DNA from: an uncultured delta proteobacterium
GTDB taxonomy: Bacteria > Desulfobacterota > Desulfomonilia > Desulfomonilales > Desulfomonilaceae
Direction of reading: 5' to 3'
DNA length: 64,000 nt
NCBI GenBank assembly: GCA_963789265.1
Contig: CAWBKB010000005.1
Location: forward strand, 448,001-512,000
Below are positions 1 to 64,000 of the stretch, piece by piece; positions within the stretch are counted from its first letter, which is position 1, and each line of letters begins with the position of its first letter. The notes beneath the pieces are model-generated. The model was not told where the DNA came from. It worked only from the letters and a program-made list of their open reading frames with translations, and made no database searches. Position numbers and translations under genes: made by a program.

Positions 1-1
1 G

Positions 2-349
2 CTGGTCCTGTTTGTTGTTCTCTCAACCTTCGTGATTCCGCTAGGTTGCGGTTGCGAAGGGTCTCATGACCAGAATTGCTCTTCAGACACAAATTCTCAT
101 GCGTCGTGCGGTTACATTCTTCAAATGGCACCCCATCAGTGTGGCTTGTGTCCTCAGCAGGTGATTTCACTCAATAACTCCAACGCCAAACAGGGCTTGC
201 CCCACAAAACGTTTACTCGGGTTTCGGCTTTGCTGGTGGTGGGATCTTCGTTTAAGATTTCTTCAAGCTTGCCCATTGGGGCCTCTCATCCGGTTCTGAA
301 ATTCGACCCCACTATTGATTCTCTCCGCACAATCGTGCTCCTGATCTGA
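2..349 (+). CDS. Partial (5' truncated) Cys/His-rich small membrane-anchored hypothetical protein
   Basis: Open frame from the window edge: hydrophobic LVLFVVLSTFVIPLG, then CGC, HxxC and HxCxxC motifs, ending LRTIVLLI*. Confidence 0.55.
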   Translation: MVLFVVLSTFVIPLGCGCEGSHDQNCSSDTNSHASCGYILQMAPHQCGLCPQQVISLNNSNAKQGLPHKTFTRVSALLVVGSSFKISSSLPIGASHPVLKFDPTIDSLRTIVLLI

Positions 350-512
350 AAACCATCTTTATCCTGCGCCCATTTTGCGGTTTTCACACAGTCTCTCGAA
401 TGCGTGATTTGACGTGATGAGATCCGCTGATTCCTCTCGAGGAATTTGGCATGGGGCCTTGATCCGCATGTCGAGGAAGCGACAATAATTCCCAAAAGAG
501 AGGAGGGGGACG

Positions 513-746
513 ATGAAAAGGATTATCGCTCTATGCGCCGCATTCGCCTTGTTGGCACCTGCTTATGCGTTCGCCAGAGGCGGCTACACCATGGGACAGT
601 TGCAACGGCAGTGGGAGATTGAGGAAGCTCAGGAAAAGCAAGAGCTGCCCCACATCAGAGCCCTCGAAGCTGAGGGAGCGAAAGCAATAAAAGACTTTGG
701 GGGCAAGCACCATGCAGCACCACGCAAACCAATCTATTCGAAGTGA
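513..746 (+). CDS. Small secreted hypothetical protein (paralog 1)
   Basis: Strong SD GAGGAGG; signal peptide MKRIIALCAAFALLAPAYAFA; similar to 848-1090. Confidence 0.8.
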   Translation: MKRIIALCAAFALLAPAYAFARGGYTMGQLQRQWEIEEAQEKQELPHIRALEAEGAKAIKDFGGKHHAAPRKPIYSK

Positions 747-847
747 TCCGGGACAAATCCAGAGCAGTGGCCTCGGCCTGCAAGGGCCGGCCATTGTTCA
801 ACATAGAGGAGAAGCGACAATGGTTCCGGAAAGAGCGGAGGAAGAAG

Positions 848-1090
848 ATGAAAAGGATTGTGCTCCTGTGCGCCGTTTCGGCTCTGCTGACACTTTCTTG
901 CGTCCCCACCTACGCTTGGGGCAGCAGATACGACTTGCAGCGGAAGGCGTGGACGACACAACAAGCTCAAGACATGAGAGCCCTCGAAGCTCAGGCAGCC
1001 AAGGCATTTCAGAGCAAGCACTACGACGCGAGCAAACACAAACTAATCTATTCACCATTTTCGCCCGCCGGAGATCGGCAGATGGGGTGA
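848..1090 (+). CDS. Small secreted hypothetical protein (paralog 2)
   Basis: SD GGAGG before ATG 848; signal peptide MKRIVLLCAVSALL...TYA; shares LQR, RALEA, AKA, KH and IYS motifs with 513-746. Confidence 0.8.
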   Translation: MKRIVLLCAVSALLTLSCVPTYAWGSRYDLQRKAWTTQQAQDMRALEAQAAKAFQSKHYDASKHKLIYSPFSPAGDRQMG

Positions 1091-1219
1091 ATTTATAGTC
1101 TGGATGAGACGGGTTCTAATTTGAGAATACTGAATCTCGACCCCCTTGCCCTGCTCGCAACAATGACTAAGTAGGGTTAGGAGAGTGTGGCGACCTTGTT
1201 AAGAAGGAGAATTTTGAAA

Positions 1220-1546
1220 ATGAAAAAACTAATCATCGCAGTCGCGGCCGCAACTGTTACACTGCAGGTGGTCCTCCCAATGATGGCGTATGCGGGTGAA
1301 TTCTATGTCATTCGAGATGAATACGGTAACATGGCAGTGACAAACGGTCTCCCTGTATACGAGTGGTCAATCCAATCGGGGCCGTACTCTAGCATTGATG
1401 CAGCGCAACGAGCCACTGGGACGGGAAAGGGTTTTCCTTGGATTGGGCCCGAAAGTCGCGTCGCACCGGATTTCGCGAATTCCCAGTTCCCTCAGGTAGT
1501 GCCACGAAGGCCAGGGCAGTCTGCTATAGTGGATCTTACACCTTGA
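1220..1546 (+). CDS. Secreted hypothetical protein
   Basis: SD AAGGAG; signal peptide MKKLIIAVAAA...AYA. Confidence 0.75.
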   Translation: MKKLIIAVAAATVTLQVVLPMMAYAGEFYVIRDEYGNMAVTNGLPVYEWSIQSGPYSSIDAAQRATGTGKGFPWIGPESRVAPDFANSQFPQVVPRRPGQSAIVDLTP

Positions 1547-1580
1547 CCTTCGGATATATTTCCCTGTTCCCAAAAACGTT

Positions 1581-2924
1581 TCAAGGTGAGAAGCTAACGT
1601 ATTCTCTTATTCGCTTGCGGGTTGCTTGAAGGAAATGCGAGTCGACTCCCGGCTCGGCTGCGGACAAAAGTGAGCAGTTCTGGAATAGCGGCTCTTTATC
1701 TATTGGGTAACGGCTGGACTTCAGCGCCTCACTCCATATTCCGGTCCAGGGTAGAGGAGAGTATTCAGCGAGCTTAGGGAGGGCCCCGGCACGCAGAACC
1801 CTTTCCACGTCTTCTTCGATCATAGCCCTTGATTGACCCGGGAGGCCCACGAGAAGGTACACGCCAATCTGGTGTCTGGAGAACCCTACTTCTTTGAGAT
1901 TCGCGACAGCCCTCAGGAAGCCCCGCATGTTTGTCTTGCCTCCCGTGCGGGCATGAAACCCGTCAGATGAACTCTCCAAACCCAATCGGATCGTTTCGAA
2001 GCCTGCTCGTTTCATAGCTGATGCGACGCGGCCGTCGATGGCGGAGGCATGCAACCCGTTTGGGGTGTGCCATCGCATGCCGGGGAGTCTTGACGCGGCA
2101 TCCTCCAGGATCGGCAGTGCATGCTCGGCTGCATGCACAAGGAAAGCATCATCGTACAGCACGATGTCCCGGACACCGTACCGCATCGAGGCAATTTCCA
2201 TCTCACGAATAACGCATTCAGGATTTTGTCTCACGAATGGCGGGCTCGTTTTCTTTGAAGCGCAATATACACAGTTGAACGGGCAACCTCTGGATGTGAG
2301 CAGCGGCAGGAATCTTACGCGACGGATCAGATCCAGACATGGACTGAATTCAAGCTTTGGCTGACCCGACTCAGGATTCCCGGCTACCCCTGTATGCCTG
2401 AAAAGTATCTGCCTCAGAGCCCCCTCGCCCGGACCCACCACTATCTCATCAGCGCCACAGTGCTCACCGGCATGCTCCGGCATAAGAGAAGCATATATTC
2501 CCCCCAACAGAATGGGCGTCTCGGGAAACACGGACCGGAGCAGTTGAATGGTCTCCTGTACTCCAGGATACCAGTACGTCATGAGGCTGGTCACAAGAAT
2601 CGCCCGCGGCTCCGGTATGCTTTCCAGATCATTCCGGATCAATTCAGGATGTACCCCGTATCGGGAATATGTTCTAGGAATGCCCGCCAAAGGCTGAGGT
2701 TTGGAAATAGGGGTCCTGTGAAAACGGCCGTGCGACAGGGGTCTGACTTTTACCGGCGGCATTTCCGGATGATCCGGGTCGAGGCAGTCCACGAGCCGTG
2801 GATCCCATCCCTGTCGCCTCAAGCTTGACGCCAGGACCAAAAGTCCCAGCGGTCGTGCCCAGAGATCATAGGCGGCAAAGTCATGGATCCAGGGATTGAC
2901 CAGAAGTATCACCGGTCTTTTCAT
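1581..2924 (-). CDS. B12-binding-domain radical SAM protein
   Basis: N-terminal LVNPW...PLGL cobalamin-binding-like domain; SRGCPFNCVYC (CxxxCxxC) motif. Confidence 0.9.
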   Translation of the reverse strand: MKRPVILLVNPWIHDFAAYDLWARPLGLLVLASSLRRQGWDPRLVDCLDPDHPEMPPVKVRPLSHGRFHRTPISKPQPLAGIPRTYSRYGVHPELIRNDLESIPEPRAILVTSLMTYWYPGVQETIQLLRSVFPETPILLGGIYASLMPEHAGEHCGADEIVVGPGEGALRQILFRHTGVAGNPESGQPKLEFSPCLDLIRRVRFLPLLTSRGCPFNCVYCASKKTSPPFVRQNPECVIREMEIASMRYGVRDIVLYDDAFLVHAAEHALPILEDAASRLPGMRWHTPNGLHASAIDGRVASAMKRAGFETIRLGLESSSDGFHARTGGKTNMRGFLRAVANLKEVGFSRHQIGVYLLVGLPGQSRAMIEEDVERVLRAGALPKLAEYSPLPWTGIWSEALKSSRYPIDKEPLFQNCSLLSAAEPGVDSHFLQATRKRIREYVSFSP

Positions 2925-3056
2925 CGTTTGTTTGCCTCGGGGCATTTCTTTTGATAGTCTTTAGCTCAAAGCCGCGGGCCTTGCGGCAATCTACACGATA
3001 TGGCACACAGGCGAAATCCCATATACCTGTACCCGATTCCAGGGAGGTAATATCTA

Positions 3057-3368
3057 GTGTTTGGTATTAAAGATCTGTTGCAGCAGGCGCAAGGATTGCA
3101 AGCCAAGATTACTGCATTGCAAGAAGAATTGGCAGAGAAGACTGTCACAGGAAGTGCAGGAGGGGACATGGTGCAGGTCACGGCAAGCGGGGCTCAGGAG
3201 ATTGTATCCATAAAGATCGAAAAAGAGCTTCTTTCGCCTGATGACCCGGAATTCCTTGAAGACCTTATCGTCGCCGCGGTCAATGACGCGCTGAAAAAAT
3301 CCAAGGAAATGATGTCCCAGGAGATGTCAAAACTCACCGGAGGCCTTCGTATCCCGGGTTTGACGTGA
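3057..3368 (+). CDS. ybaB: YbaB/EbfC family nucleoid-associated protein
   Basis: GSAGGDMVQVT and LEDLIVAAVNDA motifs; SD GGAGG; upstream of recR. Confidence 0.95.
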   Translation: MFGIKDLLQQAQGLQAKITALQEELAEKTVTGSAGGDMVQVTASGAQEIVSIKIEKELLSPDDPEFLEDLIVAAVNDALKKSKEMMSQEMSKLTGGLRIPGLT

Positions 3369-3442
3369 CGGATAATTTAATGTCTTGTAGGAATTCGCTT
3401 TCAAACAAGTGACACCGTGTTTATAGCAGGACAGGCATCTAT

Positions 3443-3501
3443 CGTCATGCCCGCGTACGCGGGCATCCAGACTGGACCCCGGATCGGAGTCCGGGGTGAC
3501 G
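3443..3501. repeat. CGTC-type REP doublet
   Basis: CGTCATGCCCGCGTACGCGGGCATCCAG...CTGGACCCCGGATCGGAGTCCGGGGTGACG; same family at 17831-17902 and 31078-31161. Confidence 0.85.
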
Positions 3502-3589
3502 AATGGCGGGGGAAATGCCCGTCGGCACTAATTCGTTTTCTTTTTCAGCCCTTGCTTTTGAGAATCGGCATAGAACGGGATCCCCCTCA

Positions 3590-4180
3590 GTGATTGGTCC
3601 GCTGGAAGCCCTTGTCAAAGCCCTGAAACGGCTCCCCGGAGTCGGGGAAAAGACTGCCACTCGGTACGCCTTTTATATACTCAATGCTAAAAAGGAAGAA
3701 ATTCGCGAGCTAATCAAGACTATCAGCGATGTGAAAGGGAAGCTGCGTCTCTGTTCACGGTGTTTTCATTTGACGGATATAGACCCGTGCCCGATTTGCT
3801 CTGACATGAGAAGAGATGTCAGCCGACTCTGTGTGGTCGAAACTTCTGTTGACCTCATGGCAATCGAAAAAGCAGGCCATTTCAGAGGGGTCTATCACGT
3901 GTTACACGGACTGCTCTCGCCGTTAGATGCGATCGGCCCTGATGACATACGTCTTTCCGAGCTTATAGAGCGGGTCCAAGAAGAAAAGGTTACGGAAGTA
4001 ATTCTTGCGCTCAATCCCACTGTTGAAGGAGAATCCACTACCTCGTACATCCGCGACCGACTGAAAGAATCGGGAGCGATTGTCTCTCGCATTGCGTACG
4101 GCATACCTGTCGGCGGTTCCCTGGAATATGCAGATCCTCTTACCCTCTCCCGTGCCCTTGATAATCGAAAGGAACTCTGA
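3590..4180 (+). CDS. recR: Recombination mediator RecR (start uncertain)
   Basis: LPGVGEKTA HhH, C4 zinc finger CSRC...CPIC, TOPRIM CVVE, YHVLHG, NPTVEGEST. Confidence 0.95.
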   Translation: MIGPLEALVKALKRLPGVGEKTATRYAFYILNAKKEEIRELIKTISDVKGKLRLCSRCFHLTDIDPCPICSDMRRDVSRLCVVETSVDLMAIEKAGHFRGVYHVLHGLLSPLDAIGPDDIRLSELIERVQEEKVTEVILALNPTVEGESTTSYIRDRLKESGAIVSRIAYGIPVGGSLEYADPLTLSRALDNRKEL

Positions 4181-4307
4181 TCGACCATGAGTCTGACATT
4201 TCGGTGTCCGAGGCACGTGCTATTAGATTCTTGTTCGAAGGACTGGTACGTAACACTGTCTGCAAAATACTGCTAAGGCAACACTGGGACTGCGTGGAAG
4301 CCTTTAT

Positions 4308-4430
4308 CTACTTGGACTCTTTGTCCTCGGACTTTGCGGTTTTGGGTCCTTTCTCAGTTGAGAACTGACAACCACACCCGCATTGCTCCTGCTCTTTTTC
4401 CTGCTTTCGGTCTTGCTCTTTCTCGCTCAT
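4308..4430 (-). CDS. 40-aa charged microprotein with CGCGC motif (not in ORF track)
   Basis: SD AAGGAGG upstream of ATG 4430; MSEKEQDRKQEKEQEQCGCGCQFSTEKGPKTAKSEDKESK*; directly downstream of 4462-4656. Confidence 0.7.
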   Translation of the reverse strand: MSEKEQDRKQEKEQEQCGCGCQFSTEKGPKTAKSEDKESK

Positions 4431-4461
4431 CTTTATCACTTCCTCCTTCTCCGGATCGTTT

Positions 4462-4656
4462 TCACTTTTCTTTACGTTCTTTCAGCCGCTCTTCCACTGC
4501 GGCCAGTTCCTTTTTTAATTGGTCACGGTAATTTTCCAGCCACTCTTCTTCCTCTTTTGCAGTGTAGAAATGCCGGAACGAATGACCGCCGCCACCACAG
4601 CCACACGTGCATCCTCCCATCCCTGCAAATCTATGATGTGATCCTGGATGACACAT
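4462..4656 (-). CDS. Small Cys/His-rich protein with C-terminal coiled coil (DUF5320-like)
   Basis: SD GAGGTG; CTCGCGG motif; FxRxFYTxxEExExLExYxxxLxxELxxVEERL tail. Confidence 0.8.
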   Translation of the reverse strand: MCHPGSHHRFAGMGGCTCGCGGGGHSFRHFYTAKEEEEWLENYRDQLKKELAAVEERLKERKEK

Positions 4657-4680
4657 TCTTAATCACCTCTCTTCCGATTT

Positions 4681-4730
4681 GGGCTAGCCGAAGGTAGCCC
4701 TTGCGCGGTCGTAGTGACTGCGACTACGCA
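4681..4730 (-). other. Two RNA hairpins in the leader of the 4462-4656 gene
   Basis: Minus strand CGTAGT-CGCAGTC-ACTACG and GGGCTA-C-CTTCGG-C-TAGCCC (cUUCGg tetraloop). Confidence 0.55.
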
Positions 4731-4865
4731 GTTGAATGGTTGCATCACAATCCCAATGCTGCCTTAGCAATATCTTGTATAAGTAACTGATGCCCTCAAG
4801 CTTCCATCGCAACCTCCATAAGCTGTATTAGTAAATGCGCATATACTGAAATACAGGTGAAAAAA

Positions 4866-5294
4866 TTATTTCTCTTTCCCCACCTTTTCCATTTGGGTCC
4901 GCACCTTTTTCAACTCGTCCTCAAGTTCCTGCTCCAACCGCCGCAGGTACGCCAGTTCTTCTTCCCTTGATTTAACTTCCTCGCCCATAGTCCGGTCCGG
5001 CATCCGACAACTCCCCTCACAACCGCAACGGCAAACGTTAGAGATAACTTCGCCGCATTGATCAAGCGCGGCCTGGTCCACCTCGTAGGGTATCCAGAAG
5101 CCTTTGCGCTGATTCCGAACAAGTCCGGCGTGTCTGAGGATCTTGAGATGCTGGGATACCGCAGACGGGGTTATGCCAAGCGTTTGTGCTATTTCATTCA
5201 CGTACAGGGGTCCCCTTTGCTTCAGGAGATCAATGATCCTGATCCGAGATTCAACACCAAGGACTTTGAACAGTTCCGCTTCCTTGCGACACAT
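4866..5294 (-). CDS. ArsR/SmtB family regulator with C-terminal CRCGC...C and coiled-coil extension
   Basis: LFKVLGVESRIRII, SAVSQHLKILRHAGLV HTH; tail resembles the 4462-4656 protein. Confidence 0.9.
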   Translation of the reverse strand: MCRKEAELFKVLGVESRIRIIDLLKQRGPLYVNEIAQTLGITPSAVSQHLKILRHAGLVRNQRKGFWIPYEVDQAALDQCGEVISNVCRCGCEGSCRMPDRTMGEEVKSREEELAYLRRLEQELEDELKKVRTQMEKVGKEK

Positions 5295-5309
5295 GGAGTG
5301 TTTTTCCTT

Positions 5310-5357
5310 ATTTTAGTATCCGCTTAAATGCTACAATGACCTCCTGCTCCATGTCAA
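5310..5357 (-). promoter_or_regulatory. Putative sigma70 promoter and operator of the leftward arsR operon
   Basis: TTGACA (5357-5352), 18 nt, TAGCAT (5333-5328), overlapping the imperfect inverted repeat ATTTAAG-N6-CTAAAAT. Confidence 0.5.
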
Positions 5358-5388
5358 GATAATTTTCGGAAAGCCTGAAAAAAGTTTC

Positions 5389-5440
5389 TTGACACGCAAC
5401 CTAAGAATTGCAATAAATATATCAATGGCCATTAATGTAT
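5389..5440 (+). promoter_or_regulatory. Promoter region and ArsR-type operator of the selenoprotein operon
   Basis: TTGACA at 5389; inverted repeat ATATATCAATGG/CCATTAATGTAT (5417-5440, 10/12 match). Confidence 0.6.
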
Positions 5441-5480
5441 TGATTGCTAAATAGCAAAAAGAAGTCCTAAAGGAGAAACG

Positions 5481-5816
5481 TTGCCCGTCAAAGAACAAGA
5501 CAAACCTCTCGATCTCGAACAAAACCTGGGCATCGCAGCCTTTGTGAGCAAGAGCCTTTCGGATGAGAACCGCCTCCGAATCCTTTTGTCGTTGCGCAAC
5601 GGCAGGAAGACCGTCTCTACCATAGTGGAGGAGATGAATCTTTCTCAACCCCTGGTTTCCCATCATCTGAAGGAGCTGAGACGGTGCCTCCTGGTGAACG
5701 TGGAGCGCAAGGGCTTGTTCGTGTACTACGAGATCGCGGACGAGAGAATCATCGAAATAGTTTGGCAACTGGCGTATCTGGCAGCGGATCTGCTCTCGCA
5801 GAGAGATACCTTCTAG
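5481..5816 (+). CDS. ArsR/SmtB family regulator heading the selenoprotein operon (TsoR-like)
   Basis: SD AAGGAG with TTG start; KSLSDENRLRIL, LSQPLVSHHLKELR, VERKGLFVYY. Confidence 0.9.
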   Translation: MPVKEQDKPLDLEQNLGIAAFVSKSLSDENRLRILLSLRNGRKTVSTIVEEMNLSQPLVSHHLKELRRCLLVNVERKGLFVYYEIADERIIEIVWQLAYLAADLLSQRDTF

Positions 5817-5834
5817 CTTTTGGAGTGGAATCAC

Positions 5835-6290
5835 ATGAATAAGGGAAGAATTCAGGACCTTGTCGAGTCAATGGATCCAATTGACGCAGCCAAGGAGATG
5901 GCTGACGCAGCGAAGAAACTCTTCTCTCTTTTAGGAGAAGAAGCACTTCGCGATTTTCTCATCAATCTGATCGGAAACGGGGGCCAGGACAAGATTACCG
6001 GCCTGGTCCACTTATGACTGGCTACATGCATGGACGAAGGTGTCGATCCAAAAGCAATGTGCCAGAGTTTAGTGGAAAAAATAAGTCAATCCGAGCAACT
6101 GCGTTCGGTGACGGACCCGCAGATTCTTATTCTGTTTGAGGACTGGCTGGAAGAACTGGAAAAGGAGGCAGTGAGTGTGATTGAGCGTGGAGGCCCCACT
6201 GCCCCCGAAGACCTGTCCAGAGAGTTGGGTTTATCACAATCCGGCTCGATGTTCCTCATTACGAAGCTCAAAAGAGACGGCAAGATATAG
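5835..6290 (+). CDS. tsoA: Selenoprotein with LULATC motif and C-terminal wHTH-like region (151 aa; UGA=Sec at 6015-6017)
   Basis: ORFs 5820-6017 and 6030-6290 are in frame (TTA TGA CTG GCT ACA TGC ATG); long SECIS-like hairpin follows; the name is recalled from the NCBI LULAXC family. Confidence 0.85.
6018..6065 (+). promoter_or_regulatory. Bacterial SECIS-like hairpin for UGA 6015
   Basis: CTGGC/GCCAG, ACAT/ATGT, GC/GC, TGGA/TCCA, CGA/TCG stems; apical loop AGGTG 20 nt after the UGA. Confidence 0.8.
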
Positions 6291-6328
6291 GTTTTCATCG
6301 TACCCAGAGTTCCGGACTGGAGGCTGAC

Positions 6329-8089
6329 ATGGCAATCGAGGTGAACTGGAAAAGACTTTGGCTCCCGCTCTTGGCGATCACGGTAACGGTGGGAGTTCTC
6401 TGGTTCACAAACAGAGAGGTGACCCCAAGGGAACCAAAGTGGAACGACGTGGTAGTTGAAGCCAGGGAAGGCGGCTACCGGCTCATAAATACCGATGGAC
6501 TCAGGCAGCGGTACGAAGCAGATCCCCGGAGCATTTTGTTGGTGGATGCCCGTCAGGACTGGGAATTTGCAATGGGCCACATAAAAGGCGCGGTCAATTT
6601 CCCAATGGAACCTACTGCGTGGTCGAGATGGCGGAAAAGGGGCAAACTCGCGCAGGCGCTTGGTCCCGACAAGAATCGCTTCATCGTATTTTACTGAGCA
6701 GGACTTACCTGAGTCCGTAGCGACTCTGCCGCTCGTGTAGCGGTGCAACTAGGTTACAAGAATGTATATCGTGACGCAAAGGGGTTTCCAGAATGGAAGG
6801 CTGCCGGTCTTCCCATTGAAAGCATTCCTGCGGATCGGACAAGATCCGCATCTGTACCTGAAAACGCCGGGCCACTATACGGCTGGGCAATGCTCTGGAC
6901 CTTATTGGGTGTCTTCGGAGGCGGACTGGCACTCAACCTTACGCCGTGCGTTTATCCCTTAATTCCTATAACCGTCTCCTACTTTGGGGGCAGGAGCGGT
7001 CAGAGACGCGGAAAATTGGCAGTTCACGGTTTGCTGTATCTGGGTGGTCTGTCCGTGACCAACTCAGTGTTAGGGGTAGCGGCGGCTCTCACGGGAAGCC
7101 TGATGGGAGCGGCGCTTCAGAACCCCGTAGTGTTGGTGGTTGTCGCCGGTGTTCTGGTTTTCTTTGCCACAAGCCTCTTCGGATTCTGGGAGCTGCAACT
7201 TCCCCAGAATCTTGCAAGGGCAGCATCCAAGTCGTACGCAGGATACTTTGGTACGCTGTTCATGGGCCTGACTCTCGGTGTAGTTGCAGCTCCGTGTCTG
7301 GGACCTTTCGTCCTGGGGTTGCTTACTTGGGTGGCGAGTATGGGCAGCCCTTGGTTGGGTTTTCTCATCTTCTTCACGCTCAGCCTTGGGTTGGGAGTGC
7401 CGCTCTTTATCCTGGCGATGTTCTCAGGCAGCCTGGAAAAGCTCCCCGGTTCGGGTGAGTGGATGCTGTGGGTGAGAAAACTGATGGGCTGGGTGTTGAT
7501 CGGAATGGCTGCGTATTTTGTCAAACCTCTGTTACCGTCCTCGGCAGGTGTGTTTGTATTGGCGGCAGTAGCCCTAGCAGCAGGGTTGCACCTGGGGTGG
7601 ATCGACGGTACTCAAGCCGGTTTCAAAGCATTCGGCGTGCTGAGAAACGTGGTCGGTATAGCCAGTGTAGTCTTGGGGGCTTTTCTGCTCGGTTCCTGGC
7701 TAATGGTAGGACCTGGAGTCTCATGGCGACCGTATTCCGATGAAGCACTCGAGCAGGCCCTAAAGTCTAACAAGCCGGTAATCGTAGATTTTTCCGCAAC
7801 GTGGTGTACGCCATGCCGTGAACTCGAAGATATTACGTTTCGTGATCCGCAAGTGGTGAAACAGGCTAAAGACGGCTTCGTCATGGTCAAGGTTGACCTG
7901 ACCAAAAAGGGGAACCCGCTCTACGAAAAACTGGTCGCGCTATATGCGATCAAAGGGGTCCCGACGGTGGTTTTCTTCGACGGTCATGGCAGAGAACGTG
8001 CCGATCTGCGCCTGGTTGATTTCATCCCCGCTGATCAATTCTTGAGCAGAATGACTCAGGCAATGCAATCATGGAACTCGGGTTCATGA
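6329..8089 (+). CDS. tsoB: Rhodanese-DsbD(beta)-thioredoxin fusion selenoprotein (586 aa; UGA=Sec at 6695 and 6710)
   Basis: ORFs 6329-6697 and 6743-8089 are in frame: IVFY-U-AGLT-U-VRSDSAARVAVQLGYKNVY...GFPEW completes the rhodanese fold; then LTPCVYP, AAPCLGP and WCTPC. Confidence 0.9.
6727..6747 (+). promoter_or_regulatory. SECIS-like hairpin downstream of the tandem UGA codons
   Basis: GCCGCT-CGTGT-AGCGGT stem-loop; loop 21 nt after UGA 6710 and 36 nt after UGA 6695. Confidence 0.65.
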
Positions 8090-8117
8090 GAACCCGTAAA
8101 ACAAGGAGGGAGGAATC

Positions 8118-8393
8118 ATGTTGAAAGTCCGCTTTTTTATGAATGAACCCAATGGCAAGCCTTGAAGACACTTCAAGGAAATGGCGTCCAGGTTGGGCGC
8201 AGAATACCCCATCGACATTGAAGTTACGTCAAAGCCACGCGCTGAATACCGAACCGATGAATGGGCCGAGACAGAACTTCCCTGCGCTCCGGCAATCATG
8301 ATCGGCGAAGACGTTGTGGCAGAAGGGTCGGATGTTACCGAAGAGAAGGTTGTTGCCGAGATCAGAAAACAACTGAGTATGCCCCCAATTTAA
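8118..8393 (+). CDS. tsoC: Thioredoxin-fold-like selenoprotein with NEPNGKPU motif (91 aa; UGA=Sec at 8163-8165)
   Basis: SD GGAGG and ATG 8118; MLKVRFFMNEPNGKP-U-RHFKEM continues in frame into ORF 8181-8393 (LPCAPAIMIG); the C-terminus may be cut short by an indel. Confidence 0.85.
8184..8200 (+). promoter_or_regulatory. SECIS-like hairpin for UGA 8163
   Basis: GCGTCCA-GGT-TGGGCGC; GGT loop 25 nt after the UGA. Confidence 0.7.
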
Positions 8394-8484
8394 ACCGGAG
8401 AAGACAGGGATCTTGGGTAGTGGATTTGACAAGCGAGTCTCATAGCGTGTCAACGGAACCTATTTCTAATCTATTGGCAGAAAA

Positions 8485-9337
8485 ATGAATATGCTCATCA
8501 TAGAGAATGAGCCAATAATAAGGCTCGTTTTTTTCCTGGGAATATTTTTGGCTGTGGCGTTGGGAGAGCTCGCCGCCCCTCGCCGCCGCCTTCTCACATC
8601 CAAGGCTTCTCGCTGGTTCGCTAACATAGCGATAGTCATCATAAATACTGCCGTTGTAAGATTTATGTTTCCTGTCGCAGCCGTAGGCATGGCAGTAATT
8701 GCGGCTCAGAAGCATTGGGGACTCTTTAACAACCTCGCGATGACGTTACTGGGTCGCTGTCGTCTTGTCGGTGGTCATTCTTGATTTCGTAATTTACCTG
8801 CAGCATGTCTTGTTCCATGCAATTCCGATCTTTTTCCGATTGCACATGATGCACCACGCGGACTTAGACTTTGATCTGACTACAGGCACTCGTTTTCACC
8901 CAATCGAAATCATCCTTTCCATGCTGGTTAAAGTCGCAGCCGTTGTCCTCATCGGAGCGCCCGCAGTGGCGGTCATCATCTTTGAAATGATCCTGAACGC
9001 TACATCTACATTTAATCACGGTAATGTGCTTCTCCCTCTGGGGATAGATCGAGTGTTGCGGCTACTCGTGGTCACCCCTGATATGCACCACGTTCATCAC
9101 TCTGTTTTTCCTTTTGAGACGAACAGCAACTTCGGCTTCAATTTTCCTTGGTGGGATCGCCTCATGGGAACTTACCGAGACCAGCCAAGATCGGGCCACG
9201 TTGAGATGGCAATAGGGTTGAATCAGTTCCGAGACCCCTCGCGCCTCACACTACTAAGAATATTGGCCCTCCCGTTTGTCGGCACAACCGGCAACTATCC
9301 TATCAATCGCCGCGGCGTTTCCGGTGGAGATTCTTGA
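8485..9337 (+). CDS. Sterol desaturase/fatty acid hydroxylase superfamily membrane protein (frameshift ~8745)
   Basis: His boxes HVLFH, HMMHH, HHVHH; RFHPIE; NSNFG..WDRLMGTY; two ORFs joined by a +1 shift. Confidence 0.85.
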
Positions 9338-9404
9338 CAGCCCTGGGGCCGCACCCTCATGTGTACAATAGTGCTGATGAGAGTCTCCAAGATAATATTT
9401 CTAT

Positions 9405-10572
9405 CTAACTCTCTCTCAGCGCGTCAACAATCTTCAGGCGAGCCGCTCTCCATGCCGGCAGCAATCCGCCCATGAAGCCCATTGCAATAGCGAAAGCCAT
9501 TGTGGAACCGGCAATGGACGGGGTCAGTTCGAATCCGAAGGCCAACTCAGAAAAGGTGCTCCAGTTCATTGTTGAAATGGTCAAAAATTGAAGTAGCGAA
9601 CCGCAAGCCACTCCTGCTGTGCCTCCGATCAAGCCGAGGAGGACAGACTCGGCCAAAAAGGCTACCAGGATGTTTCTTCTCCTGAATCCAAGCGCCCTCA
9701 GGGTGCCGATTTCGCCGGTGCGATTGGCTACCGCGGAGTACATTGTCACCATGGCCCCGAGTATGGCGCCTATGCTGAAAAACATCGTCGTGGCAAGTCC
9801 CAATATCCGGATAAACTTGGCCATCACTTCAGACTGTTCTTTGTAAAATGCGATCTCCCGCTTAACTTGTACCGGAGAGACGCGGATCTTTTTCCAGGCG
9901 ATTTTTCAAGTCCTCGAACGCCTTTCGTCCGGGCACTTTCAGTATTACGTCAGAATAAGCGGTCCTTCGGAACGCGGACAGCAACTGATCGACATCTCCC
10001 CACACCTCGGAATTAAAAGCTGTTTTGCCCGCGTCAAATACACCCACGACGTTCCAATCAGAAAGAGCGAAATGCAAGGTTTGGCCAAGTGAGCCGCCTG
10101 TGACGGTCTCCGCGATGCTTTTGCCGGCGATTACTTCTCGGGAACCCGGCCGAAAAGTCCGTCCCGCAATCAATTTCACTTGAGGCCTGAGATCCATGGC
10201 CTTCATCCCAACTCCTCGCACGACTACATTTGTCGGCTTGCCCGTCTTCTTTTTCGGCACGGTTACCAACACAAGGGCCTCTTTGGACGCGATGGGCCCG
10301 CCGCGCGCGTCTTCGGCTATTTCAGGCTGAATTTCTATAACCGCGGCTGAATCGCGGTCGATGACACTGGATACCTCTGTTTGCGCCGAGCCCCTCAGGA
10401 CTATGGCATTACCGGGAGAACCCGTGTCGATCAGAGTTTGTTGTAATCCCTGGGCTAACATCAGCACCGCAGCAAAGACAAAGGTGACAAGAGCCATGCC
10501 TCCCGCGGTGAGAATACTGGTCCATTTTCTTGTCCAGAGATTGCGGAAACTGTAGCTAAAAGGTATGGCCAT
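9405..10572 (-). CDS. FtsX/MacB-like ABC transporter permease (frameshift ~9873)
   Basis: YSFRNLWTRK; RTGEIGTLRALGF; GGLLPAWRAARLKIVDALR; removing one G joins the two ORFs. Confidence 0.85.
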
Positions 10573-10739
10573 CGTAGATTTTGAGCAGTGCCTCCGTGAG
10601 GACTTGATTTAAGTAAAGCAACCCGTAGTGGTGGCAGGCGGATTCAATCATTAGCCGGCACGCCTGCCCCTATTCACCTGGTGTGAAGTATTATGCGGCA
10701 TTCGTTCACCCGGCAATCAATCCCGCGTTTCGCGCGGGA

Positions 10740-10921
10740 TCACCGCGGAGTGCGCAGAGAACGCAGAGATAGAAGATAGCTTATTCAACGTCGCGTGAGT
10801 CACCCTCGCGCACAGTCATACCGGAATTCCCTGACTGTCGCAGACCGGATCTTGCAGGGCTTCAGCGGATAGACGCGGAGCGAAACAGAATTGTCCGCGG
10901 TCTCTGCGTTCTCCGCGGTGA
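10740..10921. repeat. Inverted repeat pair TCACCGCGGAG(...)AACGCAGAGA
   Basis: 10740-10769 versus the reverse complement of 10901-10921. Confidence 0.7.
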
Positions 10922-10930
10922 ACTATTATA

Positions 10931-11597
10931 TTATCCGAAAATCAGTTCCAATGAGCCTTGTTCGAGATACACGTCAAAGACGTCGGCAAAACAGCTCGCG
11001 ACTGCCTTGCGCACAGACTCTACGGTTACGGGGCATCGTGAGAACTGATTCAGGCTTGCCATGCGTGCATCCGGCATTCCGCACGACACGATCAACTTCG
11101 ATGGATTCATCTTCAGATCGACATTCAGACTGAATCCGTGCGAGGCAATCCGACGCTGAATGCGCACCCCTATGGATGCGATCTTGTCTACGGGGCTTGT
11201 CCAGACCCCGACTTTTCCGGGTCGGCAGAAGCCGTGTACGTCGAAAGCTCCCAATATCTTTATGATTGTTTCTTCAAGACCCTGAACATACTTTCTTGCA
11301 GAAAGGCCCAGGGCCTTCAAATCCACTATGGGATAACAGACTACTTGCCCCGGCCCATGGAATGTCGCCTCACCGCCACGGTCCACATGATAAAGTGCAA
11401 CACCTCTTGCTGCCAGTTCTTGCTGCGAAATCAATACGTCTGAAGATTTTCCTCGTATGCCAAGAGTTACTGTCGGAGGATGTTCCAGGATCAGTAAGAC
11501 ATCAGGTCTCCTCTCAAAGATTTTTTGTTGCACAATTCTGTTCTGGAGTTTCTAAGCACCGGGCGTATTCGATCAAATCAAGTTCGATAAGAAGCAT
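10931..11597 (-). CDS. lipB: Lipoyl(octanoyl) transferase LipB (frameshift ~11550)
   Basis: LEHPPTVTLG, DRGGEATFHGPGQ, KIASIG, HGFSLNV, SCG; N-terminus MLLIELDLIEY lies in the adjacent frame. Confidence 0.9.
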
Positions 11598-11646
11598 TAC
11601 TTTGAAGCTACCGCAGCAAGGTTTGGATTTGTAGAGGCACGGCATG

Positions 11647-11852
11647 GAGGCTGTCTCAAAACTATATTGATGACCAGAATCGTGCCACGATGCAGCCCGG
11701 CGCTGAAGCACCGGTCTACTTTCTATCGCCCCGATGGGGCTCAAACGCAAGAGTCCCGGAGGGACAAGGGATAGTAGCCCGGTAATTCATTACCGGGAAA
11801 GTGGGGCATCGTGCCACGAATCTCGTTCATGCCTCCCTTTTGAGACAGCCTC
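11647..11852. mobile_element. MITE inserted in the centre of a GTAG-type REP
   Basis: 15-bp TIR GAGGCTGTCTCAAAA; CATG target duplication; flanks rejoin to GTAGAGGCACGGCATGCCGTGCCTCTAC. Confidence 0.85.
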
Positions 11853-11893
11853 CATGCCGTGCCTCTACCCGTAGTTTGCGATTGTCGACTTTG

Positions 11894-13078
11894 CTACATC
11901 TTTTCCACCACTATCGCGGCGCCCATGCCGCCGCCTACACACAGTGTGGCGAGACCCTTCTTCACGTTCTCTCGTTTCTTCATCTCATGCAGTAGAGTTG
12001 TCAGAATTCGCGCGCCGGAAGCCCCTATGGGGTGGCCCAAAGCTATCGCGCCGCCGTTAACATTAACCTTGTCCATGTCGAATCCGAGATCCTTGCCCAC
12101 CGCGCAGGTCTGAGCAGCGAAAGCCTCGTTAGCCTCGATAAGATCCATGTCCGCTAGGGTCAGGCCGGCTTTTTCCAGGGCTTTCTTGGTCGCGGGAATC
12201 GGGCCGAGGCCCATCACTTTGGGATCGACCCCCGCGGACGCGTAGGAGATCACTCTAACCATAGGCTTCAACCCCAGTTCCTTTGCCTTATCCGCAGACA
12301 TAACCAGTATAGCGGCTGCTCCGTCATTTATTCCCGAAGCATTGCCCGCGGTGACCGTGCCATCCTTCTTGAACGCGGGTTTCAGTTTGCTGAGAGTCTC
12401 TGCGGTTGTGCCAAGTCGAGGATGCTCGTCTGTGTCGAAAACCTTTGGATCTCCTTTCCGTTGAGGTACAAGAACCGGTACAATCTCGTCTTTGAAACGC
12501 CCACTTTTGATCGCTTTTTCAGCCCTCTGTTGGCTCATAAGTCCCAGTTCGTCCTGATCCTCGCGGGTGAGCTTGTACTGATCCGCTACATTTTCTGCTG
12601 TCACACCCATGTGATAGTTGTTGAAGATTTCCCAAAGCCCGTCATGGATCATTATGTCGACGAGTTTGTCGTCATTCATCCGCGCTCCCCACCTGGCCTT
12701 GCTTATTGCATAAGGGGCCGCGGACATGTTTTCCGTTCCGCCCGCTATCACGATTTCCGCATCCCCTGCCTTGATTGTCTGCGCTGCTAGGGATACCGTG
12801 CGTAAACCGGATGCGCAAACCTTATTAATGGTCATGGCGGGCACTACTTGGGGTATTCCGGACCGGATTAAGACTTGGCGAGCCACGTTTTGCCCCTGAC
12901 CTGCTTGCAAAACGCATCCGAAAATCAGTTCGTCCACCAATGACGGATCGATTCCTGTCCTCTTAATGAGCTCCTTTACTACAATGGTCCCCAATTCCAC
13001 AGCCGGTATCCCGGTCAGCGACCCGCCGAATGAGCCTACCGGAGTCCGGACCGCGTCAATTATGACGACTTCTTTCAT
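11894..13078 (-). CDS. atoB: Acetyl-CoA C-acetyltransferase (thiolase)
   Basis: [36 protein letters not shown]. Confidence 0.95.
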
Positions 13079-13234
13079 GAACAAAACCTCCTGAGTCTAT
13101 TTGATCGCTTTAGTCTTTGACTATCTGTATCTTGATCGCAGTATAACCGCAAAACGTCTTCCGATCACCGTCCATTCCGCAACATCGGTCACAGCGCCTA
13201 TATCGGCTGCGGTTTTGCTTCTCGCGACTTTGGC

Positions 13235-14326
13235 TCACGGAATGAGACGTTCAGGGATCTTAATCTTTTTTTCCTTATAATAGCGAATTGCCCCGGGGTG
13301 TAGAGGGACGTTCAGTCCATCCAGAGCCTTTTCCAGGACTATGTTGCGGCAAGCGGGATGGATCCTCACGAGAAAGTCGAGATTCTCGAAAAGGGTCTTT
13401 GTAAGAGCATACACCACTTGAGCATTAAGTGACGCCGTCACGGCAAGAAGATTCATTTGCCCCACTGAATACACAGGTTTGTCCTGGCCGGGGTAGGTTC
13501 CGGCCGGAATAATTTGCCGGAAAACATGTCGCCAGCCTTCCTCCCGAACCGACTGCATCTGCGAATCGGTAATGTTGAGAAGGGCAAAACGTGGCTTCCC
13601 CTCGCTGAAAAGAGTCGCTACCAGAGGAACCGGTATGCCGCCGGTCAAGTCCGCACCGTCAACTTGCCCGTTTCTCAATGCCTCGGCAGCAGCCATGTTG
13701 CTCATAGGTCGCAGTTGAGTGTTAGTCGGGCCGGATGAGAGAGTTTTCAGGAGCAACTCAGTTGTGAACCTGTGGCCGCTATCCGGCAAGCCTGTTGCTA
13801 TTGTTAATCCGTTCAAGTCCTCCAGCGTCCCGGTGTCGATCTTGTCAGCGCGGATCAACAGGTGGACTGTATCGGGCCACAGAGTTGTGATAGTCCGTAG
13901 TTCCTTCAGAGGTCGGCCTTTGTATATTCCTGTCCCTCTGTATGCCATAGAGCAGAAGAGGTCCTCCGCAAGGATCATGTCTGCATCCGCGATGCGAATG
14001 GCCTCAATATTCTCCATAGACCCTTCCGAGATCGCGGCAGAGACCCGGATGCCCATGCGGCGTAGCCTCGTTGTCCAGAGCGAAGCCATGCCCATCCCAA
14101 CTTGGTGATAGGTTCCGCCGCGCATGCCGGTTGCAATCAATACCGAAATGCGCGCGCGTTTGCCTTCCTTTGGCCATGCGGCCGCGGCCAATCCAGCGAT
14201 AGCCAGGAAAATGAGCACGGCCGGAAATAACCGGCAAGTCCTGCTTCCCCAGGGAAGCACGTGGAAACTGCGGCTATTTATCAAGTGCACTTCTTTACCC
14301 CTTCTTGCAGGGGTCGGCTCGAACAA
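13235..14326 (-). CDS. TAXI family TRAP transporter solute-binding subunit (start uncertain)
   Basis: IATG..GGTY, GSMENI, IPAGTYPGQ, PLHPGAIRYYKE. Confidence 0.9.
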   Translation of the reverse strand: MFEPTPARRGKEVHLINSRSFHVLPWGSRTCRLFPAVLIFLAIAGLAAAAWPKEGKRARISVLIATGMRGGTYHQVGMGMASLWTTRLRRMGIRVSAAISEGSMENIEAIRIADADMILAEDLFCSMAYRGTGIYKGRPLKELRTITTLWPDTVHLLIRADKIDTGTLEDLNGLTIATGLPDSGHRFTTELLLKTLSSGPTNTQLRPMSNMAAAEALRNGQVDGADLTGGIPVPLVATLFSEGKPRFALLNITDSQMQSVREEGWRHVFRQIIPAGTYPGQDKPVYSVGQMNLLAVTASLNAQVVYALTKTLFENLDFLVRIHPACRNIVLEKALDGLNVPLHPGAIRYYKEKKIKIPERLIP

Positions 14327-14669
14327 TCAACCCAAGACCCTAACAATCCGGCAGGACATGAATTTCTCCACAGAGGCGTTTGCGTGATTTGTAAAGATGC
14401 ATGCCGCGCGGATCCGGCGAGCACAGGTTCGCCATTTTTCCTTGGAAATCAAGGGATCTCGTGTTTAACTGCCGAAAGCCGTTGCCATAAGAATAAGAGC
14501 ATTTACTGGTGCCGACCCCGCCATTCGGATGAGGCCACCCCATCAGATCCGGAGTGGTCCGATTTCGAAGGATATGCATGTAGGTCGGAATTATTATCAC
14601 ACAGTTCAGAAAATGGGTATAGACTTCCACAGATTCGTGCAGACGCCTAACGTTCAGAAGAGAGGACAG

Positions 14670-15365
14670 ATGAACGTGTTCATGTCAATGCATTCGGAAA
14701 CACCTGCCCAATGGGACGCGCTCTCCGCAGCGCTTATGCTGAGATTGGACCTGTATCGACGAGTACGCGACACATTAACATTTGCGCTACACATTCCTGT
14801 TAACAGGCTCGCAAAATACATACTCAGCTTCACCATAGCGGCAGTCGTTCTCTCCCAGCCCGCAATCGCTGCCGATTCGAAAACTCATATCCGGGAATAT
14901 TATAGAAAGGCATCGGGAAGATATCCCACGGAAACAGACTTGGTTTCCATCGAAAAGAACATTCTATTCTTTACCAATAAAGAGCGGAGCGCCAGGGGAC
15001 TCCCGGCTTTTCGAGCAAGCCCCGTTCTTACATACCTGGCAAAGAGACAGACCGAGAACATGTGTGCGGCTCGAACTTTGGCGCATGAGTCCGACCGATT
15101 TCCCAAGGGTTGGAAGACATTCACGGACAGGTTGAAATACGCAAGGCTTAGAGCTGGCGGTGAAAACATCGCTTATCGGACACTGCGCGAGCAACCCGGT
15201 AAATGGGCCAAGGAAGTGGTAAAAGGATGGATGAAAAGTCCTAAACACCGAAAGAACATTCTCAACCCCAGGTGGCTCTATCTGGGAGTGGGGGTGCAGA
15301 TGTGCCCGAACAGTATCGCTTACGCCACTCAGTTTTTTGCGTCACGGCCGGGGCGCTTGCCTTGA
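14670..15365 (+). CDS. CAP/SCP domain protein
   Basis: NKERSARGL, GENIAY, GWMKSPKHRKNIL, GVGV...YATQFF. Confidence 0.85.
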   Translation: MNVFMSMHSETPAQWDALSAALMLRLDLYRRVRDTLTFALHIPVNRLAKYILSFTIAAVVLSQPAIAADSKTHIREYYRKASGRYPTETDLVSIEKNILFFTNKERSARGLPAFRASPVLTYLAKRQTENMCAARTLAHESDRFPKGWKTFTDRLKYARLRAGGENIAYRTLREQPGKWAKEVVKGWMKSPKHRKNILNPRWLYLGVGVQMCPNSIAYATQFFASRPGRLP

Positions 15366-15397
15366 GGTCGTAGGCGGCGCCGGTAACAAACTCGATT

Positions 15398-15895
15398 CTA
15401 CGAGTCCGTTTCCAAGGTCCACCGAAACGACTCCTGGATATCTTTCACGGAAGTGTCGGGCGGGAAGCCCCCTTTGAATAGTTCGTCCAGACTCGTAACA
15501 ATTCTGTCTCCCGAAGCCCCTTCGGCAATAATGAGAATGTCTGTACCGCCCTGTCGAGCGAACTCCTGGATATATTGAAGACACGTTCCACACGGGAGCA
15601 GAGGTGCATGGAGGTCCGAAACTACGGCAACCGCGAGGAACCTGTTTTCGCCATGAATCAGTGCATGGTTGATCGCGTTGCGTTCAGCGCACACCCCCAA
15701 CACTGGTATAAGACATTCGGTGTTGCATCCTTCGAATACGCTGCCGGTTCCAGTTAGTACGGCCGCTCCTACTCGAAAACGACTCAGAGGTACCGATGCG
15801 TGCTGCTTCACGCGGCGGGCTGTAAGAATCAGCTTGTCCACATCCCATCGTTGGCCGGCAGAATGGTCAGGTGAAAAATCATAATTCACAGGCAT
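15398..15895 (-). CDS. cdd: Cytidine deaminase family protein
   Basis: SRFRVGAA, GCNTE, CAERNA, PCGTCLQ zinc motifs. Confidence 0.85.
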   Translation of the reverse strand: MPVNYDFSPDHSAGQRWDVDKLILTARRVKQHASVPLSRFRVGAAVLTGTGSVFEGCNTECLIPVLGVCAERNAINHALIHGENRFLAVAVVSDLHAPLLPCGTCLQYIQEFARQGGTDILIIAEGASGDRIVTSLDELFKGGFPPDTSVKDIQESFRWTLETDS

Positions 15896-16009
15896 GGCGA
15901 CCGTGGATATCACCCCTGTGTAGTCAGGTCAAGCCCTGTTAATGCGCGCTGCAAGCAAGTTGAAAATTCAAAGCAGGAACGTTATCTTGGGCCATGAGAG
16001 GAGACAAAT

Positions 16010-16197
<188 letters not shown>

Positions 16198-16211
16198 CCA
16201 TTGTCCATGCA

Positions 16212-16273
16212 GTAGAGCGGCCCGTGGTGGCCACTCCCGAGAAACGCGGGACGGCGGGCATGGCCCTACCTAC
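16212..16273. repeat. GTAG-type REP-like element
   Basis: GTAGAGCGGCC...GGCC ... GGGCATGGCCCTACCTAC; related to 17691-17715. Confidence 0.55.
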
Positions 16274-16315
16274 CTCCTGCACTACCCCCTATTTACGCCT
16301 CTGATTAGGCGGTCT

Positions 16316-16993
16316 TCAGCCGTGATCTACGATACCAAATCTGAGATTTCGAAATTTCTGCCGATCTTCTGAGGACACTCTCGAGCCGACGCGCGCCATA
16401 AAAATGTTTTCTTCCCGGAGGGCAATATTCGGCTCATTAGTATAGAACTCCTGAAATCCATGAACTTTGAGCAAGCGCATCATCATGTTTCTGTATTGGG
16501 CCATGGTGAGGCCGCTACCGTCAAGGTCCCAGTGCCAGGAGAAGCCATTCATGTAAGCAATTTTGTCCTCAAAAAAGTCATCCGCCAAAACTGACGAAAT
16601 CATCTTTTGAGCAAGATGCATGTGGCGGAAGTTGCGGCTGACCTCCACCGCGCCCATTTCGTACATCAATTCCCCGAGCTTGCTCCAGCGTTCGGACTGA
16701 TCCGGGTACCAGCATGCCAAATAGCCGGCCACGATGTTGCCTTTCGAGAGGGCAAGTGCCACTCGGCCGTCTTTGCCGGACGAGACTTTTTCAAAGACCT
16801 CAAGCTTCTGGATGATCGACGAATAATGAGAAAAATTTCCCAGGCCTGAATCCAGTTTGAGATTGACGAAAAAACCGGGCGGACATCTCGGACAAATCGA
16901 AACCATCCCGTTTGGTGTTTCGAGAATTTGCGCATCCACGGCAGTCGCGCAGGTGGAGCTTTGATCGGATACGTGGCTCAAAAATCGCTCCAA
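16316..16993 (-). CDS. AcuA-like GNAT protein acetyltransferase
   Basis: YEMGAVEVSRNFR, WHWDLDGSGL..QYR, FYTNEPNI, MARVGSRV as in the AcuA family. Confidence 0.8.
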   Translation of the reverse strand: MERFLSHVSDQSSTCATAVDAQILETPNGMVSICPRCPPGFFVNLKLDSGLGNFSHYSSIIQKLEVFEKVSSGKDGRVALALSKGNIVAGYLACWYPDQSERWSKLGELMYEMGAVEVSRNFRHMHLAQKMISSVLADDFFEDKIAYMNGFSWHWDLDGSGLTMAQYRNMMMRLLKVHGFQEFYTNEPNIALREENIFMARVGSRVSSEDRQKFRNLRFGIVDHG

Positions 16994-17545
16994 TCACGAT
17001 GTAACGTCTTCACCATGATTATAAGGTCGCGATAGCAACCCTGGCGGTCTTTAACGTAATCCTTGAGAACAGCCTGCTCAAAGAAGTCCAGTTTGTAAGC
17101 AGCCTTCCTCGCGGCGTCTTCCAGAACCTGCAATGAATTCCGCAATCAGCTTTTCAATCCCCAAGCTCATGGCCAGCCTGATGGTATCCAAAAGCATCCA
17201 CGTCCCCAATCTCTGGTGGCGATAGGCCGGATCGACCATGATCCTGAGATGGGCTATGTGGCGTAGGCATTCCGAAGGGCGGCGATGGAGCCTAACGTTC
17301 GCAATAATTCTGTTGTCCTCCTGCCTTACTGCAACAAGAGGGAGAATGCGATTATAGTCCAGCTTCTGTATCCATTCATGCATCACAGAAGGTTCGGCCA
17401 CGTTGTCTCTAAGAAACCATCGCTCGTCTTCCGGGATCCTTTCGAAGAACTCCAACAGACGTTGCTCGTCGTCACGAGTTAAAGGACGGAGCAGGATAGG
17501 TGTTCCATCTTTGCTCATGATCTCCTTGGGGTAGTTCTCCAGCAT
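16978..17545 (-). CDS. GNAT family N-acetyltransferase (frameshift ~17125)
   Basis: KDGTPILLRPL, VDPAYRHQRLGT; the C-terminus LEDAARKAAYKLDFFEQAVLKDYVKD...WSDF* is in the next frame. Confidence 0.85.
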
Positions 17546-17765
17546 GTAGCTGCTCCTTCTCTCAAAAGCGGGCTTCCACACTGATGGTGTAACAGATGGG
17601 AGCGCCCCTAGCAACAGATCGTTGATGCCTAATACTGATGCGCCGTCAAAGAGGCATAAATCCGAGATACAATATGCTAGGACATCCAGCGCGGGACGGC
17701 CACAGGCCGCCCTACAGATTCCCGCGTACGCGGGTATGACAACATGTAGGGCCGGGTTTCAAACC

Positions 17766-17939
17766 CAATGCTGTTGACTTAAGCCGCATGCCTCTTGTCC
17801 AGGAGCTTTTCCTTCGACGGGCCTTCACCTCGTCATTCCGGCGGAGGCCGGAATCCAGGTTTTCCTAATCTCCCCTGGACCCCGGCCTTCGCCGGGGTGA
17901 CGGTGGGGTAGACGGAGGTCCCTTAAGTCAACAGCATTG
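17766..17939. mobile_element. MITE (IS4-like ends) inserted in a GTAG REP and carrying a CGTC REP doublet
   Basis: 18-bp TIR CAATGCTGTTGACTTAAG; 11-bp direct repeat GGTTTCAAACC on both sides; internal REP 17831-17902. Confidence 0.85.
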
Positions 17940-18063
17940 GGTTTCAAACCCGCCCCTACCAAAAACCCGGTGTCATTTGCTCGAAAATTAATCGCCATCA
18001 TGCACCGGCCAATCCGTTGGCACATCGCAGCACTTGATTCAAAGATGACATAACGGTGAGCTC

Positions 18064-18092
18064 TTGAATACCGAGAACTTCAGTCCTACAAT
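18064..18092 (+). promoter_or_regulatory. sigma70-like promoter
   Basis: TTGAAT-17 nt-TACAAT upstream of the 18158 ORF. Confidence 0.55.
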
Positions 18093-18157
18093 ACACGTCA
18101 TGCGGTCCGCGAAAGGCCCCAACGTAGATGACACGATTTGCTTAAGGGAGTGAATGT

Positions 18158-18343
18158 ATGGAGGAAAAAGAAGGCGTGGTTCTCGCAGCGATGAAAAAGG
18201 CGGGGAAACCGGTGAGACCCGGAGACGTGGCGAAGTTCCTCGATCTGGACAGCAAGGAGATTTCCAAGATCATAGATTCTCTGAAGAAGAAAGGAATGAT
18301 CGTCTCACCAAAGCGGTGCTACTACGCGCCCGCGGATAGTTGA
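18158..18343 (+). CDS. Small winged-helix (MarR-like) DNA-binding protein
   Basis: VRPGDVAKFLDLDSKEISKIIDSLKKKGMIVSPKRCYY; SD AAGGGAG. Confidence 0.8.
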   Translation: MEEKEGVVLAAMKKAGKPVRPGDVAKFLDLDSKEISKIIDSLKKKGMIVSPKRCYYAPADS

Positions 18344-18449
18344 AAAGGTTGCGGAAGCCTTATACCGATTTGCTTGCCGATGAGATAGAAGCGCTCGTCC
18401 GGCAACCTTGAACGGGTTGGGCATAGAGGCGCTGCATGCCCGGCTGCCT

Positions 18450-20042
18450 CTATGCCACCCAAACCGCTTTCAAGTAGGAACCGGCAAAATCCACTATTAA
18501 CACGGGCTGATTGGCTTCAAGATCCCACGAGACAAAGTACGTGAATTGATCTACGAGCGAGTCCTCTTCTTTGTCCAGGTTCGATTTCAGCCAATCCTGC
18601 GCTTTTCTAACCGTGGCCCGTATCATTCGGTCTATGGCCATTGACTCATTGAGACCTTTGAGAGCGGGGACGCTCTGGAGTTGCTCGACCGCCTCTTCCC
18701 AGTGAATTCCATCTATCTTCCGCCGCAACACATACCCGTTGCCTCGATCGCGAATTATCAGGAGGGGAAGGTTGACATGCGCCGCCGAGTTGCGGATTCT
18801 GAGGCCCCCCAATTTAGGGGCCAGGACTCCCAGCAATTCCTTTCTTCGTTCCAGTTGAGGAAGCATTCTCGCTTGAATACGCTCGAAGATAAAAGCGTTC
18901 CCCTCAATGGTGATTTCTTTAAGTCGGGTGGGATCGAAACCAAGGTCCAGCAAATCGCCGATGGTTAAGGTGTCACTGGAGGGGATACCCTTTTCTTCCA
19001 TCCATGACACTAGATTTGGCCGTCGATAATTGGGAAGAGATTCGATGATCCTGGCGGGATGCTTTTTCAGCGCCTCCGGTAGATGAAACCACAATTCCTT
19101 GTCACCGGTTTGAAACGAGGGGCTGCCAGCCAAATCTCTAGGGGCGTACGACTGCATCGGTAGTTCACGGATCTCTGGATCCAAGACGATTTGCTCCAAA
19201 GACTCCCCCCCCGTGTAACCTAGCAGTAGTGATATGCGACGGCGAAATCCAAGGTATTTGGTGACGAATCGAGTGAACATGAAACGAATAAAAGAATCAT
19301 TCTTGCCACGGCGAACACCCTTCTCGAAATATGTGACTAGTGCCGCGTAAAGTTCTTTGAATTCATCGATGGTGCGCCTCACCATCAATTCGTTGTCTCT
19401 CATGTCAATGGTGGGTCGCTTCCTTTTGAGATGATGAACCAGCTTCAGGACGGCATCTCTGAGGTCGCGTTGGGCCAGTGCGGGCGGCACAAAGACCATA
19501 TACTGGCTTTCGCGGTCCGACGCGGGCCCCCCCGTAATTGCATCAACGGGCTTCCAATCAAGTTTCAGATAAATGTCATAAGTGGGTTCTTCTTCGGGAA
19601 TAATGTTATCCAGAATTCCTACAGCGGCCTTCTCCACGAGAAAATCACGGAACGCCAGGAGAATAAGGTTTCCGAGTCCCTTGTTCCGGAATGGGGCCGT
19701 CACTTCGACATACACCAGATAGTAACAAGGAATCGGCTTCTTCAGGTACAACATGTTGAGACGACCGAGGTTTTCACCAGTTGTCGCGTTGATCTCCAAG
19801 ACCTTGAAACCGTTATGAGCATCTTCCTGTTCAAGACGGTCTATTTTGGCCCCCGACACCGTGGCATCCACGAGGTCCCACAGTTCGGAGAAAAGATCGG
19901 CAACCATCGGAGAATTGGAGGAATCAAGGCGTCCTCCCTCGTCCATCAGGCTTATAAGCGCAAGTCGATCGTTAAGGCCCAGCCGCTTATGTTCCGGGTC
20001 GGAAGGCTTCGACGAGGTTTCCCGGGCTGGCGGTCCGTTCAT
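18450..20042 (-). CDS. Hypothetical ~530-aa protein with an N-terminal GNAT-like motif
   Basis: Long ORF; YLVYVEVTAPFRNKGLG resembles acetyl-CoA-binding motif A. Confidence 0.75.
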   Translation of the reverse strand: MNGPPARETSSKPSDPEHKRLGLNDRLALISLMDEGGRLDSSNSPMVADLFSELWDLVDATVSGAKIDRLEQEDAHNGFKVLEINATTGENLGRLNMLYLKKPIPCYYLVYVEVTAPFRNKGLGNLILLAFRDFLVEKAAVGILDNIIPEEEPTYDIYLKLDWKPVDAITGGPASDRESQYMVFVPPALAQRDLRDAVLKLVHHLKRKRPTIDMRDNELMVRRTIDEFKELYAALVTYFEKGVRRGKNDSFIRFMFTRFVTKYLGFRRRISLLLGYTGGESLEQIVLDPEIRELPMQSYAPRDLAGSPSFQTGDKELWFHLPEALKKHPARIIESLPNYRRPNLVSWMEEKGIPSSDTLTIGDLLDLGFDPTRLKEITIEGNAFIFERIQARMLPQLERRKELLGVLAPKLGGLRIRNSAAHVNLPLLIIRDRGNGYVLRRKIDGIHWEEAVEQLQSVPALKGLNESMAIDRMIRATVRKAQDWLKSNLDKEEDSLVDQFTYFVSWDLEANQPVLIVDFAGSYLKAVWVA

Positions 20043-20478
20043 GGCTTGTGATCCTTCAACGTGGCTCTTGGGCACTGAGGAGTGGCAAAAATCAAAAAAA
20101 AAGCGGAGTCTCTGCTCCGCCTTGTGTTTCGATATGTTCAATCGTCCTACTCAGCGTAGCAGCATCTTGCTCCCTTTGCTAAAATAAAAGCAAAAATATG
20201 ATTTATCGGTGAGAATCATCTGTTGTTCCTTCTGCCTTATTTCATATCCGCGCTTACGGGGTTTGTCAACATTGTTTTGCTCGGGATTACGATTATTCAG
20301 TTTGAAGAGGAAGAAAATGGTATCGCGGCTGCCGAGAATCTGTCGGTATGTTTGGCCGTGTTCGAGACGTTGGCAATGATTTTCGATTCTTCAGAAATCT
20401 GGGAGCGCCTCGCTGCTGGTTGAATCGTTGTCTATCTGCGTGTTGTAGAATCCATTACCCTTTGGCCGGGCTGATCCG

Positions 20479-21210
20479 TCAGCGCGTCGGCCCACGCACC
20501 CGGTGCTTAGCAGCAGCGGCTCCCTCGAGAATTTTGTTGGTCCATTGTACGATCTTGGCGCGCCATTCAGGGTTTGTTTCAAATTCCAGGGCCTTCTCGA
20601 AGTAACTCATTGCTTGGACCTTCTTGCCGGCCAGCATGCAGGCTATGCCCATATTCTCCAATGCCTCACGGTTGCCAGGATTAATTTTGAGAACCCATTG
20701 GTAGTCCTTTATTGCAGCATCGTATTTGCCCAGGCCCTCATAAGCCAATCCACGACCGAGGTACGCTTCTGCCGAAGAAGGGGCCAGCTTTATTGCATGG
20801 TCGTAGTCCTCCAAGGCCGCTTCGTGCTCCAAGTTAAAATTCTTGACATCCCCGCGAAGGATGTAGCCTCTAGGATTGGACGGTTTAAGCTCGATATAGC
20901 GAGTGAAGTCTTTGATTGCTTTTCCGGGAATGCCACGCAGATCGTACGCTTTGCCACGCAATAGATAGGCCTCGGAAAGATTCGGGTTTCGACGTATCGC
21001 GGCGGAGAACGAGTGAATCGCCAGACCAAAACGGCTCCTTTCCAACTGGACCTTCCCCCGAGCCATGAGAATTTTGGCTGATCGCCCGACTCTTGGAGGT
21101 GTAACCTTTAGGTGGTTTCGAGCTACAGACCATTGAGGCAACAGGGCGGTCATGGTAAGGGCAATTAATGCCTGGAAAAGGGAATGAGTACGGGGCGAAG
21201 ATATGGCCAT
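20479..21210 (-). CDS. Tetratricopeptide repeat protein (probably exported)
   Basis: Repeated AYLxRGxAY...AIKDF/Y...P units. Confidence 0.9.
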   Translation of the reverse strand: MAISSPRTHSLFQALIALTMTALLPQWSVARNHLKVTPPRVGRSAKILMARGKVQLERSRFGLAIHSFSAAIRRNPNLSEAYLLRGKAYDLRGIPGKAIKDFTRYIELKPSNPRGYILRGDVKNFNLEHEAALEDYDHAIKLAPSSAEAYLGRGLAYEGLGKYDAAIKDYQWVLKINPGNREALENMGIACMLAGKKVQAMSYFEKALEFETNPEWRAKIVQWTNKILEGAAAAKHRVRGPTR

Positions 21211-21616
21211 CAGATTTAACCACGAGCGGAAAGGTTTTACATCAGCGCCGGATAATCCGGAGCGACTTTCTCATGCAAATCAATTCTATTACTTGCTCTC
21301 TCCATTGCCAATATCTTCGCGAGGTGACAACAAAGCTTCATGGCTCGTCAGGTGCCGATGAAAGTGGACTCGTCGTCTATTCCTGAGATAGAATGGCGAG
21401 GCATCGGGAGCGCCCGCAAAACTTCTTTTCGTTCCAACTTCATGCTGTATCGGCGCGCCGCTCAAAGGGCGCTCGGCCGAGGATTCTTCAAGGGGGGTAC
21501 CCTTGTGCATTGAACATTTTCGGCCCAGGTTGGTAAAAAAAGATAGCTATTTGCTGGGTTTTCGCAAAAGATTTTTCCGCATTTGACTGTTGTGGGGAGA
21601 AGAATTTTGAGTCCGA

Positions 21617-23524
21617 ATGGAGGTGCAGTGCGAAAAATCGATAGGGATGGTTATGCCAGCTTCATCTAATGGTCGAGAACCTGCAATTGGACTTGGCTGG
21701 GCTTATCTTTTGAATGCAGGGGTTGCCACCCTGTTCTGGATGTATTTCCTGTCCGGTGGGTTCAGCGCTCCGGGAATCCTTGACGGGTACTACAATATCC
21801 AAGCTGCTGCGCTCGCCAAGGGATGCCTTGCTATAGGCTGCGGTTCCACTAGCTCGTTCTACCCTGATGCCAGCCTGTTTATGGGCCAGTACTATTTCTA
21901 TTGGGGGTTGCTTCCATCGGTCGGTTATCTAGGGTTGAGTACGGTGCTCGGGAAGCTTGTGGGGCAGTATGCGCTTGTGGCCGCGTTTCTCTTCAGTTTG
22001 ACCTACTTTTATCAACGCATTATCGGCGAAATCGTCGGGGGAGCGCTGGATACAGCTCCGAATGCCGGAAAGCTCTGGCGTTTCAGCTCATTACCACTGC
22101 TTTGGCTCTTTCTCTTCAATCTCCCTTTCCCACAGCTTTGGCATGCCCAGCCCAGTTACGAGCCCATCTGGTTTTTCGACCGATTCAGCATTTACGAGCA
22201 ACAGATCCTCTTTGCGCTCGCGCTGGCGATGCCGGGCATTTTCGTACTGGTTAGAGGGCTAACACGCGGCAGTGCCCAGCTGGTGGCGGTTTCCACTGTT
22301 TTGTTCTCTATGGCAGCATGGACGAGAGGCACATGGTTCATCCTGGCCTTCCTGTCCATTCCTGTAGCAGCGGTGTTCATAGCGAAATTCGCCCGACAAG
22401 AATGTGACAACTACACGATGAGGAAAAGTGCTATCTGGCTTGCGGTCTCTGTGATGCTCTTGGGCGGGCTGCTAGTGTGGAATTATGTCAGATTCGAATC
22501 ATTCTTTGACTTCGGGGAATACGCGCACCAGCATCCGGTTGGGGCCGCGTATCTGCGCGTCATGTCAGCGCATGTGTCGCCCGCAACGAAGCTCTGGAAT
22601 GCCATGTTCAACGTCATTTCGTACTACGGCTCTCCAGGGCTCTCACGAGGGCTAGGGCTTGACCAGAAAGTGTTCGCGGTTCGGGAGGGGATGTTTCCGT
22701 ATTTCTTCTCCTACAATCCGCTACTTTTACCCCTGCTGGTCCTTTTTCCCCTCGGGATGTACCGTGCAGCGAAATCCAGCGTCCGACTGTTTGTCACCAT
22801 GACGGTTCTTGCCGTCGTGGCCCTTTACATGAACCTCGTTATCATAGGTTTGGGACTCGTCGTTCTCATGAGATATTTTATAGAATTCTATTATCTGATC
22901 ATCCTGGTTCTGTTTGGTGTACTTGTCGCTTTGGTGCCTTTTCGGATCGCCTTCCTGGCGATGGCGATCGCAATCTCGCTGTACCTGCCTGACAATATCT
23001 CTCAGTTTATCCACAAAAGGCCCGAACTAAGACTATTGCCCGCCCAGGGCGTACAAATCCGTCACACGAGTTCTCACACACCCTTTGTAGTCAAAGATGC
23101 TGTGTGGCCGCGAGGATGTGTTGCCGCGGAAACGGCCCGCGCCTTCACGGACTACAATGTCATAGGCTTCTCACCAGGCCCTGAAGGATCTCTTCTGGCA
23201 TCTGACGTCGCGGCAGCATTCGTCATTCCAGAGACATCCGGGTCGCGAGCAGAAGGGAAGCTGACGGTACAAGGCCTGAGATCTCTGATGACCTATGGGA
23301 AAGTGCTCTTTCTCGTGGACGATCGACAGATCGGATCTATCCGAGTAAACCCCGAAGCGCCTGTCGATGCTTCGATGCCCGTACGTTTCGAATTGCGAAA
23401 GGATGCACCGCACAAGATCCTCATGATCTTCTTACCCTTGGACCATGCCTATTCGCCGCCGCTCCCACCGCCGATGCCGGTGCTACTGCTGAGAAGTGTT
23501 AGTCTTTCCGCGAAAGTCAAGTAG
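21617..23524 (+). CDS. Polytopic membrane protein, possibly a GT-C-type glycosyltransferase
   Basis: 635 aa, many hydrophobic segments; YYNIQA, YYFYWG, WNYVRFESFFDFG, MRYFIEF. Confidence 0.65.
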   Translation: MEVQCEKSIGMVMPASSNGREPAIGLGWAYLLNAGVATLFWMYFLSGGFSAPGILDGYYNIQAAALAKGCLAIGCGSTSSFYPDASLFMGQYYFYWGLLPSVGYLGLSTVLGKLVGQYALVAAFLFSLTYFYQRIIGEIVGGALDTAPNAGKLWRFSSLPLLWLFLFNLPFPQLWHAQPSYEPIWFFDRFSIYEQQILFALALAMPGIFVLVRGLTRGSAQLVAVSTVLFSMAAWTRGTWFILAFLSIPVAAVFIAKFARQECDNYTMRKSAIWLAVSVMLLGGLLVWNYVRFESFFDFGEYAHQHPVGAAYLRVMSAHVSPATKLWNAMFNVISYYGSPGLSRGLGLDQKVFAVREGMFPYFFSYNPLLLPLLVLFPLGMYRAAKSSVRLFVTMTVLAVVALYMNLVIIGLGLVVLMRYFIEFYYLIILVLFGVLVALVPFRIAFLAMAIAISLYLPDNISQFIHKRPELRLLPAQGVQIRHTSSHTPFVVKDAVWPRGCVAAETARAFTDYNVIGFSPGPEGSLLASDVAAAFVIPETSGSRAEGKLTVQGLRSLMTYGKVLFLVDDRQIGSIRVNPEAPVDASMPVRFELRKDAPHKILMIFLPLDHAYSPPLPPPMPVLLLRSVSLSAKVK

Positions 23525-23708
23525 CCCCTGCATTCTCGCGTCGGCATAACAATTGTGTCCTACTTCTTAGAGCCGCTCGGAGTTTCATTAAAATACGATA
23601 CGCATCGCATCACCATGGACTAAAGAGAGAACCCGCTCGGCTCCGCATATTGGAAAAAACAAGTGAAAGCGGTGCAACTCGATCCGCGTGACTTAGAGCA
23701 ATCCTTGC

Positions 23709-23919
23709 GAAACTGTCTCAAAACCCCCTGAACAGGACGAAATCGTAACACGAAATCCCCTCACCCTGACCCTCCCCCAAAGAGCGAGGGGACTCCAATA
23801 GCCTCTTTGGTACAGCTCCCTCTCCCTCTGGGAGAGGGTTGGGGTGAGGGTAACAACTAGACGAATGAGACCTAATCGTGGCACGATGTTGGGCATCAAG
23901 ATAGTTTTGAGACAGTTTC
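23709..23919. mobile_element. MITE of the same family as 11647-11852, with CCCTCACCC-type palindromic cargo
   Basis: 16-bp TIR GAAACTGTCTCAAAAC; TTGC target duplication; shared subterminal ATCGTGCCACGAT. Confidence 0.85.
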
Positions 23920-24089
23920 TTGCTACTTGCGCGTTATCCCATGGCTATATCTCGAGCGTGGTTCGCGGCATTGACCGCCGGATCCTTTCCTTATCCCGGA
24001 AGGTCCCGATACTATCCGTCTGACTCCACAAGTGGTACATATTGCGGGGCAGGTTGCGACGACAATTCGTTTCAGGGAGTGAGACTACC

Positions 24090-24866
24090 ATGGAATATCG
24101 GGACATTATCGTTGATTCTCACGGCGAGATCGGCTCGATCACGATGAATTCTCCAAAAACCATTAACGCTCTGTCAAAGAGCCTCATTGGAGAAATGATT
24201 TCAGCCCTCGAGGCCCTCGGAGCCGATTCTCGGTTGAAAGTGATCATAATCAAAACGAGTGGAAAGCATTTCTCCTCCGGCCATAACCTGACGGAGATGG
24301 TGGACGGTACCAATGGCGAATACAGGTTCATTTTCGAACAGTGTACGCGAATGATGACCATGATTCATCAGGTCCCTCAGATTGTGATAGCCCAGGTTCA
24401 TGGCGTGGCCACTGCTGCCGGATGCCAACTTGTTGCGACCTGCGATCTGGCAGTCGCCGACGAGACTGCCAGGTTCGGAACGCCCGGGGTAAGAATCGGC
24501 CTCTTCTGCACAACCCCTATGGTGGCACTGAGTCGGGCGGTGGGGCGCAAGCGCGCACTCGAAATGCTGATGACCGGCCGGCTCATATCGGCTCAAGAAG
24601 CAGAGCGGTATGGTCTGATAAACAAGGTCGTGCCCGAGGGAGAATTAGAAAAGGCTACCGATGATCTGGCCTTGTCGATCGTGGAGGCCAGCCCGCTGGT
24701 GCTGAAGATTGGAAAGCGAGCTTTCTACGATCAAATCGAACAAGACGAACTGCACGCATACGCGTATGCAGGTAACGTGATTACGTTAAACCTCATAGCG
24801 GAGGACGCGCAAGAAGGGATCAAAGCTTTCCTCGAAAAAAGGAAGCCCGTATGGAAAGGCCGGTGA
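24090..24866 (+). CDS. Enoyl-CoA hydratase/isomerase family protein
   Basis: FSSGHNL, VHGVATAAGCQLVATCDL, TPGVRIGLFC, EGIKAFLEKRKP. Confidence 0.95.
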   Translation: MEYRDIIVDSHGEIGSITMNSPKTINALSKSLIGEMISALEALGADSRLKVIIIKTSGKHFSSGHNLTEMVDGTNGEYRFIFEQCTRMMTMIHQVPQIVIAQVHGVATAAGCQLVATCDLAVADETARFGTPGVRIGLFCTTPMVALSRAVGRKRALEMLMTGRLISAQEAERYGLINKVVPEGELEKATDDLALSIVEASPLVLKIGKRAFYDQIEQDELHAYAYAGNVITLNLIAEDAQEGIKAFLEKRKPVWKGR

Positions 24867-24928
24867 AACAATCATTCGGAGGAAATTTCAGGCAGAGGCA
24901 ACTTGCCCGAACTTCCTCCATCGGAACT

Positions 24929-25246
24929 TCATTTTTCCCGGGCGGACAGCAATTCATCCGTCCACGCGTACGCCGCGATCATTGCTGGAAACCCTACTAT
25001 GGTCGCCGATAAGAGAACTGTCTGAGTTATCTCTTCTTCAGTGGCTCCCGCGTCCAGTGCCCGCCGCGCGTGGGATCGAACTCCCCCCTTGGAAGCCATT
25101 CCAATGGAAATTCCAAGCTGGATTAGATGTTGGGCCTTAAGATCAATAGGCCCGGCTGCCGTGCAAAGATCCCCAACTTTTCGGTATGCATCGGCTATTT
25201 CACCATGCCTGTCCATAAACTTCTTGAAGATTTCCGGCAAGTACAT
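24929..25246 (-). CDS. Carboxymuconolactone decarboxylase family protein
   Basis: GGVRSHARRALDAGATEEEI, GFP motif; SD AGGAGG. Confidence 0.9.
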   Translation of the reverse strand: MYLPEIFKKFMDRHGEIADAYRKVGDLCTAAGPIDLKAQHLIQLGISIGMASKGGVRSHARRALDAGATEEEITQTVLLSATIVGFPAMIAAYAWTDELLSAREK

Positions 25247-25544
25247 GTTCGTTCCTCCTTACAATGTAGCCCGGTCGGCTTATGCTACCGGTAGCCCCTG
25301 ATATTACCTTTTGGATCCACGGTATGCCCAGTGAAAAATGGTGAGAAATTGCGGAACCATCTGGAAGCCCCTTAGCGTCAGCATTTCTCGAACCCGTCCT
25401 CAATCGCAGAGCGTTGACACTTCAGCTTCGAAGTCTGATATTGTGATTATAGTGATTCAACTTTACTTGACGCGTAATCTACAAATCCAAAAGCAAAAGG
25501 TTTATCACTTGTAGAGATTTAGACGGGAGTTTGAGAAGCAAAGA

Positions 25545-26486
25545 ATGAATCATCCTGGAGAACTAGCCAATGAACTTGTCCGGTCAATTTCTAAGGTTCT
25601 AATAGGCAAGGAAAGACAGGTCAAAAATGTGGTTGTTGCACTGCTCGCACGGGGCCACGTTTTGATTGAGGATATCCCCGGAGTGGGCAAGACCTTGTTG
25701 GCACTGGCGACAGCTCGCTCCATGGGAGTTCGCTTTAGACGGATCCAATTTACCAGCGATACACTTCCGTCGGACGTCCTTGGGGTCAATGTGTATGACC
25801 CTAAGAATTCAGACTTCGAGTTCCGAGAGGGCCCCATCTTTACAGAAGTCCTTTTGGCTGACGAAATCAACAGAACCTCACCACGTACACAGTCAGCTCT
25901 CTTGGAGGCCATGGCAGAGGGAAAGGTCTCGGTGGATGGGACTACTTACAATTTGGCTTCGCCTTTTTTTGTTCTGGCCACCATGAACCCGGTTGAACGC
26001 TTCGGCTCCTTCGAGCTGCCGGAAAGTCAATTGGATCGGTTCATGATGTCGATCAGCCTTGGATATCCCGACCGCGGCCATGAACGAGAGATCTTTACAA
26101 GGGATATAGAACATTTTCATGCGGAACAACTGCAAGCGGTGACTGATCCCCAGATAATAAGACAGCTCCAGGACAAAGTACGCGAAGTGCGGGTCGAGCC
26201 GTCGATTATGGAATACCTGCTAGATCTGGTCAGAGCCACCCGGGAGCATTCCGCCCTAAGGCTAGGGCTTTCTTCCAGGGCAGGTTTGCACCTGAAACGC
26301 GCTACCCAGGCCGCGGCCCTTCTCGACATGCGAGATTACGTTATCCCGGCCGATCTCCGAAGTATATTTCTTCCCGTTACGTTGCACAGGATCCTTTTAC
26401 CCGGGGGCTCAATGGACGGGCGAGGACGGGAAGGGAAAAGAGACGTGTTAAACCAGATCTTGCGGTCAGCGACCGGCCCGGTATAA
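25545..26486 (+). CDS. MoxR family AAA+ ATPase
   Basis: GHVLIEDIPGVGKT, LADEINR, ALLEAM, LPESQLDRF. Confidence 0.95.
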   Translation: MNHPGELANELVRSISKVLIGKERQVKNVVVALLARGHVLIEDIPGVGKTLLALATARSMGVRFRRIQFTSDTLPSDVLGVNVYDPKNSDFEFREGPIFTEVLLADEINRTSPRTQSALLEAMAEGKVSVDGTTYNLASPFFVLATMNPVERFGSFELPESQLDRFMMSISLGYPDRGHEREIFTRDIEHFHAEQLQAVTDPQIIRQLQDKVREVRVEPSIMEYLLDLVRATREHSALRLGLSSRAGLHLKRATQAAALLDMRDYVIPADLRSIFLPVTLHRILLPGGSMDGRGREGKRDVLNQILRSATGPV

Positions 26487-26606
26487 AGATTCAAACACCC
26501 CGGCTTTTTGTCAAGAATAGCAGCACCTTGCCAGGCTGCGTCTCTCAAAACTGCTCATGACATCTGAGTTGCTCATCATGACTTTTATCGGCGCTATCGG
26601 GTTGTC

Positions 26607-27776
26607 TTGTCGATGTCCTTTCCGGCGCGCGAAACGGGAGTGCGTGAAATGACACCGTTTGCCGCCAAACCCTCAAGGTACGAACGCCGCACCCGGGTGG
26701 GGCCTATCGTTCCCCCGCAATCCGAATTGCGCGATCCGTCGGTGTATTCGACGATTGACGGCGAATCGGCGTCGCAGCCCGAGGTCAGCGTGCGCGTGCG
26801 GCCAACGCTCGCCGGCTGGATTTTGATCTTTCTTTTTGTCTGGATTCCGCTCACCGCGATCGGCACCGCGAACAACTTTCTGCTCATAATATTTTCCATG
26901 ATAGTCGGCCTTATGTTGATCTCGCACCGGCTAGGTGGAAGAAATGTCAAGACCGTTCGTTTGTCAAGACGCTTTCCTGATGAGATTTTTGCAGGAAAGA
27001 CATTTGCCGTAAGATATGTGATTAAAGCCGACAGGCGGCCGTGGGGGGCAATCACACTGAAGTTCGTGGAAGGCCCGCCTCTCCAAGGCACCCCGGAAGG
27101 GGTGGCGTTCTTTCGCGTACCCCCTGGCGAAGCGGTCAGCGCGAGAGGATTCTTCTCGATATCCAGTCGAGGATATAAACAGATTTTACCTGGGGTTCTC
27201 ACATCGGCGTTTCCTTTCGGACTGGCCTCGTATTCGCGTAAGTGTGGACCGCCAGAGTCAGTGCTTGTTTTCCCTCGGATTTGCCCAGTGCAGAGCGACA
27301 TTCCACCTTGGGTAGGCGGGTACGGAAAGGGATTGGAAAGGGCCGATCCCTTAGGGACTGTTCCCTATCAGTTCCGAGAGTACGTGCCGGGCGATCCTTA
27401 TAAATATATCGAATGGAAAAAGACCGCCGGCACCGGAAGGCTTATTACCAAAGTGTTGTCGGACGAGGGAACCAGAGAAATTACCATTCGTCTGCCGGCG
27501 CTAGCCTCCGAAAGGGCCATATCAAGGGCCGCTTCACTGGTCGTTCATTTCGCCGAATCATCCCGACCGATTTGTCTTCAGGGCCCGGGTCTGCTGCTTG
27601 GCCCGGGGAGAGGCAAAGAGTTTGCCTTAAAGATCCTGACCAGGCTTGCACGATGGGAAAGCAGCCCCGAAGATGCTGTCTTACCTGATCACGCATCCGA
27701 CATCATGGTACAAATAGACGAAGCAGGTGAATTCCTTTGGAGCCGTCCGGGGGAACGTAATGAACGTATTTCCTGA
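26607..27776 (+). CDS. DUF58 domain protein (start uncertain)
   Basis: FPFGL, REYVPGDP..IEWKKTA; lies between MoxR and the transglutaminase. Confidence 0.9.
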   Translation: MSMSFPARETGVREMTPFAAKPSRYERRTRVGPIVPPQSELRDPSVYSTIDGESASQPEVSVRVRPTLAGWILIFLFVWIPLTAIGTANNFLLIIFSMIVGLMLISHRLGGRNVKTVRLSRRFPDEIFAGKTFAVRYVIKADRRPWGAITLKFVEGPPLQGTPEGVAFFRVPPGEAVSARGFFSISSRGYKQILPGVLTSAFPFGLASYSRKCGPPESVLVFPRICPVQSDIPPWVGGYGKGLERADPLGTVPYQFREYVPGDPYKYIEWKKTAGTGRLITKVLSDEGTREITIRLPALASERAISRAASLVVHFAESSRPICLQGPGLLLGPGRGKEFALKILTRLARWESSPEDAVLPDHASDIMVQIDEAGEFLWSRPGERNERIS

Positions 27777-29862
27777 CACAGCCCGAGCTGGAGGGAAATT
27801 CGCAGGATCCCACAGATCTTGCGAAATCTCACCCGTTTCCATTGTACCCGGCAAGTTCCGGGCCTTCAGGTATCTTCTTGCCACACTTGTAAGCCTGTCG
27901 ATCTGCGCTGCCAGCATCGAAAACGGGTTGAGTCCGCTGGTGTTGCTGGTGCTGCCGGTCGTGATTACGGCTCTTTTGCGGTCGGATTTCTCGCACCCGT
28001 TCTTTCTTTCGGAACTGACGATTACGATCCTCTTTCTGATCTATGTCCCCCTTTTTTGCCTGGGTATGCTTATTGCTAACGGAAACCTGTCTCTTCCTCT
28101 GTTTGTTGTCTACTTCACATTCGGAACTATATTGGCTAGAGTATTATCACCGCTAACAGACCGCAATGTGAGGCAATTGATCTTCTTGAGCATCGGGCTC
28201 ATCCTCATAAATTGCATACTTACCAACCACTTGGTCTTTGGGCTTATTCTCCCCTTTTATCTCTTCGCGCTCATGGGCACGCTTCTCTCATTCCATCTGG
28301 CCCGAAACTACGCCCCGTCGTATGACACCTTTGAACCCCCAAGTGGAGAAGGATTCAGGAACGGATGGTACACCAGCCTCGTCAAATATGTCATCTGCGC
28401 GGTTATGTTAACGGTAGTCATGTTCGTCATCCTGCCGAGGCCCTTTCTGACAATGCCGGGCTTTAGCGCAGCTTCGGCGCGGGGTGGAGGATTTGCGGAT
28501 CTGGAACAACAGATCACATACCAGGAAATGGCCAGGATGGCGGGTAGGCACAGAATCGCCTTTGTCGTAAACGTAGAAAGTGGCACCCTCCCTGAGGTGC
28601 CCTATTGGCGGGGTCGCGTGCTGGACAAAACCGACGGCCGGCGGTGGATCCCGTCTGGAGAAAACAAAGCGATGACCAGGCTGATTCATGCCGACACTTC
28701 TCAAAGCGTCCTCTATCGAGTGATCCCTTATCGGCTTCACTCCAAAGTGATTTATGTCTCCGGCCTGCCGGTGAAGGCCACAGGCCGTGGGGGCGGGCAG
28801 CTCTTTATAACTTCTGCAGGGGAGGTGATCGTTGATTCACCTTTCTTGTTTGCGAACTCATACATGGTACGGGCTGTCGATCGTCCGATCCCTGTGATGC
28901 CCGGGACGCGAGCAATCAATTTGGACCGAGCGGGTGTGACACAGCGGATAGAAAAGCTGACCAGGAAGTGGACCGCAGGCTTTTCCTCTCCCAGGGACCG
29001 GGCTGGGGTATTGGCGTCAAGGCTTAAGAGCGGATTCAAGTATCTTCTCCGAACACCGCCCCCACCAGCGAAGGTTCACCCCATCGAGTACTTTCTTTTC
29101 AAATCCCGTGCCGGCGATTGTGAGTACTTCGCGGGAGCACTCTGCTTGATGCTGAGATCCATCGGAATCCCTGCCCGTGTAGTTGAAGGTTTCATGGGCG
29201 CGGAGCGAACCAGCCTGCCCAATGAATTCATTGTCCGCTTTTCCGCCGCCCATGCCTGGGTGGAAGCAGCGCTGGATGACACCGGCTGGACAACGCTCGA
29301 CCCTACCCCCCCAGGGAGCGAATTGGCAGAGAATTATCTTTGGAGACTGGCGTCAGATCTCTATGATTCTCTGGATTACAAATGGACAAAGAACGTGATC
29401 TACTTTGATCGTTCAGATCAAGCCATGATCTTTGAAGCTTTCACAAAACTACTGTCCGCGCGGGTCTCTCTTCCTTTTGCAATCTCTCGAGTTTTAAAGT
29501 CGTACTTCCTGTCCATAATCATAGCCGCATGCGCTCTTTCGATCGCCGCTTTGATCATTTTCCTATTCCGCCGTAAGGAAGTTGGACTTTCCGAAGTCTA
29601 TCTGATGACCATGAGAGACCTGGTCAAGCACGGAATCCTGCGAGGTGTGCACCCCTGGCATGAGCAAAATGTCTCTGAGATAATTGAGAAATACCCTCCT
29701 CTCAAGGACCCGGTTCAGAAGTTTATGGATGATTACATGAGTGCAAGATTCGGCAAGGAAGAAAAGGTGTCGGCCGAGATCCTGAAAAAATCCCGCAAGG
29801 AACTGCTTGAGAGTGCAAGAGGTTTGGATCGGCCAAATGGTGGGCATCCCGTGGCTGATTGA
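27760..29862 (+). CDS. Membrane transglutaminase-like protein (DUF3488/TgpA type)
   Basis: N-terminal TM helices; YWRGRV, GDCEYFA, GIPARVVEGF, HAWVE, LDPTP catalytic triad motifs. Confidence 0.92.
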   Translation: MNVFPDTARAGGKFAGSHRSCEISPVSIVPGKFRAFRYLLATLVSLSICAASIENGLSPLVLLVLPVVITALLRSDFSHPFFLSELTITILFLIYVPLFCLGMLIANGNLSLPLFVVYFTFGTILARVLSPLTDRNVRQLIFLSIGLILINCILTNHLVFGLILPFYLFALMGTLLSFHLARNYAPSYDTFEPPSGEGFRNGWYTSLVKYVICAVMLTVVMFVILPRPFLTMPGFSAASARGGGFADLEQQITYQEMARMAGRHRIAFVVNVESGTLPEVPYWRGRVLDKTDGRRWIPSGENKAMTRLIHADTSQSVLYRVIPYRLHSKVIYVSGLPVKATGRGGGQLFITSAGEVIVDSPFLFANSYMVRAVDRPIPVMPGTRAINLDRAGVTQRIEKLTRKWTAGFSSPRDRAGVLASRLKSGFKYLLRTPPPPAKVHPIEYFLFKSRAGDCEYFAGALCLMLRSIGIPARVVEGFMGAERTSLPNEFIVRFSAAHAWVEAALDDTGWTTLDPTPPGSELAENYLWRLASDLYDSLDYKWTKNVIYFDRSDQAMIFEAFTKLLSARVSLPFAISRVLKSYFLSIIIAACALSIAALIIFLFRRKEVGLSEVYLMTMRDLVKHGILRGVHPWHEQNVSEIIEKYPPLKDPVQKFMDDYMSARFGKEEKVSAEILKKSRKELLESARGLDRPNGGHPVAD

Positions 29863-30357
29863 CCAATGCCGCAATTGACTTCGGAAAGATAGGCCACGCG
29901 GATTATAAGTTTGGCCGAACTTTTCATGCGCGCGGGAGGCCGGTTCCGTCAGCCTACAACTATTACGAAGATAAGTGTCGTGTTCACCAGCCACCAATTG
30001 AACAAGGATTGGTGCTTCAGTACCTGCGAAGAGATTCCCTGGTACGGCCCTTTGCGGGCAAGCGTCATCTTCACGGGAGACGCCCATCATTGCGTGTAAT
30101 TACGATAAGGCTGGCCTTGACTCTCCTGGTGTTCCGCACTCGGAAGTAAATCTGGATAAAAAACCGCGATAATTTCCATCATCTATTAACGACAAGCCCG
30201 AAAATTCGTCGAACTGAATGGGAACAAGAAGTGGGCTTGCGTGTCTATCACGAGCACATCTTCAATTACTACACTTCAATTCCAAGGGTAAAAAAACCGG
30301 TTAGAAAGATGGTTTGAGTCGTCAACTGACGTACTTCAGAACGAGAAAGGAGTAAAC

Positions 30358-30783
30358 TTGATTAGAAACTTCATGGTATTGGCAGCGGTTGCTTTTGCGG
30401 GCATACTCGCAGTAACGGTGCCGGTCGGTCCAGCCTGCGCAGCCCCGGCGAGTCCAGCCCCCACCAGTGCAAGCGCGTCAACAGACAACGTGGTCGGGAC
30501 TCAAAGCCAGGTGCCGGTTCAATTGGTCATGCGTGGTGGCGGTGGTGGCCATGGTGGTGGCGGCCATGCATTCGCTGGCCGTGGATTCAGTGGCCGTTCA
30601 TTCGGTGGCCGTTCATTCGCCGGTCGTGGATTTCGCGGTGGTCGGTTCTACGGTCGCCGGTTCTATGGCCGCCGGTTCTATGGCGGTGGGTTCTATGGGG
30701 GGATTTACAGCCCATATTACGGCGACTACGATAACGACTGCTATTGGGACGGGTACCAGTGGATATGTCCCGATGACTTCTGA
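30358..30783 (+). CDS. Exported Gly/Arg/aromatic low-complexity repeat protein
   Basis: SD AAGGAG with TTG; signal peptide; G-R-x-F-x pentapeptide repeats; acidic C-terminus with two Cys. Confidence 0.8.
   Translation: MIRNFMVLAAVAFAGILAVTVPVGPACAAPASPAPTSASASTDNVVGTQSQVPVQLVMRGGGGGHGGGGHAFAGRGFSGRSFGGRSFAGRGFRGGRFYGRRFYGRRFYGGGFYGGIYSPYYGDYDNDCYWDGYQWICPDDF
30562..30698 (+). repeat. Degenerate 15-nt coding tandem repeat (~9 units)
   Basis: GGCCGTTCATTCGGT / GGCCGCCGGTTCTAT-type units. Confidence 0.8.
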
Positions 30784-31040
30784 CCTGAACTGAAAAGCAT
30801 ACGGGGTTAATGAACTGAGAGGAAATTCACGAATGCTTGGAACTGCCGAGTGACCGCCCCACGGTTGAAATAGTAGATATTTCAGCCGTTACACAAGCTG
30901 CCCCGGTGTTCTTCTGAAAATCTTTTCTAGGACCATCAAAAGAATCCCTGGCAATCAGGCTGTGTGTATTGCGGAATGCACACAGCCTGATTTTTTTGCG
31001 TGACAGTTCGCCCTGCCAAAAGCGGACAAAATCGCTGGTT

Positions 31041-31207
31041 TATAGCCATTGCAAAAAGTAATGACCTGTTCACCGCTCGTCACCCCGGCGAAAGCCGGGG
31101 TCCAGTCCCGCGAGGAACGCGGGATTGAAAAGACTGGATTCCGGCCTCCGCCGGAATGACGGTGCCAGGCTATCTGCAATCGGACAGAACTTTTGGCAAT
31201 GGGTTTA
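31041..31207. mobile_element. MITE-like element carrying a CGTC REP doublet (31078-31161)
   Basis: Imperfect 19-bp TIR TATAGCCATTGCAAAAAGT / TAAACCCATTGCCAAAAGT. Confidence 0.65.
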
Positions 31208-31242
31208 GATTGCCCCATTGGAACAGTCCCGAATAGCCTGGG

Positions 31243-32391
31243 TTAAATTACTCCCTGTTGGACCAAAGAGGCCAAATCTCCAGCAGACAGGCCCAATTCT
31301 CCGAGGATTTCATGGGTGTGCTGACCCAAATTGGGTGCGGGTCGATCGTCCACCGCCGGCGAATGGGACAATCTGATGGGAGAGGACAGAAAACGGCGGC
31401 CGTCTGACGACTTGGTTATCATGTCACGGGCCTCGGCGAGGGGTGAGTCGACGGCCTCGTCGAGAGACAGGACGGGTTCGCAGCACGCGTCTGAATCTTT
31501 CAACAGTTCCACCCATTCGTCTCTCGTACGCGATGCGAAGATTTGCTGAATTTCAGCGACAAACTCTTTTGCGCCAAATTGCTCCGAAATGAGGTCCGTA
31601 CGGTTCACGGCCGTGCAAAAGTTTTTCCAGAATTTGAATTCAAGGGCCCCGAGCGACATATATTTTCCGTCACCGGTCCTATATAGTCCATAACAGGGGC
31701 AGCGCCCGGTTAAAATCATCTGCCCCGCCTCAGCACGCTCCAGGCCGGCTTGGACACCGCCGAAAACCATCGTTGCGAGAGATAACGCCCCATCGAACAT
31801 GGCCGCGTCCACAAATTGGCCTCGGCCTGTCTTTTCCCGTTGAATTATCGCTGCAAGCAGGCCGGACAAGGCCATGAGGCTTCCACCGGCCAGATCGGCA
31901 ATCTGGACTCCAGAAATCGCAGGGGTTCCTGCCCGAGTTCCGCTCATTCCAATTATCCCCGCTAGTGACAGATAGTTCACGTCGTGGCCGGCCCGAAGCC
32001 GAAAAGGACCGTCGTGGCCGTACCCGGTTATGGACACGTAAATCAAACGGGGATTGCGGGCACTGAGGATGTCAAAGTTGAGTCCTAGACGCTCCATGGT
32101 TCCGGGTCTGAATCCCTCGACCATGATATCGCAAACATCTACAAGTTTGAGGAAAAGTCTCTTTCCTTCGGGATGCTTGAGGTTCAGAGTCAGGCTCTTT
32201 TTATTGCGGTTGACTGCCGCGAAGAACGGAGAATCCTCGCCTCCACCGAGAGCACGAGCGTAGTCGCCGCCCGCGGGGTTTTCCACCTTGATGACTTCCG
32301 CCCCCAGGGAGGCAAGTAGCCATGTCATATAAGGACCCGGCAAGTTCATGCTTAGGTCCAGCACTTTGAGATCGGCAAGAGCCCGCAACAT
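31243..32391 (-). CDS. CaiB/BaiF CoA-transferase family III protein
   Basis: LPGPY, GAEVIKVE, NRNKKS, EGFRPG, GHDVNY, APNLGQHT. Confidence 0.95.
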   Translation of the reverse strand: MLRALADLKVLDLSMNLPGPYMTWLLASLGAEVIKVENPAGGDYARALGGGEDSPFFAAVNRNKKSLTLNLKHPEGKRLFLKLVDVCDIMVEGFRPGTMERLGLNFDILSARNPRLIYVSITGYGHDGPFRLRAGHDVNYLSLAGIIGMSGTRAGTPAISGVQIADLAGGSLMALSGLLAAIIQREKTGRGQFVDAAMFDGALSLATMVFGGVQAGLERAEAGQMILTGRCPCYGLYRTGDGKYMSLGALEFKFWKNFCTAVNRTDLISEQFGAKEFVAEIQQIFASRTRDEWVELLKDSDACCEPVLSLDEAVDSPLAEARDMITKSSDGRRFLSSPIRLSHSPAVDDRPAPNLGQHTHEILGELGLSAGDLASLVQQGVI

Positions 32392-32476
32392 TTTGGCCAC
32401 CATCATTCCAAATTTAGATTACATGCGCCCGATTCTACGCCATTTCAGGCCATTCGGCAAAGCAGATTCCGTTGAA

Positions 32477-33544
32477 TCATAGGTCAGGCGTGGAAAACGC
32501 AGTAAAGAGCGCCTCAACTAATATCTTCACCAGTCCGAAAAGTGTAGCGGCCCAAGCAATGAGGGCCACATAAATGAAATAGTGTGGGATTACTAATAAA
32601 GCATCCAAGCCGATCACTTTTGACAAGTGGGCGGTACACGTCGTGTACATCCCCAATGGGAACACGAGGCTCCAATATTGGGGGGTGTAAGACAGTTTCA
32701 CACCGCGAAACACGTGTCGCCAAAATTCCAATAAGACTAGAAGCGGTATCCACCAAGTTGCGAAAGCCCATAGGAGAACTGTTGAACCGACAATAAACGG
32801 CAGTATAGGTCCTAAAAGTTCCGATCCAAGAGCATTGGAAGCCAACACAGCCCCTGCGAGCGTACTGATCGCGGCAGCACCCATATTAATCCAGTACTGT
32901 GGATCAAACTCCTCCGGTTTCAAGGGAAAGAACATAAAGCGATGAAAAATTAGTGTGATAACAATCAAATACAGCATGCAGCCGATAAGATACATGCAAA
33001 ACGAAAAGAATAGAACTATTTTCTCCCAGCCGGCAAAGTACGAAACAATGCGGCCGCTTAATATGGATACCGACTGGGTGCTCACAATTGCAACCAGCCA
33101 CCCCCCGGTGATCCCGTCACCCAGGGTAGGCTTGTCAGCGCGGATCGCAAATGCTGTCATCACGGCATAGATAATGAGAACCCAGAGCCCCGCACCTATC
33201 ACCAAAAGCAGAGCCGCCAAATCTTGGTATCCCATCAAAAGGGTGAACTGCGTTCCAAGTATGCACGTTCCCGCGACCACGGTGAAATACCCCACGCCGC
33301 GCGTGTGGTCGTTCAGGTCAGCCACGAAACGTTCGGGGTAGAAAACCAGGCGGTAGAGATGGATCAGCCAAAGTACTATGTAAAATACGACGTTGAGCCA
33401 GAGCAACGGGAGTGAGAGGAACCCAAAACCGGTTAGATCCGAGGCAATCGAGACGATCCCGGTTGCCATAACCATGGCGAAATAGGCTGGGGGTAGATCG
33501 GCTATTACGGAGTTGAGATTCTCAGTCAATGCTGAATCGGGCAC
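32477..33544 (-). CDS. TDT family (TehA/SLAC1/C4-dicarboxylate) anion channel/transporter
   Basis: PAYFAMVMATGIVS, WINMGAAAISTLAG, YWSLVFPLGMY; about 10 TM segments. Confidence 0.9.
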   Translation of the reverse strand: MPDSALTENLNSVIADLPPAYFAMVMATGIVSIASDLTGFGFLSLPLLWLNVVFYIVLWLIHLYRLVFYPERFVADLNDHTRGVGYFTVVAGTCILGTQFTLLMGYQDLAALLLVIGAGLWVLIIYAVMTAFAIRADKPTLGDGITGGWLVAIVSTQSVSILSGRIVSYFAGWEKIVLFFSFCMYLIGCMLYLIVITLIFHRFMFFPLKPEEFDPQYWINMGAAAISTLAGAVLASNALGSELLGPILPFIVGSTVLLWAFATWWIPLLVLLEFWRHVFRGVKLSYTPQYWSLVFPLGMYTTCTAHLSKVIGLDALLVIPHYFIYVALIAWAATLFGLVKILVEALFTAFSTPDL

Positions 33545-33618
33545 ACGATACCTCTGCTGTCAGGCCGCCGTTACGCGACCTTTCAATCTGCACCTTACAG
33601 ATAAGGCCAATCGGCTGC

Positions 33619-34302
33619 TCACAAAAGTTGGGCTTCTCTTCGGCGGAAGACAATGAAACTGCGTGCCAAATACGGGATAGGTACACTCCAAATGTGCACC
33701 AAGCGGCTGAATGGCGAAAAACCTAACAGGGCGAGTGCGGCGAGTATATGAACCTTATATGTCCAGGGAACACTAGCCATCAGATTCGGGTCGGGAGTGA
33801 AGGTCACTATCCCGCGTATCCAGGGTGCGATTGTATACAAAACTTTTGTCCCGTAGCCTCCCCAGAGGGCGTTATAGAGACCTAGGCTAACAACTACGAA
33901 GAGAAGGAAAAGGGTTACGAAGTCGTTGACAGAGGTATGGAGCATGACTCGTTTTCTGGTCAAACGACGCCCCAGCAAAAGGATGAGGCCGACCCACGCC
34001 AGAGGTCCAATAACTATCCCCACGGCAATAGCGACAAATTCATGTATTTTTGCAGTGATGCCAAACATATCGAGGACGTGCTGCGGAGTCAAAAGACCTG
34101 TCAAGTGGCCTAGAAAGGTGATGATTATCCCCCAGTGGAAGATTGTGATCCCGTATTTTAAGCTGTCCTTATCTAGAAGCTCGCTGGATTTAGAGTTCCA
34201 GTTATAAGGATCCGTAAAATAGCGATACGGGTGCCCAAGAACGAATATGGTCAACGCAATGTAAGGAAACGCCACGAATGCCAAAACATTCAAAGTATCC
34301 AT
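33619..34302 (-). CDS. narI: Respiratory nitrate reductase gamma subunit (cytochrome b)
   Basis: FPYIAL, SKSSELL, FHWGI..GH, YKVH, PFSRLVHIWS. Confidence 0.95.
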   Translation of the reverse strand: MDTLNVLAFVAFPYIALTIFVLGHPYRYFTDPYNWNSKSSELLDKDSLKYGITIFHWGIIITFLGHLTGLLTPQHVLDMFGITAKIHEFVAIAVGIVIGPLAWVGLILLLGRRLTRKRVMLHTSVNDFVTLFLLFVVVSLGLYNALWGGYGTKVLYTIAPWIRGIVTFTPDPNLMASVPWTYKVHILAALALLGFSPFSRLVHIWSVPIPYLARSFIVFRRREAQLL

Positions 34303-34305
34303 ATC

Positions 34306-34836
34306 TTACTCTCCTTCGCCGGTTAGCTCTCGAGCCGTCATTAAAAGCGCTTCAACGAGCCCGGCATAGGAACACCCTTCCTGCTCCCCAAGCCGAGAGG
34401 CTAAGTCGGAAATGTGGGTTTCATATTGTGCGAGTATCTTGAAGCGGGTCTCGCTACTGCAAACAGACAAGAACTCAAGAATCAAAGGGAGATAGTCGGG
34501 CAATTCCTTGGTGGACAACTCATAGCCCGCATCTTTGTAAAGTTGGATCAAACGAACCAGGGCGAACCCCCGCTCCCTGGATTCTCCACATTCGTGAAAT
34601 GTCATATTAAGGCAGGTCGAGGGATTGAGATCGAAGAGCCTCGTATACTCTTCCTGCAACCCAAGTAAAGTTATTGGTTCGACGCATGCTAAAAAATCAT
34701 TGCATTTCGCTTTCACAACCGAGTTGGAAAATCTGCTGACAAGATCGCTCAGCTCCTGATGATCTTCTATGAGTCTCTCATCCGGATAGCTAAGCAAGGC
34801 CGAAAGGACTTTGAAAACGGAACGGGACTCTTCCAT
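34306..34836 (-). CDS. narJ: Nitrate reductase molybdenum cofactor assembly chaperone
   Basis: LLSYPD, LQEEYTRLFD, GESRERG, ELPDYLPLILEF. Confidence 0.92.
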   Translation of the reverse strand: MEESRSVFKVLSALLSYPDERLIEDHQELSDLVSRFSNSVVKAKCNDFLACVEPITLLGLQEEYTRLFDLNPSTCLNMTFHECGESRERGFALVRLIQLYKDAGYELSTKELPDYLPLILEFLSVCSSETRFKILAQYETHISDLASRLGEQEGCSYAGLVEALLMTARELTGEGE

Positions 34837-34887
34837 TGCTCCCGACTCATCCTCTCCAAAAGTAGTAATGGTGCAATCAGTCATTTG

Positions 34888-35076
34888 ACACCGATTCGCT
34901 TTCAAACAAGTGATATGGGCCGATAGCAAACGGCACTGACCTGGCGCCATGATGGCGCTCAGGTCAGTGGCACCCAACATCCGGTCAAGATCGGGTCCTG
35001 GGTGCCACGGATCTGGGCTCTGTCAGATCCGTGCTGTATTTCCTCGATTGTTCACCGTTTGATCGCGCACTGGTAT
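34888..35076. mobile_element. MITE-like element with strong internal hairpins between narH and narJ
   Basis: Imperfect TIR ACACCGATTCGCTTTCAAACAAGTGA / ATACCAGTGCGCGATCAAACGGTGA; 20 bp identical to 3393-3412; CACTGACCTG...CAGGTCAGTG hairpin. Confidence 0.6.
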
Positions 35077-35132
35077 GACACCTAATAACTTCGGTAGAGC
35101 AGCACGCGGCCGTCAATTTTGCCAAGGTTAAT

Positions 35133-36557
35133 TCACTGTTCAGGAAAACCCAATGTACCTTGTGCTCGATGCAGGTCTTCCGTATCTTCCCTTTTAACTG
35201 TAGGAATTACGTAGCGATCTTCGCGCTTTGCAATTGAAAGGAGGCGGAACATCTCGTCGGCCGACGCTGACGTCAGCCCTACTTCTTCCAGCACAGATAG
35301 GTCGGGATTACTTTCGACTCGAATGGAACGTCTGTACGCGCGCAGTGCCTGCAGCCTTTTGAGCGCCATTCTCACGGGAGCCTCATCTCCCGCTGTTAGC
35401 AGATTGGCCAGGTAAGTCACGGGAATTCGCATAGCATCAGGTTCCTGTGGCCAGGTCTTGGTTCCTTCCGAGGTTCGCACTAATGGGCTCAAGGGAGGTA
35501 CGTACCAGACCATGGGAAGCGTCCGAAATTCCGGATGAGGAGGGAACGCGAGCTTCCATTTCACTGCCAGTTTGTAAACGGGGGAAGCTTGAGCCGAGGC
35601 AATCCAACTTTCCTGAATTCCGTCCGATAGTGCAGTTCCTATGACATCCGGGTCGTATGGATCCAGCAGCATTTCCAGGTGCGCCTGATAAACCTGCCTA
35701 TCATCGGGCACAGCAGCGGCTGCCTTGATTTTGTCCGCATCGTACAATAGCACGCCGATGTACCTGATACGCCCGACGCACGACTCCGCGCATAGTGTCG
35801 GTAATCCCGCCTCTATTCTTGGGTAACAAAGGAGACATTTCTCTGATCTGCCCGCCCGCCAATTATAATAGACTTTTTTGTACGGGCATCCGGAAACACA
35901 ATAACGCCATCCCCGGCACCGCTCCTGATCCACGAGCACAATCCCATCTTCGTTTCGCTTGTAAAGCGCGCCCGACGGACATGAAGCTATGCAACCTGCA
36001 TTCAAGCAATGCTCACAGATCCTGGGAAGATAGAACATGAATACCTGCTTAAATTGGAGATAAGCCGCATAATCCAGGTTCTTGAAGTTCACGTCCCCGG
36101 GCCCGGTTTTCGTCACTCCGGCCAAATCATCCTCCCAGTTCGGACCCCAAACGATCTCCATGTTGTCGCCGGTGAGCAAAGATTTGGCTCGTGCTGCAGG
36201 CTGGTTTGAGCCTAACGGGCTGGAAACCAGCTTTTCGTAATCATAAGTCCAAGGCTCGTAGTAATCGTCGATATGCGGGAGATCAGGATTGTGGAATATT
36301 TTCACAAACTTCTCGAAGCGCTCACCGGCACGCAGGCGCAGCTTGCTATTTTTCACCTCCCAGCCGCCTCGATGAAGCTCCTGGTTCTCCCATTTCTTGG
36401 GGTAGCCAATGCCTGGCTTGCTCTCCACATTGTTGAACCACATATATTCTGTCCCGACACGGCTGGTCCACACATGCTTGCACGGAATACTGCACGTATG
36501 GCATCCAATGCATTTATCGAGGTTCATGACCATAGCCATCTGAGCTTTAATCTTCAT
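35133..36557 (-). CDS. narH: Respiratory nitrate reductase beta subunit
   Basis: NLDKCIGCHTCS, PRICEHC, CRGWRYC..CPYKK, KCLLCYPR, HPEFRTLPMVWY. Confidence 0.97.
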   Translation of the reverse strand: MKIKAQMAMVMNLDKCIGCHTCSIPCKHVWTSRVGTEYMWFNNVESKPGIGYPKKWENQELHRGGWEVKNSKLRLRAGERFEKFVKIFHNPDLPHIDDYYEPWTYDYEKLVSSPLGSNQPAARAKSLLTGDNMEIVWGPNWEDDLAGVTKTGPGDVNFKNLDYAAYLQFKQVFMFYLPRICEHCLNAGCIASCPSGALYKRNEDGIVLVDQERCRGWRYCVSGCPYKKVYYNWRAGRSEKCLLCYPRIEAGLPTLCAESCVGRIRYIGVLLYDADKIKAAAAVPDDRQVYQAHLEMLLDPYDPDVIGTALSDGIQESWIASAQASPVYKLAVKWKLAFPPHPEFRTLPMVWYVPPLSPLVRTSEGTKTWPQEPDAMRIPVTYLANLLTAGDEAPVRMALKRLQALRAYRRSIRVESNPDLSVLEEVGLTSASADEMFRLLSIAKREDRYVIPTVKREDTEDLHRAQGTLGFPEQ

Positions 36558-39500
36558 ACCATTCCACCTCGCGCGCTTTGCGCACAACAATTATTGTGTC
36601 TCGTTGAGCGCCTGTAGGTCCGTAATAGTTAAAATCGTAGCTAAATTGCGCGTAGCCCCCAATCATGTGGGTCGGTTTCACCATGATCCTCGTAACACTA
36701 TTGTGCATGCCTCTTGTGTGTTTAGAAAGCCCGGAGCCGGGACTGTCGAATATCCGCTCCTGCGCGTGGTACATCATGGCCTTTCCACGAGGGATTCGGT
36801 GGCTCACTACAGCCCTGGCCAGAACCACTCCATGCACGTTGAAACACTCCAGCCAGTCATTGTCTTCAGCGCTGATTTCGGATGCATCCTCATTGTTGAT
36901 CCATATAGCTTTTCCACCGCGGAAAAGGGTCGTCATGATGTAGTCTTCAGAGTACATGGAGTGTATTGACCATTTTGAGTGAGGGCTCAGATAGTTCAGG
37001 ACAATTTCCTTGCCTCTCTCCCGGTTCACGTCGGTCTCGCCCAGAGCCTTGAGGTCGACCGGCGGACGGAATAGGGGCAAGCCTTCCCCAAAAGTCAGCA
37101 TCCACTCGTGGTCGTGATAAAATTGCGCCCTGCCGGTGAGGGTTCGAAACGGAAGCTTCTCTTCAATATTGATGACAAAAGCGGAATATGTCCTGTGTTC
37201 AGCTTCGATGCCGCTCCAGATGGGAGAAGTTATGACTTTGCGCGGCTGGTCCGTAATATCTGCAAAACTGAATTTTTCGCCCTGTCTTGGCCTGCTCAAG
37301 TGATTGAGACTGAGCCCGGATTTCTTCTCCACCCCTGCCCAGGATTTGACCGCGACGTTTCCATTGGTCTCCGGTGCAAGAGTCAAAATAGCTTGGGCCA
37401 CCTGTTTCCCGGTTTCCAAGCGAGGCATGCCCTGGCTCACTCCAGGCTCTTTAACGATCCCAAGCTTCGCCTTCAATTCAGAATGCTCTTCGGCGCCATT
37501 CCATAATACCCCTTTGACTCCTATGGTCGCGTCAGCGACAAGTGGCCCCATAGAGGTCATCATTTTGTAAACATTAGGAAAGTCTCTGGTTATCACCGAG
37601 AGATTCGGCATGGTCTTTCCTGGAATTGGTTCAGCCTCTCCCTTTTTCCAATCTTTGACGCTGGATTGGGCAATTTCTCCGGGGGAATCGTGAAGCAAGG
37701 GGGTTGCCACCAAGTCTTTCTGCGAGCCAAGATGCTCAGCCGCCAATTCGGAGAATTTTTGCGCGATGGCCTTGAATTGATCCCAATCGGTTTTGGCTTC
37801 CCAGGGAGGATCTATCGCGGGGGTAAATGGATGAATGAATGGATGAAGATCGGTGGTGCTCAGATCGTGAGTCTCGTACCAGGTTGCCGCGGGCAGTGCT
37901 ACATCGGCAAATAGTGCGCTTGTAGACATCCTGAAGTCGAGTGTTACGAGCAGGTCGAGCTTCCCCTCGGGCGCAGGCTCCCTCCAGAAAAGCTCCTCGG
38001 TTCTTTTTTCACTTTCCGAGCCCAACACCGAATTGTCTGTCCCCAGCAGGTGCTTCATGAAATACTCGTGCCCTTTGCCGCTGGAGCCCAGGACATTCGC
38101 ACGCCAGAAAAATTGCACACGAGGGAAATTATCCGGACTGTCCGCGTCTTCGGCAGCGAATTTGACTTCGCCGCTCTTGACCTTTTTCACCACGTTAGCG
38201 ACGATCTCCTCGTCCGATCCGGCTCCTTGCTTGATTGCTTCTCGGCAGAGCTCCAGAGGGTTGCGATCGAATTGCGGATAGAAAGGAAGCCACCCAAGCC
38301 TCGCCGCGATGACGTTGCAATCTGCAGGATGTCGGGGCACTTCTCGGTTTGCCAGCGGTGAGGCCAAGGTTCTGAGGTCCAGCGCATCATACCGCCACTG
38401 ATCGCTTGCAAAATAAAAATAGGACGTCCCGTTCTGCCGCCTTGGCGGACGAATCCAATCCAGTCCGAAGGCCACCGTGGCCCAGCCTGCCATCGGACGG
38501 ACTTTCTCCTGACCGGTGTAATGGGCCCAGCCGCCGCCGCTGACTCCCTGACAGCCACATAACGTGGTGAGATTGAGGATCGTCCTGTACGTCATGTCAC
38601 TGTGGAACCAGTGGTTCGATCCAGAACCCGAGGAGAATCATTGACTTGCCATGGGTTTTCTCGGCATTTTCGGCGAATTCCCGTGCAACGCGTATCGCAT
38701 CTTCCCTGGGCACGCCGGTTATCGACTCCTGCCACGCGGGCGTGTAAGGCACGGCATCGTCGTAACTGCTTGCGACCTGGCCTCCGTGACCTCGATCCAC
38801 ACCGACATGCGCGATCATAAGATCGAAGACCGTAGTAACCAGGATTCCCCGGCCTCCGCGATTAATCTTCTTGACCGGGACGGTTCCGACCTTCACTGCT
38901 GGTCCATCGAACTCGAATAGTGGAAATCCCACTGATACCCAACTTTCGTTATCTTCCGCGAAGCTAAGCAGAGGATCTACATCCGAGCCGGCCACGGAAT
39001 CCTGAGCCCGCAGATTCCATCGGCCTTCTTCATTCCAACGAAAACCTATGCTCCCGTTGGGGACGACGAATTTGCGGCTGTCAGCATCGAAATAAACTGT
39101 CTTCCACTCCGCATTGTTGAGTTCGAGACCCAGATCGGAGGCCCGAAGGAAGCGGTCGGAAACGAACTGCTCCCCCTCTTGCTTCAAGATGACTGCAAAG
39201 GGGAGATCGGTAAATGTTTTGGCGTAGGAAGTGAAGTAGTCTGACTGCCGATCGATGTAGAATTCTCTAAGGATCACAAAGGTCATGGCCATTGCCAGGG
39301 CTGAATCCGTTCCTGCTTTCGCGGGGAGCCAGATGTCTGCAAACTTCACGTATTCTGCATAGTCCGGTGCCACAGCCACTGTTTTGGTCCCTGCGTATCG
39401 TCCTTCCGAGTAAAAATGAGCGTCCGGCGACCGGGTCATGGGGACGTTTGTGCCCCAAACAATGAGATAACCAGCCTGGTACCAATCCGCGCTTTCAGGG

Positions 39501-40241
39501 ACGTCCGTCTGCTCTCCCCATACTTGAGGCGATGCTGCTGGCAAGTCTGAATACCAATCGTAAAAGCTGCACATCGCGCCCCCGATCAGCGAAATGAACC
39601 GCGCCCCCGAGGAATAGCCGACCATCGACATTGCAGGGATCGGCGTAAAACCGAAAATCCTGTCCGGCCCGTATTTCTTGATCGTATAAATGAGCGCTGC
39701 CGCTATCAGAGTGGTTGCCTCGTCCAGACTTGCACGCACGAATCCGCCCTTGCCTCTGGCCCGCTGATAAGTTTTTCTCTTGGCCTCGTCCTCCACAATG
39801 CTCTGCCACGCTGAGACAGGATCAGGCTGAGACTTGAGAGCTTCTCGCCACATTTCCAGCAGAACTGAACGGATATAAGGATATTTAAGTCGGTGCGGGC
39901 TGTACGTATACCACGAGAAAGTGGCTCCTCTCGGACAGCCTCTGGGCTCGTGGTCGGGCAGATCCGGACCGCACCCGGGGTAATCCCTTCTCTGGACTTC
40001 CCACACGATGATCCCGTCTTTGACAAACACGTCCCAGGAGCAGGAGCCCGTGCAGTTAACGCCGTGAGTGGAGCGGACTTTCTTATCGGTCCTGCCATCT
40101 TCTGCGGTAAAAATCTTCCCACTCTCGCTCTCCGCAGAGTACCTCTGCCCAATTCTCCGCAACTTTTTCCGTGCGGCATTGTTGATTTTGATTTACGGGT
40201 CGAAGGAAGTTCAGGAACGACATAGCATTTCTTCTTGGCAT
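36547..40241 (-). CDS. narG: Respiratory nitrate reductase alpha subunit (frameshifts ~40090 and ~38626)
   Basis: REWEDFYRRRWQ + DKKVRSTHGVNCTGSCSW, FYDWYSDLP, GGGWAHYTGQEK, KPTHMIGGYAQ; no Tat signal seen. Confidence 0.95.
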
Positions 40242-40368
40242 TGCTTCCCCCAATATTAATTGGCGCTGGAGACTACAGGCTACAATATTGTAAGTGTCGA
40301 GAAAAGACCCCAGATTTATTCGCGGTTGCGTCCCAATCTTTTCTGCGCTACTAAGTTTGATTACAAAA

Positions 40369-40767
40369 TCAGATCCTGTTCTCCGAGATCATCACTCGCT
40401 TTGCAGCTTCAAGCAAAAAAGCGGATCTGGACATGTTGTGTCGCCGAGCATAATCGTCAATCGCCTCCAGCTCATTTTTCGGCAACGTAATGTTAACTCT
40501 TTTGGTCTTGTTATCCGGCACGGTGACGAGGAAGGGTACCGCACCGGCGTTGGCGGAGTCAGACATGATATCGTCCAGAGAACTGGGTGTAGGAATAGGA
40601 TCTCCGTCTTCAATCATACCCTTGATATGGAACTTCAAAACCTCCGAAGCTCTTCTGTGAGCTTCGTCCAGAGATTCTCCTGCGGTAATGCACCCCGGGA
40701 AGTCAGGGAAATCAACCCCAAAATCGCTGCCATTTTCTTTACGAAGCAGCGCTATATAAGTTGCCAT
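40369..40767 (-). CDS. hicB: HicB family antitoxin with C-terminal ribbon-helix-helix
   Basis: FGVDFPDFPGCITAG; RVNITLP...SRSAFL. Confidence 0.92.
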   Translation of the reverse strand: MATYIALLRKENGSDFGVDFPDFPGCITAGESLDEAHRRASEVLKFHIKGMIEDGDPIPTPSSLDDIMSDSANAGAVPFLVTVPDNKTKRVNITLPKNELEAIDDYARRHNMSRSAFLLEAAKRVMISENRI

Positions 40768-40769
40768 TT

Positions 40770-40987
40770 TTATGTCCTTTTCAGTGCTTTAATATTTTCC
40801 CTGAGTGTAAGCCCTGATTGTCGTCTTATGCTGCTGAGCGTCCCTTCAGGGATGTCTTTAACCGGGTGTGTGACGGTCTCACTCGACCGGGTTTCGTAGG
40901 GTGTTTAAACTGAAGGTGATCGCCTTCCCGGGCGACCTGGAACCAACCGTCGGCCTTGATCCGTTTTATCACTTCCCGACTGTCCAT
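40770..40987 (-). CDS. hicA: HicA family mRNA interferase toxin (2-nt insertion ~40880)
   Basis: MDSREVIKRIKADGW...GDHLQFKHPTKPGRV + TVTHPVKDIPEGTLSSIRRQSG in the shifted frame. Confidence 0.85.
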
Positions 40988-40993
40988 TAGTTC

Positions 40994-41021
40994 AGTATAC
41001 ACACCTATACACATCATGCAA
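40994..41021 (-). promoter_or_regulatory. hicAB promoter with direct-repeat operator
   Basis: TTGCAT-16 nt-TATACT, 6 nt from the ATG; TATACACA twice with 10-bp period (40996-41013). Confidence 0.65.
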
Positions 41022-41216
41022 GACGCCACAGAGTACGTTCGTGAGAATACCTACCGAAATTCTGCGCACCTCATACTCAACTTGCTCCCCAGGTCGAGAT
41101 TTGAGTAAGTGCACTCCAGATTTCCGTATTTCAGTTTGAGCAAAAGTAGCAAGCCAGAGCAGCTAATGTTAAATAAAAACGCCCATCTTAATAGATAGTT
41201 AGTACACTTTTTTCTC

Positions 41217-41259
41217 TTGACTCTTGCATTGAGCAGCGATAGAATCTGTCGTCAGATTC
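41217..41259 (+). promoter_or_regulatory. sigma70 promoter overlapped by a TetR-type palindromic operator
   Basis: TTGACT-17 nt-TAGAAT; GAATCTG-TCGT-CAGATTC at 41242-41259. Confidence 0.75.
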
Positions 41260-41287
41260 AGAATATTGCCTCTGACGGAGAAGCGAA

Positions 41288-41938
41288 ATGAATAATTTCC
41301 TGTTTGCTGAGGTGAACAGAGAACTTGAAAACCTTCCGCGTCGGGAGCGAGAAAATTTGCGACAGCGCGGGGAAATACTTCAGACTTCTCTGAAACTCTT
41401 CTCTGAGAAGAGGTATCACGACGTCTCCATGCACGAGATCGCGAAGAAAGCTGAATTCGGAATCGGAACCATATATAAATTTTTTGTCAATAAGGAGGAC
41501 TTATACAGGGTCCTGATTATGGAAACCGCAGAAAAATGGCACCATGCCGTCGTACAGGCTCTCGAACAGGAACGAAATCCCCTCCGAGCCATTAAGAGAT
41601 ACATAATCGTCCAACGGGAACTGTTCTTTAGCAATCTGCCGGTTGTGCGCCTGTATTATGCCGAAACCAAAGGGGCGAGTTTCAACGCGAAAGCCGGTTT
41701 CGACCAAGATCTTCTTAAGCTTCGCGACGAACGCATTAGGAAATTGGCCTCAGTTTTTGAGACAGGCATTAAAGAGAACGTTTTCCGGGATGTCGATCCT
41801 TATCACATGGCTTTGGCGCTTCATGGAATCATCGACGCTTTTCTTTTCCGGATGATAGAAGATCCGGCCCGATTTCGAAAAGGGGACGAGCTGTCAGGTG
41901 CCGCAGATATTTTTCTAAGAGGGGCACTGAGCAAATGA
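41288..41938 (+). CDS. TetR/AcrR family regulator
   Basis: LFSEKRYHDVSMHEIAKKAEFGIGTIYKFFVNKEDL. Confidence 0.95.
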   Translation: MNNFLFAEVNRELENLPRRERENLRQRGEILQTSLKLFSEKRYHDVSMHEIAKKAEFGIGTIYKFFVNKEDLYRVLIMETAEKWHHAVVQALEQERNPLRAIKRYIIVQRELFFSNLPVVRLYYAETKGASFNAKAGFDQDLLKLRDERIRKLASVFETGIKENVFRDVDPYHMALALHGIIDAFLFRMIEDPARFRKGDELSGAADIFLRGALSK

Positions 41939-42100
41939 GAGGCCATTTAAGGTAGACCCTATCACCTCACCCCGGAATCCAAGCCAGGGAACGGCGTGAC
42001 GTGTGTCTTCACCATTCCGCATCGGATGGTTTTGGGCTCTTAAACGGGAATCGGACTTGCAAGCATAAGCGGCTTATCATAGGCATTTGCGAGGTCTTTG

Positions 42101-43312
42101 ATGCAACCTAACGAAAGTTTTTATGGACCTCTTAAATGGGGCGCGATCTTAGTGGTTCTCTTGGGCGGCCTTTTAATTGGCGGCTGCGATCGCCGGCAGC
42201 AGTCCAAGCGGTCCCGTATCCCGGAAGTAGCTACGGTGACGATCCAGCCTCAGCAAGTCCTGCTGACCACCGAACTGCCGGGACGCACGTGTGCGCACCT
42301 TGTTTCAGAAATCCGCCCCCAGGTCAATGGAATCATTAAGAAACGCCTGTTCACGGAGGGCTCCGATGTCGAGGCCGGCCAGCTTCTTTATCAGATCGAT
42401 CCTGCCCCCTTTCAGGCAGCGCTTGACAGTGCGAAGGCTTCACTTGCGAAATCACGAGCCAATATGGCTGTCACTCGGTTGAGGTTCGAACGATACAAAG
42501 AATTACTTGCTGAAAGAGTGGTCAGCCAGCAGGACTATGACGACAGGGAAGCCGCTCTGAAACAGGCCGAAGCCGACATTGAGTATTGCAAGGCCGCGGT
42601 TGAAACGGCTCGCATCAATCTGGACTACACCCGTGTCACAGCTCCCATATTCGGACGTATCGGCAAGTCCAACGTGACAGATGGTGCTCTCGTAACAGCG
42701 TATCAGCTCTTACCTCTGGCAACCATTCAGCAACTGGACCCCATTTACGTGGATGTGACCCAGTCCACTACCGAACTTCTACGCCTAAAGCGCCGCCTGG
42801 AGGGCAATCGCCTTCATCAAAAGGGAACCAACCAGAACACAGTCAAGGCCATCCTGGAAGACGGCACAGAATACCAATTTAAAGGGACCCTTCAGTTTCG
42901 AGATATCACGGTGGATCCCACCACCGGTTCAGTGGTGCTGCGAGCTGTCTTTCCAAATCCTAAAGGGGATCTCTTGCCGGGTATGTTCCTCCGTGAGGTT
43001 GTGAAAGAAGGCACAAATGAGCAGGCCATCCTTGTTCCGCAGCAGGCGGTCTCGCGCGATCCAAAGGGGAATCCAATTACCCTCATTGTGGATGCTGAAG
43101 GCAAAATTCAGCAGCGCATGCTCATTCTCGATCGCGCCATCGGCGATAAGTGGCTCGTTTCGTCAGGTCTTGCATCCGGTGATCGTGTTGTCGTCGAGGG
43201 TATGCAAAAAGTTAAGCCTGGCGCTTCTGCGATAATCATCCCTTTTGATGCCGCACGGAAGGCTGACGCGGAACCTGGCAATATGGCAACGCCGGCTGAG
43301 AAAGCGAATTGA
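42101..43312 (+). CDS. acrA: RND efflux periplasmic adaptor (AcrA/MexA-like lipoprotein)
   Basis: Lipobox LIGGC; ELPGRT, EIRPQVNGII, LDPIYVD, VDPTTGS. Confidence 0.92.
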   Translation: MQPNESFYGPLKWGAILVVLLGGLLIGGCDRRQQSKRSRIPEVATVTIQPQQVLLTTELPGRTCAHLVSEIRPQVNGIIKKRLFTEGSDVEAGQLLYQIDPAPFQAALDSAKASLAKSRANMAVTRLRFERYKELLAERVVSQQDYDDREAALKQAEADIEYCKAAVETARINLDYTRVTAPIFGRIGKSNVTDGALVTAYQLLPLATIQQLDPIYVDVTQSTTELLRLKRRLEGNRLHQKGTNQNTVKAILEDGTEYQFKGTLQFRDITVDPTTGSVVLRAVFPNPKGDLLPGMFLREVVKEGTNEQAILVPQQAVSRDPKGNPITLIVDAEGKIQQRMLILDRAIGDKWLVSSGLASGDRVVVEGMQKVKPGASAIIIPFDAARKADAEPGNMATPAEKAN

Positions 43313-43324
43313 CGGAGGTGCTCG

Positions 43325-46300
43325 ATGTTGTCGAGATTCTTTCTGGACCGTCCGGTATTTGCCTGGGTAATTGCCTTGATCATGATGATTGGCGGGGGAT
43401 TGGCAATCTATAAGTTGCCCATATCACAGTATCCACCTATTGCTCCGCCCTCAATTGCCATTGACTCTACCTATCCGGGGGCCTCTGCCGAGACGGTCGA
43501 GAACACCGTGACACAGATCATCGAACAGCAGATGACCGGCCTGGACAATATGCTGTACTTTTCCGCCACCAGCAATTCGGCAGGCAACTCCCGCATCCAG
43601 TTGACTTTTGCTCCGGGAACCGACCCGGACCTCGCTTGGGCTCAAGTCCAGAACAAGCTTCAGCTCGCCACTGCAAGCCTACCGGACGTAGTGCAACGAC
43701 AGGGTGTGGCGGTGAGCAAATCTACCAGGAACTGGTTGATGATCGTGGGCTTGATCTCGGAAGACGGGAGCATGGATGGAAACGACCTGAGAGACTATGC
43801 CCAATCGATCCTATTCAAAGTGCTGGGTCGCGTGCCCGGGGTAGGCGAGGTTCAAGTCTTTGGGTCCCAGTATGCAATGCGCGTCTGGCTGAACCCCGAC
43901 AAGCTGACCGATTACCAGTTGACCGTCGACGACGTCATCACGGCACTTCAGGCCTATAACGTGGAGGTCTCCGCAGGCCAGTTCGGTGGAGCGCCGGCGG
44001 TGGAAGGCCAGCGTTTGAACGTCTCAGTTATTGTGCAAAATCTCCTTAAAACCCCTGAGGAGTTTGCCGCCATCCCCATTCGCGTGAATCCTGACGGCTC
44101 CATAGTGAGGATCAAGGATGTGGGAAGGACAGAATTGGGTGCCGAGTTTTATGATGTCTTGAATTTCTACAACCGCAAGCCTGCGGCAGGCCTGGCCATC
44201 CGGCAGGTTCCCGGCTCGAACGCGCTGGATACGGCCGATGCCATAAAGGCGAAACTGAAGGATATGAGTCGGTACTTCCCGCCGGGCATGAAGGTCGTTT
44301 ACCCTTACGACACCACGCCCTTTATCAAGGTGGCCATCGAAGAGGTGGTCAAAACCCTTTTTGAGGCGATCCTGCTGGTCTTCCTGGTCATGTACCTTTT
44401 CTTGGGAAATATCCGGGCCACCTTGATTCCAACGATCGCTGTGCCGGTAGTGCTCCTGGGGACTTTCGCAGTTTCTGGGGCTTTTCGGGTTCTCCATCAA
44501 CATGCTGACCATGTTTGCCATGGTGCTGGCCATCGGCCTTCTAGTGGATGATGCGATTGTAGTGATAGAGAACGTGGAACGGATCATGCGTGACGAAGGG
44601 CTCTCGCCCAGGGAAGCCACCGCCAAATCCATGGACGAAATCACCAGCGCCCTGATCGGGATAGGGTTAGTGTTATCAGCAGTATTCGGTCCCATGGCGT
44701 TCTTTACCGGCTCGACTGGCGTCATCTATCGTCAGTTTTCCGTCACCATTGTCGCCTCGATGCTCCTGTCAGTGGTTGTAGCCCTGATCTTGACGCCCGT
44801 TCTCTGCGCATCGCTGCTCAAACCGGTGGCAAAAGGGCATGAGCCCTCGGAAAATGCGATCTTTTTCTTACGTCCATTCTTTAGATGGTTTAATCGTACC
44901 TTTTACCGCGCCAGAGATTTTTACTTAAAAGTGGTTGACAATTTTTTTTACAGAAGAGCGCGTTATTTGGCAGTTTTCATTGTGATCGTTGCAGCCATGG
45001 GTTTTCTGTTTCATCGCATGCCAACCGCTTACCTCCCGGATGAAGACCAGGGGGTCCTATATGTCCAGGCAATACTTCAGGCCAACTCGACCCTCGAGCA
45101 GACCCAGCAAGTCCTGGACCGGGTCCAAGAACATTTCCTGGTGGCAGAAAAAGATGCGGTCGAAGCCATAATGACTGTCCCAGGTCGGAGCTTTACCATT
45201 CAGGGACAGAACGTGGGTTTGGCATTTGTCAAGCTCAAGGACTGGAAGCTCCGCGACCGGCCGGATCTGAAGGCCTCGGCTGTCGTCAGAAAGGCCATGA
45301 GAGCCCTTTCAAAAATTCGCAACGCTAGGGTGTTCGTTTTTCCGCCGCCGGCTGTCCTCGAAATGGGCCTATCCAAGGGTTTTGATTTTCAGTTGCAGGA
45401 TCTCGGCGGCTTGGGCCACGCCGCCCTGATGGCGGCCCGCGACAAACTCCTGGCGATGGCTAAGCGGGACCCAAGATTAATCAGGGTTCGGGCTAACGGA
45501 CTCGAAGACGTTCCCGAATACAGGGTCGATGCGGATTGGGAAAAAGCGGGTGCTCTGGGACTTCCCATTACCGCCATTCATAACACCATATCCACGGCCT
45601 TCGGCAGTGATTATGTCAACAACTTTGTTCAAGGGGGACGAGTGAAGCGGGTGTATGTTCAGGCTGACGCTCCCTACCGCATGTTGCCCAGGGATCTGGA
45701 AAAACTCTATGTGCGAAACACCGCGGGAAAGATGGTTCCCTTTTCTTCTTTTGCTTCCGGACACTGGGCTTACGGTGCCCCCCAGTTGGAGCGGTACAAC
45801 GCCTTTCCGTCCATAAACTTATGGGGTGAGCCCGCGCCGGGTAAGAGTTCCGGTGAGGCGATGCGGGCAATGGAAGAGATCGTGCGAAAATTGCCCCGAG
45901 AGATCGGTTATGATTGGACCGGGATATCCTACCAAGAGCGGTTGGCCGGTTCTCAAGCGGCCCCTCTGTACGCATTTTCTGTGCTGGTGATCTTTTTGGT
46001 GCTGGCAGCCCTTTACGAGAGCTGGTCCCTGCCCATTTCGATCATGCTGGCGTTTCCCCTTGGCGTCATCGGCGGCGTGCTGGCCACGTCCTGTCGTGGA
46101 CTACCCAATGATGTCTATTTCCAGCTTGGACTTCTGACTACATTGGGGCTGACCACCAAGAATGCTATCCTGATCGTGGTGTTCGCAAAATCCAAATTGG
46201 AAGAGGGGATGGGATTGATTGAGGCCACTCTGGAGGGGGCTAGATTACGGTTTCGCCCGATCGTCATGACCTCGCTGGCCTTTGGCTTCGGCGTCTTGCC

Positions 46301-46478
46301 GCTTGCCCTGGCCACCGGCGCGGGTGCGGGAGCACAGAAGGCCATCGGGACCTGCGTCCTGGGCGGTATGGCCACCGCAACATCCCTGGCGATTTTATTT
46401 ATTCCGCTCTTTTATGTCGTAATTTACCGGATATCCGGGAAAAATCCGGATGAACTGAAAAGCTCGACTCGGCTGTAG
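43325..46478 (+). CDS. acrB: RND efflux permease (AcrB/MexB-like; frameshift ~44474)
   Basis: FFLDRPVFAWV, GLLVDDAIVVIENVER, KNAILIV, RFRPIVMTS; an extra T splits the gene. Confidence 0.93.
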
Positions 46479-46687
46479 TAGAGTCTCCAACGCCACACTG
46501 AGGAAATTAATCCAACAATAGCGAAGAGTGCTAAGAAAGTTTAGCATCACCACTCGCATATTTTTTTGAAACTTTGTATGCTTGTACGTGGTCCTACGGA
46601 CCAATAGTTATTGTGACTATAGCCGGGGGGAATATTTTAATTGCGTTGCAGAATTGCTGCACCTCCACGGCAAAAGAGGGGAAGATC

Positions 46688-48275
46688 ATGGCTACGAAAG
46701 AGGTCGTTCTCGCTCGAACTGATGAATTGCAAGATGGGGAGATGAGAGCCTTCTCCTTTGGAGAAAACAAAGTACTGCTGAGCAAAATCGGTGGTGAATT
46801 CTATGCGGTAGGCGGCATTTGCCCTCACTACGGGGCTTCTCTGGACGAAGGTGTATTGCACGATACTACTATTGTCTGCCCCTGGCACCACGCGTCCTAT
46901 GACGCAAAGACCGGGGACTTGCAAGAGCCCCCTTCTCTGGATGCTCTTCCCACCTATGAAGTAACGATCGAAGGACAAAACGTCGTTGTAAAGCTGCCGG
47001 CGGACATTCCGGACAGGCGAGCCCCCGTCATGACCAGACACGACCCTAAAGCGGACACAAGGCTATTTGCCATTGTCGGGGCCGGAGCCGCCGGAAACGC
47101 CGCTGCACAGACCCTCCGCGAAGACGGTTTCAAAGGCCGCATCGTCATGATAACTCACGAAAACCGGGCCCCGTACGATCGCCCGATGTTGAGCAAAGAA
47201 TACATGGAAGGGTCTGCCGACGAAGAATTAGTACCTCTCAGGTCCGAAACGTTCTATACAGATCATGACATAGACTTCATGTTTCAGAGCAGAGTCAGGC
47301 GAGTCGATATTCCCCAAAAGCTTATAACTTTTGAAAATGGTGAAACCCTAGCCTATGATGTCATACTTCTGGCAAGCGGGGGAATCCCCAAGCCATTGGT
47401 GGTGCCAGGCGCCGAGTTGGAAAACATTCGTACCTTGCGCAGTTTCGTCGATTCCAAGGCGATCGTAGGAGCCGCCCAAAAGGCCTCTCACGTCGGAATA
47501 ATCGGATCCGGGTTTATCGGTATGGAAACGGCCCACAGTCTTACCAAACGAAAGATTCCGGTCACGGTCATATCGCCCGAAGAGACGCCGTTTCAAGCCG
47601 TACTCGGAAAAGAAATCGGTAAAATGTTTCAGACGCTGCACGAAAAGGCCGGCGTTCGTTTCAAAATGGGTGCAAAGGTGAGTAGTTTCGAAGGCAACAA
47701 GAAACGTTCAGTCCATTGTCCTTGAAAACGGCGATCGGATTAATGCAGATCTGGTCATCGTGGGGGTTGGGGTTAGGCCTGCTACCGAGTTTCTGCACGG
47801 TATAGACCTGCTCCCCGACGGCAGCCTCGAGGTTGACCGCTATTTCCGAGTTGCCGAAGATGTTTATGCGGCAGGCGATGTAGCTACGTTTCCTTTGCCT
47901 CATTCAGGAGAAAAAGTACGGATCGAACATTGGCGAACGGCTCAACAGCATGGACGAATTGTGGGACATAATATGGCGGGCAAGAAAATCGCCTATACCA
48001 GTGTTCCTTTTTTCTGGACAAACCAGGTGGACCTGTACTTCCGGTACGTTGGATATGTAAAGGAATGGGATGATATCATAATCCACGGAGATGTAGCTTC
48101 ACAAGAGTTCATTGCATATTACGTAAAGAATGACAGAGTATGTGCCGCAGCAGGCAATAACATGGAAAAGGAAATGGCAGCCATTGAATTGCTAATGGTT
48201 CTAAACAAAATGCCGAGCCCTAAAGAGTTGACGGATGGACGGATAAAAATTATAGAATTTTTGAAAACGATATAG
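46688..48275 (+). CDS. Rieske [2Fe-2S]-FAD-dependent oxidoreductase (frameshift ~47705)
   Basis: CPHYG...CPWHHA; GAGAAG; PYDRPMLSK; GSGFIGME; YAAGDVA; RIEHW; VPFFWT. Confidence 0.9.
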
Positions 48276-48376
48276 AGTCCAGAAATTGAGTACTTCGAAT
48301 TTAGCATGCTCCAGCAAATTACGTACGAATCAGCGGTATAACAGATCGCATTGGGGGATATTCCCTCGTGTAATAA

Positions 48377-48405
48377 TTGACAAGCGTCACGTGACAGTTT
48401 ACAAT
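48377..48405 (+). promoter_or_regulatory. higBA promoter with palindromic operator
   Basis: TTGACA-17 nt-TACAAT; GTCACGTGAC palindrome in the spacer. Confidence 0.8.
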
Positions 48406-48412
48406 GTATGGC

Positions 48413-48694
48413 ATGATCAAGACGTTTGCCGACAGACGCACGGAAGAATTGTATGCAACCGGGAGGTCGAAGCGATTTCCGACAGAGATCCGGAAGAGGG
48501 CACTGCGCAAGTTGGCTTACGTCGATTTGGCCACGGGGTTGGAGGACTTGAAGATTCCTCCCAGCAATCGGTTGCATGAACTGGAACGGGATCGAAAAGG
48601 CCAGTTTTCCATCTCCATAAACGATCAATGGCGCATATGCTTTCGTTTTATTGATGGCGAGGCGTACGACGTAGAAATCACGGACTATCACTGA
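48413..48694 (+). CDS. higB: HigB/RelE-ParE family toxin (plasmid maintenance killer type)
   Basis: MIKTFAD; DLKIPPSNRLHEL; SISINDQWRICFRF; VEITDYH. Confidence 0.93.
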   Translation: MIKTFADRRTEELYATGRSKRFPTEIRKRALRKLAYVDLATGLEDLKIPPSNRLHELERDRKGQFSISINDQWRICFRFIDGEAYDVEITDYH

Positions 48695-48706
48695 GGCAGC
48701 TATACC

Positions 48707-49021
48707 ATGAGCATTGCTAACAATAGAGAAAGAACGGTGCGACCGACCCATCCAGGCGAAATGCTCCGGGAAGATTTCCTGCCAGATTATCGGCTCACCG
48801 TGACGAGTTTTGCCAAGGCGCTGGGTGTATCGCGTCAGACTGTCAATGAGTTGCTCCGAGAGCGTAGGGCGGTGAGCCCAGAGATGGCTTTGAGGCTCGC
48901 GCGCCTGTTCGGGAACTCGCCTGAGTTTTGGTTGAATGCTCAGCGGGCTGTTGATCTCTGGGAAGCTAAGCGAAATATTAAAGCGAAAATTGAGCGCATT
49001 ACGCCATTGGACGCCGCGTAA
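48707..49021 (+). CDS. higA: HigA/VapI antitoxin
   Basis: PTHPGEMLREDFL; MALRLARLFGNSPEFWLNAQ. Confidence 0.95.
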   Translation: MSIANNRERTVRPTHPGEMLREDFLPDYRLTVTSFAKALGVSRQTVNELLRERRAVSPEMALRLARLFGNSPEFWLNAQRAVDLWEAKRNIKAKIERITPLDAA

Positions 49022-49119
49022 GCCCGTCCTGAATGTCCTCTGGCGACGGGTTGACCGCCTCACACACTGGGCTGGTTTGGTTAGGCCCCGCAATTATTCC
49101 TGACCAAATGGAGGACACA

Positions 49120-49540
49120 ATGAAGGTCTTGTTCGCGGTCGGCTTCGGTCCCATCGTGCCTCACGTGGATGCCGGGCAGGTATTTTACAAGGATGTTCTC
49201 GGATTACCGTTGAAAGCGAATGGCTCTTATCTGCACTCTTCAGATATTGAAGGAGTAAAAGAATTCGCTTTGTGGCCTCTGTCAGAAGCCGCGCAATCCT
49301 GCTTCGGGACCGACAAATGGCCGGAGGAGTACCGGTGCGCAAGGATGGCTCGAATTCGATGTGGATGATATTAGCCAGTCAACTAAAGAATCGGAGGCCA
49401 AAGGTTACAGATTGCTGGTCTCCGCCCGAAAAGAGCCTTGGGGCCAGACTGTGACTCGGCTGCTCGGGCCGGAGGGGTTGCTGGTGGGGATCTGCCATGC
49501 GCCGTGGTTCCGTGGTGAGGGAAAGTCGCCGCTGGATTAA
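49120..49540 (+). CDS. VOC/glyoxalase family protein (frameshift ~49335)
   Basis: SD GGAGG; FYKDVLGLP, FALWPLSEAAQSCFG, then QGWLEFDVDD...EPWGQTVTRLLGPEGLLVG in another frame. Confidence 0.8.
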
Positions 49541-49769
49541 TGTCATCGAATGACCATGTCAATTTTCACTACAAGGGCATGAGCCAATGATTAATTATCC
49601 TTTCCATGTTTGGGGAGACGGATTGGAACAGCGAGGAGGGTTGTGGCTGACATTCACATTCTTAAACGCGTACTAATGCCATGAAATGACCGATGATGAA
49701 GTCAGAGAGGCCCTTGAGGGAAGAAGGGCAGCTTTGCAAGAGATGTGACGAGAAAGGAAAAGCAGCCGC

Positions 49770-51833
49770 ATGCCAAGAGATATCCCGGTTGGTAACGGAA
49801 AACTTCTTGTGTGTTTCGACAGTGACTACTGCATTCGGGACCTGTATTTCCCCCATGTGGGTAAAGAAAACCATGTCGGCGGCAACTATTCCCGATTCGG
49901 TGTGTGGGTTGACGGTCGATTTTCGTGGGTGGGAAAAGCTTGGAAACTTGATTTGCGCTATGTGAGCGATACTTTGATAACGGACGTAAGTTTGTACAAT
50001 CCATCTCTGGCGATTATTCTCCGATGTAATGATGCGGTCGATTTTCATGAATCCGTTTTTTTAAGAAAGGTACATGTTGAGAACCTCGATGCAAAGAAGA
50101 GAGAAGTACGCCTTTTTTTCTCCAACGATTTCAGCATATCGGGCAATGATGTTGGAGACACCGCCGCATTTGATCCCAAAACAGGGGGGATAGTTCATTA
50201 CAAGGATGACACATACTTTCTTATCAATGGCAGAAGCGAACAATCGAACGGACTTGCCGGTTTTGCTGTTGGTCAAAAAGGAGTCGGGGCCCTGGAAGGA
50301 ACTTACCGCGATGCAGAAGACGGGGTGCTTTCCAAGAATCCCATTGCTCAAGGGGCAGTGGACTCTGTCGTTTCCGTTAGTCTCGAAATCGAAGGCAACT
50401 CCAGCGGTACAGCGTTTTTCTGGCTTTGCGCAGGCCAAAAATGGGAAGAAGTCCGCTTGATTGACGCGATTGTAAAAGAGAAACAGCCTGAAAGCATGAT
50501 TTCACGGACCTCGGATTACTGGCGTCTCTGGGTACGCAAAGAAAACCCTCGTCTAGAGCACTTGCCTGAAGAGATTGGCGAGCTTTATCGGCGCAGCCTG
50601 TTGATTCTGAGGACCCAGATTGACTGGCAGGGCGGTATCATCGCCGCCAACGACTCGGATGTCATCAAGTTCAACCGCGACACTTACTCATATATATGGC
50701 CAAGGGATGGGGCTTTAGTGGCGAATGCTCTCGATCAGGCGGGGTTCCCGGAGCTTTCCGAGAAGTTTTATCGTTTTGCTGCGGACGTGATTGAAGAGGG
50801 GGGATACCTTCTTCACAAGTATAACCCGGATGGGACACTCGCCTCTTCATGGCACCCATGGTTGAGTGAAGGCCATCCTCAATTGCCAATACAAGAAGAT
50901 GAAACAGCGCTTGTGGTTTGGGCTCTGTGGCACCATTTCGTTTATCGCCGTGACGTTGAATTCATAAAACCGTTCTATAAATCTTTCATCAAGAAGGCTG
51001 CGGATTTTATGTGTGATTACAGAGACAAAGATACCGGGCTGCCCGCGGCTTCTTACGATATATGGGAGGAACGGCATGGAGTTTTCAGCTTTACAGTGGC
51101 GGCGGTCTTCAGCGGAATCACGGCTGCCTCTTTATTCTGCACGGCATTTGGCGAAAAAGATATAGCCGAACATTACATGCGAGTGGCAGCGGAGATTCGA
51201 GACGGAGCTTCGAACCATCTGTGGCGTCCGGAGTTGAATCGCTTCTGTAGAATGATTTCCCGGAACAGCCACGGCGAAATCGAGTTTGATCCGACAAGGG
51301 ATGCAAGCGTGGCAGGTCTCTTTGCCTTTGGCCTTTATTCCTCCACCGACCCTAGAATACTTTCGACAATGGAGGATCTCAGAGAAAAATTGTGGATTAA
51401 AACCCAGGTGGGCGGAATGGCCCGGTATGAAGGAGATAATTATCACCGTGCGAGCAATGATTTACCAGGGAACCCCTGGTTTATATGCACGCTGTGGCTG
51501 GCAGATTTTCTCGCGGAAAGGGCGGAGACTGAAGCGGACGTCGCTTCAGCTATTGAGCTGATGAAGTGGGTGACTGAACATGCACTTCCCTCGGGTGTGT
51601 TGGCAGAGCAAGTGCATCCGCTTACCGGCGAACCCTTGTCGGTGTCACCCCTGACTTGGAGCCACGCCACATTTGTTGCCACAGCTCATCGAGTGTTGCG
51701 GCACCTCGGAAGAATCAAGGTATGCCCCGAATGCGGATCGACATTGACCGATCCTAGGCCAAAGGAGCATTGGCTTGACAGGCTTTATGCTGATACGTGC
51801 GATACGATCTACGGCTTTTGTCAAGTGAGATAG
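49770..51833 (+). CDS. Glycoside hydrolase family 15 (glucoamylase/trehalase-like)
   Basis: YIWPRDGA, IQEDETA, DIWEER, GGMARYEGD, LAEQV, SPLTWSHA. Confidence 0.93.
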   Translation: MPRDIPVGNGKLLVCFDSDYCIRDLYFPHVGKENHVGGNYSRFGVWVDGRFSWVGKAWKLDLRYVSDTLITDVSLYNPSLAIILRCNDAVDFHESVFLRKVHVENLDAKKREVRLFFSNDFSISGNDVGDTAAFDPKTGGIVHYKDDTYFLINGRSEQSNGLAGFAVGQKGVGALEGTYRDAEDGVLSKNPIAQGAVDSVVSVSLEIEGNSSGTAFFWLCAGQKWEEVRLIDAIVKEKQPESMISRTSDYWRLWVRKENPRLEHLPEEIGELYRRSLLILRTQIDWQGGIIAANDSDVIKFNRDTYSYIWPRDGALVANALDQAGFPELSEKFYRFAADVIEEGGYLLHKYNPDGTLASSWHPWLSEGHPQLPIQEDETALVVWALWHHFVYRRDVEFIKPFYKSFIKKAADFMCDYRDKDTGLPAASYDIWEERHGVFSFTVAAVFSGITAASLFCTAFGEKDIAEHYMRVAAEIRDGASNHLWRPELNRFCRMISRNSHGEIEFDPTRDASVAGLFAFGLYSSTDPRILSTMEDLREKLWIKTQVGGMARYEGDNYHRASNDLPGNPWFICTLWLADFLAERAETEADVASAIELMKWVTEHALPSGVLAEQVHPLTGEPLSVSPLTWSHATFVATAHRVLRHLGRIKVCPECGSTLTDPRPKEHWLDRLYADTCDTIYGFCQVR

Positions 51834-51893
51834 CTAACATCTCACTTTTAGTTTGAATGCAGACTCTATTGAGCAGCCCTTTGTGAGGACAAT

Positions 51894-52887
51894 ATGGCCG
51901 TGCCTGACCAAGCAACTGTTTTAGCCGGCGATATCGGCGGAACCAAGACCAATCTTGGTCTGTTTGCCTGTGGAGAAGATCGCCCGACTCTCCTGGTGAT
52001 GGAATCGTACTCAAGCCCTCACTCAACCGGTTTGTCCGAATTGATCGCACGATTTGTGGAAGCTCACTCCGGGTCGATTTCTTCAGCCTGCTTCGGGATT
52101 GCCGGTCCTGTTATAGACGGCCGGTGCAGGACCACCAATCTTCCGTGGGAAGTGTCCGAAGCCGAAATAAGTCAGAATTTCGGCTGGAATAAGGTCCGTC
52201 TCGTTAACGATCTGGCCGCCACAGCGATGGCTATCCCCCTTCTCCAAGGCCGCCAACTGTTCGCATTGAATGAAGGCCGGGCCCAAAAGGGGAACATCGG
52301 GCTTGCGGCCCCCGGAACCGGGCTGGGGATTTCCCTCCTGGTGTTCGCGAACGGGAAGGTTCACGCCGTATCTTCAGAGGGGGGACACGTAGATTTTGCG
52401 CCTAGAAATGAAACTGAAATCGACCTGTGGCGGCACCTTAGACAGAGCCACGATCACGTCAGCGTGGAGCGGGTTGCCTCCGGACCCGGGATCTTTGGTA
52501 TTTATTCGTGGCTCAAGGCTCGGGATGGGTACGAAGAACCCGAATGGTTCGCTGAGAAAATGAAAATGCACGATCCGTCTGCGGTCATATCCGAAGCGGC
52601 CCTGGAGGAGAAATTGGAACCGTGCGTCAGGACCTTGAAGCTGTTCGTATCGGGTACTCGGCTCAACCGCAGGTAATTTGGCCCTAACCGGAATGACCAC
52701 CGGAGGCATGTACATTGGCGGGGGCATCGCCCCGCGAATTCTTCCTTTACTTGAAGAAGGGGACTTCATCAAAGCGTTTACCGACAAGGGACGATTCAAG
52801 GACTTACTGTCCACGATACCGGTGCACGTGATTCTTAACGACAAAGCAGCCTTGCTGGGCGCAGCCTGGTGTGCCTCAGAAAAATAG
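51894..52887 (+). CDS. glk: Glucokinase (frameshift ~52653)
   Basis: LAGDIGGTKT, GIAGPV, TNLPW, GTGLG, SEGGH, ERVASGPG, GGGIAPRI, ALLGAA. Confidence 0.92.
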
Positions 52888-53035
52888 GAATTTTCATAGG
52901 ATTGGCAGAGTGTCAGTTGAAACGAAAGTTATGATTGCTCCGATGCTGAGAGGCTTGGCCGGTAGGAATGCCGGCTTCAGCAAATGCTCACAGAAGTCCG
53001 GAACGGGTCGAAATGGAGGCACGAAGGTCGTTAGA

Positions 53036-53182
53036 GTTCTGGTTCCCAATCCCGCGTCTCGCGGGACCGCCTGGGAATCCCGCGGCACGCGGGACTATGC
53101 CCGCAAGTTGCCTTTATTTCGGCATCATGGTCGAGGCAGAGCCTCGAAGGCAGGCATTCCCAGGCAGAGCCTGTGAACGAGA
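53036..53182. repeat. GTTCCCA...CCTGGGAA / CCCAGGCAGAGCCT-type palindromic repeat with two inserted mini-hairpins
   Basis: AATCCCGCG-N3-CGCGGGAC at 53048 and 53076; GAGGCAGAGCCTC and CCCAGGCAGAGCCTG arms. Confidence 0.6.
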
Positions 53183-53323
53183 AATCCTGAGCGCAGCGTC
53201 ACGATTTCGGGCCGATTTTCAATTTTGAGCCAGTTTCTCGGCGCCGATAACAAAAAGTCCGGTGACGATTACGAAAATTGTGTCCTCGCCATCTTATTGG
53301 TTGGGCTCCCTGAGAGGTGTAAC

Positions 53324-54886
53324 ATGGGATTGGATCGTGAAAGCATCGATAGATACGTCGATATAGCCGTCAAAGGCCAGGCCCCGGATCTGAAAATTCC
53401 ACATGAGGCCTGTGTCGTGAATCATCAGGTCGAGCCATGCTCAATAGTGATTTTCGGCGCCACAGGAGACTTGACCACGCGAAAGCTTGGCCCTTCCCTC
53501 TATAATCTTTATTTAATCGGGGGGTTTCCTGCATCGTTTGTGGTCCTGGGATCGGCCCGTTCCGAAATGTCGGATGAACAATTCCGCGATCGGCTTAAAG
53601 AAGGGATAGCCGACACGGATCTTTCGAGATGGGACGATTTTGCTTCGCACCTCTATTACCATCGTATCGATCTACGCTCCGTGGATTCCTTTAAAGAGCT
53701 TTTCAGTACTCTCAAGAAAATTGAAGGCGAACACAATACGGAGGCCAATAGGATATTTTACCTGGCCATACCCCCTTCGGCTTATGGGAGTGTAGCCGGC
53801 ATGCTTGGAAAGGTGGGACTCTCCAAGGAGCGCGCGGACGGGAATGGGTGGAGTCGCATCGTCGTCGAAAAGCCATTCGGGAGTGATCTGAAATCCGCCC
53901 AAAAGTTGAATCGAGAACTGCACGAATATTTCGACGAACGGCAGATCTTCCGTATCGATCATTATCTGGCTAAAGAAACGGTTCAAAATGTCTTGATGTT
54001 TCGTTTTGCCAACACCATTTTCGAGCCGTTATGGAACAGAATGTTTATAGATCGCGTACACATCAATGCGCTCGAATCAATCGGAGTGGAAAAAAGAGCC
54101 GGTTACTATGAAGAATCCGGAGTACTGCGGGATATGTTTCAAAATCACATGATGCAACTTCTGGCTGTAACCGCGATGGAACCCCCGGCTCTTTTTGAAG
54201 CGGACCAGGTCAGGGATGAGCATGTGAAGGTATTCCGGTCGCTCAGACCGCTTCCTGCTGCCAATCCTTCGAAGGATCTCATCCTTGGACAATACGGCCC
54301 GGGCACTATCGAAGGCCGGCAGGTTCCGGGCTATCGCGAGGAATCCGACGTAAATCCTGATTCGCTCACCCCTACTTACGCCATGATGCAGGTATTCGTT
54401 GACAACTGGCGGTGGCAGGACGTTCCTTTCTATCTGACGTCAGGCAAAAGGCTCGCGAAGAAACTGACGGATATAGTTATCCATTTCAAGAAAGTGCCTC
54501 ATTTGCTCTTCCAAAACGTTTTTAACGAAGCCATAACGGCCAATCTTTTGACGCTGGCAATACAGCCGGAAGAAAGAATCAATATTACCTTTGAGACCAA
54601 GAATCCCGGCGCTCAGGTTTGCTTGCGATCTGTAACCATGGATTTCAATTACAAAGAAAGTTATACGGGCCCTGTACTCGACGCGTATGAAAAGGCGCTC
54701 ATTGATTGCATGCAGGGAGACCAGATGCTCTTTTGGAGGCAAGATGCCGTGGAACTATGCTGGGCTTTTTATGACCCTGTCCTGGAAGAATGTGAAGGTT
54801 GCGAGGACTTGGCCGACCGGGTGCTGCCTTACGAAGCCGGGAGCTGGGGACCGGATGCTGCAAAGGTTTGGAACACCGGCGTATGA
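53324..54886 (+). CDS. zwf: Glucose-6-phosphate 1-dehydrogenase
   Basis: FGATGDL, VEKPFG, RIDHYLAKE, RDMFQNH, WRWQDVPFY. Confidence 0.97.
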   Translation: MGLDRESIDRYVDIAVKGQAPDLKIPHEACVVNHQVEPCSIVIFGATGDLTTRKLGPSLYNLYLIGGFPASFVVLGSARSEMSDEQFRDRLKEGIADTDLSRWDDFASHLYYHRIDLRSVDSFKELFSTLKKIEGEHNTEANRIFYLAIPPSAYGSVAGMLGKVGLSKERADGNGWSRIVVEKPFGSDLKSAQKLNRELHEYFDERQIFRIDHYLAKETVQNVLMFRFANTIFEPLWNRMFIDRVHINALESIGVEKRAGYYEESGVLRDMFQNHMMQLLAVTAMEPPALFEADQVRDEHVKVFRSLRPLPAANPSKDLILGQYGPGTIEGRQVPGYREESDVNPDSLTPTYAMMQVFVDNWRWQDVPFYLTSGKRLAKKLTDIVIHFKKVPHLLFQNVFNEAITANLLTLAIQPEERINITFETKNPGAQVCLRSVTMDFNYKESYTGPVLDAYEKALIDCMQGDQMLFWRQDAVELCWAFYDPVLEECEGCEDLADRVLPYEAGSWGPDAAKVWNTGV

Positions 54887-54919
54887 CTTCGCTTAATTAT
54901 TATAGATAGGAGGTTCATC

Positions 54920-56941
54920 GTGAATAAAGGATTGGATGAACTTTGCATAAACACGCTTCGGTTTCTGGCGGTAGATGCCGTCCAAAAGGCTGAATCGGGG
55001 CACCCCGGCGCGCCGCTTGGTTCAGCAGCCATGGCCTACGCTCTGTGGGATCGGTTTCTCCGATATGATCCACACGATCCTAAATGGCCAAATAGAGATC
55101 GTTATGTTCTTTCCGCGGGGCACGGTTGCGCCTTACTCTATGCATTGCTGCACGTGACGGGCTTCGATCTGCCTTTGGAGGAATTAAAACAATTTCGTCA
55201 GTGGGGAAGCCGCACACCAGGCCACCCGGAATACTGGAAAGCGCCCGGCATTGAGGCCACCACAGGACCTTTGGGCCAGGGATTCGGAAACGCGGTGGGT
55301 ATGGCGATTGCCGAAGAGGCTCTAGCGGCCAGGTTTAATCGACCCGATTATCAAATCATTAATCACTTCACTTACGTCCAAGCAAGTGACGGTGACTTGA
55401 TGGAAGGAGTTGCTTCTGAAGCGGCTTCGCTCGCCGGACATCTGCGTCTTGGGAAATTGATCGTCCTATATGATGACAATAAAATCACGATTGAAGGTGG
55501 AACCGACCTGGCGTTCACCGAAGATCGTAGAGCCCGATTTGCCGCCTACGGATGGCACTCTCAACAAGTGACCGATGGGAATGATGTCGAGGCAGTCGCG
55601 GCCGCGATTGAAGAGGCCCGCCGAAACACGGACCGTCCCTCGTTCATTGACGTTCACACGCACATTGGATATGGCAGCCCCCACAAACAGGATACCGCGT
55701 CGGCCCATGGCGAGCCGCTCGGTGAAGAGGAAGTCCGCTTGACAAAGCAGCGTCTGGACTGGCCGCTGGCCCCCCCCTTCTACATTCCTGAAGAAGCTCT
55801 CAAACATTTTCAGACTGCCGCGAAACGTGGTGAAACGCTCCATGCCAAGTGGGAAGCCCTTTTCAAGGACTATTCTCGCGAACATCCTGATCTTGCAACT
55901 GAATTAGAGAGAAGAATGCAGAGCAAACTTCCCGAGAACTGGGATCGCGATTTCCCCACATTCAGTTCCGACGAAGGTTCCATTGCTACAAGAAGGGCTT
56001 CGGGAAAGATTCTCAACTCGTTCGCCCCGTATCTGCCGGAACTGATGGGAGGATCTGCCGATCTTTCCCCGAGCACTAATACGATCATGGATAATACCGG
56101 AAATTTTGAAGCAGACGATCGCTCTGGCCGCAATATGCATTTCGGGGTCCGCGAGCATGGCATGGGAGCCGTAATTAACGGCATGGCCCTTCATAAAGGA
56201 TTGATTCCCTACGGCGCGACTTTTCTTATCTTCAGCGACTACATGCGCCCTCCAATGCGCCTTGCGGCAATGAGTGAGCTGGGAGTGATCTACGTCTTTA
56301 CGCACGACAGCATTGGCCTTGGCCAGGACGGGCCTACGCATCAACCGGTTGAACAATTGCTGGGACTTCGTGCCGTTCCGAACATGGTCGTAATACGGCC
56401 GGCCGATGCCAACGAAACCGCTGCGGCCTGGAAGATCGCCATTGAGCGCCGAACGGGTCCGGTGGCTTTAGTGTTAACTCGTCAGAATGTGCCTATACTG
56501 GACCTGGCCATCTATCCGGAGATTCCGACAGGCGTTCCTCACGGAGGGTATATCCTCGTCGAAGGGTCTGACAAGAGCGAACCGGATGTGGTGCTGGTAG
56601 CCTCTGGCTCGGAAGTACACGTAATACTGGGCGCGAGGGAAAAGTTGCTGGCCGATGGCGTGTCGGCCCGGGTAGTCAGCCTACCGAGTTGGAATCTTTT
56701 CGAGAAACAAACTCAAGCATATCGAAATCAGGTTTTCCCTCCTGGAATCCCTATTCTCTCGGTGGAGGCAGGGGTTTCACTTGGATGGAAGCCATATATA
56801 GGCGACGGGGTCGGTGCTGCTATTGGAGTGGATCGTTTTGGTGCTTCGGCTCCTGGCGACGTAGTCATGCGCGAATACGGCTTCACACCGGAAAATGTCC
56901 AAAAGCATACTTTGGACCTGTTGAAACAAAGGAAGCGCTGA
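54920..56941 (+). CDS. tkt: Transketolase
   Basis: [44 protein letters not shown]. Confidence 0.97.
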
Positions 56942-56942
56942 C

Positions 56943-57401
56943 ATGGCAAAGATAGGTATAGCTGCTGATCACGGTGGATTCGCTTTGAAAGAAGAGGTCC
57001 GCGCGGCGCTGCAAACAGCCGGCCACACCGTGGAAGATTTCGGAGCTTACGAGATGCGAAATGACGATGACTACCCGGATTTCGTGATTCCTCTGGCTAA
57101 GGCCGTCGCGGCCGGACAAGTTCACCGTGGGCTCGCAATTTGCGGGAGCGGGGTGGGCGCGGCCATAGCTGCAAACAAGATTCCCGGTGTGCGGGCTGCA
57201 CTGATACACGAGACGTTTTCCGCTCATCAGGGGGTGGAAGACGACAATATGAATGTTATGTGCCTCGGAGGGCGAGTTATTGCTTTTGCTATGGCTATGG
57301 AATTGATTCACTCATTTCTCGACGCGGAATTTACAAGTGCCGAGCGCCACAAACGGCGGCTCGCAAAAGTGGCGTCTTTGGAAGGAGAGGAGAAAAGGTA
57401 A
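56943..57401 (+). CDS. rpiB: Ribose-5-phosphate isomerase B
   Basis: ADHGG, DYPD, CGSGVG, ANKIPGVRAA, RHKRR. Confidence 0.95.
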   Translation: MAKIGIAADHGGFALKEEVRAALQTAGHTVEDFGAYEMRNDDDYPDFVIPLAKAVAAGQVHRGLAICGSGVGAAIAANKIPGVRAALIHETFSAHQGVEDDNMNVMCLGGRVIAFAMAMELIHSFLDAEFTSAERHKRRLAKVASLEGEEKR

Positions 57402-60226
57402 TGCCCATGAATCCATTGTTGAAGATACAGGACTTTGGCCAAAGTATTTGGCTGGATTTTATTCGCAGACACATGCTGATCTCCGGGGAGCTGACTGCAC
57501 TTATAGAAGAAGACGGCCTTCGTGGGGTCACTTCCAATCCTGCCATATTTGAAAAAGCTATTTCAGGAAGCAACGATTATTTGACAGCAATCGGATCGCT
57601 TGCTCAGGAAGGCAAGAGTAGTGATGAGATTTACGAAACGCTTGCAATCGAAGATGTTCAGCAAACAGCAGACGCTTTCCGGCCTGTTTTTGATGATTCC
57701 GGCGGGCAGTATGGTTTTGTAAGTCTCGAAGTTTCACCTCGCCTGGCCCGCGACACGCCAGGTACTATAAAGGAAGCGCACTACTGGTGGAACGCCTTGG
57801 ACCGTCCAAACGTATTCATAAAAGTGCCCGCTACCAAAGAGGGTTTACCTGCAATTCAACAGCTTATCAGTGAAGGAATCAATGTCAACGTAACCCTCCT
57901 CTTCGGCTTGGAACGGTACCGCGCGGTAACGGAAGCCTACATAGCCGGTTTGGAACAACGCGCGGCAGCCGGGCACCCCGTAGACCGTATTGCGTCGGTG
58001 GCCAGCTTCTTCCTCAGCCGTATCGACCTGCTGGTTGACCCTCTCCTGGAAAAAGTAATGAAACAAGGGGGAGAGCGAGGGAAAATCGCAGATTCCTTGC
58101 CTGGGGAAACGGCCATTGCCAGCGCCAAAATTGCCTATCAGATTTACAAGGAAGTATTTTCGACCGAACGATTTCAAAAACTAGCCGACAAGGGGGCCCG
58201 CGCTCAGCCGGTCTTGTGGGCAAGTACCAGCACAAAGAACCCCGCGTACAGCGATGTGAAATACGTGGAGGCCTTGATTGGCCCGAATACCATCAATACG
58301 CTTCCGCTGGAAACCTTGAATGCGTATCGCGACCATGGGAATCCAGCCTCCCGTCTCGAGTTGGCGGTGGACAAGGCGAGAAAGGTTTTGGACATGCTGC
58401 CGCAAGTGGGCGTCGATTTGATGGAAGTGACCCAACAACTCGAGGATGAAGGCATCGACAAATTCGTCAAGCCGTTTGACCGCTTAATGAAGGCATTGGA
58501 AGAGAAGCGGAAAGAAGCTCTATCCGAACCGGTGGATGCTCAGGAGTTGCATCTCGGCCAGTACAAGGGGGACGTGGAAAACCGCATGTACAAATTGGAA
58601 AACGCTGACTTCGGACAGAGACTGTGGCGGAAAGACCCGAGTCTATGGAAACAGGATTCCGAAGTCCAAAAGATGATCTGCAACTCTATGGGCTGGCTCC
58701 ATGTTGCAGAAAAAATGGTGGAGCATGTGCCGCAACTCCAGGAATTTGCAACCCAAATGGCTGAAACCGGATTCCGGCATGTGGTTCACATGGGGATGGG
58801 CGGGAGCAGCCTGGCTCCACTTGTGTTTCAGGAGTCGCTTCCCACAGGAAAACACGGCCTGACGTTGACGGTCCTTGATACCACCGATCCCGCTACCATA
58901 CTTAAAGTCGAACGGGAGATTCCACTCAAGGACACGCTTTTTGTAGTGGCAACCAAGTCCGGGACAACAGCCGAGCCTCTGGCCTTTGGAGACTATTTTT
59001 ATGACAAGGTCAGGTCCCTCAAAGGGGGGCGAGCGGGAGAAAACTTTGTCGCGATTACCGATCCTGGATCCCCGCTTGTCGATATCGCAATGCAGCGCAA
59101 TTTTCGTCACATATTTCTTAATTTTGAAGACATAGGAGGCCGCTATTCCGCCCTATCCTATTTCGGCCTTTTGCCTGCCGCGCTCAAGGGGATCGACGTA
59201 GGCGAATTACTGGAACGGACATTGAGGATGGCTCGTGCATGCGCCTCTGCCGTTCCACTCCCCGAAAATCCTGGTCTGGCTCTTGGCACGTCAATTGGAG
59301 AACTGGCCACTCTCGGACTCGATAAACTCACATTTTTAGCCTCGGAAGGACTTTCCACGCTGGGACTGTGGCTGGAACAATTGCTCGCCGAAAGCACAGG
59401 CAAAGAAGGCAAAGGAGTACTGCCTGTTGCTGGTGAACCTGTCGGAGAACCATCAACTTACGGTAATGACAGAATCTTTGTATATCTCAAATTGGATGAC
59501 CGGAAAGAGGAATCTCTCGAAGAAATGGTCTTGAAACTGACCTCAGCGGGTCGACCCGTAATAACAATACGTCTCAAGGATTTGCTCGATCTGGGGCAGG
59601 AATTCCTGCGATGGGAGATTGCTACAGCGACGACCGGCAGTATTCTGGGTATCAATCCGTTTGACCAACCCAATGTTCAGGAGAGTAAAGATAATACAAA
59701 CAGGCTGCTAAAAGAGGTCGAGAAAGCGGGAAAATTACCGCAGGCCGAGCCGGCCCTGGTGGACGGGCCGTTGCAGTTGTTCGCGAACGAGAATGCGTCC
59801 GACGCCAAGAACCTGTTCTCAAAACTTTTTAGTGGTGCGCAACCGGGGGATTATATTGCGCTTCAAGCTTATCTCTCTGAAGATCCTAACGTCAATGCTG
59901 CGCTTCAGGACTTGCGTATTCTACTGCGCGATCGCCTTCGTGTGGCCACAACACTAGGTTACGGGCCTCGTTTCCTTCATTCCACCGGCCAATATCATAA
60001 AGGAGGTCCTAACTGTGGCCTTTTTTTACAATTGACATCGGAAGACCAGGAAGACGTGCCCGTTCCGGGGCGTCAGTACACTTTCGGGCTTCTGAAAAGG
60101 GCTCAGGCTTTGGGTGACCTGGAAGCCCTGCGCAAGCATAATCGTCGGGCCGTAAGGATTGATCTGGGCAAGAACGTGCTCGAAGGACTCGCGGTCCTTA
60201 AGAGTGCTGTGGAATCGTCGATTTAA
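57401..60226 (+). CDS. tal: Bifunctional transaldolase/phosphoglucose isomerase
   Basis: GQSIWLD, GVTSNP, IKVPAT, ASFFLSR (Tal); GMGGSSL, TKSGTTAE, GGRYSALS, EQLLAESTGK, NPFDQP (Pgi). Confidence 0.95.
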   Translation: MPMNPLLKIQDFGQSIWLDFIRRHMLISGELTALIEEDGLRGVTSNPAIFEKAISGSNDYLTAIGSLAQEGKSSDEIYETLAIEDVQQTADAFRPVFDDSGGQYGFVSLEVSPRLARDTPGTIKEAHYWWNALDRPNVFIKVPATKEGLPAIQQLISEGINVNVTLLFGLERYRAVTEAYIAGLEQRAAAGHPVDRIASVASFFLSRIDLLVDPLLEKVMKQGGERGKIADSLPGETAIASAKIAYQIYKEVFSTERFQKLADKGARAQPVLWASTSTKNPAYSDVKYVEALIGPNTINTLPLETLNAYRDHGNPASRLELAVDKARKVLDMLPQVGVDLMEVTQQLEDEGIDKFVKPFDRLMKALEEKRKEALSEPVDAQELHLGQYKGDVENRMYKLENADFGQRLWRKDPSLWKQDSEVQKMICNSMGWLHVAEKMVEHVPQLQEFATQMAETGFRHVVHMGMGGSSLAPLVFQESLPTGKHGLTLTVLDTTDPATILKVEREIPLKDTLFVVATKSGTTAEPLAFGDYFYDKVRSLKGGRAGENFVAITDPGSPLVDIAMQRNFRHIFLNFEDIGGRYSALSYFGLLPAALKGIDVGELLERTLRMARACASAVPLPENPGLALGTSIGELATLGLDKLTFLASEGLSTLGLWLEQLLAESTGKEGKGVLPVAGEPVGEPSTYGNDRIFVYLKLDDRKEESLEEMVLKLTSAGRPVITIRLKDLLDLGQEFLRWEIATATTGSILGINPFDQPNVQESKDNTNRLLKEVEKAGKLPQAEPALVDGPLQLFANENASDAKNLFSKLFSGAQPGDYIALQAYLSEDPNVNAALQDLRILLRDRLRVATTLGYGPRFLHSTGQYHKGGPNCGLFLQLTSEDQEDVPVPGRQYTFGLLKRAQALGDLEALRKHNRRAVRIDLGKNVLEGLAVLKSAVESSI

Positions 60227-60295
60227 TATGTTCATTCCCGGTACAAACAATTTACGTTGCCGCGCTTGTCGCAAAATATTCAAGAGAGAATTGCT

Positions 60296-60925
60296 ATGAC
60301 AAAGTCTGGTCGAATTAACACGTTATTCTCGGATATCGGCGGTGTGCTCCTTACCAATGGCTGGGACCGGGATGCAAGGCTTCGCGCTAGCGAGAAATTC
60401 CAGTTGAACCATGATGAATTCTCTGAACGCCATTCTATGACCTTTGATACGTACGAAGAAGGAAAGTTAAGCCTGGACGAATATCTGAAGAGGGTGGTGT
60501 TCTATGAGCCGCAACCTTTCACGGCGCAAGACTTCAAAAAGTTTATGTTAGAACAATCCCAACCGATTGAAGCAATGATTAATCTTGTCCGCAGATTGAA
60601 GGTCCATCACGAGCTGAAAACAGTGGCTGTGAGCAATGAAGGCAGAGAATTGACCGAATATCGCATTAAGGAATTCAGATTAAATGAATTTGTCGACGCA
60701 TTTATTTCATCATGCTTCGTTCATTATCGCAAACCGGACGAAGATATCTTTCGCATTGCCTTGGATGTTTCTCAAGCGTGTCCCGAAGAGGTAGCATACC
60801 TCGACGATCGGAAAATGTTCGTGGAGGTCGCACAAAGTTTCGGGATCCGAGGAATTCATCATACGGGGTACGAATCAACTCTAGCGGCGCTCGAGGACCT
60901 GGGCCTGGGATTGCCGACGGAGTGA
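60296..60925 (+). CDS. HAD family phosphatase
   Basis: FSDIGGVL, SNEG, RKPD, YLDDR. Confidence 0.9.
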   Translation: MTKSGRINTLFSDIGGVLLTNGWDRDARLRASEKFQLNHDEFSERHSMTFDTYEEGKLSLDEYLKRVVFYEPQPFTAQDFKKFMLEQSQPIEAMINLVRRLKVHHELKTVAVSNEGRELTEYRIKEFRLNEFVDAFISSCFVHYRKPDEDIFRIALDVSQACPEEVAYLDDRKMFVEVAQSFGIRGIHHTGYESTLAALEDLGLGLPTE

Positions 60926-60966
60926 CGTCACAACAATGACAATGCAGCAACATTGGGGGTCACAAA

Positions 60967-62380
60967 ATGAATACCTCTTGCAATATCGGTATGATCGGAC
61001 TCGGGGTTATGGGACGCAATTTTGCGCTGAACATGGCAGATCATGGCTTTGCTGTGGCGGGTTACAACAGACATCTCGACAAGGTTGCTCTCCTTGAGAA
61101 GGAAGCAGAAGGGCGAACCGTTATCGGCGCCAAGTCCGAGGAAGATCTTGCCAAAGCCGTGCAAAAGCCTCGTGCAGTCATGATGATGGTTCCAGCGGGG
61201 AATGCTGTGGACCAGGTAATTCGCGATCTTTTGCCGCATTTAGAGCCGGGGGACCTGATAATAGACGGGGGAAACTCGCATTACAAGGACACCGACATTC
61301 GCGGAGCGGCGTTGGCCGATAAGGGAATAAATTTTCTCGGGGTCGGGATTTCCGGCGGTGAAAAAGGGGCACGGTTTGGACCCAGCATGATGCCTGGCGG
61401 GAAACTGGAAGCATACGAAAGAGTGCGGCCCATCTTTGAGGCAGCGGCAGCCAAAGTGAACGGGGACCCGTGCGTCACCTATTTGGGGCCCCGTTCGGCC
61501 GGTCATTATGTGAAAGTCGTCCACAATGGAATCGAATACGGATTGATGCAACTTATTTCAGAAACCTACCACCTGATGAAGTATCTCCTGGGTTTGGACG
61601 ATGATGAACTTCACAATGTTTATTATGAGTGGAATCAAGGGGAACTGGAATGTTTCCTGTTGGAAATCACGCATCAAATCTTCAGCTATAAAGACGAAAA
61701 AACGGGTCGGCGACTCGTCGATGAAATCCTGGACGAAGCCAAACAAAAGGGGACGGGAAAGTGGACCTCCCAGGACGCTATGGATCTTCAGGTGCCGGTG
61801 CCCACAATCGACATGGCCGTGGCGATGCGGGATCTATCCATGTACAAAGATGAAAGGGGAACCGCCTCGAAACAGTTGTCCGGCCCGGAATCGAGGTTTG
61901 ACGGCGACAAGAAAGCTTTTATCCAGCGGCTTCACAATGCGCTATACATAGGAATGATTGCAACATACTCCCAAGGAATGGCGCTTCTCAAGACCGCGTC
62001 CCGGGCCTACGATTATGGATTGAGTCTTCCGGAGGTAGCTCGAATCTGGCGGGGGGGCTGCATAATTCGAGCACGTTTGCTGGAAGACATTCGCTTGGCA
62101 TTGAAGTCTCAGCCGGACTTGCCCAACCTGATGTTGGATCCCAAGCTCTCGCAAACAATCGTCCAGCGGCAAGAAGACTTGCGTTACGTAGCACGGATTG
62201 CCCTGGAATCGGGAATTCCGGCGCCCGGACTCATGGCATCTTTGGCTTATTTTGATGGTTACCGTAGCGCCTGGTTGCCTGCCAACCTGATTCAGGCTCA
62301 GCGTGACTATTCTTGGCTCTCACACGTATGAACGGATAGACGAAAAAGGGGTCTTCCATACCCAATGGGATCAAGGCTGA
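60967..62380 (+). CDS. gnd: NADP-dependent 6-phosphogluconate dehydrogenase (frameshift ~62312)
   Basis: GLGVMG, DGGNS, GHYVKVVHNGIEY, KGTGKWT, WRGGCIIRA, LIQAQRDY + GSHTYERID..FHTQW. Confidence 0.95.
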
Positions 62381-62484
62381 GTCCGTGGAGCGGTATCGAC
62401 GGCGACCGACCGAATATTCATGCCCCAATTGTAGGGCAAAGTGCAAAAACCTGAATTGAGCGAGATCAGAGAAAGGGACAAAAC

Positions 62485-64000
62485 ATGTCGCAGGGAATCG
62501 GTACTTCACTGGCGGGGAAGCGTGGCATCGATGTGCTGCATGACGCGGAAATCAATAAATCCATAGCCTTCAGCGAAGCAGAGCGCGAGGCCCTGGGCCT
62601 GACCGGGCTCTTGCCCGCAGGCGTCGACACTGAAGAAGTTCAGCTTCGTCGAGTCATGCAGCAGTTGGGGACCAAGCCCACTGACTTGGAGCGATACATC
62701 TTTTTGATCGGGCTGCTTGATACTGATGAGACGCTCTTTTACAGAGTACTAATGTCCGATCCTGCTCGATTCTTGCCTATTGTTTACGACCCGACAGTCG
62801 GCGAGGCGTGTCTCAAGTTCGGTCATATCTTCCGGCGTCCCCGAGGCATGTATCTGTCGCTTCTGCACAAGGGACGGATCAAGAGTGTTCTGCGTAATTG
62901 GCCGAAAACGGACGTTCGAGTAATATGCGCCTCCTCAGGCGGCAGGATCCTCGGTCTTGGCGACCTTGGGGCCAATGGCATGGGCATTCCCATCGGCAAG
63001 CTTCAGCTTTATACCGCCTGCGCCGCCGTGCCGCCTCAGGTGCTTTTGCCGATTCATATAGACTGCGGCACGACTAATGAAGCACTGATTCACGATCCCC
63101 TGTACCTGGGCTTGCGTCAGCCTCGCGTTCCGACCTCTGAATTGGATGAATTTGTTGATGAATTCGTGACGGCCGTGCAGGAAGTTTTCCCGGGATGCTG
63201 CGTCCATTTCGAAGATTGGGCCGGGGTCGATGCGATGCGTCTTCTCGCGCACTATCGAGACCGGGTGTGCTGTTACAATGACGATATTCAAGGCACCGCT
63301 GGTGTGGCTCTTGCGGGGTTGCTCAGCGCCTTGCGAGTGACCGGCGGGAAGCTGCGCGATCAGCGCATCCTATTTCTTGGGGCAGGATCGGCCGGCATAG
63401 GGATTGCCGATCTGATCGCATCTGCCATGGTATTGGAAGGGCTGACGGACGATCAAGCCCGGTCGCGCATTTCGCTTTTCGACATTAACGGTCTGCTTGA
63501 GTCAAACCGGACTGACCTATTCGATTTCCAGAAACCCTACGCCCATCCGCACGAGAAGTCTCACGATTTCCTTGCCGTCATCGAGTCCCTCAAGCCCACC
63601 GCGATAATTGGTGTCAGCACCCAAGGCAAAGCATTTACCAGGCAGGTTGTTGAGACCATGACTCGCCTCAACAAAAGGCCGATCATCTTTGCCCTTTCCA
63701 ATCCCACGGATCACGCAGAATGCACTGCCGAAGAAGCCTACAAATGGTCTGAGGGCCGATCGCTTTATGCTGCAGGGGTTCCGTTCCCACCGGTCCGCTT
63801 CCATGATAAAACTCTGATCCCCGGTCAGGGTAACAATCTGTACATCTTCCCGGCCGTAGGGCTGGCGATTTACGCGGCAAAGCCAAAGCGTGTAACCGAC
63901 GAAATGTTCATTGCGGCTGCACGTGCAGTTGCCGAACAGGTGACTGAGGCAGAGTTGGATGCCGGTTTGCTGTATCCGCCACAGACCGACATCCTGAAGA
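62485..64000 (+). CDS. maeA: Malic enzyme, MaeA/SfcA type (3' truncated by window edge; not in ORF track)
   Basis: LGLTGLLP, PIVYDPTVGEAC, RILGLGDLG, FED, NDDIQGTA, GAGSAG, IFALSNP, GQGNNLYIFP. Confidence 0.92.
   Translation, partial: MSQGIGTSLAGKRGIDVLHDAEINKSIAFSEAEREALGLTGLLPAGVDTEEVQLRRVMQQLGTKPTDLERYIFLIGLLDTDETLFYRVLMSDPARFLPIVYDPTVGEACLKFGHIFRRPRGMYLSLLHKGRIKSVLRNWPKTDVRVICASSGGRILGLGDLGANGMGIPIGKLQLYTACAAVPPQVLLPIHIDCGTTNEALIHDPLYLGLRQPRVPTSELDEFVDEFVTAVQEVFPGCCVHFEDWAGVDAMRLLAHYRDRVCCYNDDIQGTAGVALAGLLSALRVTGGKLRDQRILFLGAGSAGIGIADLIASAMVLEGLTDDQARSRISLFDINGLLESNRTDLFDFQKPYAHPHEKSHDFLAVIESLKPTAIIGVSTQGKAFTRQVVETMTRLNKRPIIFALSNPTDHAECTAEEAYKWSEGRSLYAAGVPFPPVRFHDKTLIPGQGNNLYIFPAVGLAIYAAKPKRVTDEMFIAAARAVAEQVTEAELDAGLLYPPQTDILK

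Follow-up and report, generated by a model that had tools for sequence, protein, structure and literature searches.

An ArsR repressor with a cysteine-containing tail and two small cysteine-motif genes form a conserved, unstudied cassette of mostly anaerobic bacteria

The stretch of DNA analysed here (the window, 64,000 nt) carries a gene for an ArsR-type repressor with a cysteine-containing C-terminal tail and, downstream on the same strand, two small genes whose products share the CxCGC motif of that tail; together, they make up a conserved, unstudied cassette of mostly anaerobic bacteria. We read the cassette as a self-contained, autoregulated sensor of a thiolate-bound ligand with small binding partners, of the SmtB/SmtA or CopY/CopZ type, and give this reading a probability of about 0.5. 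The sequence-only reading of the window had not recognised a described system, and our literature and database searches retrieved none, for either the cassette or the microprotein family. The features discussed are (positions in the window):

4263-4294, minus strand: 3′ arm of the predicted RNA helix, beginning 13 nt past the microprotein stop codon
4308-4430, minus strand: gene for the 40-aa CGCGC microprotein (alternative in-frame GTG start at 4439)
4462-4656, minus strand: gene for the 64-aa Cys-loop-plus-helix protein (Cys2, CTCGC, helix 33-63), an evident homologue of the ArsR tail
4746-4777, minus strand: 5′ arm of the predicted RNA helix (32 bp, mRNA sense; from an inverted-repeat search)
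4748-4789, minus strand: remnant of a deleted acyl-CoA dehydrogenase (ACAD) gene, i.e., its last 14 codons (QLLIQDIAKAALGL) and stop codon
4827-4850, no strand assigned: second operator-like 7-10-7 palindrome, 3′ of the arsR stop codon and ahead of the small genes
4866-5294, minus strand: arsR-tail gene, for a 142-aa ArsR/SmtB winged-helix repressor with C80-x7-C88-x-C90-G-C92 and a C-terminal helix (110-141)
5312-5335, minus strand: upstream operator-like palindrome, found by eye, 41 nt ahead of the arsR ATG and overlapping the -10 hexamer
5328-5357, minus strand: sigma-70-like arsR promoter (TTGACA, 18 nt, TAGCAT; 10/12 in a consensus scan, a pattern match only)

Sequence and translation confirm the three minus-strand ORFs and their motifs in the window: residues 88-96 of the ArsR protein are CRCGCEGSC, residues 16-22 of the 64-aa protein CTCGCGG and residues 17-21 of the microprotein CGCGC. 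Since C.CGC occurs in just one of 5119 six-frame ORFs of at least 150 aa in the genome (about 6e-7 per residue), its presence in three adjacent genes is far more than chance. The motif is kept in relatives of each of the three families, both in alignments and in profiles. Synteny and profile searches with the three ORFs, as had been suggested, thus bear out the claim of three CxCGC proteins, and the ground on which it might have been dismissed (an unconserved 40-aa ORF, homologues devoid of CxCGC) falls away, given a conserved ORF whose homologues retain the motif. Three features appear in our analysis that the sequence-only reading did not hold: a predicted 32-bp long-range RNA helix, a recurrent 7-10-7 palindrome paired around arsR in operator-like positions, and a former ACAD gene, now deleted, between arsR and the small genes. 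A search of Rfam with the region 3000-8000, on either strand, yielded no family at E ≤ 1. Nine sequencing runs listed as matches included no RNA run that holds this sequence; the best DNA share among them was 0.25.

Among metal and stress sensors, no family is larger than that of the ArsR/SmtB repressors, which bind imperfect palindromic operators at their own or target promoters and are released by a metal or metalloid. The cassette repressor has their winged helix-turn-helix, recognised by Pfam HTH_5 (E 7.4e-16, 58.2 bits; cut-off 22) and NCBIfam NF033788 (84.6 bits; cut-off 55). Its AF2 model consists, towards the C-terminus, of a helix (74-87), a low-confidence loop (88-109) and a further helix (110-141). 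In an alignment of 29 sequences (A2), C80, C88 and C90 are invariant and C92 is present in at least 90%; C80 lies within alpha5, the other three directly after it. The classical ArsR/SmtB sites, according to PMC11672702, are CxC in alpha3(N) and DxHx10Hx2(H/E) in alpha5; inspection of the sequence and of A2 revealed neither a cysteine in the alpha3 region nor DxHx10Hx2(H/E). About 120 close full-length homologues were among the matches listed, and species genomes yielded 445 related stretches. Titles and abstracts on ArsR proteins with a coiled-coil, cysteine-rich C-terminal part describe no such tail.

The cassette lies back-to-back with a known system, the rhodanese/DsbD selenoprotein operon of TsoR, TsoA and TsoB. 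TsoR, itself encoded at 5481-5816, scores 150.3 bits with NF045707 (cut-off 115), whereas the tail-bearing ArsR scores 34.4 bits, under the same equivalog cut-off. This location, which the earlier reading had stressed, is true in the window, but the adjacency is absent from L002 and L007, both of the related loci that reach far enough upstream. A functional link between cassette and selenoprotein operon was rejected on that account; relative to a same-genus locus, the Tso operon looks like an insertion. The neighbour would suit a sensor of reactive sulfur (persulfide or polysulfide) of the BigR/SqrR kind, switching by tri- or tetrasulfide bridges, with the small proteins as sulfane-sulfur carriers. 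Persulfide sensors are known within the ArsR family, the tail-bearing ArsR is matched weakly by the NCBIfam model for BigR (E 1e-6, far under the cut-off of that model) and the hosts are sulfur-cycling bacteria. The inconstancy of the Tso operon counts against such a sensor, as does the lack of any recurrent enzyme for sulfide or sulfite detoxification around the cassette; moreover, its ArsR cysteines presumably do not occupy the BigR/SqrR positions. We regard a reactive-sulfur sensor as quite improbable.

The 64-aa family comprises 50 homologues found, in whose alignment (A1) M1 and C2 are invariant and C16, C18 and C20 are present in at least 90%; the gene has a pN/pS of 0.37. While the protein of the window has four cysteines, the family consensus is richer, with CTCGCCGCGCG and further cysteines. 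Comparison of the 64-aa family with the ArsR tails by hhalign (probability 96.7%, E 4.1e-10, 52 columns) places CxCGC in register, and tblastn searches with the 64-aa protein matched ArsR tails in eight loci (E 1e-4 to 7e-8). What had been described as the ArsR C-terminus mirroring the coiled coil of the 64-aa protein is therefore real homology: to judge from these alignments, the small protein is a free-standing homologue of the whole Cys-loop-plus-helix module. The AF2 models of both proteins are alike in having a low-confidence Cys loop followed by a single long helix (in the 64-aa protein, residues 1-32 and 33-63, respectively). A co-fold of the ArsR tail (A4) with the 64-aa protein (A1) scored 0.24 against a mark of 0.32, run without controls, and speaks neither for nor against binding.

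Assignment of the 64-aa protein to DUF5320 (PF17253) was rejected: the match reached 18 bits (E 0.0066; cut-off 27) and covered model positions 40-98 only. There is a likeness in that DUF5320 members are small proteins whose C-terminal helix is similar in sequence; a precomputed Pfam match exists for one 64-aa homologue (P0014), and a look-alike Atlas cluster is automatically named DUF5320. Genuine members, however, have a Gly/Arg-rich N-terminal part, lack the Cys motif and occur in another gene neighbourhood, and hhalign of the 64-aa protein with the genuine DUF5320 protein of this genome gave a probability of 50%, over the helix only. The gene for the latter is flanked by two ORFs that, on visual inspection of the sequence, resemble NifX and an Mrp ATPase, respectively. 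Titles and abstracts of the DUF5320 literature contained nothing relevant.

The 40-aa ORF had been put forward as an unannotated gene with a strong Shine-Dalgarno sequence; it has one (AAGGAGG, 11 nt 5′ of the ATG), and by its conservation the microprotein qualifies as a real gene, almost never annotated. In six of nine family loci it is conserved 3′ of the 64-aa gene. It ends the cassette in the window as well as in L002, L003, L004, L006 and L007, while the L008 copy is broken by an in-frame TGA. Variable columns are distributed 12/10/25 over the three codon positions, pN/pS is 0.32 and the indels (12 or 24 nt) are in-frame: the ORF is under purifying selection over its whole length. A family profile gathers 34 representatives (peptides of 30-77 aa), 33 of which have CGCGC, whereas a word search returned two matches among 5.8 billion protein clusters. 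No Pfam or NCBIfam model matches the microprotein, and metallothionein models in particular match neither the 64-aa protein (Pfam E up to 1) nor the 43-aa form (E up to 10), NCBIfam giving none. With so few cysteines (four in 64 residues and three in 40, respectively), the buffering capacity of the two proteins would be far below that of a metallothionein.

Could the 40-aa ORF be without function as a protein? It might act like a regulatory leader, its Cys codons sensing the cysteine supply, or have arisen fortuitously within a structured RNA. CGCGC alone is invariant across the family, the L008 copy has its in-frame TGA, and in L032 the micro-ORF stands 49 nt ahead of an acyl-CoA dehydrogenase gene. 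The latter is the one locus where it precedes a gene; wherever else the micro-ORF was observed, it is last or directly follows arsR or the 64-aa gene, and does not lead into a regulated gene. Selection also extends beyond the Cys codons over the whole length (as the pN/pS, third-position bias and in-frame indels attest), distant members share the charged C-terminal pattern KG.KT.KPE.KK and the ORF has a strong Shine-Dalgarno sequence of its own. The ORF is, thus, very unlikely to be a leader or a chance product.

Loci with a tail-bearing ArsR gene number 32 and occur in Thermodesulfobacteriota, Nitrospinaceae, WOR-3, Eubacteriales, Deferrimicrobia and others. A 64-aa homologue lies downstream in 18 of these and a CGCGC micro-ORF in 11, while other neighbours vary; most loci include no metal transporter, reductase or other detoxification gene within the cassette. 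In loci that lack the small genes, the next gene after arsR, read from the same strand, can be one for a transporter. In L034 and L041 this is a split ArsP_1 permease; in L026 it is an MFS transporter, with the palindrome ahead of it.

The sole recurrent enzyme is the ACAD, encoded downstream in six of the 32 loci. Its best NCBIfam score is 312 bits, to an acryloyl-CoA reductase model (cut-off 640), and it reaches no equivalog cut-off. In L004, L006, L009 and L013, an intact copy of the gene separates arsR from the small genes. In the window, tblastn with the 383-aa ACAD of L004 identified in the corresponding spacer a match to residues 370-383 (86% identity, E 9e-5), from which we conclude that an ACAD gene evidently once stood there and has since been deleted but for its last 14 codons. 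Small cysteine-rich ORFs beside a flavoenzyme, as seen in some loci, would also be expected if the small proteins were precursors of ribosomally made, post-translationally modified peptides, tailored by the ACAD-like enzyme. This we hold to be extremely improbable: the enzyme is absent from 26 of the 32 loci, no cyclase, radical-SAM maturase, protease or exporter recurs across them, and the 64-aa protein is homologous to the regulator's own tail.

Several observations run against the sensor-and-binder reading, among them that detoxification genes are missing from the cassette in most loci, that the recurrent ACAD is not explained by a metal, that the small proteins of the window have few cysteines, and that four conserved cysteines in mostly anaerobic lineages would suit an iron-sulfur cluster equally well. 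The cassette might accordingly encode an iron-sulfur or thiol-redox sensor, in which an Fe-S cluster or Fe(Cys)4 site controls the ACAD flavoenzyme and the small proteins are cluster or electron carriers. The count of exactly four conserved cysteines in ArsR and four in the 64-aa family (Cys2 plus CTCGC), the predominance of anaerobic hosts, the FAD type of the only recurrent enzyme partner and the position of the DUF5320 gene between NifX-like and Mrp-like ORFs are all consistent with it. On the other hand, the microprotein has three cysteines only, the resemblance to DUF5320 is limited to the helix and, to our knowledge, CxCxC is not among the recognised spacings of cluster-binding cysteines. 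In three loci the small genes give way to transporters, which is more in keeping with a toxic ligand. Overall, we judge an Fe-S or redox sensor to be unlikely.

Comparison of loci points to a conserved 32-bp long-range RNA helix that brackets the two small genes, the surviving ACAD codons forming its 5′ arm. Over seven loci, which are close relatives (80% mean column identity), 97.8% of 224 cells are paired, as compared to 33-44% when the partner is slid, and the helix is present in both the MFE and the centroid fold (z -6.1). Twenty-four cells are G-U in the mRNA sense, which points to RNA rather than to symmetry of the DNA. Three pairs have changed on both sides, a number that 56 of 500 shuffles also reach. 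The 6.06-Mb genome has the core arm motif at these two places only, which, together with the G-U cells, led us to reject a genome-wide repeat element (REP or MITE) as origin of the inverted repeat; the arms could conceivably still be the terminal repeats of a small mobile cassette. Outside the Desulfomonilaceae-like clade, duplex folding of the small-gene flanks in 15 loci yielded z-scores of -2.6 to +2.1. The lowest were those of L013 and L040, with nothing convincing except L013, which carries the ACAD (100% identity) and the small genes of L004. Possibly, only the clade that once possessed the ACAD has the helix.

The consensus scan that gave the candidate promoter before arsR found no sigma-70-like promoter ahead of the 64-aa gene. 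The palindrome overlapping the arsR promoter has four mismatches to TTMAGTA-N10-TACTKAA and was for that reason missed by the pattern search, which allowed at most three; 23 of the 32 related loci have a match at this position, 33-140 nt before arsR. The second palindrome (4827-4850) has two mismatches, was also recovered by the inverted-repeat search and has counterparts in 25 of the 32 loci at +325 to +452 from the start of the arsR match, just past the stop codon. The plain pattern matches the window six times, against 3.5 expected, which is not significant; it is hence too loose for genome-wide use.

Under the preferred sensor-and-binder reading, the repressor would most likely bind the 7-10-7 palindromes in its own promoter and ahead of the small genes, and its long C-terminal helix probably extends the dimer as a coiled coil. 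The candidate site is formed by four cysteines (C80 and the CxCGC after alpha5), which would replace the alpha3 and alpha5 metal sites. A thiol-binding ligand filling this site, likeliest a soft metal or metalloid, e.g., Cu(I), Cd/Zn, Ni, As(III) or a Hg-like species, would make the repressor leave the palindromes. The products then derepressed would be the free-standing copy of the sensory tail (64 aa), whose helix may pair with that of the repressor tail, and the lysine/glutamate-rich 40-aa CGCGC peptide, both perhaps buffers or chaperones of the same ligand. The RNA helix is likely a processing or stabilising element of the RNase III type that uncouples expression of the small proteins from the upstream genes. 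The genes and their motifs, the homology, selection and synteny, the constant positions of the palindromes and the pairing kept in the RNA are shown by the comparisons above; DNA binding, the ligand, the protein-protein contact and the role of the helix are all elements that we infer, as the sequence-only reading did metal binding, metallothionein-like buffering and an anti-repressor contact through the helices.

A more tentative possibility is that the spun-off sensory tail and the microprotein constitute a thiolate relay, competing or pairing with the repressor tail as decoy, chaperone or anti-repressor, with the RNA duplex setting the ratio of small proteins to repressor; were this true, the cassette would gauge the ligand load against its own buffer.

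We found no description of the candidate sensing site and tail of this ArsR subfamily, which is widespread in anaerobic sulfur- and metal-cycling bacteria. The analysis further adds a conserved microprotein family nearly always missed by gene callers and provides a clear case of a regulator giving rise, by duplication of one of its domains, to a free-standing partner. As the peptides can be synthesised and the putative operator is defined, the question of the ligand is directly testable; should it turn out to be a toxic metal or metalloid, the cassette would offer biosensors a new and compact part. The RNA helix, for its part, would carry rRNA-style bracketing over to tiny protein genes, an unusual case.

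Among known systems, SmtB/SmtA consists of an ArsR/SmtB repressor and a bacterial metallothionein under its control, encoded by divergent genes. The cassette is similar in that an ArsR/SmtB repressor gene stands beside genes for small cysteine-rich proteins, probably its targets, in a self-contained unit with variable surroundings. Unlike smtB and smtA, its genes are co-directional; the repressor, in which neither the alpha3 nor the alpha5 site is present, would sense through the C-terminal C-x7-CxCGC loop and helix; the small proteins have few cysteines and no metallothionein Pfam match, one being paralogous to the repressor's tail.

The CopY/CopZ pair of Firmicutes shares with the cassette a winged-helix repressor ending in a Cys-containing C-terminal tail, and CopZ is a small metal-handling protein encoded in the same operon as CopY. 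CopY, however, is of the MecI/BlaI family, not ArsR, with a CXCX4CXC or single CXC motif, and CopZ is a ferredoxin-fold MxCxxC chaperone unrelated to CopY, whereas the 64-aa protein is homologous to the ArsR tail. PMC11672702 describes CopY as a winged-helix repressor with a C-terminal dimerisation/regulatory region and a flexible CXC tail that binds Cu(I)/Zn(II).

SrnR/SrnQ of Streptomyces griseus also combines an ArsR/SmtB-family DNA binder with a small co-encoded partner, a metal-binding protein without known relatives (PMC7055735). The two systems are not related in sequence, SrnQ is not a copy of a SrnR tail, and the SrnR/SrnQ complex has been demonstrated, whereas one between the cassette proteins would be a prediction. 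In PMC7055735, Escherichia coli HypB is reported to bind Ni(II) with high affinity through the thiolates of an N-terminal CXXCGC. The 64-aa family likewise starts with Met-Cys and carries CTCGC, a short N-terminal Cys motif ending in CGC, albeit that CxCGC differs from CxxCGC, the protein is another one and has no GTPase domain: the resemblance is one of motif only.

Finally, long-range processing stems that are RNase III substrates bracket rRNAs and some phage and operon mRNAs. The predicted cassette helix differs from these in bracketing two tiny coding genes within an operon, in having the end of an upstream gene as its 5′ arm, and in that its cleavage is putative; what it shares with them is a duplex of about 30 bp between the flanks of a functional RNA segment of several hundred nt.

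The cassette consists of three minus-strand genes whose products all carry a CxCGC motif, and the strings quoted in the sequence-only reading are where they were reported: ArsR has CRCGCEGSC (residues 88-96), the 64-aa protein CTCGCGG (16-22) and the 40-aa protein CGCGC (17-21).

Genes of the cassette (window coordinates)
4866-5294, minus strand: ArsR/SmtB protein of 142 aa, a winged-helix repressor
4462-4656, minus strand: 64-aa ORF, separated from arsR by a 209-nt spacer
4308-4430, minus strand: 40-aa ORF, 31 nt beyond the 64-aa ORF, with an AAGGAGG Shine-Dalgarno sequence; a GTG at 4439, also in frame, is an alternative start

In a crude six-frame set of 5119 ORFs (150 aa or longer, from a genome of 6.06 Mb), only one contains C.CGC; the occurrence of the motif in three adjoining genes is therefore not due to chance. 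Two plus-strand genes, a ybaB-like (3057-3368) and a recR-like one (3503-4180), both named from their translations, run towards the cassette’s end.

The repressor matches HTH_5 in Pfam (E 7.4e-16) and, in NCBIfam, the model NF033788 of an ArsR/SmtB subfamily (84.6 bits, cut-off 55); identity with TsoR, the regulator of the neighbouring selenoprotein operon, was rejected (34.4 bits versus a cut-off of 115). Among 5.8 billion protein clusters, a search picked out 1560 candidates, 1491 of them at E ≤ 1e-3; the best 120 of these 1491 range from 120 to 178 aa and share 59% identity or more over almost the full length, tail included. In an alignment of 29 of these best 120 homologues, C80, C88, C90 and G91 never vary and at least 90% of the sequences have C92, so that the conserved site reads C-x7-C-x-C-G-C; C96, the fifth cysteine, which closes the CRCGCEGSC string, occurs in the closest ArsR relatives only. 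By inspection, the cassette ArsR has neither of the classical sites, α3 CxC and α5 DxHx10Hx2(H/E), as they are defined in PMC11672702. Its AF2 model (mean pLDDT 78.6) has a winged-helix core with α5 at residues 74-87; the CxCGC sits in a low-confidence loop (88-109), after which a single long helix follows (110-141, pLDDT ~90).

The same arrangement recurs in the 64-aa protein, the AF2 model of which consists of 32 low-confidence N-terminal residues and one helix (33-63). A profile of 28 ArsR tails matches the 64-aa family with a probability of 96.7% (E 4.1e-10, 52 columns), CxCGC lying on CTCGC and helix on helix; such scores can be inflated by helical, repetitive sequence, yet the cysteine motif is in register and the helix spacing is the same. 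In tblastn, the 64-aa protein also finds the ArsR tails of eight distant loci (E 1e-4 to 7e-8). The “mirror” between the two proteins seen in the sequence-only reading is thus homology, and the 64-aa protein is a free-standing copy of the repressor’s tail. The fifty homologues found range from 39 to 97 aa and are called “hypothetical protein” or, in three JGI records (P0004, P0015 and P0017), “glutathione S-transferase”, a name for which the sequence offers no support. Among 40 aligned members, M1 and C2 are invariant and C16, C18, G19 and C20 each persist in 90% or more; the near-constant segment is LENYRDQLKKELAGVEER, and the family consensus, CTCGCCGCGCG, contains more cysteine than the copy in the window. 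Assignment to DUF5320 was rejected (18 bits versus a Pfam threshold of 27), and against the sole genuine DUF5320 gene of this genome the helix alone aligns, with a probability of 50%. That gene specifies 108 aa with a Gly/Arg-rich N-terminal half and a helical C-terminal end, and is flanked, in the stretch L092:984-2943, by NifX-like and Mrp/NBP35-like P-loop ATPase ORFs, neighbours named by eye.

Within the taxonomic family, nine of 70 genomes, the window’s included, and six of 26 genera have the 64-aa gene. At six of these nine loci it is followed by an intact 40-aa ORF (65-78% identity, CGCGC kept). In L008 (1635-1757, plus strand) the ORF is broken: Tyr replaces the first Cys, and a TGA stands precisely where the third Cys would be encoded; the simplest view is of a copy in decay. 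No such ORF was found in L009, nor in L005 within its 206 nt of flank. Across seven aligned loci, the variable columns at codon positions one, two and three number 12 of 29, 10 of 30 and 25 of 30, the pattern being shifted in the other two frames, and all length differences are of 12 or 24 nt. Pooled pN/pS is 0.32, versus 0.37 for the 64-aa gene. A word-based database search with the 40-aa protein yielded two proteins only, so gene callers almost never report the ORF. Run against 1.84 billion representatives, an 18-member profile that includes distant loci recovered 34, which measure 30-77 aa: CGCGC is found in 33 and CCCGC in one, all are Lys/Glu-rich, and many end in a KG.KT.KPE.KK-like tail. 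The sequence-only reading was to fall if the ORF were neither conserved nor translated and its homologues lacked the motif; the ORF is conserved and the motif retained. On this comparative evidence, the 40-aa ORF is in all likelihood a gene.

A scan of species genomes by ArsR alignment gave 445 related stretches, the best 80 of which were retained; in 32 of these 80 (L012-L043) the match to the window’s ArsR runs at least through the Cys motif (query residue 92 or beyond). Their hosts include Thermodesulfobacteriota, Nitrospinaceae, WOR-3, Eubacteriales, Deferrimicrobia, Syntrophobacterales and an Actinobacteria MAG, amongst others.

Genes downstream of arsR on the same strand in the 32 loci (from the best 80 of 445)
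18 of 32: homologue of the 64-aa protein
11 of 32: CGCGC micro-ORF of 30-50 aa (variant CGCCC in L038)
6 of 32: acyl-CoA dehydrogenase (ACAD), 60-72% identical to that of L004, a locus of the same family (100% in L013)

Three of the 32 loci stop at or just past arsR, where downstream genes could not show. CxCxC was seen in 14 of the 18 homologues of the 64-aa protein (ORF listing). Among the loci that lack the small genes, two (L034 and L041) have a split ArsP_1-type permease after arsR and one (L026) an MFS transporter; in a scan of 95 ORFs, the remaining neighbours differed between loci. The cassette stands on its own as a unit, in varied contexts. Three WOR-3 loci (L027, L028 and L036) have a second, more canonical ACAD 1-3 kb upstream on the same strand, 35-39% identical to the cassette’s enzyme.

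A 383-aa ACAD separates arsR from the small genes in L004, L006, L009 and L013; all three ACAD Pfam domains are matched in L004 and L009, and the other two were called by tblastn and ORF length. The enzyme scores below every NCBIfam equivalog cut-off. Fragments persist in L003, L007 and L008, and the window retains the very end of the gene, which now forms one arm of a long duplex. Near the cassette in L006 (242-363), some 40 Gly codons follow one another in a single frame, as noticed through repeated tblastn matches.

Dehydrogenase remnant and duplex
4748-4789, minus strand: last 14 ACAD codons and stop (E 9e-5)
4746-4777, minus strand: 5′ arm of the 32-bp duplex, formed by the last ACAD codons
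4263-4294, minus strand: 3′ arm, beginning 13 nt past the microprotein stop

Over seven loci, 97.8% of 224 cells show standard pairing, versus 33-44% with the partner slid by 1-3 columns; these loci are closely related (mean column identity 80%), and one of them was the source of the structure. Seventeen of the 32 pairs are invariant, 10 have a one-sided change with pairing kept, three a two-sided change, and two depart by unpaired cells only. The observed pairing or covariation score was reached by one of 500 shuffles, the count of doubly changed pairs by 56 of 500. In the mRNA sense 24 cells are G-U, which would be C-A mismatches on the opposite strand; this points to minus-strand RNA rather than to a DNA-level repeat. 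The duplex is present in both the MFE and the centroid fold of 4250-4790 (z -6.1). The arm motif was found nowhere else in the genome, nor was the duplex found in the distant loci searched. By analogy, the duplex would serve as a stem of the RNase III type around the two small cistrons, for processing or stabilisation.

Putative control elements
5357-5328, minus strand: sigma-70-like promoter (TTGACA, 18 nt, TAGCAT)
4827-4850: 7-10-7 palindrome, TTMAGTA-N10-TACTKAA, just past the arsR stop
5312-5335: upstream counterpart with four mismatches, read by eye, overlapping the -10 hexamer

A scan of 4100-5500 showed no terminator-like site. Taken over the window by itself, the palindrome pattern is not significant (six matches versus 3.5 expected). 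Among the 32 loci from the best 80 of 445, it occurs 33-140 nt before the start of the arsR match in 23 and just past the arsR stop (+325 to +452) in 25; in L016 it directly precedes the micro-ORF. These paired positions fit autoregulation together with control of the downstream genes, the repressor being presumed to bind both sites.

The plus strand next door carries the complete start of a Tso selenoprotein operon (5481-8089), a known system.

Start of the Tso operon (NCBIfam scores)
5481-5816, plus strand: TsoR (150.3 bits, cut-off 115)
5820-6290, plus strand: TsoA selenoprotein (213.1 bits, cut-off 170), Sec at TGA 6015-6017
6329-8089, plus strand: TsoB rhodanese/DsbD/thioredoxin fusion (995.6 bits, cut-off 805)

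TsoB is read through a pair of in-frame TGA codons, at residues 123 and 128, in the rhodanese loop FIVFY-U-AGLT-U. An FtsX-like permease gene lies about 200 nt from arsR on its upstream side in the same-genus locus L002, where the gap is 2543-2745; in the window, that gene (9405-9827) is about 4 kb away and the whole Tso operon intervenes (5295-9400), by either an insertion in this genome or a deletion in L002. The 663 nt upstream of arsR in L007 hold no ArsR-like gene. The back-to-back selenoprotein operon of the sequence-only reading is indeed divergent in the window, but the adjacency is not seen in L002 or L007 and so appears incidental.

The best-supported reading of the cassette, to which we give a probability of about one half, is a sensor of thiophilic ligands. 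The repressor would bind the paired palindromes and let go when a thiol-binding ligand fills the four-Cys site, placed at the junction of α5 and tail; the two small proteins thereby induced would be buffers or chaperones with the same CxCGC chemistry, and the repressor’s tail may itself be a direct target of the 64-aa protein. Trigonal ligands, for example As(III), Sb(III), Pb(II), Hg(II) or Cu(I), match a row of three thiolates, and Zn, Cd or Ni match such a row joined by the remote fourth Cys. Against a thiophilic ligand stand the lack of detoxification genes at most loci, the ACAD, for which it does not account, and the few cysteines in the window’s copies; the main rival takes the cassette for an Fe-S or redox sensor.

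For the thiophilic-ligand sensor, precedents are described in PMC11672702 (CopY, with its C-terminal CXC tail) and PMC7055735 (the N-terminal CXXCGC Ni site of HypB and the SrnR-SrnQ pair). The literature as available to our search yielded no description of the ArsR subfamily, the microprotein or the RNA helix, in agreement with the first impression that the system had not been described. Counted as new are the third gene, the RNA helix, the history of the dehydrogenase and the paired palindromes. ArsR/SmtB repressors accompanied by small cysteine proteins are of a known kind, and the cassette is a variant of such pairs.

Follow-up and report, generated by a model that had tools for sequence, protein, structure and literature searches.

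A tsoRABC selenoprotein operon with four in-frame UGA codons and a putative ArsR-family repressor in an uncultured delta proteobacterium

The window (the whole stretch of DNA analysed here, 64,000 nucleotides from an uncultured delta proteobacterium) carries at 5481-8393 four genes in the order R-A-B-C on one strand, with intergenic gaps of 18, 38 and 28 nt, and four in-frame TGAs are spread over the three consecutive genes 3' of the first, an ArsR-family gene. When translation table 11 is used, each of the three selenoprotein genes breaks into two or three ORFs, whereas reading TGA as selenocysteine (Sec, U) restores a single frame for each. An earlier note on this DNA, made from the letters alone, had reported TGAs at 6015, 6695, 6710 and 8163 in Cys-like or redox-motif contexts; on re-reading these coordinates were exact, and the contexts HL-U-LATC, FY-U-AGLT-U-VRS and NEPNGKP-U were as it had described them. 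The genes and the codons read as Sec are as follows.

5481 to 5816, plus strand: tsoR, ArsR/SmtB-family repressor, 111 aa, TTG start
5835 to 6290, plus strand: tsoA, LULAxC selenoprotein, 151 aa
6015 to 6017, plus strand: UGA read as Sec61 of TsoA; TGA in all full-length relatives examined
6329 to 8089, plus strand: tsoB, 586 aa, with anchor, rhodanese, DsbD-type membrane and thioredoxin domains
6695 to 6697, plus strand: UGA read as Sec123 of TsoB, at the position of the catalytic Cys in rhodaneses
6710 to 6712, plus strand: UGA read as Sec128 of TsoB, one of two residues inserted into the active-site loop
8118 to 8393, plus strand: tsoC, NEPxGxxU selenoprotein, 91 aa
8163 to 8165, plus strand: UGA read as Sec16 of TsoC; TGA in all full-length relatives examined

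The products, read with TGA as Sec, were scored against NCBIfam profiles using the curated cut-offs and the full model length. All four passed NCBIfam equivalog or exception models of the Tso system at full length: TsoR against NF045707 (150.3 bits, cut-off 115), TsoA against NF045695 (213.2 bits, cut-off 170), TsoB against NF045694 (995.6 bits, cut-off 805) and TsoC against NF045708 (136.2 bits, cut-off 45). The family names TsoA, TsoB and TsoC given in the earlier note were right. The motifs of the region are L60-U61-L62-A63-T64-C65 in TsoA, U123-AGLT-U128 in TsoB and N9-E-P-N-G-K-P-U16 in TsoC. The Tso ("three selenoprotein operon") system was described by Haft and Tolstoy (2025, mSystems 10:e0141724), as given in a 2026 review (PMC13188914), and in the available portion of that review the Tso motifs are listed as LULAxC, UxxxxU and NEPxGxxU. 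The motifs and gene order at 5481-8393 are the same as those given there (PMC13188914), and no difference was found among the features tested. We consider it virtually certain that the region is a real selenoprotein operon and a member of the Tso system. The operon is genuine, but it is already catalogued and published, as the earlier note had suspected it might be (PMC13188914, in the portion available); since the system is already in print tsoRABC is not new, it adds little as a discovery, and because Tso has curated models the NCBI annotation pipeline names the system on sight. A search of the literature by Tso names and motifs yielded the 2026 review and a database paper citing Haft and Tolstoy, but no experimental work on Tso proteins, and four selenocysteines in one small operon pose an open biochemical question. 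The points added here are the tsoR-tsoA core, TsoA as a possible sensor partner, the tandem tsoB hairpins and a conserved palindromic putative operator.

The same genome encodes SelB (386 bits), SelA (594 bits) and SelD (360 bits) as well as tRNA-Sec (71 bits), all above the family cut-offs, so that the selA, selB, selD and tRNA-Sec genes whose presence the earlier note had proposed to check are all in place. The selD gene of this genome carries one TGA itself. Among 401 genomes of the phylum, exactly one TGA was present in 41 of 41 full-length TsoA matches, and the five matches that had none were every one partial. In a set of 40 loci, the Sec column was TGA in TsoA (38/38), in both columns of TsoB (24/24 loci) and in TsoC (26/26); in 80 named loci, which overlap the 40-locus set, the counts were 81/81, 59/59 and 78/78, respectively. 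No Cys codon was found at any Tso Sec column among the relatives examined; at these codons the homologs have TGA, and their genes do not end there. The only two high-coverage database proteins that span the TsoA column show W, which is TGA read as Trp. Since most selenoprotein families have more Cys members than Sec members (PMC13188914, in the portion available), it is unusual that no cysteine versions of Tso were found. A check of reads had also been proposed, and contigs assembled from a public run give the same letters at the TGAs at 6015, 6710 and 8163, three of the four sites, with 6695 lying outside the listed contig pieces; this agreement is not independent, because the run may be the source sample. 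Several genes near the operon are split in the assembly, indicating that single-base errors are present in it; the TGAs of the operon are themselves conserved across genomes. As judged from sequence, the four in-frame UGAs are selenocysteine codons.

Downstream of the UGAs, four hairpins were delimited.

6032 to 6049, plus strand: tsoA SECIS-like hairpin, loop AGGUG
6711 to 6726, plus strand: first tsoB hairpin, loop CGUAGC, 5' arm beginning within the second UGA
6728 to 6744, plus strand: second tsoB hairpin, with loop CGUGU, which most relatives have as CGGGU
8185 to 8199, plus strand: tsoC SECIS-like hairpin, loop GGU

The distance from UGA to apical loop is 18-25 nt for all four hairpins. 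The claim that a stem-loop lies shortly 3' of the UGA of each gene held, with conservation in relatives, while the G/GGT loop ascribed to each was found in three of the four but not in that of the first tsoB UGA (CGUAGC). In 38 distinct sequences, all 228 of 228 cells of the 6-pair tsoA helix were paired, and its pair 20-33 occurred as AU (24), GC (13) and GU (1). In the second tsoB hairpin, pair 36-48 was GC in 14, AU in 5 and CG in 3 of 22 sequences and pair 39-45 was CG in 20 and UA in 2, with every cell paired; both of these predicted hairpins are thus supported by compensatory changes. The tsoC hairpin had 94.2% of cells paired and no compensatory change in 26 distinct sequences. Four of the five pairs of the first tsoB hairpin were invariant and pair 18-31 was broken in 2 of 22 sequences, with no covariation among the 22; both synonymous stem positions (GTC, GAC) were fixed in 22/22, compared to just 1 of 162 comparable synonymous positions in the rest of tsoB. 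The tsoB UGAs are 15 nt apart, and they may be served by two tandem hairpins at an equal offset of 15-17 nt, the first partly made of the second UGA. Because the first hairpin has neither a GGU-type loop nor covariation, one hairpin might instead serve both UGAs. An alternative fold for the first tsoB UGA, pairing 6701-6706 with 6711-6716, was not kept in the aligned relatives. Folding energy was better than that of shuffled sequences for the tsoA stretch alone (z -3.0; other stretches, z -0.8 to +0.35); by itself it is weak evidence, and the real evidence from the alignments is conservation across relatives, which is far beyond chance.

TsoB has an N-terminal anchor followed by the Pfam domains Rhodanese (residues 68-159; PF00581, 57 bits), DsbD_TM (189-401; PF02683, 142.8 bits) and Thioredoxin_7 (466-551). 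Six redox residues were invariant in 22 sequences, namely U123 and U128 (U123-x4-U128) in the rhodanese, C207 and C323 in the membrane domain, and C493 and C496 (C493-x2-C496) in the thioredoxin domain. In an alignment with the three best solved relatives, the rhodaneses 6mxv, 2hhg and 3d1p, Sec123 falls in the column of the catalytic Cys, and the active-site loop carries an insertion of two residues (T127, U128); the anion-binding Arg (R130) and the loop-closing Arg-Ser are kept. TsoB shares with the rhodanese sulfurtransferases the domain, the nucleophile column and the closing Arg-Ser, but its loop is two residues longer and contains a second Sec, and the source of reductant is part of the same protein as the rhodanese domain. 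Sud and PspE are periplasmic rhodaneses. With DsbD, ScsB and CcdA, TsoB shares a membrane domain with two invariant Cys and, after it, a periplasmic CxxC thioredoxin domain, and residues 187-578 match the DsbD model NF001419 from profile position 167 on; the score of 226.8 bits stays below the cut-off of 330, and where DsbD has an N-terminal alpha domain with a Cys pair, TsoB has a rhodanese with two Sec. Against the model of a rhodanese-related (seleno)protein, NF041203 (LYCAU), TsoB scored 38 bits (cut-off 115). TsoB is probably a DsbD-type reductive relay to a di-Sec rhodanese; the electron-transfer system proposed in the earlier note fits this DsbD-like build.

The predicted structure of TsoC is a thioredoxin fold (pLDDT 91.8) in which Sec16 follows a Pro and falls within the first turn of helix 1. 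Its best Foldseek matches were thioredoxins (E about 3e-4, TM 0.5-0.66); no Pfam match was obtained, and profile matches to solved thioredoxins were not significant (E 0.3 or worse). The modelled fold is that of thioredoxin, but the active-site motif is G13-K-P-U16 and not CxxC, so that the first Cys is missing. Proteins of the SelW/Rdx type are CxxU proteins. Other genomes carry a second TsoC paralogue, with C-x3-U.

TsoR contains a winged-helix HTH_5 domain (Pfam PF01022, 51.8 bits; NF033788, 80.7 bits). ArsR/SmtB metal sensors have Cys or His/Asp/Glu ligand sets at alpha3 or alpha5 sites. TsoR shares the domain of these repressors without their conserved ligand sets: no conserved Cys or metal-site residues were found in 35 aligned sequences, C69 of the window protein is Ser, Ala or Asn in relatives, and the sole invariant His pair sits in the recognition helix. 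Upstream of tsoR, two features were delimited.

5389 to 5394, plus strand: -35-like hexamer TTGACA, upstream of tsoR, read directly
5410 to 5447, no strand assigned: putative TsoR operator, a 38-bp palindrome with arms 85% complementary

A consensus scan did not call a full promoter at 5389-5394; many related loci likewise have a TTGACA just 5' of their palindrome. The core of the palindrome (5419-5438) has two mismatches to ATATMAAT-N4-ATTKATAT, and 26 of the 38 regions upstream of tsoR contained a site with at most two mismatches compared to 2 of 760 shuffles, the consensus having been derived from those same regions. This conserved palindrome, as a putative operator, supports the proposal of the earlier note that the operon is ArsR-regulated. 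Genome-wide, the consensus occurred at 4 places compared to 5 for a reversed control, which gives no sign of a wider regulon. The other match in the window, at 40754-40773, coincides with the beginning of a small, unrelated ORF.

U61, C65 and C76 are invariant columns of TsoA. In its predicted structure, residues 95-151 superpose on winged-helix domains (VIA Z 6-7); the VIA rows cover these residues only, the N-terminal, Sec-bearing half had no fold match, and residues 41-100 around the Sec site were modelled with a pLDDT of 47-63. The C-terminus is similar to FeoC-like and other small winged-helix proteins, although TsoA itself had no Pfam FeoC hit. Relatives of TsoA that are not selenoproteins are rich in Met at the N-terminus, as soft-metal binders typically are, and reach about 21 bits against Pfam FeoC, at or slightly above its 21-bit cut-off. 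These relatives were found in 4 of 401 genomes of the phylum, in three of the four behind a TsoR-like gene, numbers too few to generalise; at one such locus (L089), the gene 3' of the relative encodes a methyltransferase that is ArsM-like by reading of its sequence. Under the two-protein-repressor proposal given below, TsoR-TsoA would be the form with selenocysteine of a wider, apparently unnamed family whose members have a Met-rich or Cys-bearing N-terminus, the conserved core NPMxMC...ATPExRxLFEEW and a winged helix, and which likewise stands behind TsoR-like ArsR genes. Since TsoR has no conserved Cys, TsoA, with its Sec/Cys/Cys triad and winged helix, may be its sensor partner, a role that we regard as possible though rather doubtful. 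A narrower proposal, that TsoA is the ligand-sensing subunit of a two-protein repressor and not a catalytic enzyme, with Sec61/Cys65/Cys76 reading the signal, appears somewhat less likely still. The signal would reach TsoR, which has no sensing residues, via the TsoA winged helix or by direct TsoA-TsoR contact; a predicted complex of two copies of the window TsoR with TsoA residues 62-151 scored 0.13 against a mark of 0.32, which speaks neither for nor against such contact. Either the sensor reading or the tandem-hairpin detail of tsoB may already be in print.

The tsoR gene lies directly upstream of tsoA in 38 of 38 cases and in 80 of 80 loci; the two genes form an invariant core, followed by genes that differ between loci. 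R-A-B-C is the commonest architecture of the 80 loci (23 exact, about 30 more with added genes). Neighbouring genes were clustered, and 14 + 12 cluster seeds were scanned for annotation. Loci without tsoB have DsrE-like, TauE/SafE, TsoX and TsoY genes behind tsoR-tsoA, tsoBC has DsrC/TusE-like and GcvH-related neighbours, and methyltransferase genes occur near several tso loci. The first 18 kb of the window contain no sulfur-relay neighbours of these types. A search of the host genome for TsoX and TsoY gave no match, and neither did the controls. BigR (ArsR family), CstR and SqrR are persulfide- or sulfite-sensing repressors; what tso loci have in common with their regulons is an ArsR-fold repressor gene that neighbours genes of the rhodanese, DsrE-like and TauE types. 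A Cys pair is the sensing site of BigR, while TsoR has no conserved Cys and scored 38 bits against the BigR model (cut-off 155), among its weaker matches.

The best explanation as a whole, to which we assign a probability of roughly three in four, is a Tso operon with a repressor-controlled transmembrane relay. TsoR, without sensing residues of its own, would probably sit on the palindrome at 5410-5447 just downstream of the -35-like hexamer, and cytoplasmic TsoA, bearing the triad Sec61/Cys65/Cys76 on its helical N-terminal part, would be the likeliest candidate for a sensor or redox partner relieving repression. In TsoB, electrons would pass from the cytoplasm through the membrane by C207/C323 to the periplasmic thioredoxin domain (C493/C496) and on to the periplasmic rhodanese, which would stand in for the alpha domain of DsbD, with Sec123 as the catalytic Cys and Sec128 in the longer loop. 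Diselenides are less readily reduced than disulfides, so that a plain cycle from Se-Se to 2 SeH driven by the thioredoxin domain is questionable. The two selenols may take up a chalcogen species, whether sulfane sulfur, polysulfide or selenium derived from selenite or Se(0), and form an adduct of the type Se-X-Se or Se-Se, which the relay would then reduce and release. The cytoplasmic, thioredoxin-fold TsoC, with G-K-P-U for C-G-P-C, would be a likely cytoplasmic donor or carrier. The target is probably a sulfur/selenium chalcogen species or a metalloid; the chalcogen in particular is a tentative choice, at somewhat less than even odds, made because of the neighbour genes in other genomes, and this set of sulfur-relay neighbours narrows the search for the substrate. 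A defined putative operator, the electron path of TsoB and TsoA as a candidate sensor provide handles for bench work.

It could be argued that the TGAs are stops, sequencing errors or pseudogene lesions and that the region holds seven short ORFs, as table 11 breaks the genes, other split genes lie nearby in the assembly and three of the four stretches fold no better than shuffles. We consider this extremely improbable, since TGA recurs at identical columns throughout the relatives examined and the protein is conserved on both sides of it, the tsoA and second tsoB hairpins covary, the genome has Sec machinery, and the public-run contigs agree at 6015, 6710 and 8163 (a run possibly made from the source sample); to the extent that sequence can decide, it is refuted.

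For the Tso system itself, a soft-metal or metalloid function (As, Sb, Hg and the like) would have the metal(loid) bound by the TsoA triad, with a signal passed on to TsoR, which belongs to the ArsR/SmtB family, but the known metal-site residues of that family are absent from TsoR. The widened, Arg-bearing di-Sec loop of TsoB would then be a Cdc25/Acr2-type oxyanion reductase or a periplasmic chelating site that the DsbD module keeps reduced. The Cdc25/Acr2 loop, C-x5-R, is longer than the rhodanese loop, as is U-x6-R of TsoB, and Cdc25 chains match the TsoB query, but over residues 30-85 only, which do not cover the loop. The Met-rich N-termini of the non-Sec TsoA relatives, the ArsM-like gene behind one of them and the methyltransferase genes near several tso loci also favour a soft metal; against it, the recurring neighbours are DsrE, DsrC/TusE, TauE and rhodanese, not ars or mer, and the window shows no As or Hg resistance gene next to the operon. 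Overall, we regard a soft-metal system as unlikely. Less likely again is an envelope antioxidant or repair function, in which the di-Sec domain would be a periplasmic peroxidase or a protein-disulfide or sulfenate reductase with DsbD-type recycling. Sec is a good peroxide-reducing residue, DsbD/ScsB relatives supply envelope peroxiredoxins, and TsoB is DsbD-like with three redox pairs; however, the acceptor has a rhodanese fold with the anion-binding R130 and not a peroxiredoxin or Msr fold, the neighbour genes indicate sulfur trafficking, and TsoA would be left without a role. The arrangement would be akin to that in which ScsB or DsbD supplies electrons to peroxiredoxins or Msr enzymes of the periplasm.

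When the sequence was reread, the layout described in the earlier note, an ArsR-family gene followed by three genes with in-frame TGA codons, was found as follows.

5481-5816, plus strand: tsoR, an ArsR-family gene with a TTG start at 5481
5835-6290, plus strand: tsoA (gene A), TGA at 6015-6017, 151 residues with TGA read as selenocysteine (Sec, U)
6329-8089, plus strand: tsoB (gene B), TGA at 6695-6697 and 6710-6712, 586 residues with TGA read as U
8118-8393, plus strand: tsoC (gene C), TGA at 8163-8165, 91 residues with TGA read as U

Under translation table 11, tsoA, tsoB and tsoC fragment into short ORFs, and reading TGA as U restores one frame in each; direct reading of the sequence also places a Shine-Dalgarno-like GGAG 5' of each gene. 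The four products were searched against NCBIfam and Pfam with U entered as C, and each matched its Tso family over the full model length and above the cut-off: TsoR to NF045707 (150.3 bits; cut-off 115), TsoA to NF045695 (213.2 bits; cut-off 170), TsoB to NF045694 (995.6 bits; cut-off 805) and TsoC to NF045708 (136.2 bits; cut-off 45). Pfam assigned Rhodanese (68-159), DsbD_TM (189-401) and thioredoxin-like domains (466-551) to TsoB and HTH_5 to TsoR, with no match above threshold for TsoA or TsoC. Precisely these families are named in a 2026 review (PMC13188914), which gives their motifs as LULAxC, UxxxxU (two Sec) and GxxU; the Tso names given in the earlier note were thus right. The operon is a real Tso system, already catalogued and published. 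No functional test of Tso proteins was found in the literature searched.

The genome from which the window comes (6.06 Mb, 9 contigs, 95.6% complete) contains selA, selB, selD and tRNA-Sec, each above its family cut-off, and so has the Sec machinery that the earlier note had proposed to look for. The selD gene (G000:C7:193442-194362, on contig 7 of this genome, minus strand) itself has one in-frame TGA, indicating that selenophosphate synthetase is a selenoprotein too in this organism. In a sample of the phylum, TsoA matches were found in 41 of 401 genomes, at 46 places; 41 of these places cover the family model approximately end to end with exactly one TGA in each, and the remaining 5, without a stop, are partial C-terminal matches. 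Forty loci around TsoA places were fetched and the read-through frames aligned. The Sec column was TGA in 38/38 full-length TsoA and 26/26 full-length TsoC sequences, and both Sec columns of TsoB were TGA in 24/24 loci. A second set of 80 named loci from species-representative genomes, which overlaps the fetched loci and is therefore not independent of them, had TGA in the Sec columns of 81/81 TsoA, 59/59 TsoB and 78/78 TsoC sequences. When 1.84 billion representative proteins were searched with the TsoA profile, no Cys version turned up; in the two TsoA-like database proteins spanning the Sec column the residue is W, from TGA translated as Trp, and most other strong matches to the profile are pieces on either side of the stop. 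The question of whether homologs carry Cys or TGA at these positions was accordingly settled for TGA throughout the aligned relatives. The comparison with raw reads was answered in part: the assembled contigs of one public run, which may be the source sample, are identical to the window over 6015, 6710 and 8163, while the TGA at 6695 falls outside the contig pieces listed.

A SECIS-like hairpin was found 3' of each UGA, its apical loop beginning 18-25 nt past the codon.

6032-6049, plus strand: tsoA hairpin, loop AGGUG
6711-6726, plus strand: first tsoB hairpin, starting inside the second UGA
6728-6744, plus strand: second tsoB hairpin, in tandem with the first
8185-8199, plus strand: tsoC hairpin, a conserved 6-pair helix with a GGU loop

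Folding energy by itself would not have been convincing support for these elements. In the tsoA hairpin, all cells are paired across 38 distinct sequences, and one pair is A-U in 24, G-C in 13 and G-U in 1. Similarly, in the second tsoB hairpin one pair occurs as G-C, A-U or C-G and another as C-G or U-A. The first tsoB hairpin has four of its five pairs invariant and one broken in 2/22 sequences, so it has no covariation to offer; both of its synonymous stem positions are fixed in 22/22 sequences, compared to 1 of 162 comparable positions in the rest of the gene. No compensatory change was seen in the aligned sequences of the tsoC hairpin. The offset between the two tsoB hairpins is about the spacing of the two UGAs, suggesting one element per codon, in which case each UGA would be served by its own hairpin.

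Exactly six chalcogen residues are invariant in 22 aligned TsoB sequences (U123, U128, C207, C323, C493 and C496), and they form three pairs in a DsbD-like layout. The DsbD model aligns to TsoB only from model position 167, over the membrane and thioredoxin parts. The topology of DsbD is known and was used to orient the domains. By this homology, the rhodanese and thioredoxin domains should both face the periplasm. At the N-terminus, a hydrophobic segment (10-28) preceded by K8 and R9 resembles a signal anchor. U123 aligns with the catalytic Cys column of solved rhodaneses, from which TsoB differs by a two-residue insertion (T127/U128) ahead of the conserved Arg-Ser. From the residue pairs, the DsbD-like layout and the rhodanese site, TsoB may be read as a DsbD-type conduit in which a periplasmic di-selenol rhodanese site would be kept reduced. 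TsoC is modelled with confidence as a thioredoxin fold whose Sec16, in the motif G-K-P-U, occupies the first turn of helix 1; TsoC has no signal sequence and is therefore probably the cytoplasmic partner.

The tsoR gene lies immediately 5' of tsoA in 38/38 fetched loci (one tsoR in two pieces) and in 80/80 named loci. Neither a conserved Cys nor the ligand residues of ArsR/SmtB sensors were found in the aligned TsoR sequences. The palindrome ATATMAAT-N4-ATTKATAT occurs upstream of tsoR with at most 2 mismatches in 26/38 regions compared to 2/760 shuffles, the consensus having been built from the very regions on which it was scored; in the window, the site forms the core of a 38-bp palindrome (5410-5447) with TTGACA just upstream. 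The TsoA model is all-helical, with low confidence near Sec and a fold match limited to residues 95-151, a winged helix; U61, C65 and C76 are invariant in aligned relatives. Downstream of tsoR-tsoA, the commonest arrangement is B-C, and the variants are B-C with an additional TsoC that carries C-x3-U, B followed by a GcvH-related gene and then C (with a DsrC/TusE-like gene behind it in some), X-B-C, and a form without tsoB that has DsrE-like (TGA-bearing in some), TauE/SafE, TsoX and TsoY genes. Overall, the invariant tsoR-tsoA pair with its variable followers, the TsoR features and the palindrome suggest a regulatory core driving interchangeable chalcogen-handling effectors. The proposed mechanism is inferred from how the domains are arranged, which residues are invariant and what the neighbouring genes are, and its weakest link is the substrate, for which we prefer a chalcogen species, a metalloid being the main rival.

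The DsrE-like neighbour has an in-frame TGA in the loci L062 (8711-9031), L054, L067 and L077 and none in L083-L085, indicating that, unlike TsoA, TsoB and TsoC, it has Cys as well as Sec forms. The second TsoC paralogue (NEPCGxxU or NDPCGLTU) is found in L063, L065, L066 and L068. The tsoR-tsoA pair is duplicated in L051, L071 and L083, and some genomes have two to four tsoA copies, tandem tsoR-tsoA pairs included. The nearest relatives of TsoA (81-87% identity) come from metagenome-assembled genomes labelled Desulfomonilaceae or Desulfomonile, and each of the 80 listed records bears either a name from the former Deltaproteobacteria / Thermodesulfobacteriota or a broader label.

The other full-length database matches to the TsoA profile have a Met-rich N-terminus, a conserved core with NPMxMC and ATPExRxLFEEW, and a winged helix like that of TsoA, scoring 54-80 bits on the TsoA model, under the cut-off, and ~21 bits on Pfam FeoC. 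Such relatives were found in 4/401 genomes of the phylum, 3 of the 4 behind a TsoR-like ArsR gene, which would fit a partnership of TsoA-like proteins with this TsoR-like ArsR subgroup, in a sample too small to generalise. Sec-less Met-rich relatives behind TsoR-like ArsR genes were seen at L088 7608-8357, L090 7309-8264, L179 937-1884 and L089 7667-8881, often with a 72-aa membrane/coiled-coil ORF in between; in L089 the relative is followed by a methyltransferase that reads as ArsM-like.

Divergent from tsoR in the window is a second ArsR-family gene (4866-5294, minus strand) with a Cys-rich stretch (CRCGCEGSC) and a charged C-terminal tail; 5 other genomes have homologues of this gene close to tso. 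Behind it comes a 64-aa ORF (4462-4656, minus strand) whose start is rich in Cys, Gly and His and which matches DUF5320 weakly (18 bits, under cut-off). The sole other operator-consensus match in the window (40754-40773, 2 mismatches) falls where a small minus-strand ORF (40351-40773) begins, one that reads as an antitoxin-type DNA-binding protein; with 0.56 matches expected by chance per window, it is probably unrelated. At 8485-9337, a gene of the fatty-acid hydroxylase family (PF04116, 90 bits) appears split over two plus-strand frames, 8485-8784 and 8765-9337, by a frameshift or assembly error. Two adjacent minus-strand ORFs, 9862-10572 and 9405-9827, lie in different frames and together read as one FtsX/ABC-type membrane permease, likely split by a further frameshift. 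Such split genes near the operon suggest indel errors in the assembly.

Follow-up and report, generated by a model that had tools for sequence, protein, structure and literature searches.

Members of the DsbD family move reducing power from cytoplasmic thioredoxin to periplasmic acceptors, and DsbD gamma-like domains are located in the periplasm. The rhodanese fold with a nucleophile at its catalytic position is a classic scaffold for sulfur or selenium transfer or for reductases of the Cdc25/Acr2 type. Both modules are joined in TsoB, encoded by the tso "three selenoprotein operon" described by Haft and Tolstoy (2025, mSystems 10:e0141724, as cited in PMC13188914). A table in a 2026 review gives TsoB with the motif UxxxxU and two selenocysteines (Sec); the other rhodanese selenoproteins in that table have one Sec (UxxS, UxxG, CxU), and none of their rows names a DsbD fusion (PMC13188914).

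In this study, we analysed a gene in a window of 64,000 nucleotides (the whole stretch of DNA under study) whose product matched the TsoB family NF045694 with 995.6 bits (cut-off 805, E 4.7e-300), residues 10–578 covering positions 3–571 of the 572-position model. Its identification as the selenoprotein TsoB is practically certain. As tsoB, the gene occupies the middle of the tsoR-tsoA-tsoB-tsoC operon, known already from sulfate-reducer-type Desulfobacterota (Table 1). The closest named relatives were metagenome-assembled genomes labelled Desulfomonile or Desulfomonilaceae. Domain order, the UxxxxU motif with two Sec, and the tsoR-tsoA-tsoB-tsoC neighbourhood are all shared with the family, and we found no feature that sets this copy apart. 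The novelty implied by the first-pass annotation, which had been made from the sequence alone, did not hold up, since architecture and motif are already known from a curated NCBIfam family, named and published in 2025, and from the 2026 review listing (PMC13188914).

Table 1. Features of the tso locus, with positions in the window.
Feature	Position	Strand	Remarks
Second ArsR/SmtB-family regulator (142 aa, Cys-rich tail CRCGCEGSC)	4866..5294	-	Divergent from tsoR; NF033788 84.6 bits; Pfam HTH_5 E 7.4e-16
tsoR, ArsR/SmtB-type metalloregulator	5481..5816	+	NF045707 150.3 bits, cut-off 115; upstream in 59/80 loci
tsoA, LULAxC-motif selenoprotein	5835..6290	+	Sec TGA 6015-6017; NF045695 213.1 bits, cut-off 170; in 52/80 loci
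Ribosome-binding site GGAGG	6319..6323	+	5 nt 5' of tsoB ATG; read from sequence
tsoB	6329..8089	+	586-aa double selenoprotein, rhodanese/DsbD fusion; stop TGA 8087-8089; NF045694 match
N-terminal signal-anchor helix, predicted (residues 10-27)	6356..6409	+	K8 and R9 just before; hydropathy peak 1.65; loop charges
Rhodanese domain (residues ~39-165)	6443..6823	+	Pfam PF00581; AF2 block with pLDDT 79-93 over 41-160
Sec codon 1 (U123)	6695..6697	+	Canonical catalytic-Cys position of rhodanese; TGA in 80/80 genome loci
Sec codon 2 (U128)	6710..6712	+	Within active-site loop; TGA in 80/80 genome loci
Hairpin 1 (GAGUC-CGUAGC-GACUC), candidate SECIS for UGA1	6711..6726	+	13 nt 3' of UGA1
Hairpin 2 (GCCGCU-CGUGU-AGCGGU), SECIS element	6728..6744	+	15 nt 3' of UGA2; comparative analysis
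DsbD-beta-type membrane core, eight helices (residues 187-460)	6887..7708	+	Pfam DsbD_TM; collinear with NF001419
C207 (TPC)	6947-6949	+	In DsbD-beta-type core
C323 (APC)	7295-7297	+	In DsbD-beta-type core
Thioredoxin domain, DsbD-gamma-like (residues ~464-580)	7718..8068	+	Pfam Thioredoxin_7; Foldseek
WCTPC Cys pair C493-C496	7805-7816	+	In thioredoxin domain
tsoC, NEPxGxxU-motif selenoprotein	8118..8393	+	Sec TGA 8163-8165; NF045708 136.2 bits, cut-off 45; in 68/80 loci

Regarding the neighbouring genes, the likely start of tsoA is ATG 5835, the ORF listing starting from TTG 5820. TsoC displays a thioredoxin-like fold (AF2 pLDDT 89.3) without a signal peptide, and its listed Foldseek matches are mostly thioredoxins, the best with an E value of just 5.9e-03. 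The second ArsR-type regulator gave tblastn matches in 37 of 80 related loci, some weaker ones overlapping tsoR, and in several loci (e.g., L035, L038, L058, L062, L072) it lies between tsoB and tsoC. TsoX, TsoY and the GcvH-related protein, which accompany some tso loci, gave no match above cut-off in this 95.6%-complete genome. One further ORF, orf167 (5331–5834, minus strand), was rejected as a gene: most of its matches overlap the coordinates of tsoR, so that it is apparently an antisense shadow of the latter. Between 4700 and 8800, five promoter-like sites (2.8 +/- 1.7 expected) and eight terminator-like sites (4.9 +/- 2.3 expected) were counted.

With TGA read as Sec (U), the tsoB frame comprises 586 residues and a terminal TGA, the Sec pair U123 and U128 lying in the motif RFIVFY-U-AGLT-U-VRSDSAAR. 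The first-pass annotation had proposed this product of two read-through codons, and translation as well as the TGA/TGA pair in the related loci bear it out. It had also pointed to the split that standard ORF calling introduces, which we obtained likewise: under translation table 11 the frame falls into a 122-aa ORF (6329–6697) and a 448-aa ORF (6743–8089). Taken at face value, these two would be a rhodanese fragment and a separate DsbD-like protein starting from GTG 6743, or a pseudogene, in keeping with 114 of the 120 database matches listed, which lack the rhodanese family and measure 394–480 aa. However, both TGA codons were present at the aligned positions in all 80 related genome loci from several orders, far above chance, and were retained in 70 of 73 informative metagenome loci, while in a 401-genome sample of the phylum each of the 30 places above the TsoB family cut-off has two TGA. 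An alignment with Cys homologues, proposed as a check in the first-pass annotation, revealed rare full-length relatives with Cys at both positions (P0039, P0041, P0042, P0044). In addition, a covarying SECIS element follows immediately 3' and encloses GTG 6743, the 448-aa ORF would start midway through a helix of the rhodanese, and the genome harbors a complete Sec machinery: selA (594.5 bits), selB (386 bits), selD (359.6 bits, with an in-frame TGA of its own) and a tRNA-Sec (71.3 bits; ARAGORN anticodon tca), all above cut-offs. A split or decayed gene is extremely improbable, and the comparison of loci shows, at the level of sequence, that tsoB should yield a single polypeptide of 586 aa in which each of the two UGA codons is read as selenocysteine.

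Some homologues deviate at these positions. Metagenome locus L129 codes TGC/TGC, and non-Sec variants without two redox residues were identified in P0064 (G/R), P0123 (G/C), and L144 and L146 (both Ser/Ser), so either some homologues can do without a two-selenol cycle or such copies are inactive. Recoding of Sec to UCA in L144 and L146 was ruled out, because tsoA and tsoC of the same contigs keep TGA. Seven "longer" tblastn matches (L027, L053, L059, L083, L086, L092, L097), all without a TsoA match, were rejected as N-terminal extensions and treated as a joining artefact; in L027, the frame upstream of tsoB is broken by stops and the start of tsoB is normal.

Comparative analysis of the region downstream of the Sec codons revealed two small hairpins. 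In hairpin 2, 99.6% of cells are paired. Covariation is seen at two pairs in wobble positions, one with 34 double changes and the other with 19, and its score was reached by none of 500 shuffles. Among 140 unique sequences, pair 42-54 occurs as GC (82), AU (31) or CG (19) and pair 45-51 as CG (109) or UA (29), and this covariation falls on synonymous sites. Hairpin 1, the stem of which includes the GA of UGA2, is paired in 97.7% of cells among 79 sequences and revealed no covariation in that set. Codon choice within it is restricted: Val129 is GTC in 72 and GTT in four of 76 cases and never GTG or GTA, which make up 54% of the Val codons elsewhere in tsoB, and Ser131 is AGY in 80/80 loci vs. 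42% elsewhere in the gene; one compensatory C-G case was found in L074. Hairpin 1 probably supports Sec decoding as well, and it is possible that each UGA of tsoB is served by its own downstream hairpin. The two would then form a tandem mini-SECIS arrangement, one hairpin 13 nt past UGA1 and another 15 nt past UGA2, the first holding the second UGA in its stem.

These hairpins emerge from comparative analysis only and not from single-sequence folding; the fold of 6690–6790 gave no energy signal (z = 0.61), and the Rfam gathering scan of the window detected no SECIS family, Acido-Lenti-1 alone being reported. An alternative hairpin, in which alignment columns 13-17 pair with 24-28, had come from the centroid fold of the single sequence and was discarded: its 83.8% of paired cells was reached by 318 of 500 shuffles, and 62 of 79 sequences break its central pair.

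Pfam analysis placed three domains in the order PF00581, PF02683 and PF13899 on the single TsoB polypeptide, namely a rhodanese (residues 68–159, E 2.9e-15; 57 bits, cut-off 22.2), DsbD_TM (residues 189–401, E 1.2e-41) and Thioredoxin_7 (residues 466–551, E 1.2e-15). Together with hydropathy and sequence inspection, this recovered all elements named in the first-pass annotation, i.e., the N-terminal membrane anchor, the FY-U-AGLT-U-VRS rhodanese, the helices with TPC (T205-P206-C207) and APC (A321-P322-C323), and the WCTPC thioredoxin domain (W492-C496). The four cysteines C207, C323, C493 and C496 are unchanged in 31/31 aligned sequences. As in E. coli-type DsbD (NF001419 / PRK00293), there is an eight-helix beta core, whose first and fourth helices each hold a Cys (TPC, APC), as well as a gamma domain with CxxC, and residues 187–578 are collinear with positions 167–572 of the 574-position model NF001419, which correspond to beta and gamma. 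TsoB covers only these two parts of the model and scores 226.8 bits, below the cut-off of 330. While E. coli-type DsbD has an N-terminal, periplasmic and immunoglobulin-like alpha domain with a Cys pair, no alpha-domain family was found among the Pfam hits of TsoB, which instead carries a signal anchor and, within residues 28–186, the Sec rhodanese; the replacement of the alpha domain by a rhodanese, as proposed earlier, is in agreement with this layout.

The thioredoxin domain gave DsbD gamma structures as top Foldseek matches (1uc7, E 7.1e-08, TMt 0.80, 31% identity). The AF2 model of the whole protein (pLDDT 65.6, pTM 0.42; membrane core mostly 30–60), which displays an N-terminal helix at 7–28, was used solely for secondary structure and domain fold matches, since its confidence is moderate and the membrane core poorly resolved, so that domain contacts cannot be read from it. 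Complex prediction with the rhodanese (33–168) and the thioredoxin domain (456–578) of the Cys-form homologue P0042 scored 0.00 against a mark of 0.32 with a five-row alignment, which bears on their binding in neither direction.

The closest solved relatives of the rhodanese domain are 6mxv, 2hhg and 3d1p, with the catalytic Cys of which (FYCGG--FRS in 6mxv, FYCAG--LRS in 2hhg) U123 aligns. TsoB shares with these single-domain and Cdc25/Acr2-type rhodaneses, including Cdc25B, the fold and the catalytic position that follows the central beta strand (...VFY), where U123 is placed as nucleophile. Differences concern the active-site loop, which is two residues longer (FYUAGLTUVRS vs. FYCGG--FRS, a gap being needed) and so departs from the six-residue loop of rhodanese sulfurtransferases (C-x4-R/S type), the second Sec five residues on, the use of selenium for sulfur, and the tether to a membrane conduit. 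Other rhodanese-family selenoproteins (forms 1–4 of the review and the "LYCAU" type NF041203) also have Sec in or beside the active-site loop; NF041203 itself scored 38.1 bits against TsoB, below its cut-off of 115.

The topology was derived from hydropathy and charge counts alone. The predicted cytoplasmic segments of TsoB hold 2 (N-terminus), 4, 2, 1 and 1 Lys and Arg residues and the predicted outer loops 0, 0 and 1, which suggests that residues 10–27 are an N-in signal anchor leading to a periplasmic rhodanese, eight DsbD-beta helices and a periplasmic thioredoxin domain. A cytoplasmic rhodanese, named in the first-pass annotation as the result that would speak against its reading, was not found in silico, because a count by the positive-inside rule assigns rhodanese and thioredoxin domain alike to the periplasmic side. 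A cytoplasmic location would arise if residues 10–27 did not span the membrane, or were cleaved with the opposite orientation, leaving a rhodanese that receives the electron path instead of terminating it. The hydropathy of the N-terminal helix is indeed modest (1.65) and the topology is a prediction, but with eight core helices, whatever precedes TM1 has to share one side with the thioredoxin domain at the C-terminus, which for gamma-like domains is the periplasm, and the loop charges fit an N-in anchor followed by an out-to-in TM1. We consider a cytoplasmic rhodanese very unlikely and the periplasmic topology well supported, as a prediction.

Since the loop charges place both domains in the periplasm, we infer that a reductive relay ending at a diselenide is the best mechanism. 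In analogy to DsbD, a cytoplasmic thioredoxin-type donor, a role for which TsoC with its Trx fold is a candidate, would give two electrons to the membrane pair C207/C323, from where they would pass to C493/C496 of the thioredoxin domain and finally to the U123–U128 diselenide in the enlarged rhodanese loop. U123, at the catalytic position, would take up sulfane-sulfur, selenium or metalloid species, and U128 would resolve the adduct and free the reduced product, whereupon the relay would reduce the diselenide again. Altogether, TsoB with a Sec pair, a periplasmic layout and a reductive relay to the rhodanese is the best overall explanation and a reasonably likely one; that the relay ends at the rhodanese, judged by analogy, seems slightly more probable than the contrary.

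The relay might also be reversed in function, with the Sec pair oxidising or isomerising periplasmic thiols, as overexpressed PspE or DsbA-type systems do. In general chemistry, thiols are oxidised well by diselenides and selenenylsulfides, but TsoB has a DsbD-type core and C-terminal domain, every characterised DsbD-type member is, to our knowledge, reductive, and no DsbB-like quinone-linked partner was seen in the operon, which makes an oxidative role very improbable. Carrying the reductive relay further, TsoB may, tentatively, represent a novel type of extracytoplasmic reductase powered by its DsbD part and decoded through tandem mini-SECIS, with a U123/U128 diselenol–diselenide cycle reducing or mobilising a chalcogen or metalloid species. 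Cytoplasmic reducing power would recharge the rhodanese via C207/C323 and C493/C496, and candidate substrates would be the sulfane sulfur of polysulfide or thiosulfate, selenite, tellurite and arsenate, although any one particular substrate is doubtful. The two ArsR-family regulators fit the sensing of metals or metalloids equally well as that of persulfide, and therefore the class of substrates stays wide.

The same regulators could be read as sensors in a system without a catalytic reductase. With protein and topology unchanged, the diselenol rhodanese would then be a very high-affinity periplasmic site that binds or hands over soft metals or metalloids (Hg, As, Te, Cd, Cu). The role of cytoplasmic selenol chaperones would fall to TsoA and TsoC, and the DsbD-like part would merely hold the selenols reduced. 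TsoR belongs to the ArsR/SmtB-type metalloregulators, the second ArsR with its Cys-rich tail is recurrently linked with the tso locus, U-x3-C in TsoA and C-x3-U in some TsoC paralogues resemble metal-binding motifs, and TsoC has the arsenic metallochaperone ArsD among its Trx-fold matches, though at rank 45 (E 2.4e-02). On the other hand, a rhodanese fold whose catalytic position is taken by Sec classically points to transfer or reductase chemistry, members of the ArsR family sense persulfide or sulfite too (BigR-type models match weakly), and no metal transporter or reductase gene was seen beside the operon in this window. A metal-binding role is unlikely, and we retain the reductive relay as the preferred reading.

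Recognition of tsoB from the raw sequence alone, the family having been described only in 2025, indicates that such reading of sequences is sensitive to real recoding. As the rhodanese is absent from 114 of the 120 matches listed and most public gene calls of the family are apparently truncated after the second UGA, correct annotation matters for selenium surveys of metagenomes. Sec pairs five residues apart are rare in proteins, and the tandem hairpins could show how SelB handles two UGAs 15 nt apart. If true, a DsbD-type conduit feeding a selenium rhodanese would give anaerobes a new means of exporting reducing power beyond the cytoplasm.

Under translation table 11, the frame of tsoB is split into a 122-aa ORF (6329–6697) and a 448-aa ORF (6743–8089), and reading TGA as Sec (U) resulted in one frame of 586 residues. 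The first-pass annotation, which had described the gene as a DsbD with its alpha domain replaced by a double-Sec (UxxxxU) rhodanese, was correct in what it observed: both in-frame TGA codons (UGA1 and UGA2), the three Pfam domains, and the TPC, APC, and WCTPC motifs were all present.

Features of tsoB and its operon neighbors (window numbering unless residues are stated)
Feature	Position	Strand	Description
tsoB	6329–8089	+	ATG start; GGAGG 5 nt upstream
U123 (UGA1)	6695–6697	+	first U in RFIVFY-U-AGLT-U-VRSDSAAR
U128 (UGA2)	6710–6712	+	second U in the same motif
Hairpin 1	6711–6726	+	GAGUC-CGUAGC-GACUC
Hairpin 2	6728–6744	+	GCCGCU-CGUGU-AGCGGU
Rhodanese	residues 68–159		Pfam
DsbD_TM	residues 189–401		Pfam
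Thioredoxin_7	residues 466–551		Pfam
Redox Cys	C207, C323, C493/C496		TPC, APC, WCTPC
TsoR	5481–5816		NF045707, 150.3 bits (cut-off 115); no Sec codon
TsoA	5820/5835–6290		NF045695, 213.1 bits (cut-off 170); Sec codon 6015–6017, in LULAxC
TsoC	8118–8393		NF045708, 136.2 bits (cut-off 45); Sec codon 8163–8165, in NEPxGxxU

The genome of the organism (6.06 Mb, 9 contigs, 95.6% complete) revealed selA (594.5 bits), selB (386.3 bits), a tRNA-Sec (71.3 bits; tRNA-SeC with anticodon tca according to ARAGORN), and selD (359.6 bits; G000:C7:193442-194362, L018). The latter harbors one in-frame TGA, so that the selenophosphate synthetase is probably itself a selenoprotein. Scanning one genome per species led to 144 relatives, the best 80 loci of which, from Desulfomonilaceae, Desulfobaccales, Desulfobacterales, Syntrophobacterales, and one Nitrospinaceae MAG, were examined. 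TGA was found at both aligned positions in 80/80 of these loci, L028 and L074 being placed among them after a looser search. In an even sample of the phylum, 26 of 401 genomes had a match over the TsoB family cut-off, and all 30 places over this cut-off contained exactly two TGA codons. Genomes G051, G121, G148, and G169 displayed two such places each, one of those in G169 being partial (model positions 97–571). Among the best 80 metagenome loci, 7 ended before the motif, and 70 of the 73 informative ones were TGA/TGA. On these comparative grounds, tsoB encodes one polypeptide with two predicted Sec residues.

The three remaining metagenome loci carried TGC/TGC (Cys/Cys; L129:1838-1855 only) or, on two near-identical contigs, TCA/TCA (Ser/Ser; L144:3358-3375 and L146:3358-3375). 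Hairpin 2, the stem-loop downstream of UGA2, is still fully paired (6/6) in L129, which suggests a recent Sec-to-Cys conversion. It is likewise fully paired (6/6) in L144 and L146, whose contigs keep TGA in tsoA and tsoC; the Ser/Ser form may have arisen very recently, may be a redox-dead natural variant, or may be an artefact of assembly or polishing. Full-length non-Sec forms were rare in the protein databases. Of the 120 matches listed, 114 were calls of 394–480 aa without the rhodanese, consistent with starts placed after the second UGA, and the top match was the window's own 448-aa ORF. C/C occurred at the Sec positions of P0039, P0041, P0042, and P0044, G/R in P0064, and G/C in P0123, and P0092 was missing the segment. 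When the query was restricted to the rhodanese region of P0044, only three rhodanese-DsbD clusters were retrieved at E ≤ 1e-10. Across 31 aligned sequences, C207, C323, C493, and C496 were invariant, and Sec or Cys occupied positions 123 and 128 in all but P0064.

The anatomical reading of the first-pass annotation also held. TsoB residues 187–578 aligned to positions 167–572 of 574 of the DsbD model NF001419, i.e., beta and gamma (226.8 bits, under the cut-off of 330 bits), and Pfam revealed no match to the DsbD alpha domain in TsoB. TsoB has the anatomy of a rhodanese joined to DsbD beta and gamma with all four redox Cys. Hydropathy analysis displayed an N-terminal helix (residues 10–27) and eight core helices. 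Lys plus Arg numbered 2 at the N-terminus, 4, 2, 1, and 1 in loops TM1-2, TM3-4, TM5-6, and TM7-8, and 0, 0, and 1 in loops TM2-3, TM4-5, and TM6-7. These charge counts point to a periplasmic location of both soluble domains and fit an N-in anchor, a periplasmic rhodanese, a core starting and ending outside as in DsbD, and a periplasmic thioredoxin domain. The full-length AF2 model was of moderate quality only (pLDDT 65.6, pTM 0.42), with a weak membrane core, a confident rhodanese region (block pLDDT 79–93, residues 41–160), and a thioredoxin domain mostly at 65–86. The best Foldseek match of the C-terminal domain was DsbD gamma of E. coli (1uc7, E 7.1e-08, TMt 0.80, 31% identity), and that of the rhodanese was 6mxv. 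In sequence alignments, U123 falls on the catalytic Cys of the solved rhodaneses 6mxv, 2hhg, and 3d1p, which puts Sec at the catalytic position as judged by alignment. The known loops need a two-residue gap compared with TsoB (FYCGG--FRS vs. FYUAGLTUVRS), so that U128 lies within an enlarged active-site loop.

The DsbD relay runs from thioredoxin via beta and gamma to alpha. By analogy, a reductive relay may end at the U123-U128 diselenide of TsoB: the rhodanese nucleophile would take up sulfane sulfur, selenium, or a metalloid oxyanion, the neighboring resolving selenol would set the reduced product free, and the diselenide formed in this step would then be re-reduced by the relay. Thioredoxin-coupled arsenate reductases follow a comparable logic. 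As the main rival explanation, the diselenol site could be a non-catalytic site for binding or handing over soft metals. The signal for the ArsR-type regulators of the locus may be a metal or metalloid, or else persulfide or sulfite.

The Tso "three selenoprotein operon" is described in a 2026 review (PMC13188914), which credits it to Haft & Tolstoy 2025, mSystems 10:e0141724; this review was the sole match of a full-text literature search on TsoB, its operon, and Sec-containing rhodanese-DsbD proteins. TsoB of the window is an ordinary member of this already named and published family, and the novelty of the finding is therefore low. Using tblastn with the window's proteins, TsoC was matched in 68/80, TsoR in 59/80, and TsoA in 52/80 genome loci, several of which are truncated. 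Another regulator of the ArsR family, which has a Cys-rich tail (window 4866–5294, −), recurs, often between tsoB and tsoC. The same interval harbors a 169-aa ORF in L037:5689-6195 and L043:5753-6259; the L037 copy matched the model of a GcvH-related protein (NF045810, 240.8 bits, cut-off 150), and the L043 ORF resembles it by eye. In the window's genome (95.6% complete), TsoX, TsoY, and the GcvH-related protein revealed no match over cut-off, and GcvH-like matches were weak (best 49.1 bits). Directly 3' of tsoB, L034:5734-6051 (136.1 bits on NF045708), L035 (from 5737), and L081:4346-4657 possess an extra TsoC-type gene with C-x3-U (NEPCGKPU or NDPCGLTU) in place of N-x3-U. Seven loci (L027, L053, L059, L083, L086, L092, and L097), a subset of the Desulfobacterales type, showed no TsoA match and about 400 nt between a weak TsoR-like match (33–37% identity) and tsoB, an unassigned stretch that yielded no convincing ORF. 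Antisense to tsoR, a 167-aa ORF (5331–5834, −) is most likely a shadow ORF, as its tblastn matches in most related loci overlap tsoR.

Neither TsoA nor TsoC matched a Pfam family over threshold. The confident AF2 model of TsoC (pLDDT 89.3) displayed a beta-alpha-beta thioredoxin-like fold with U16 predicted at the N-terminal end of helix 1. Most of the Foldseek matches listed were thioredoxins (best E only 5.9e-03). No signal peptide was seen by eye, so TsoC is probably cytoplasmic. Further downstream, a fatty-acid hydroxylase family gene (PF04116, E 2.1e-25; 8485–9337, +) is split into overlapping frames (8485–8784 and 8765–9337); both parts lie in a single frame in the relative L020, and the split may be a frameshift or sequencing error. 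The only Rfam match across the 64-kb window was an Acido-Lenti-1 sRNA (RF01687; 11752–11797, −; 41.7 bits, gathering score 37).

For the candidate SECIS elements, pairs were counted in an alignment (A2) of 79 distinct segments, each 90 nt long and beginning 6 nt 5' of UGA1. Hairpin 2 was paired in 99.6% of cells, and its variable pairs, which both covary, are third codon positions (Ala134/Ala138 and Ala135/Val137). Pair 42-54 was GC in 42, AU in 20, and CG in 13 segments, with 34 double changes, and pair 45-51 was CG in 60 and UA in 19; with all loci included (140 distinct sequences), the counts were GC 82, AU 31, and CG 19, and CG 109 and UA 29, respectively. None of 500 shuffles reached the covariation score, and pairing fell to 24–62% in slid controls. 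Protein constraint can hardly account for such covariation at synonymous sites; hairpin 2 is, on this comparative evidence, the conserved SECIS. Hairpin 1 was 97.7% paired without covariation, apart from a single compensatory C-G case in L074, and what argues for it is codon choice: Val129 was GTC in 72/76 and GTT in 4/76 Val codons, with no case of GTG or GTA, two codons that account for 54% of Val in the rest of these genes, and the loop codon Ser131 was AGY in 80/80 vs. 42% elsewhere, these counts being descriptive because the sequences are related. An alternative hairpin from a single-sequence fold was rejected as not conserved. Hairpin 1 starts 13 nt 3' of UGA1 and includes the GA of UGA2, and hairpin 2 starts 15 nt 3' of UGA2; as the spacing in E. 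coli fdhF is about 11 nt, one hairpin per UGA is plausible. The tandem hairpins may add to the understanding of decoding at two UGAs separated by 15 nt.
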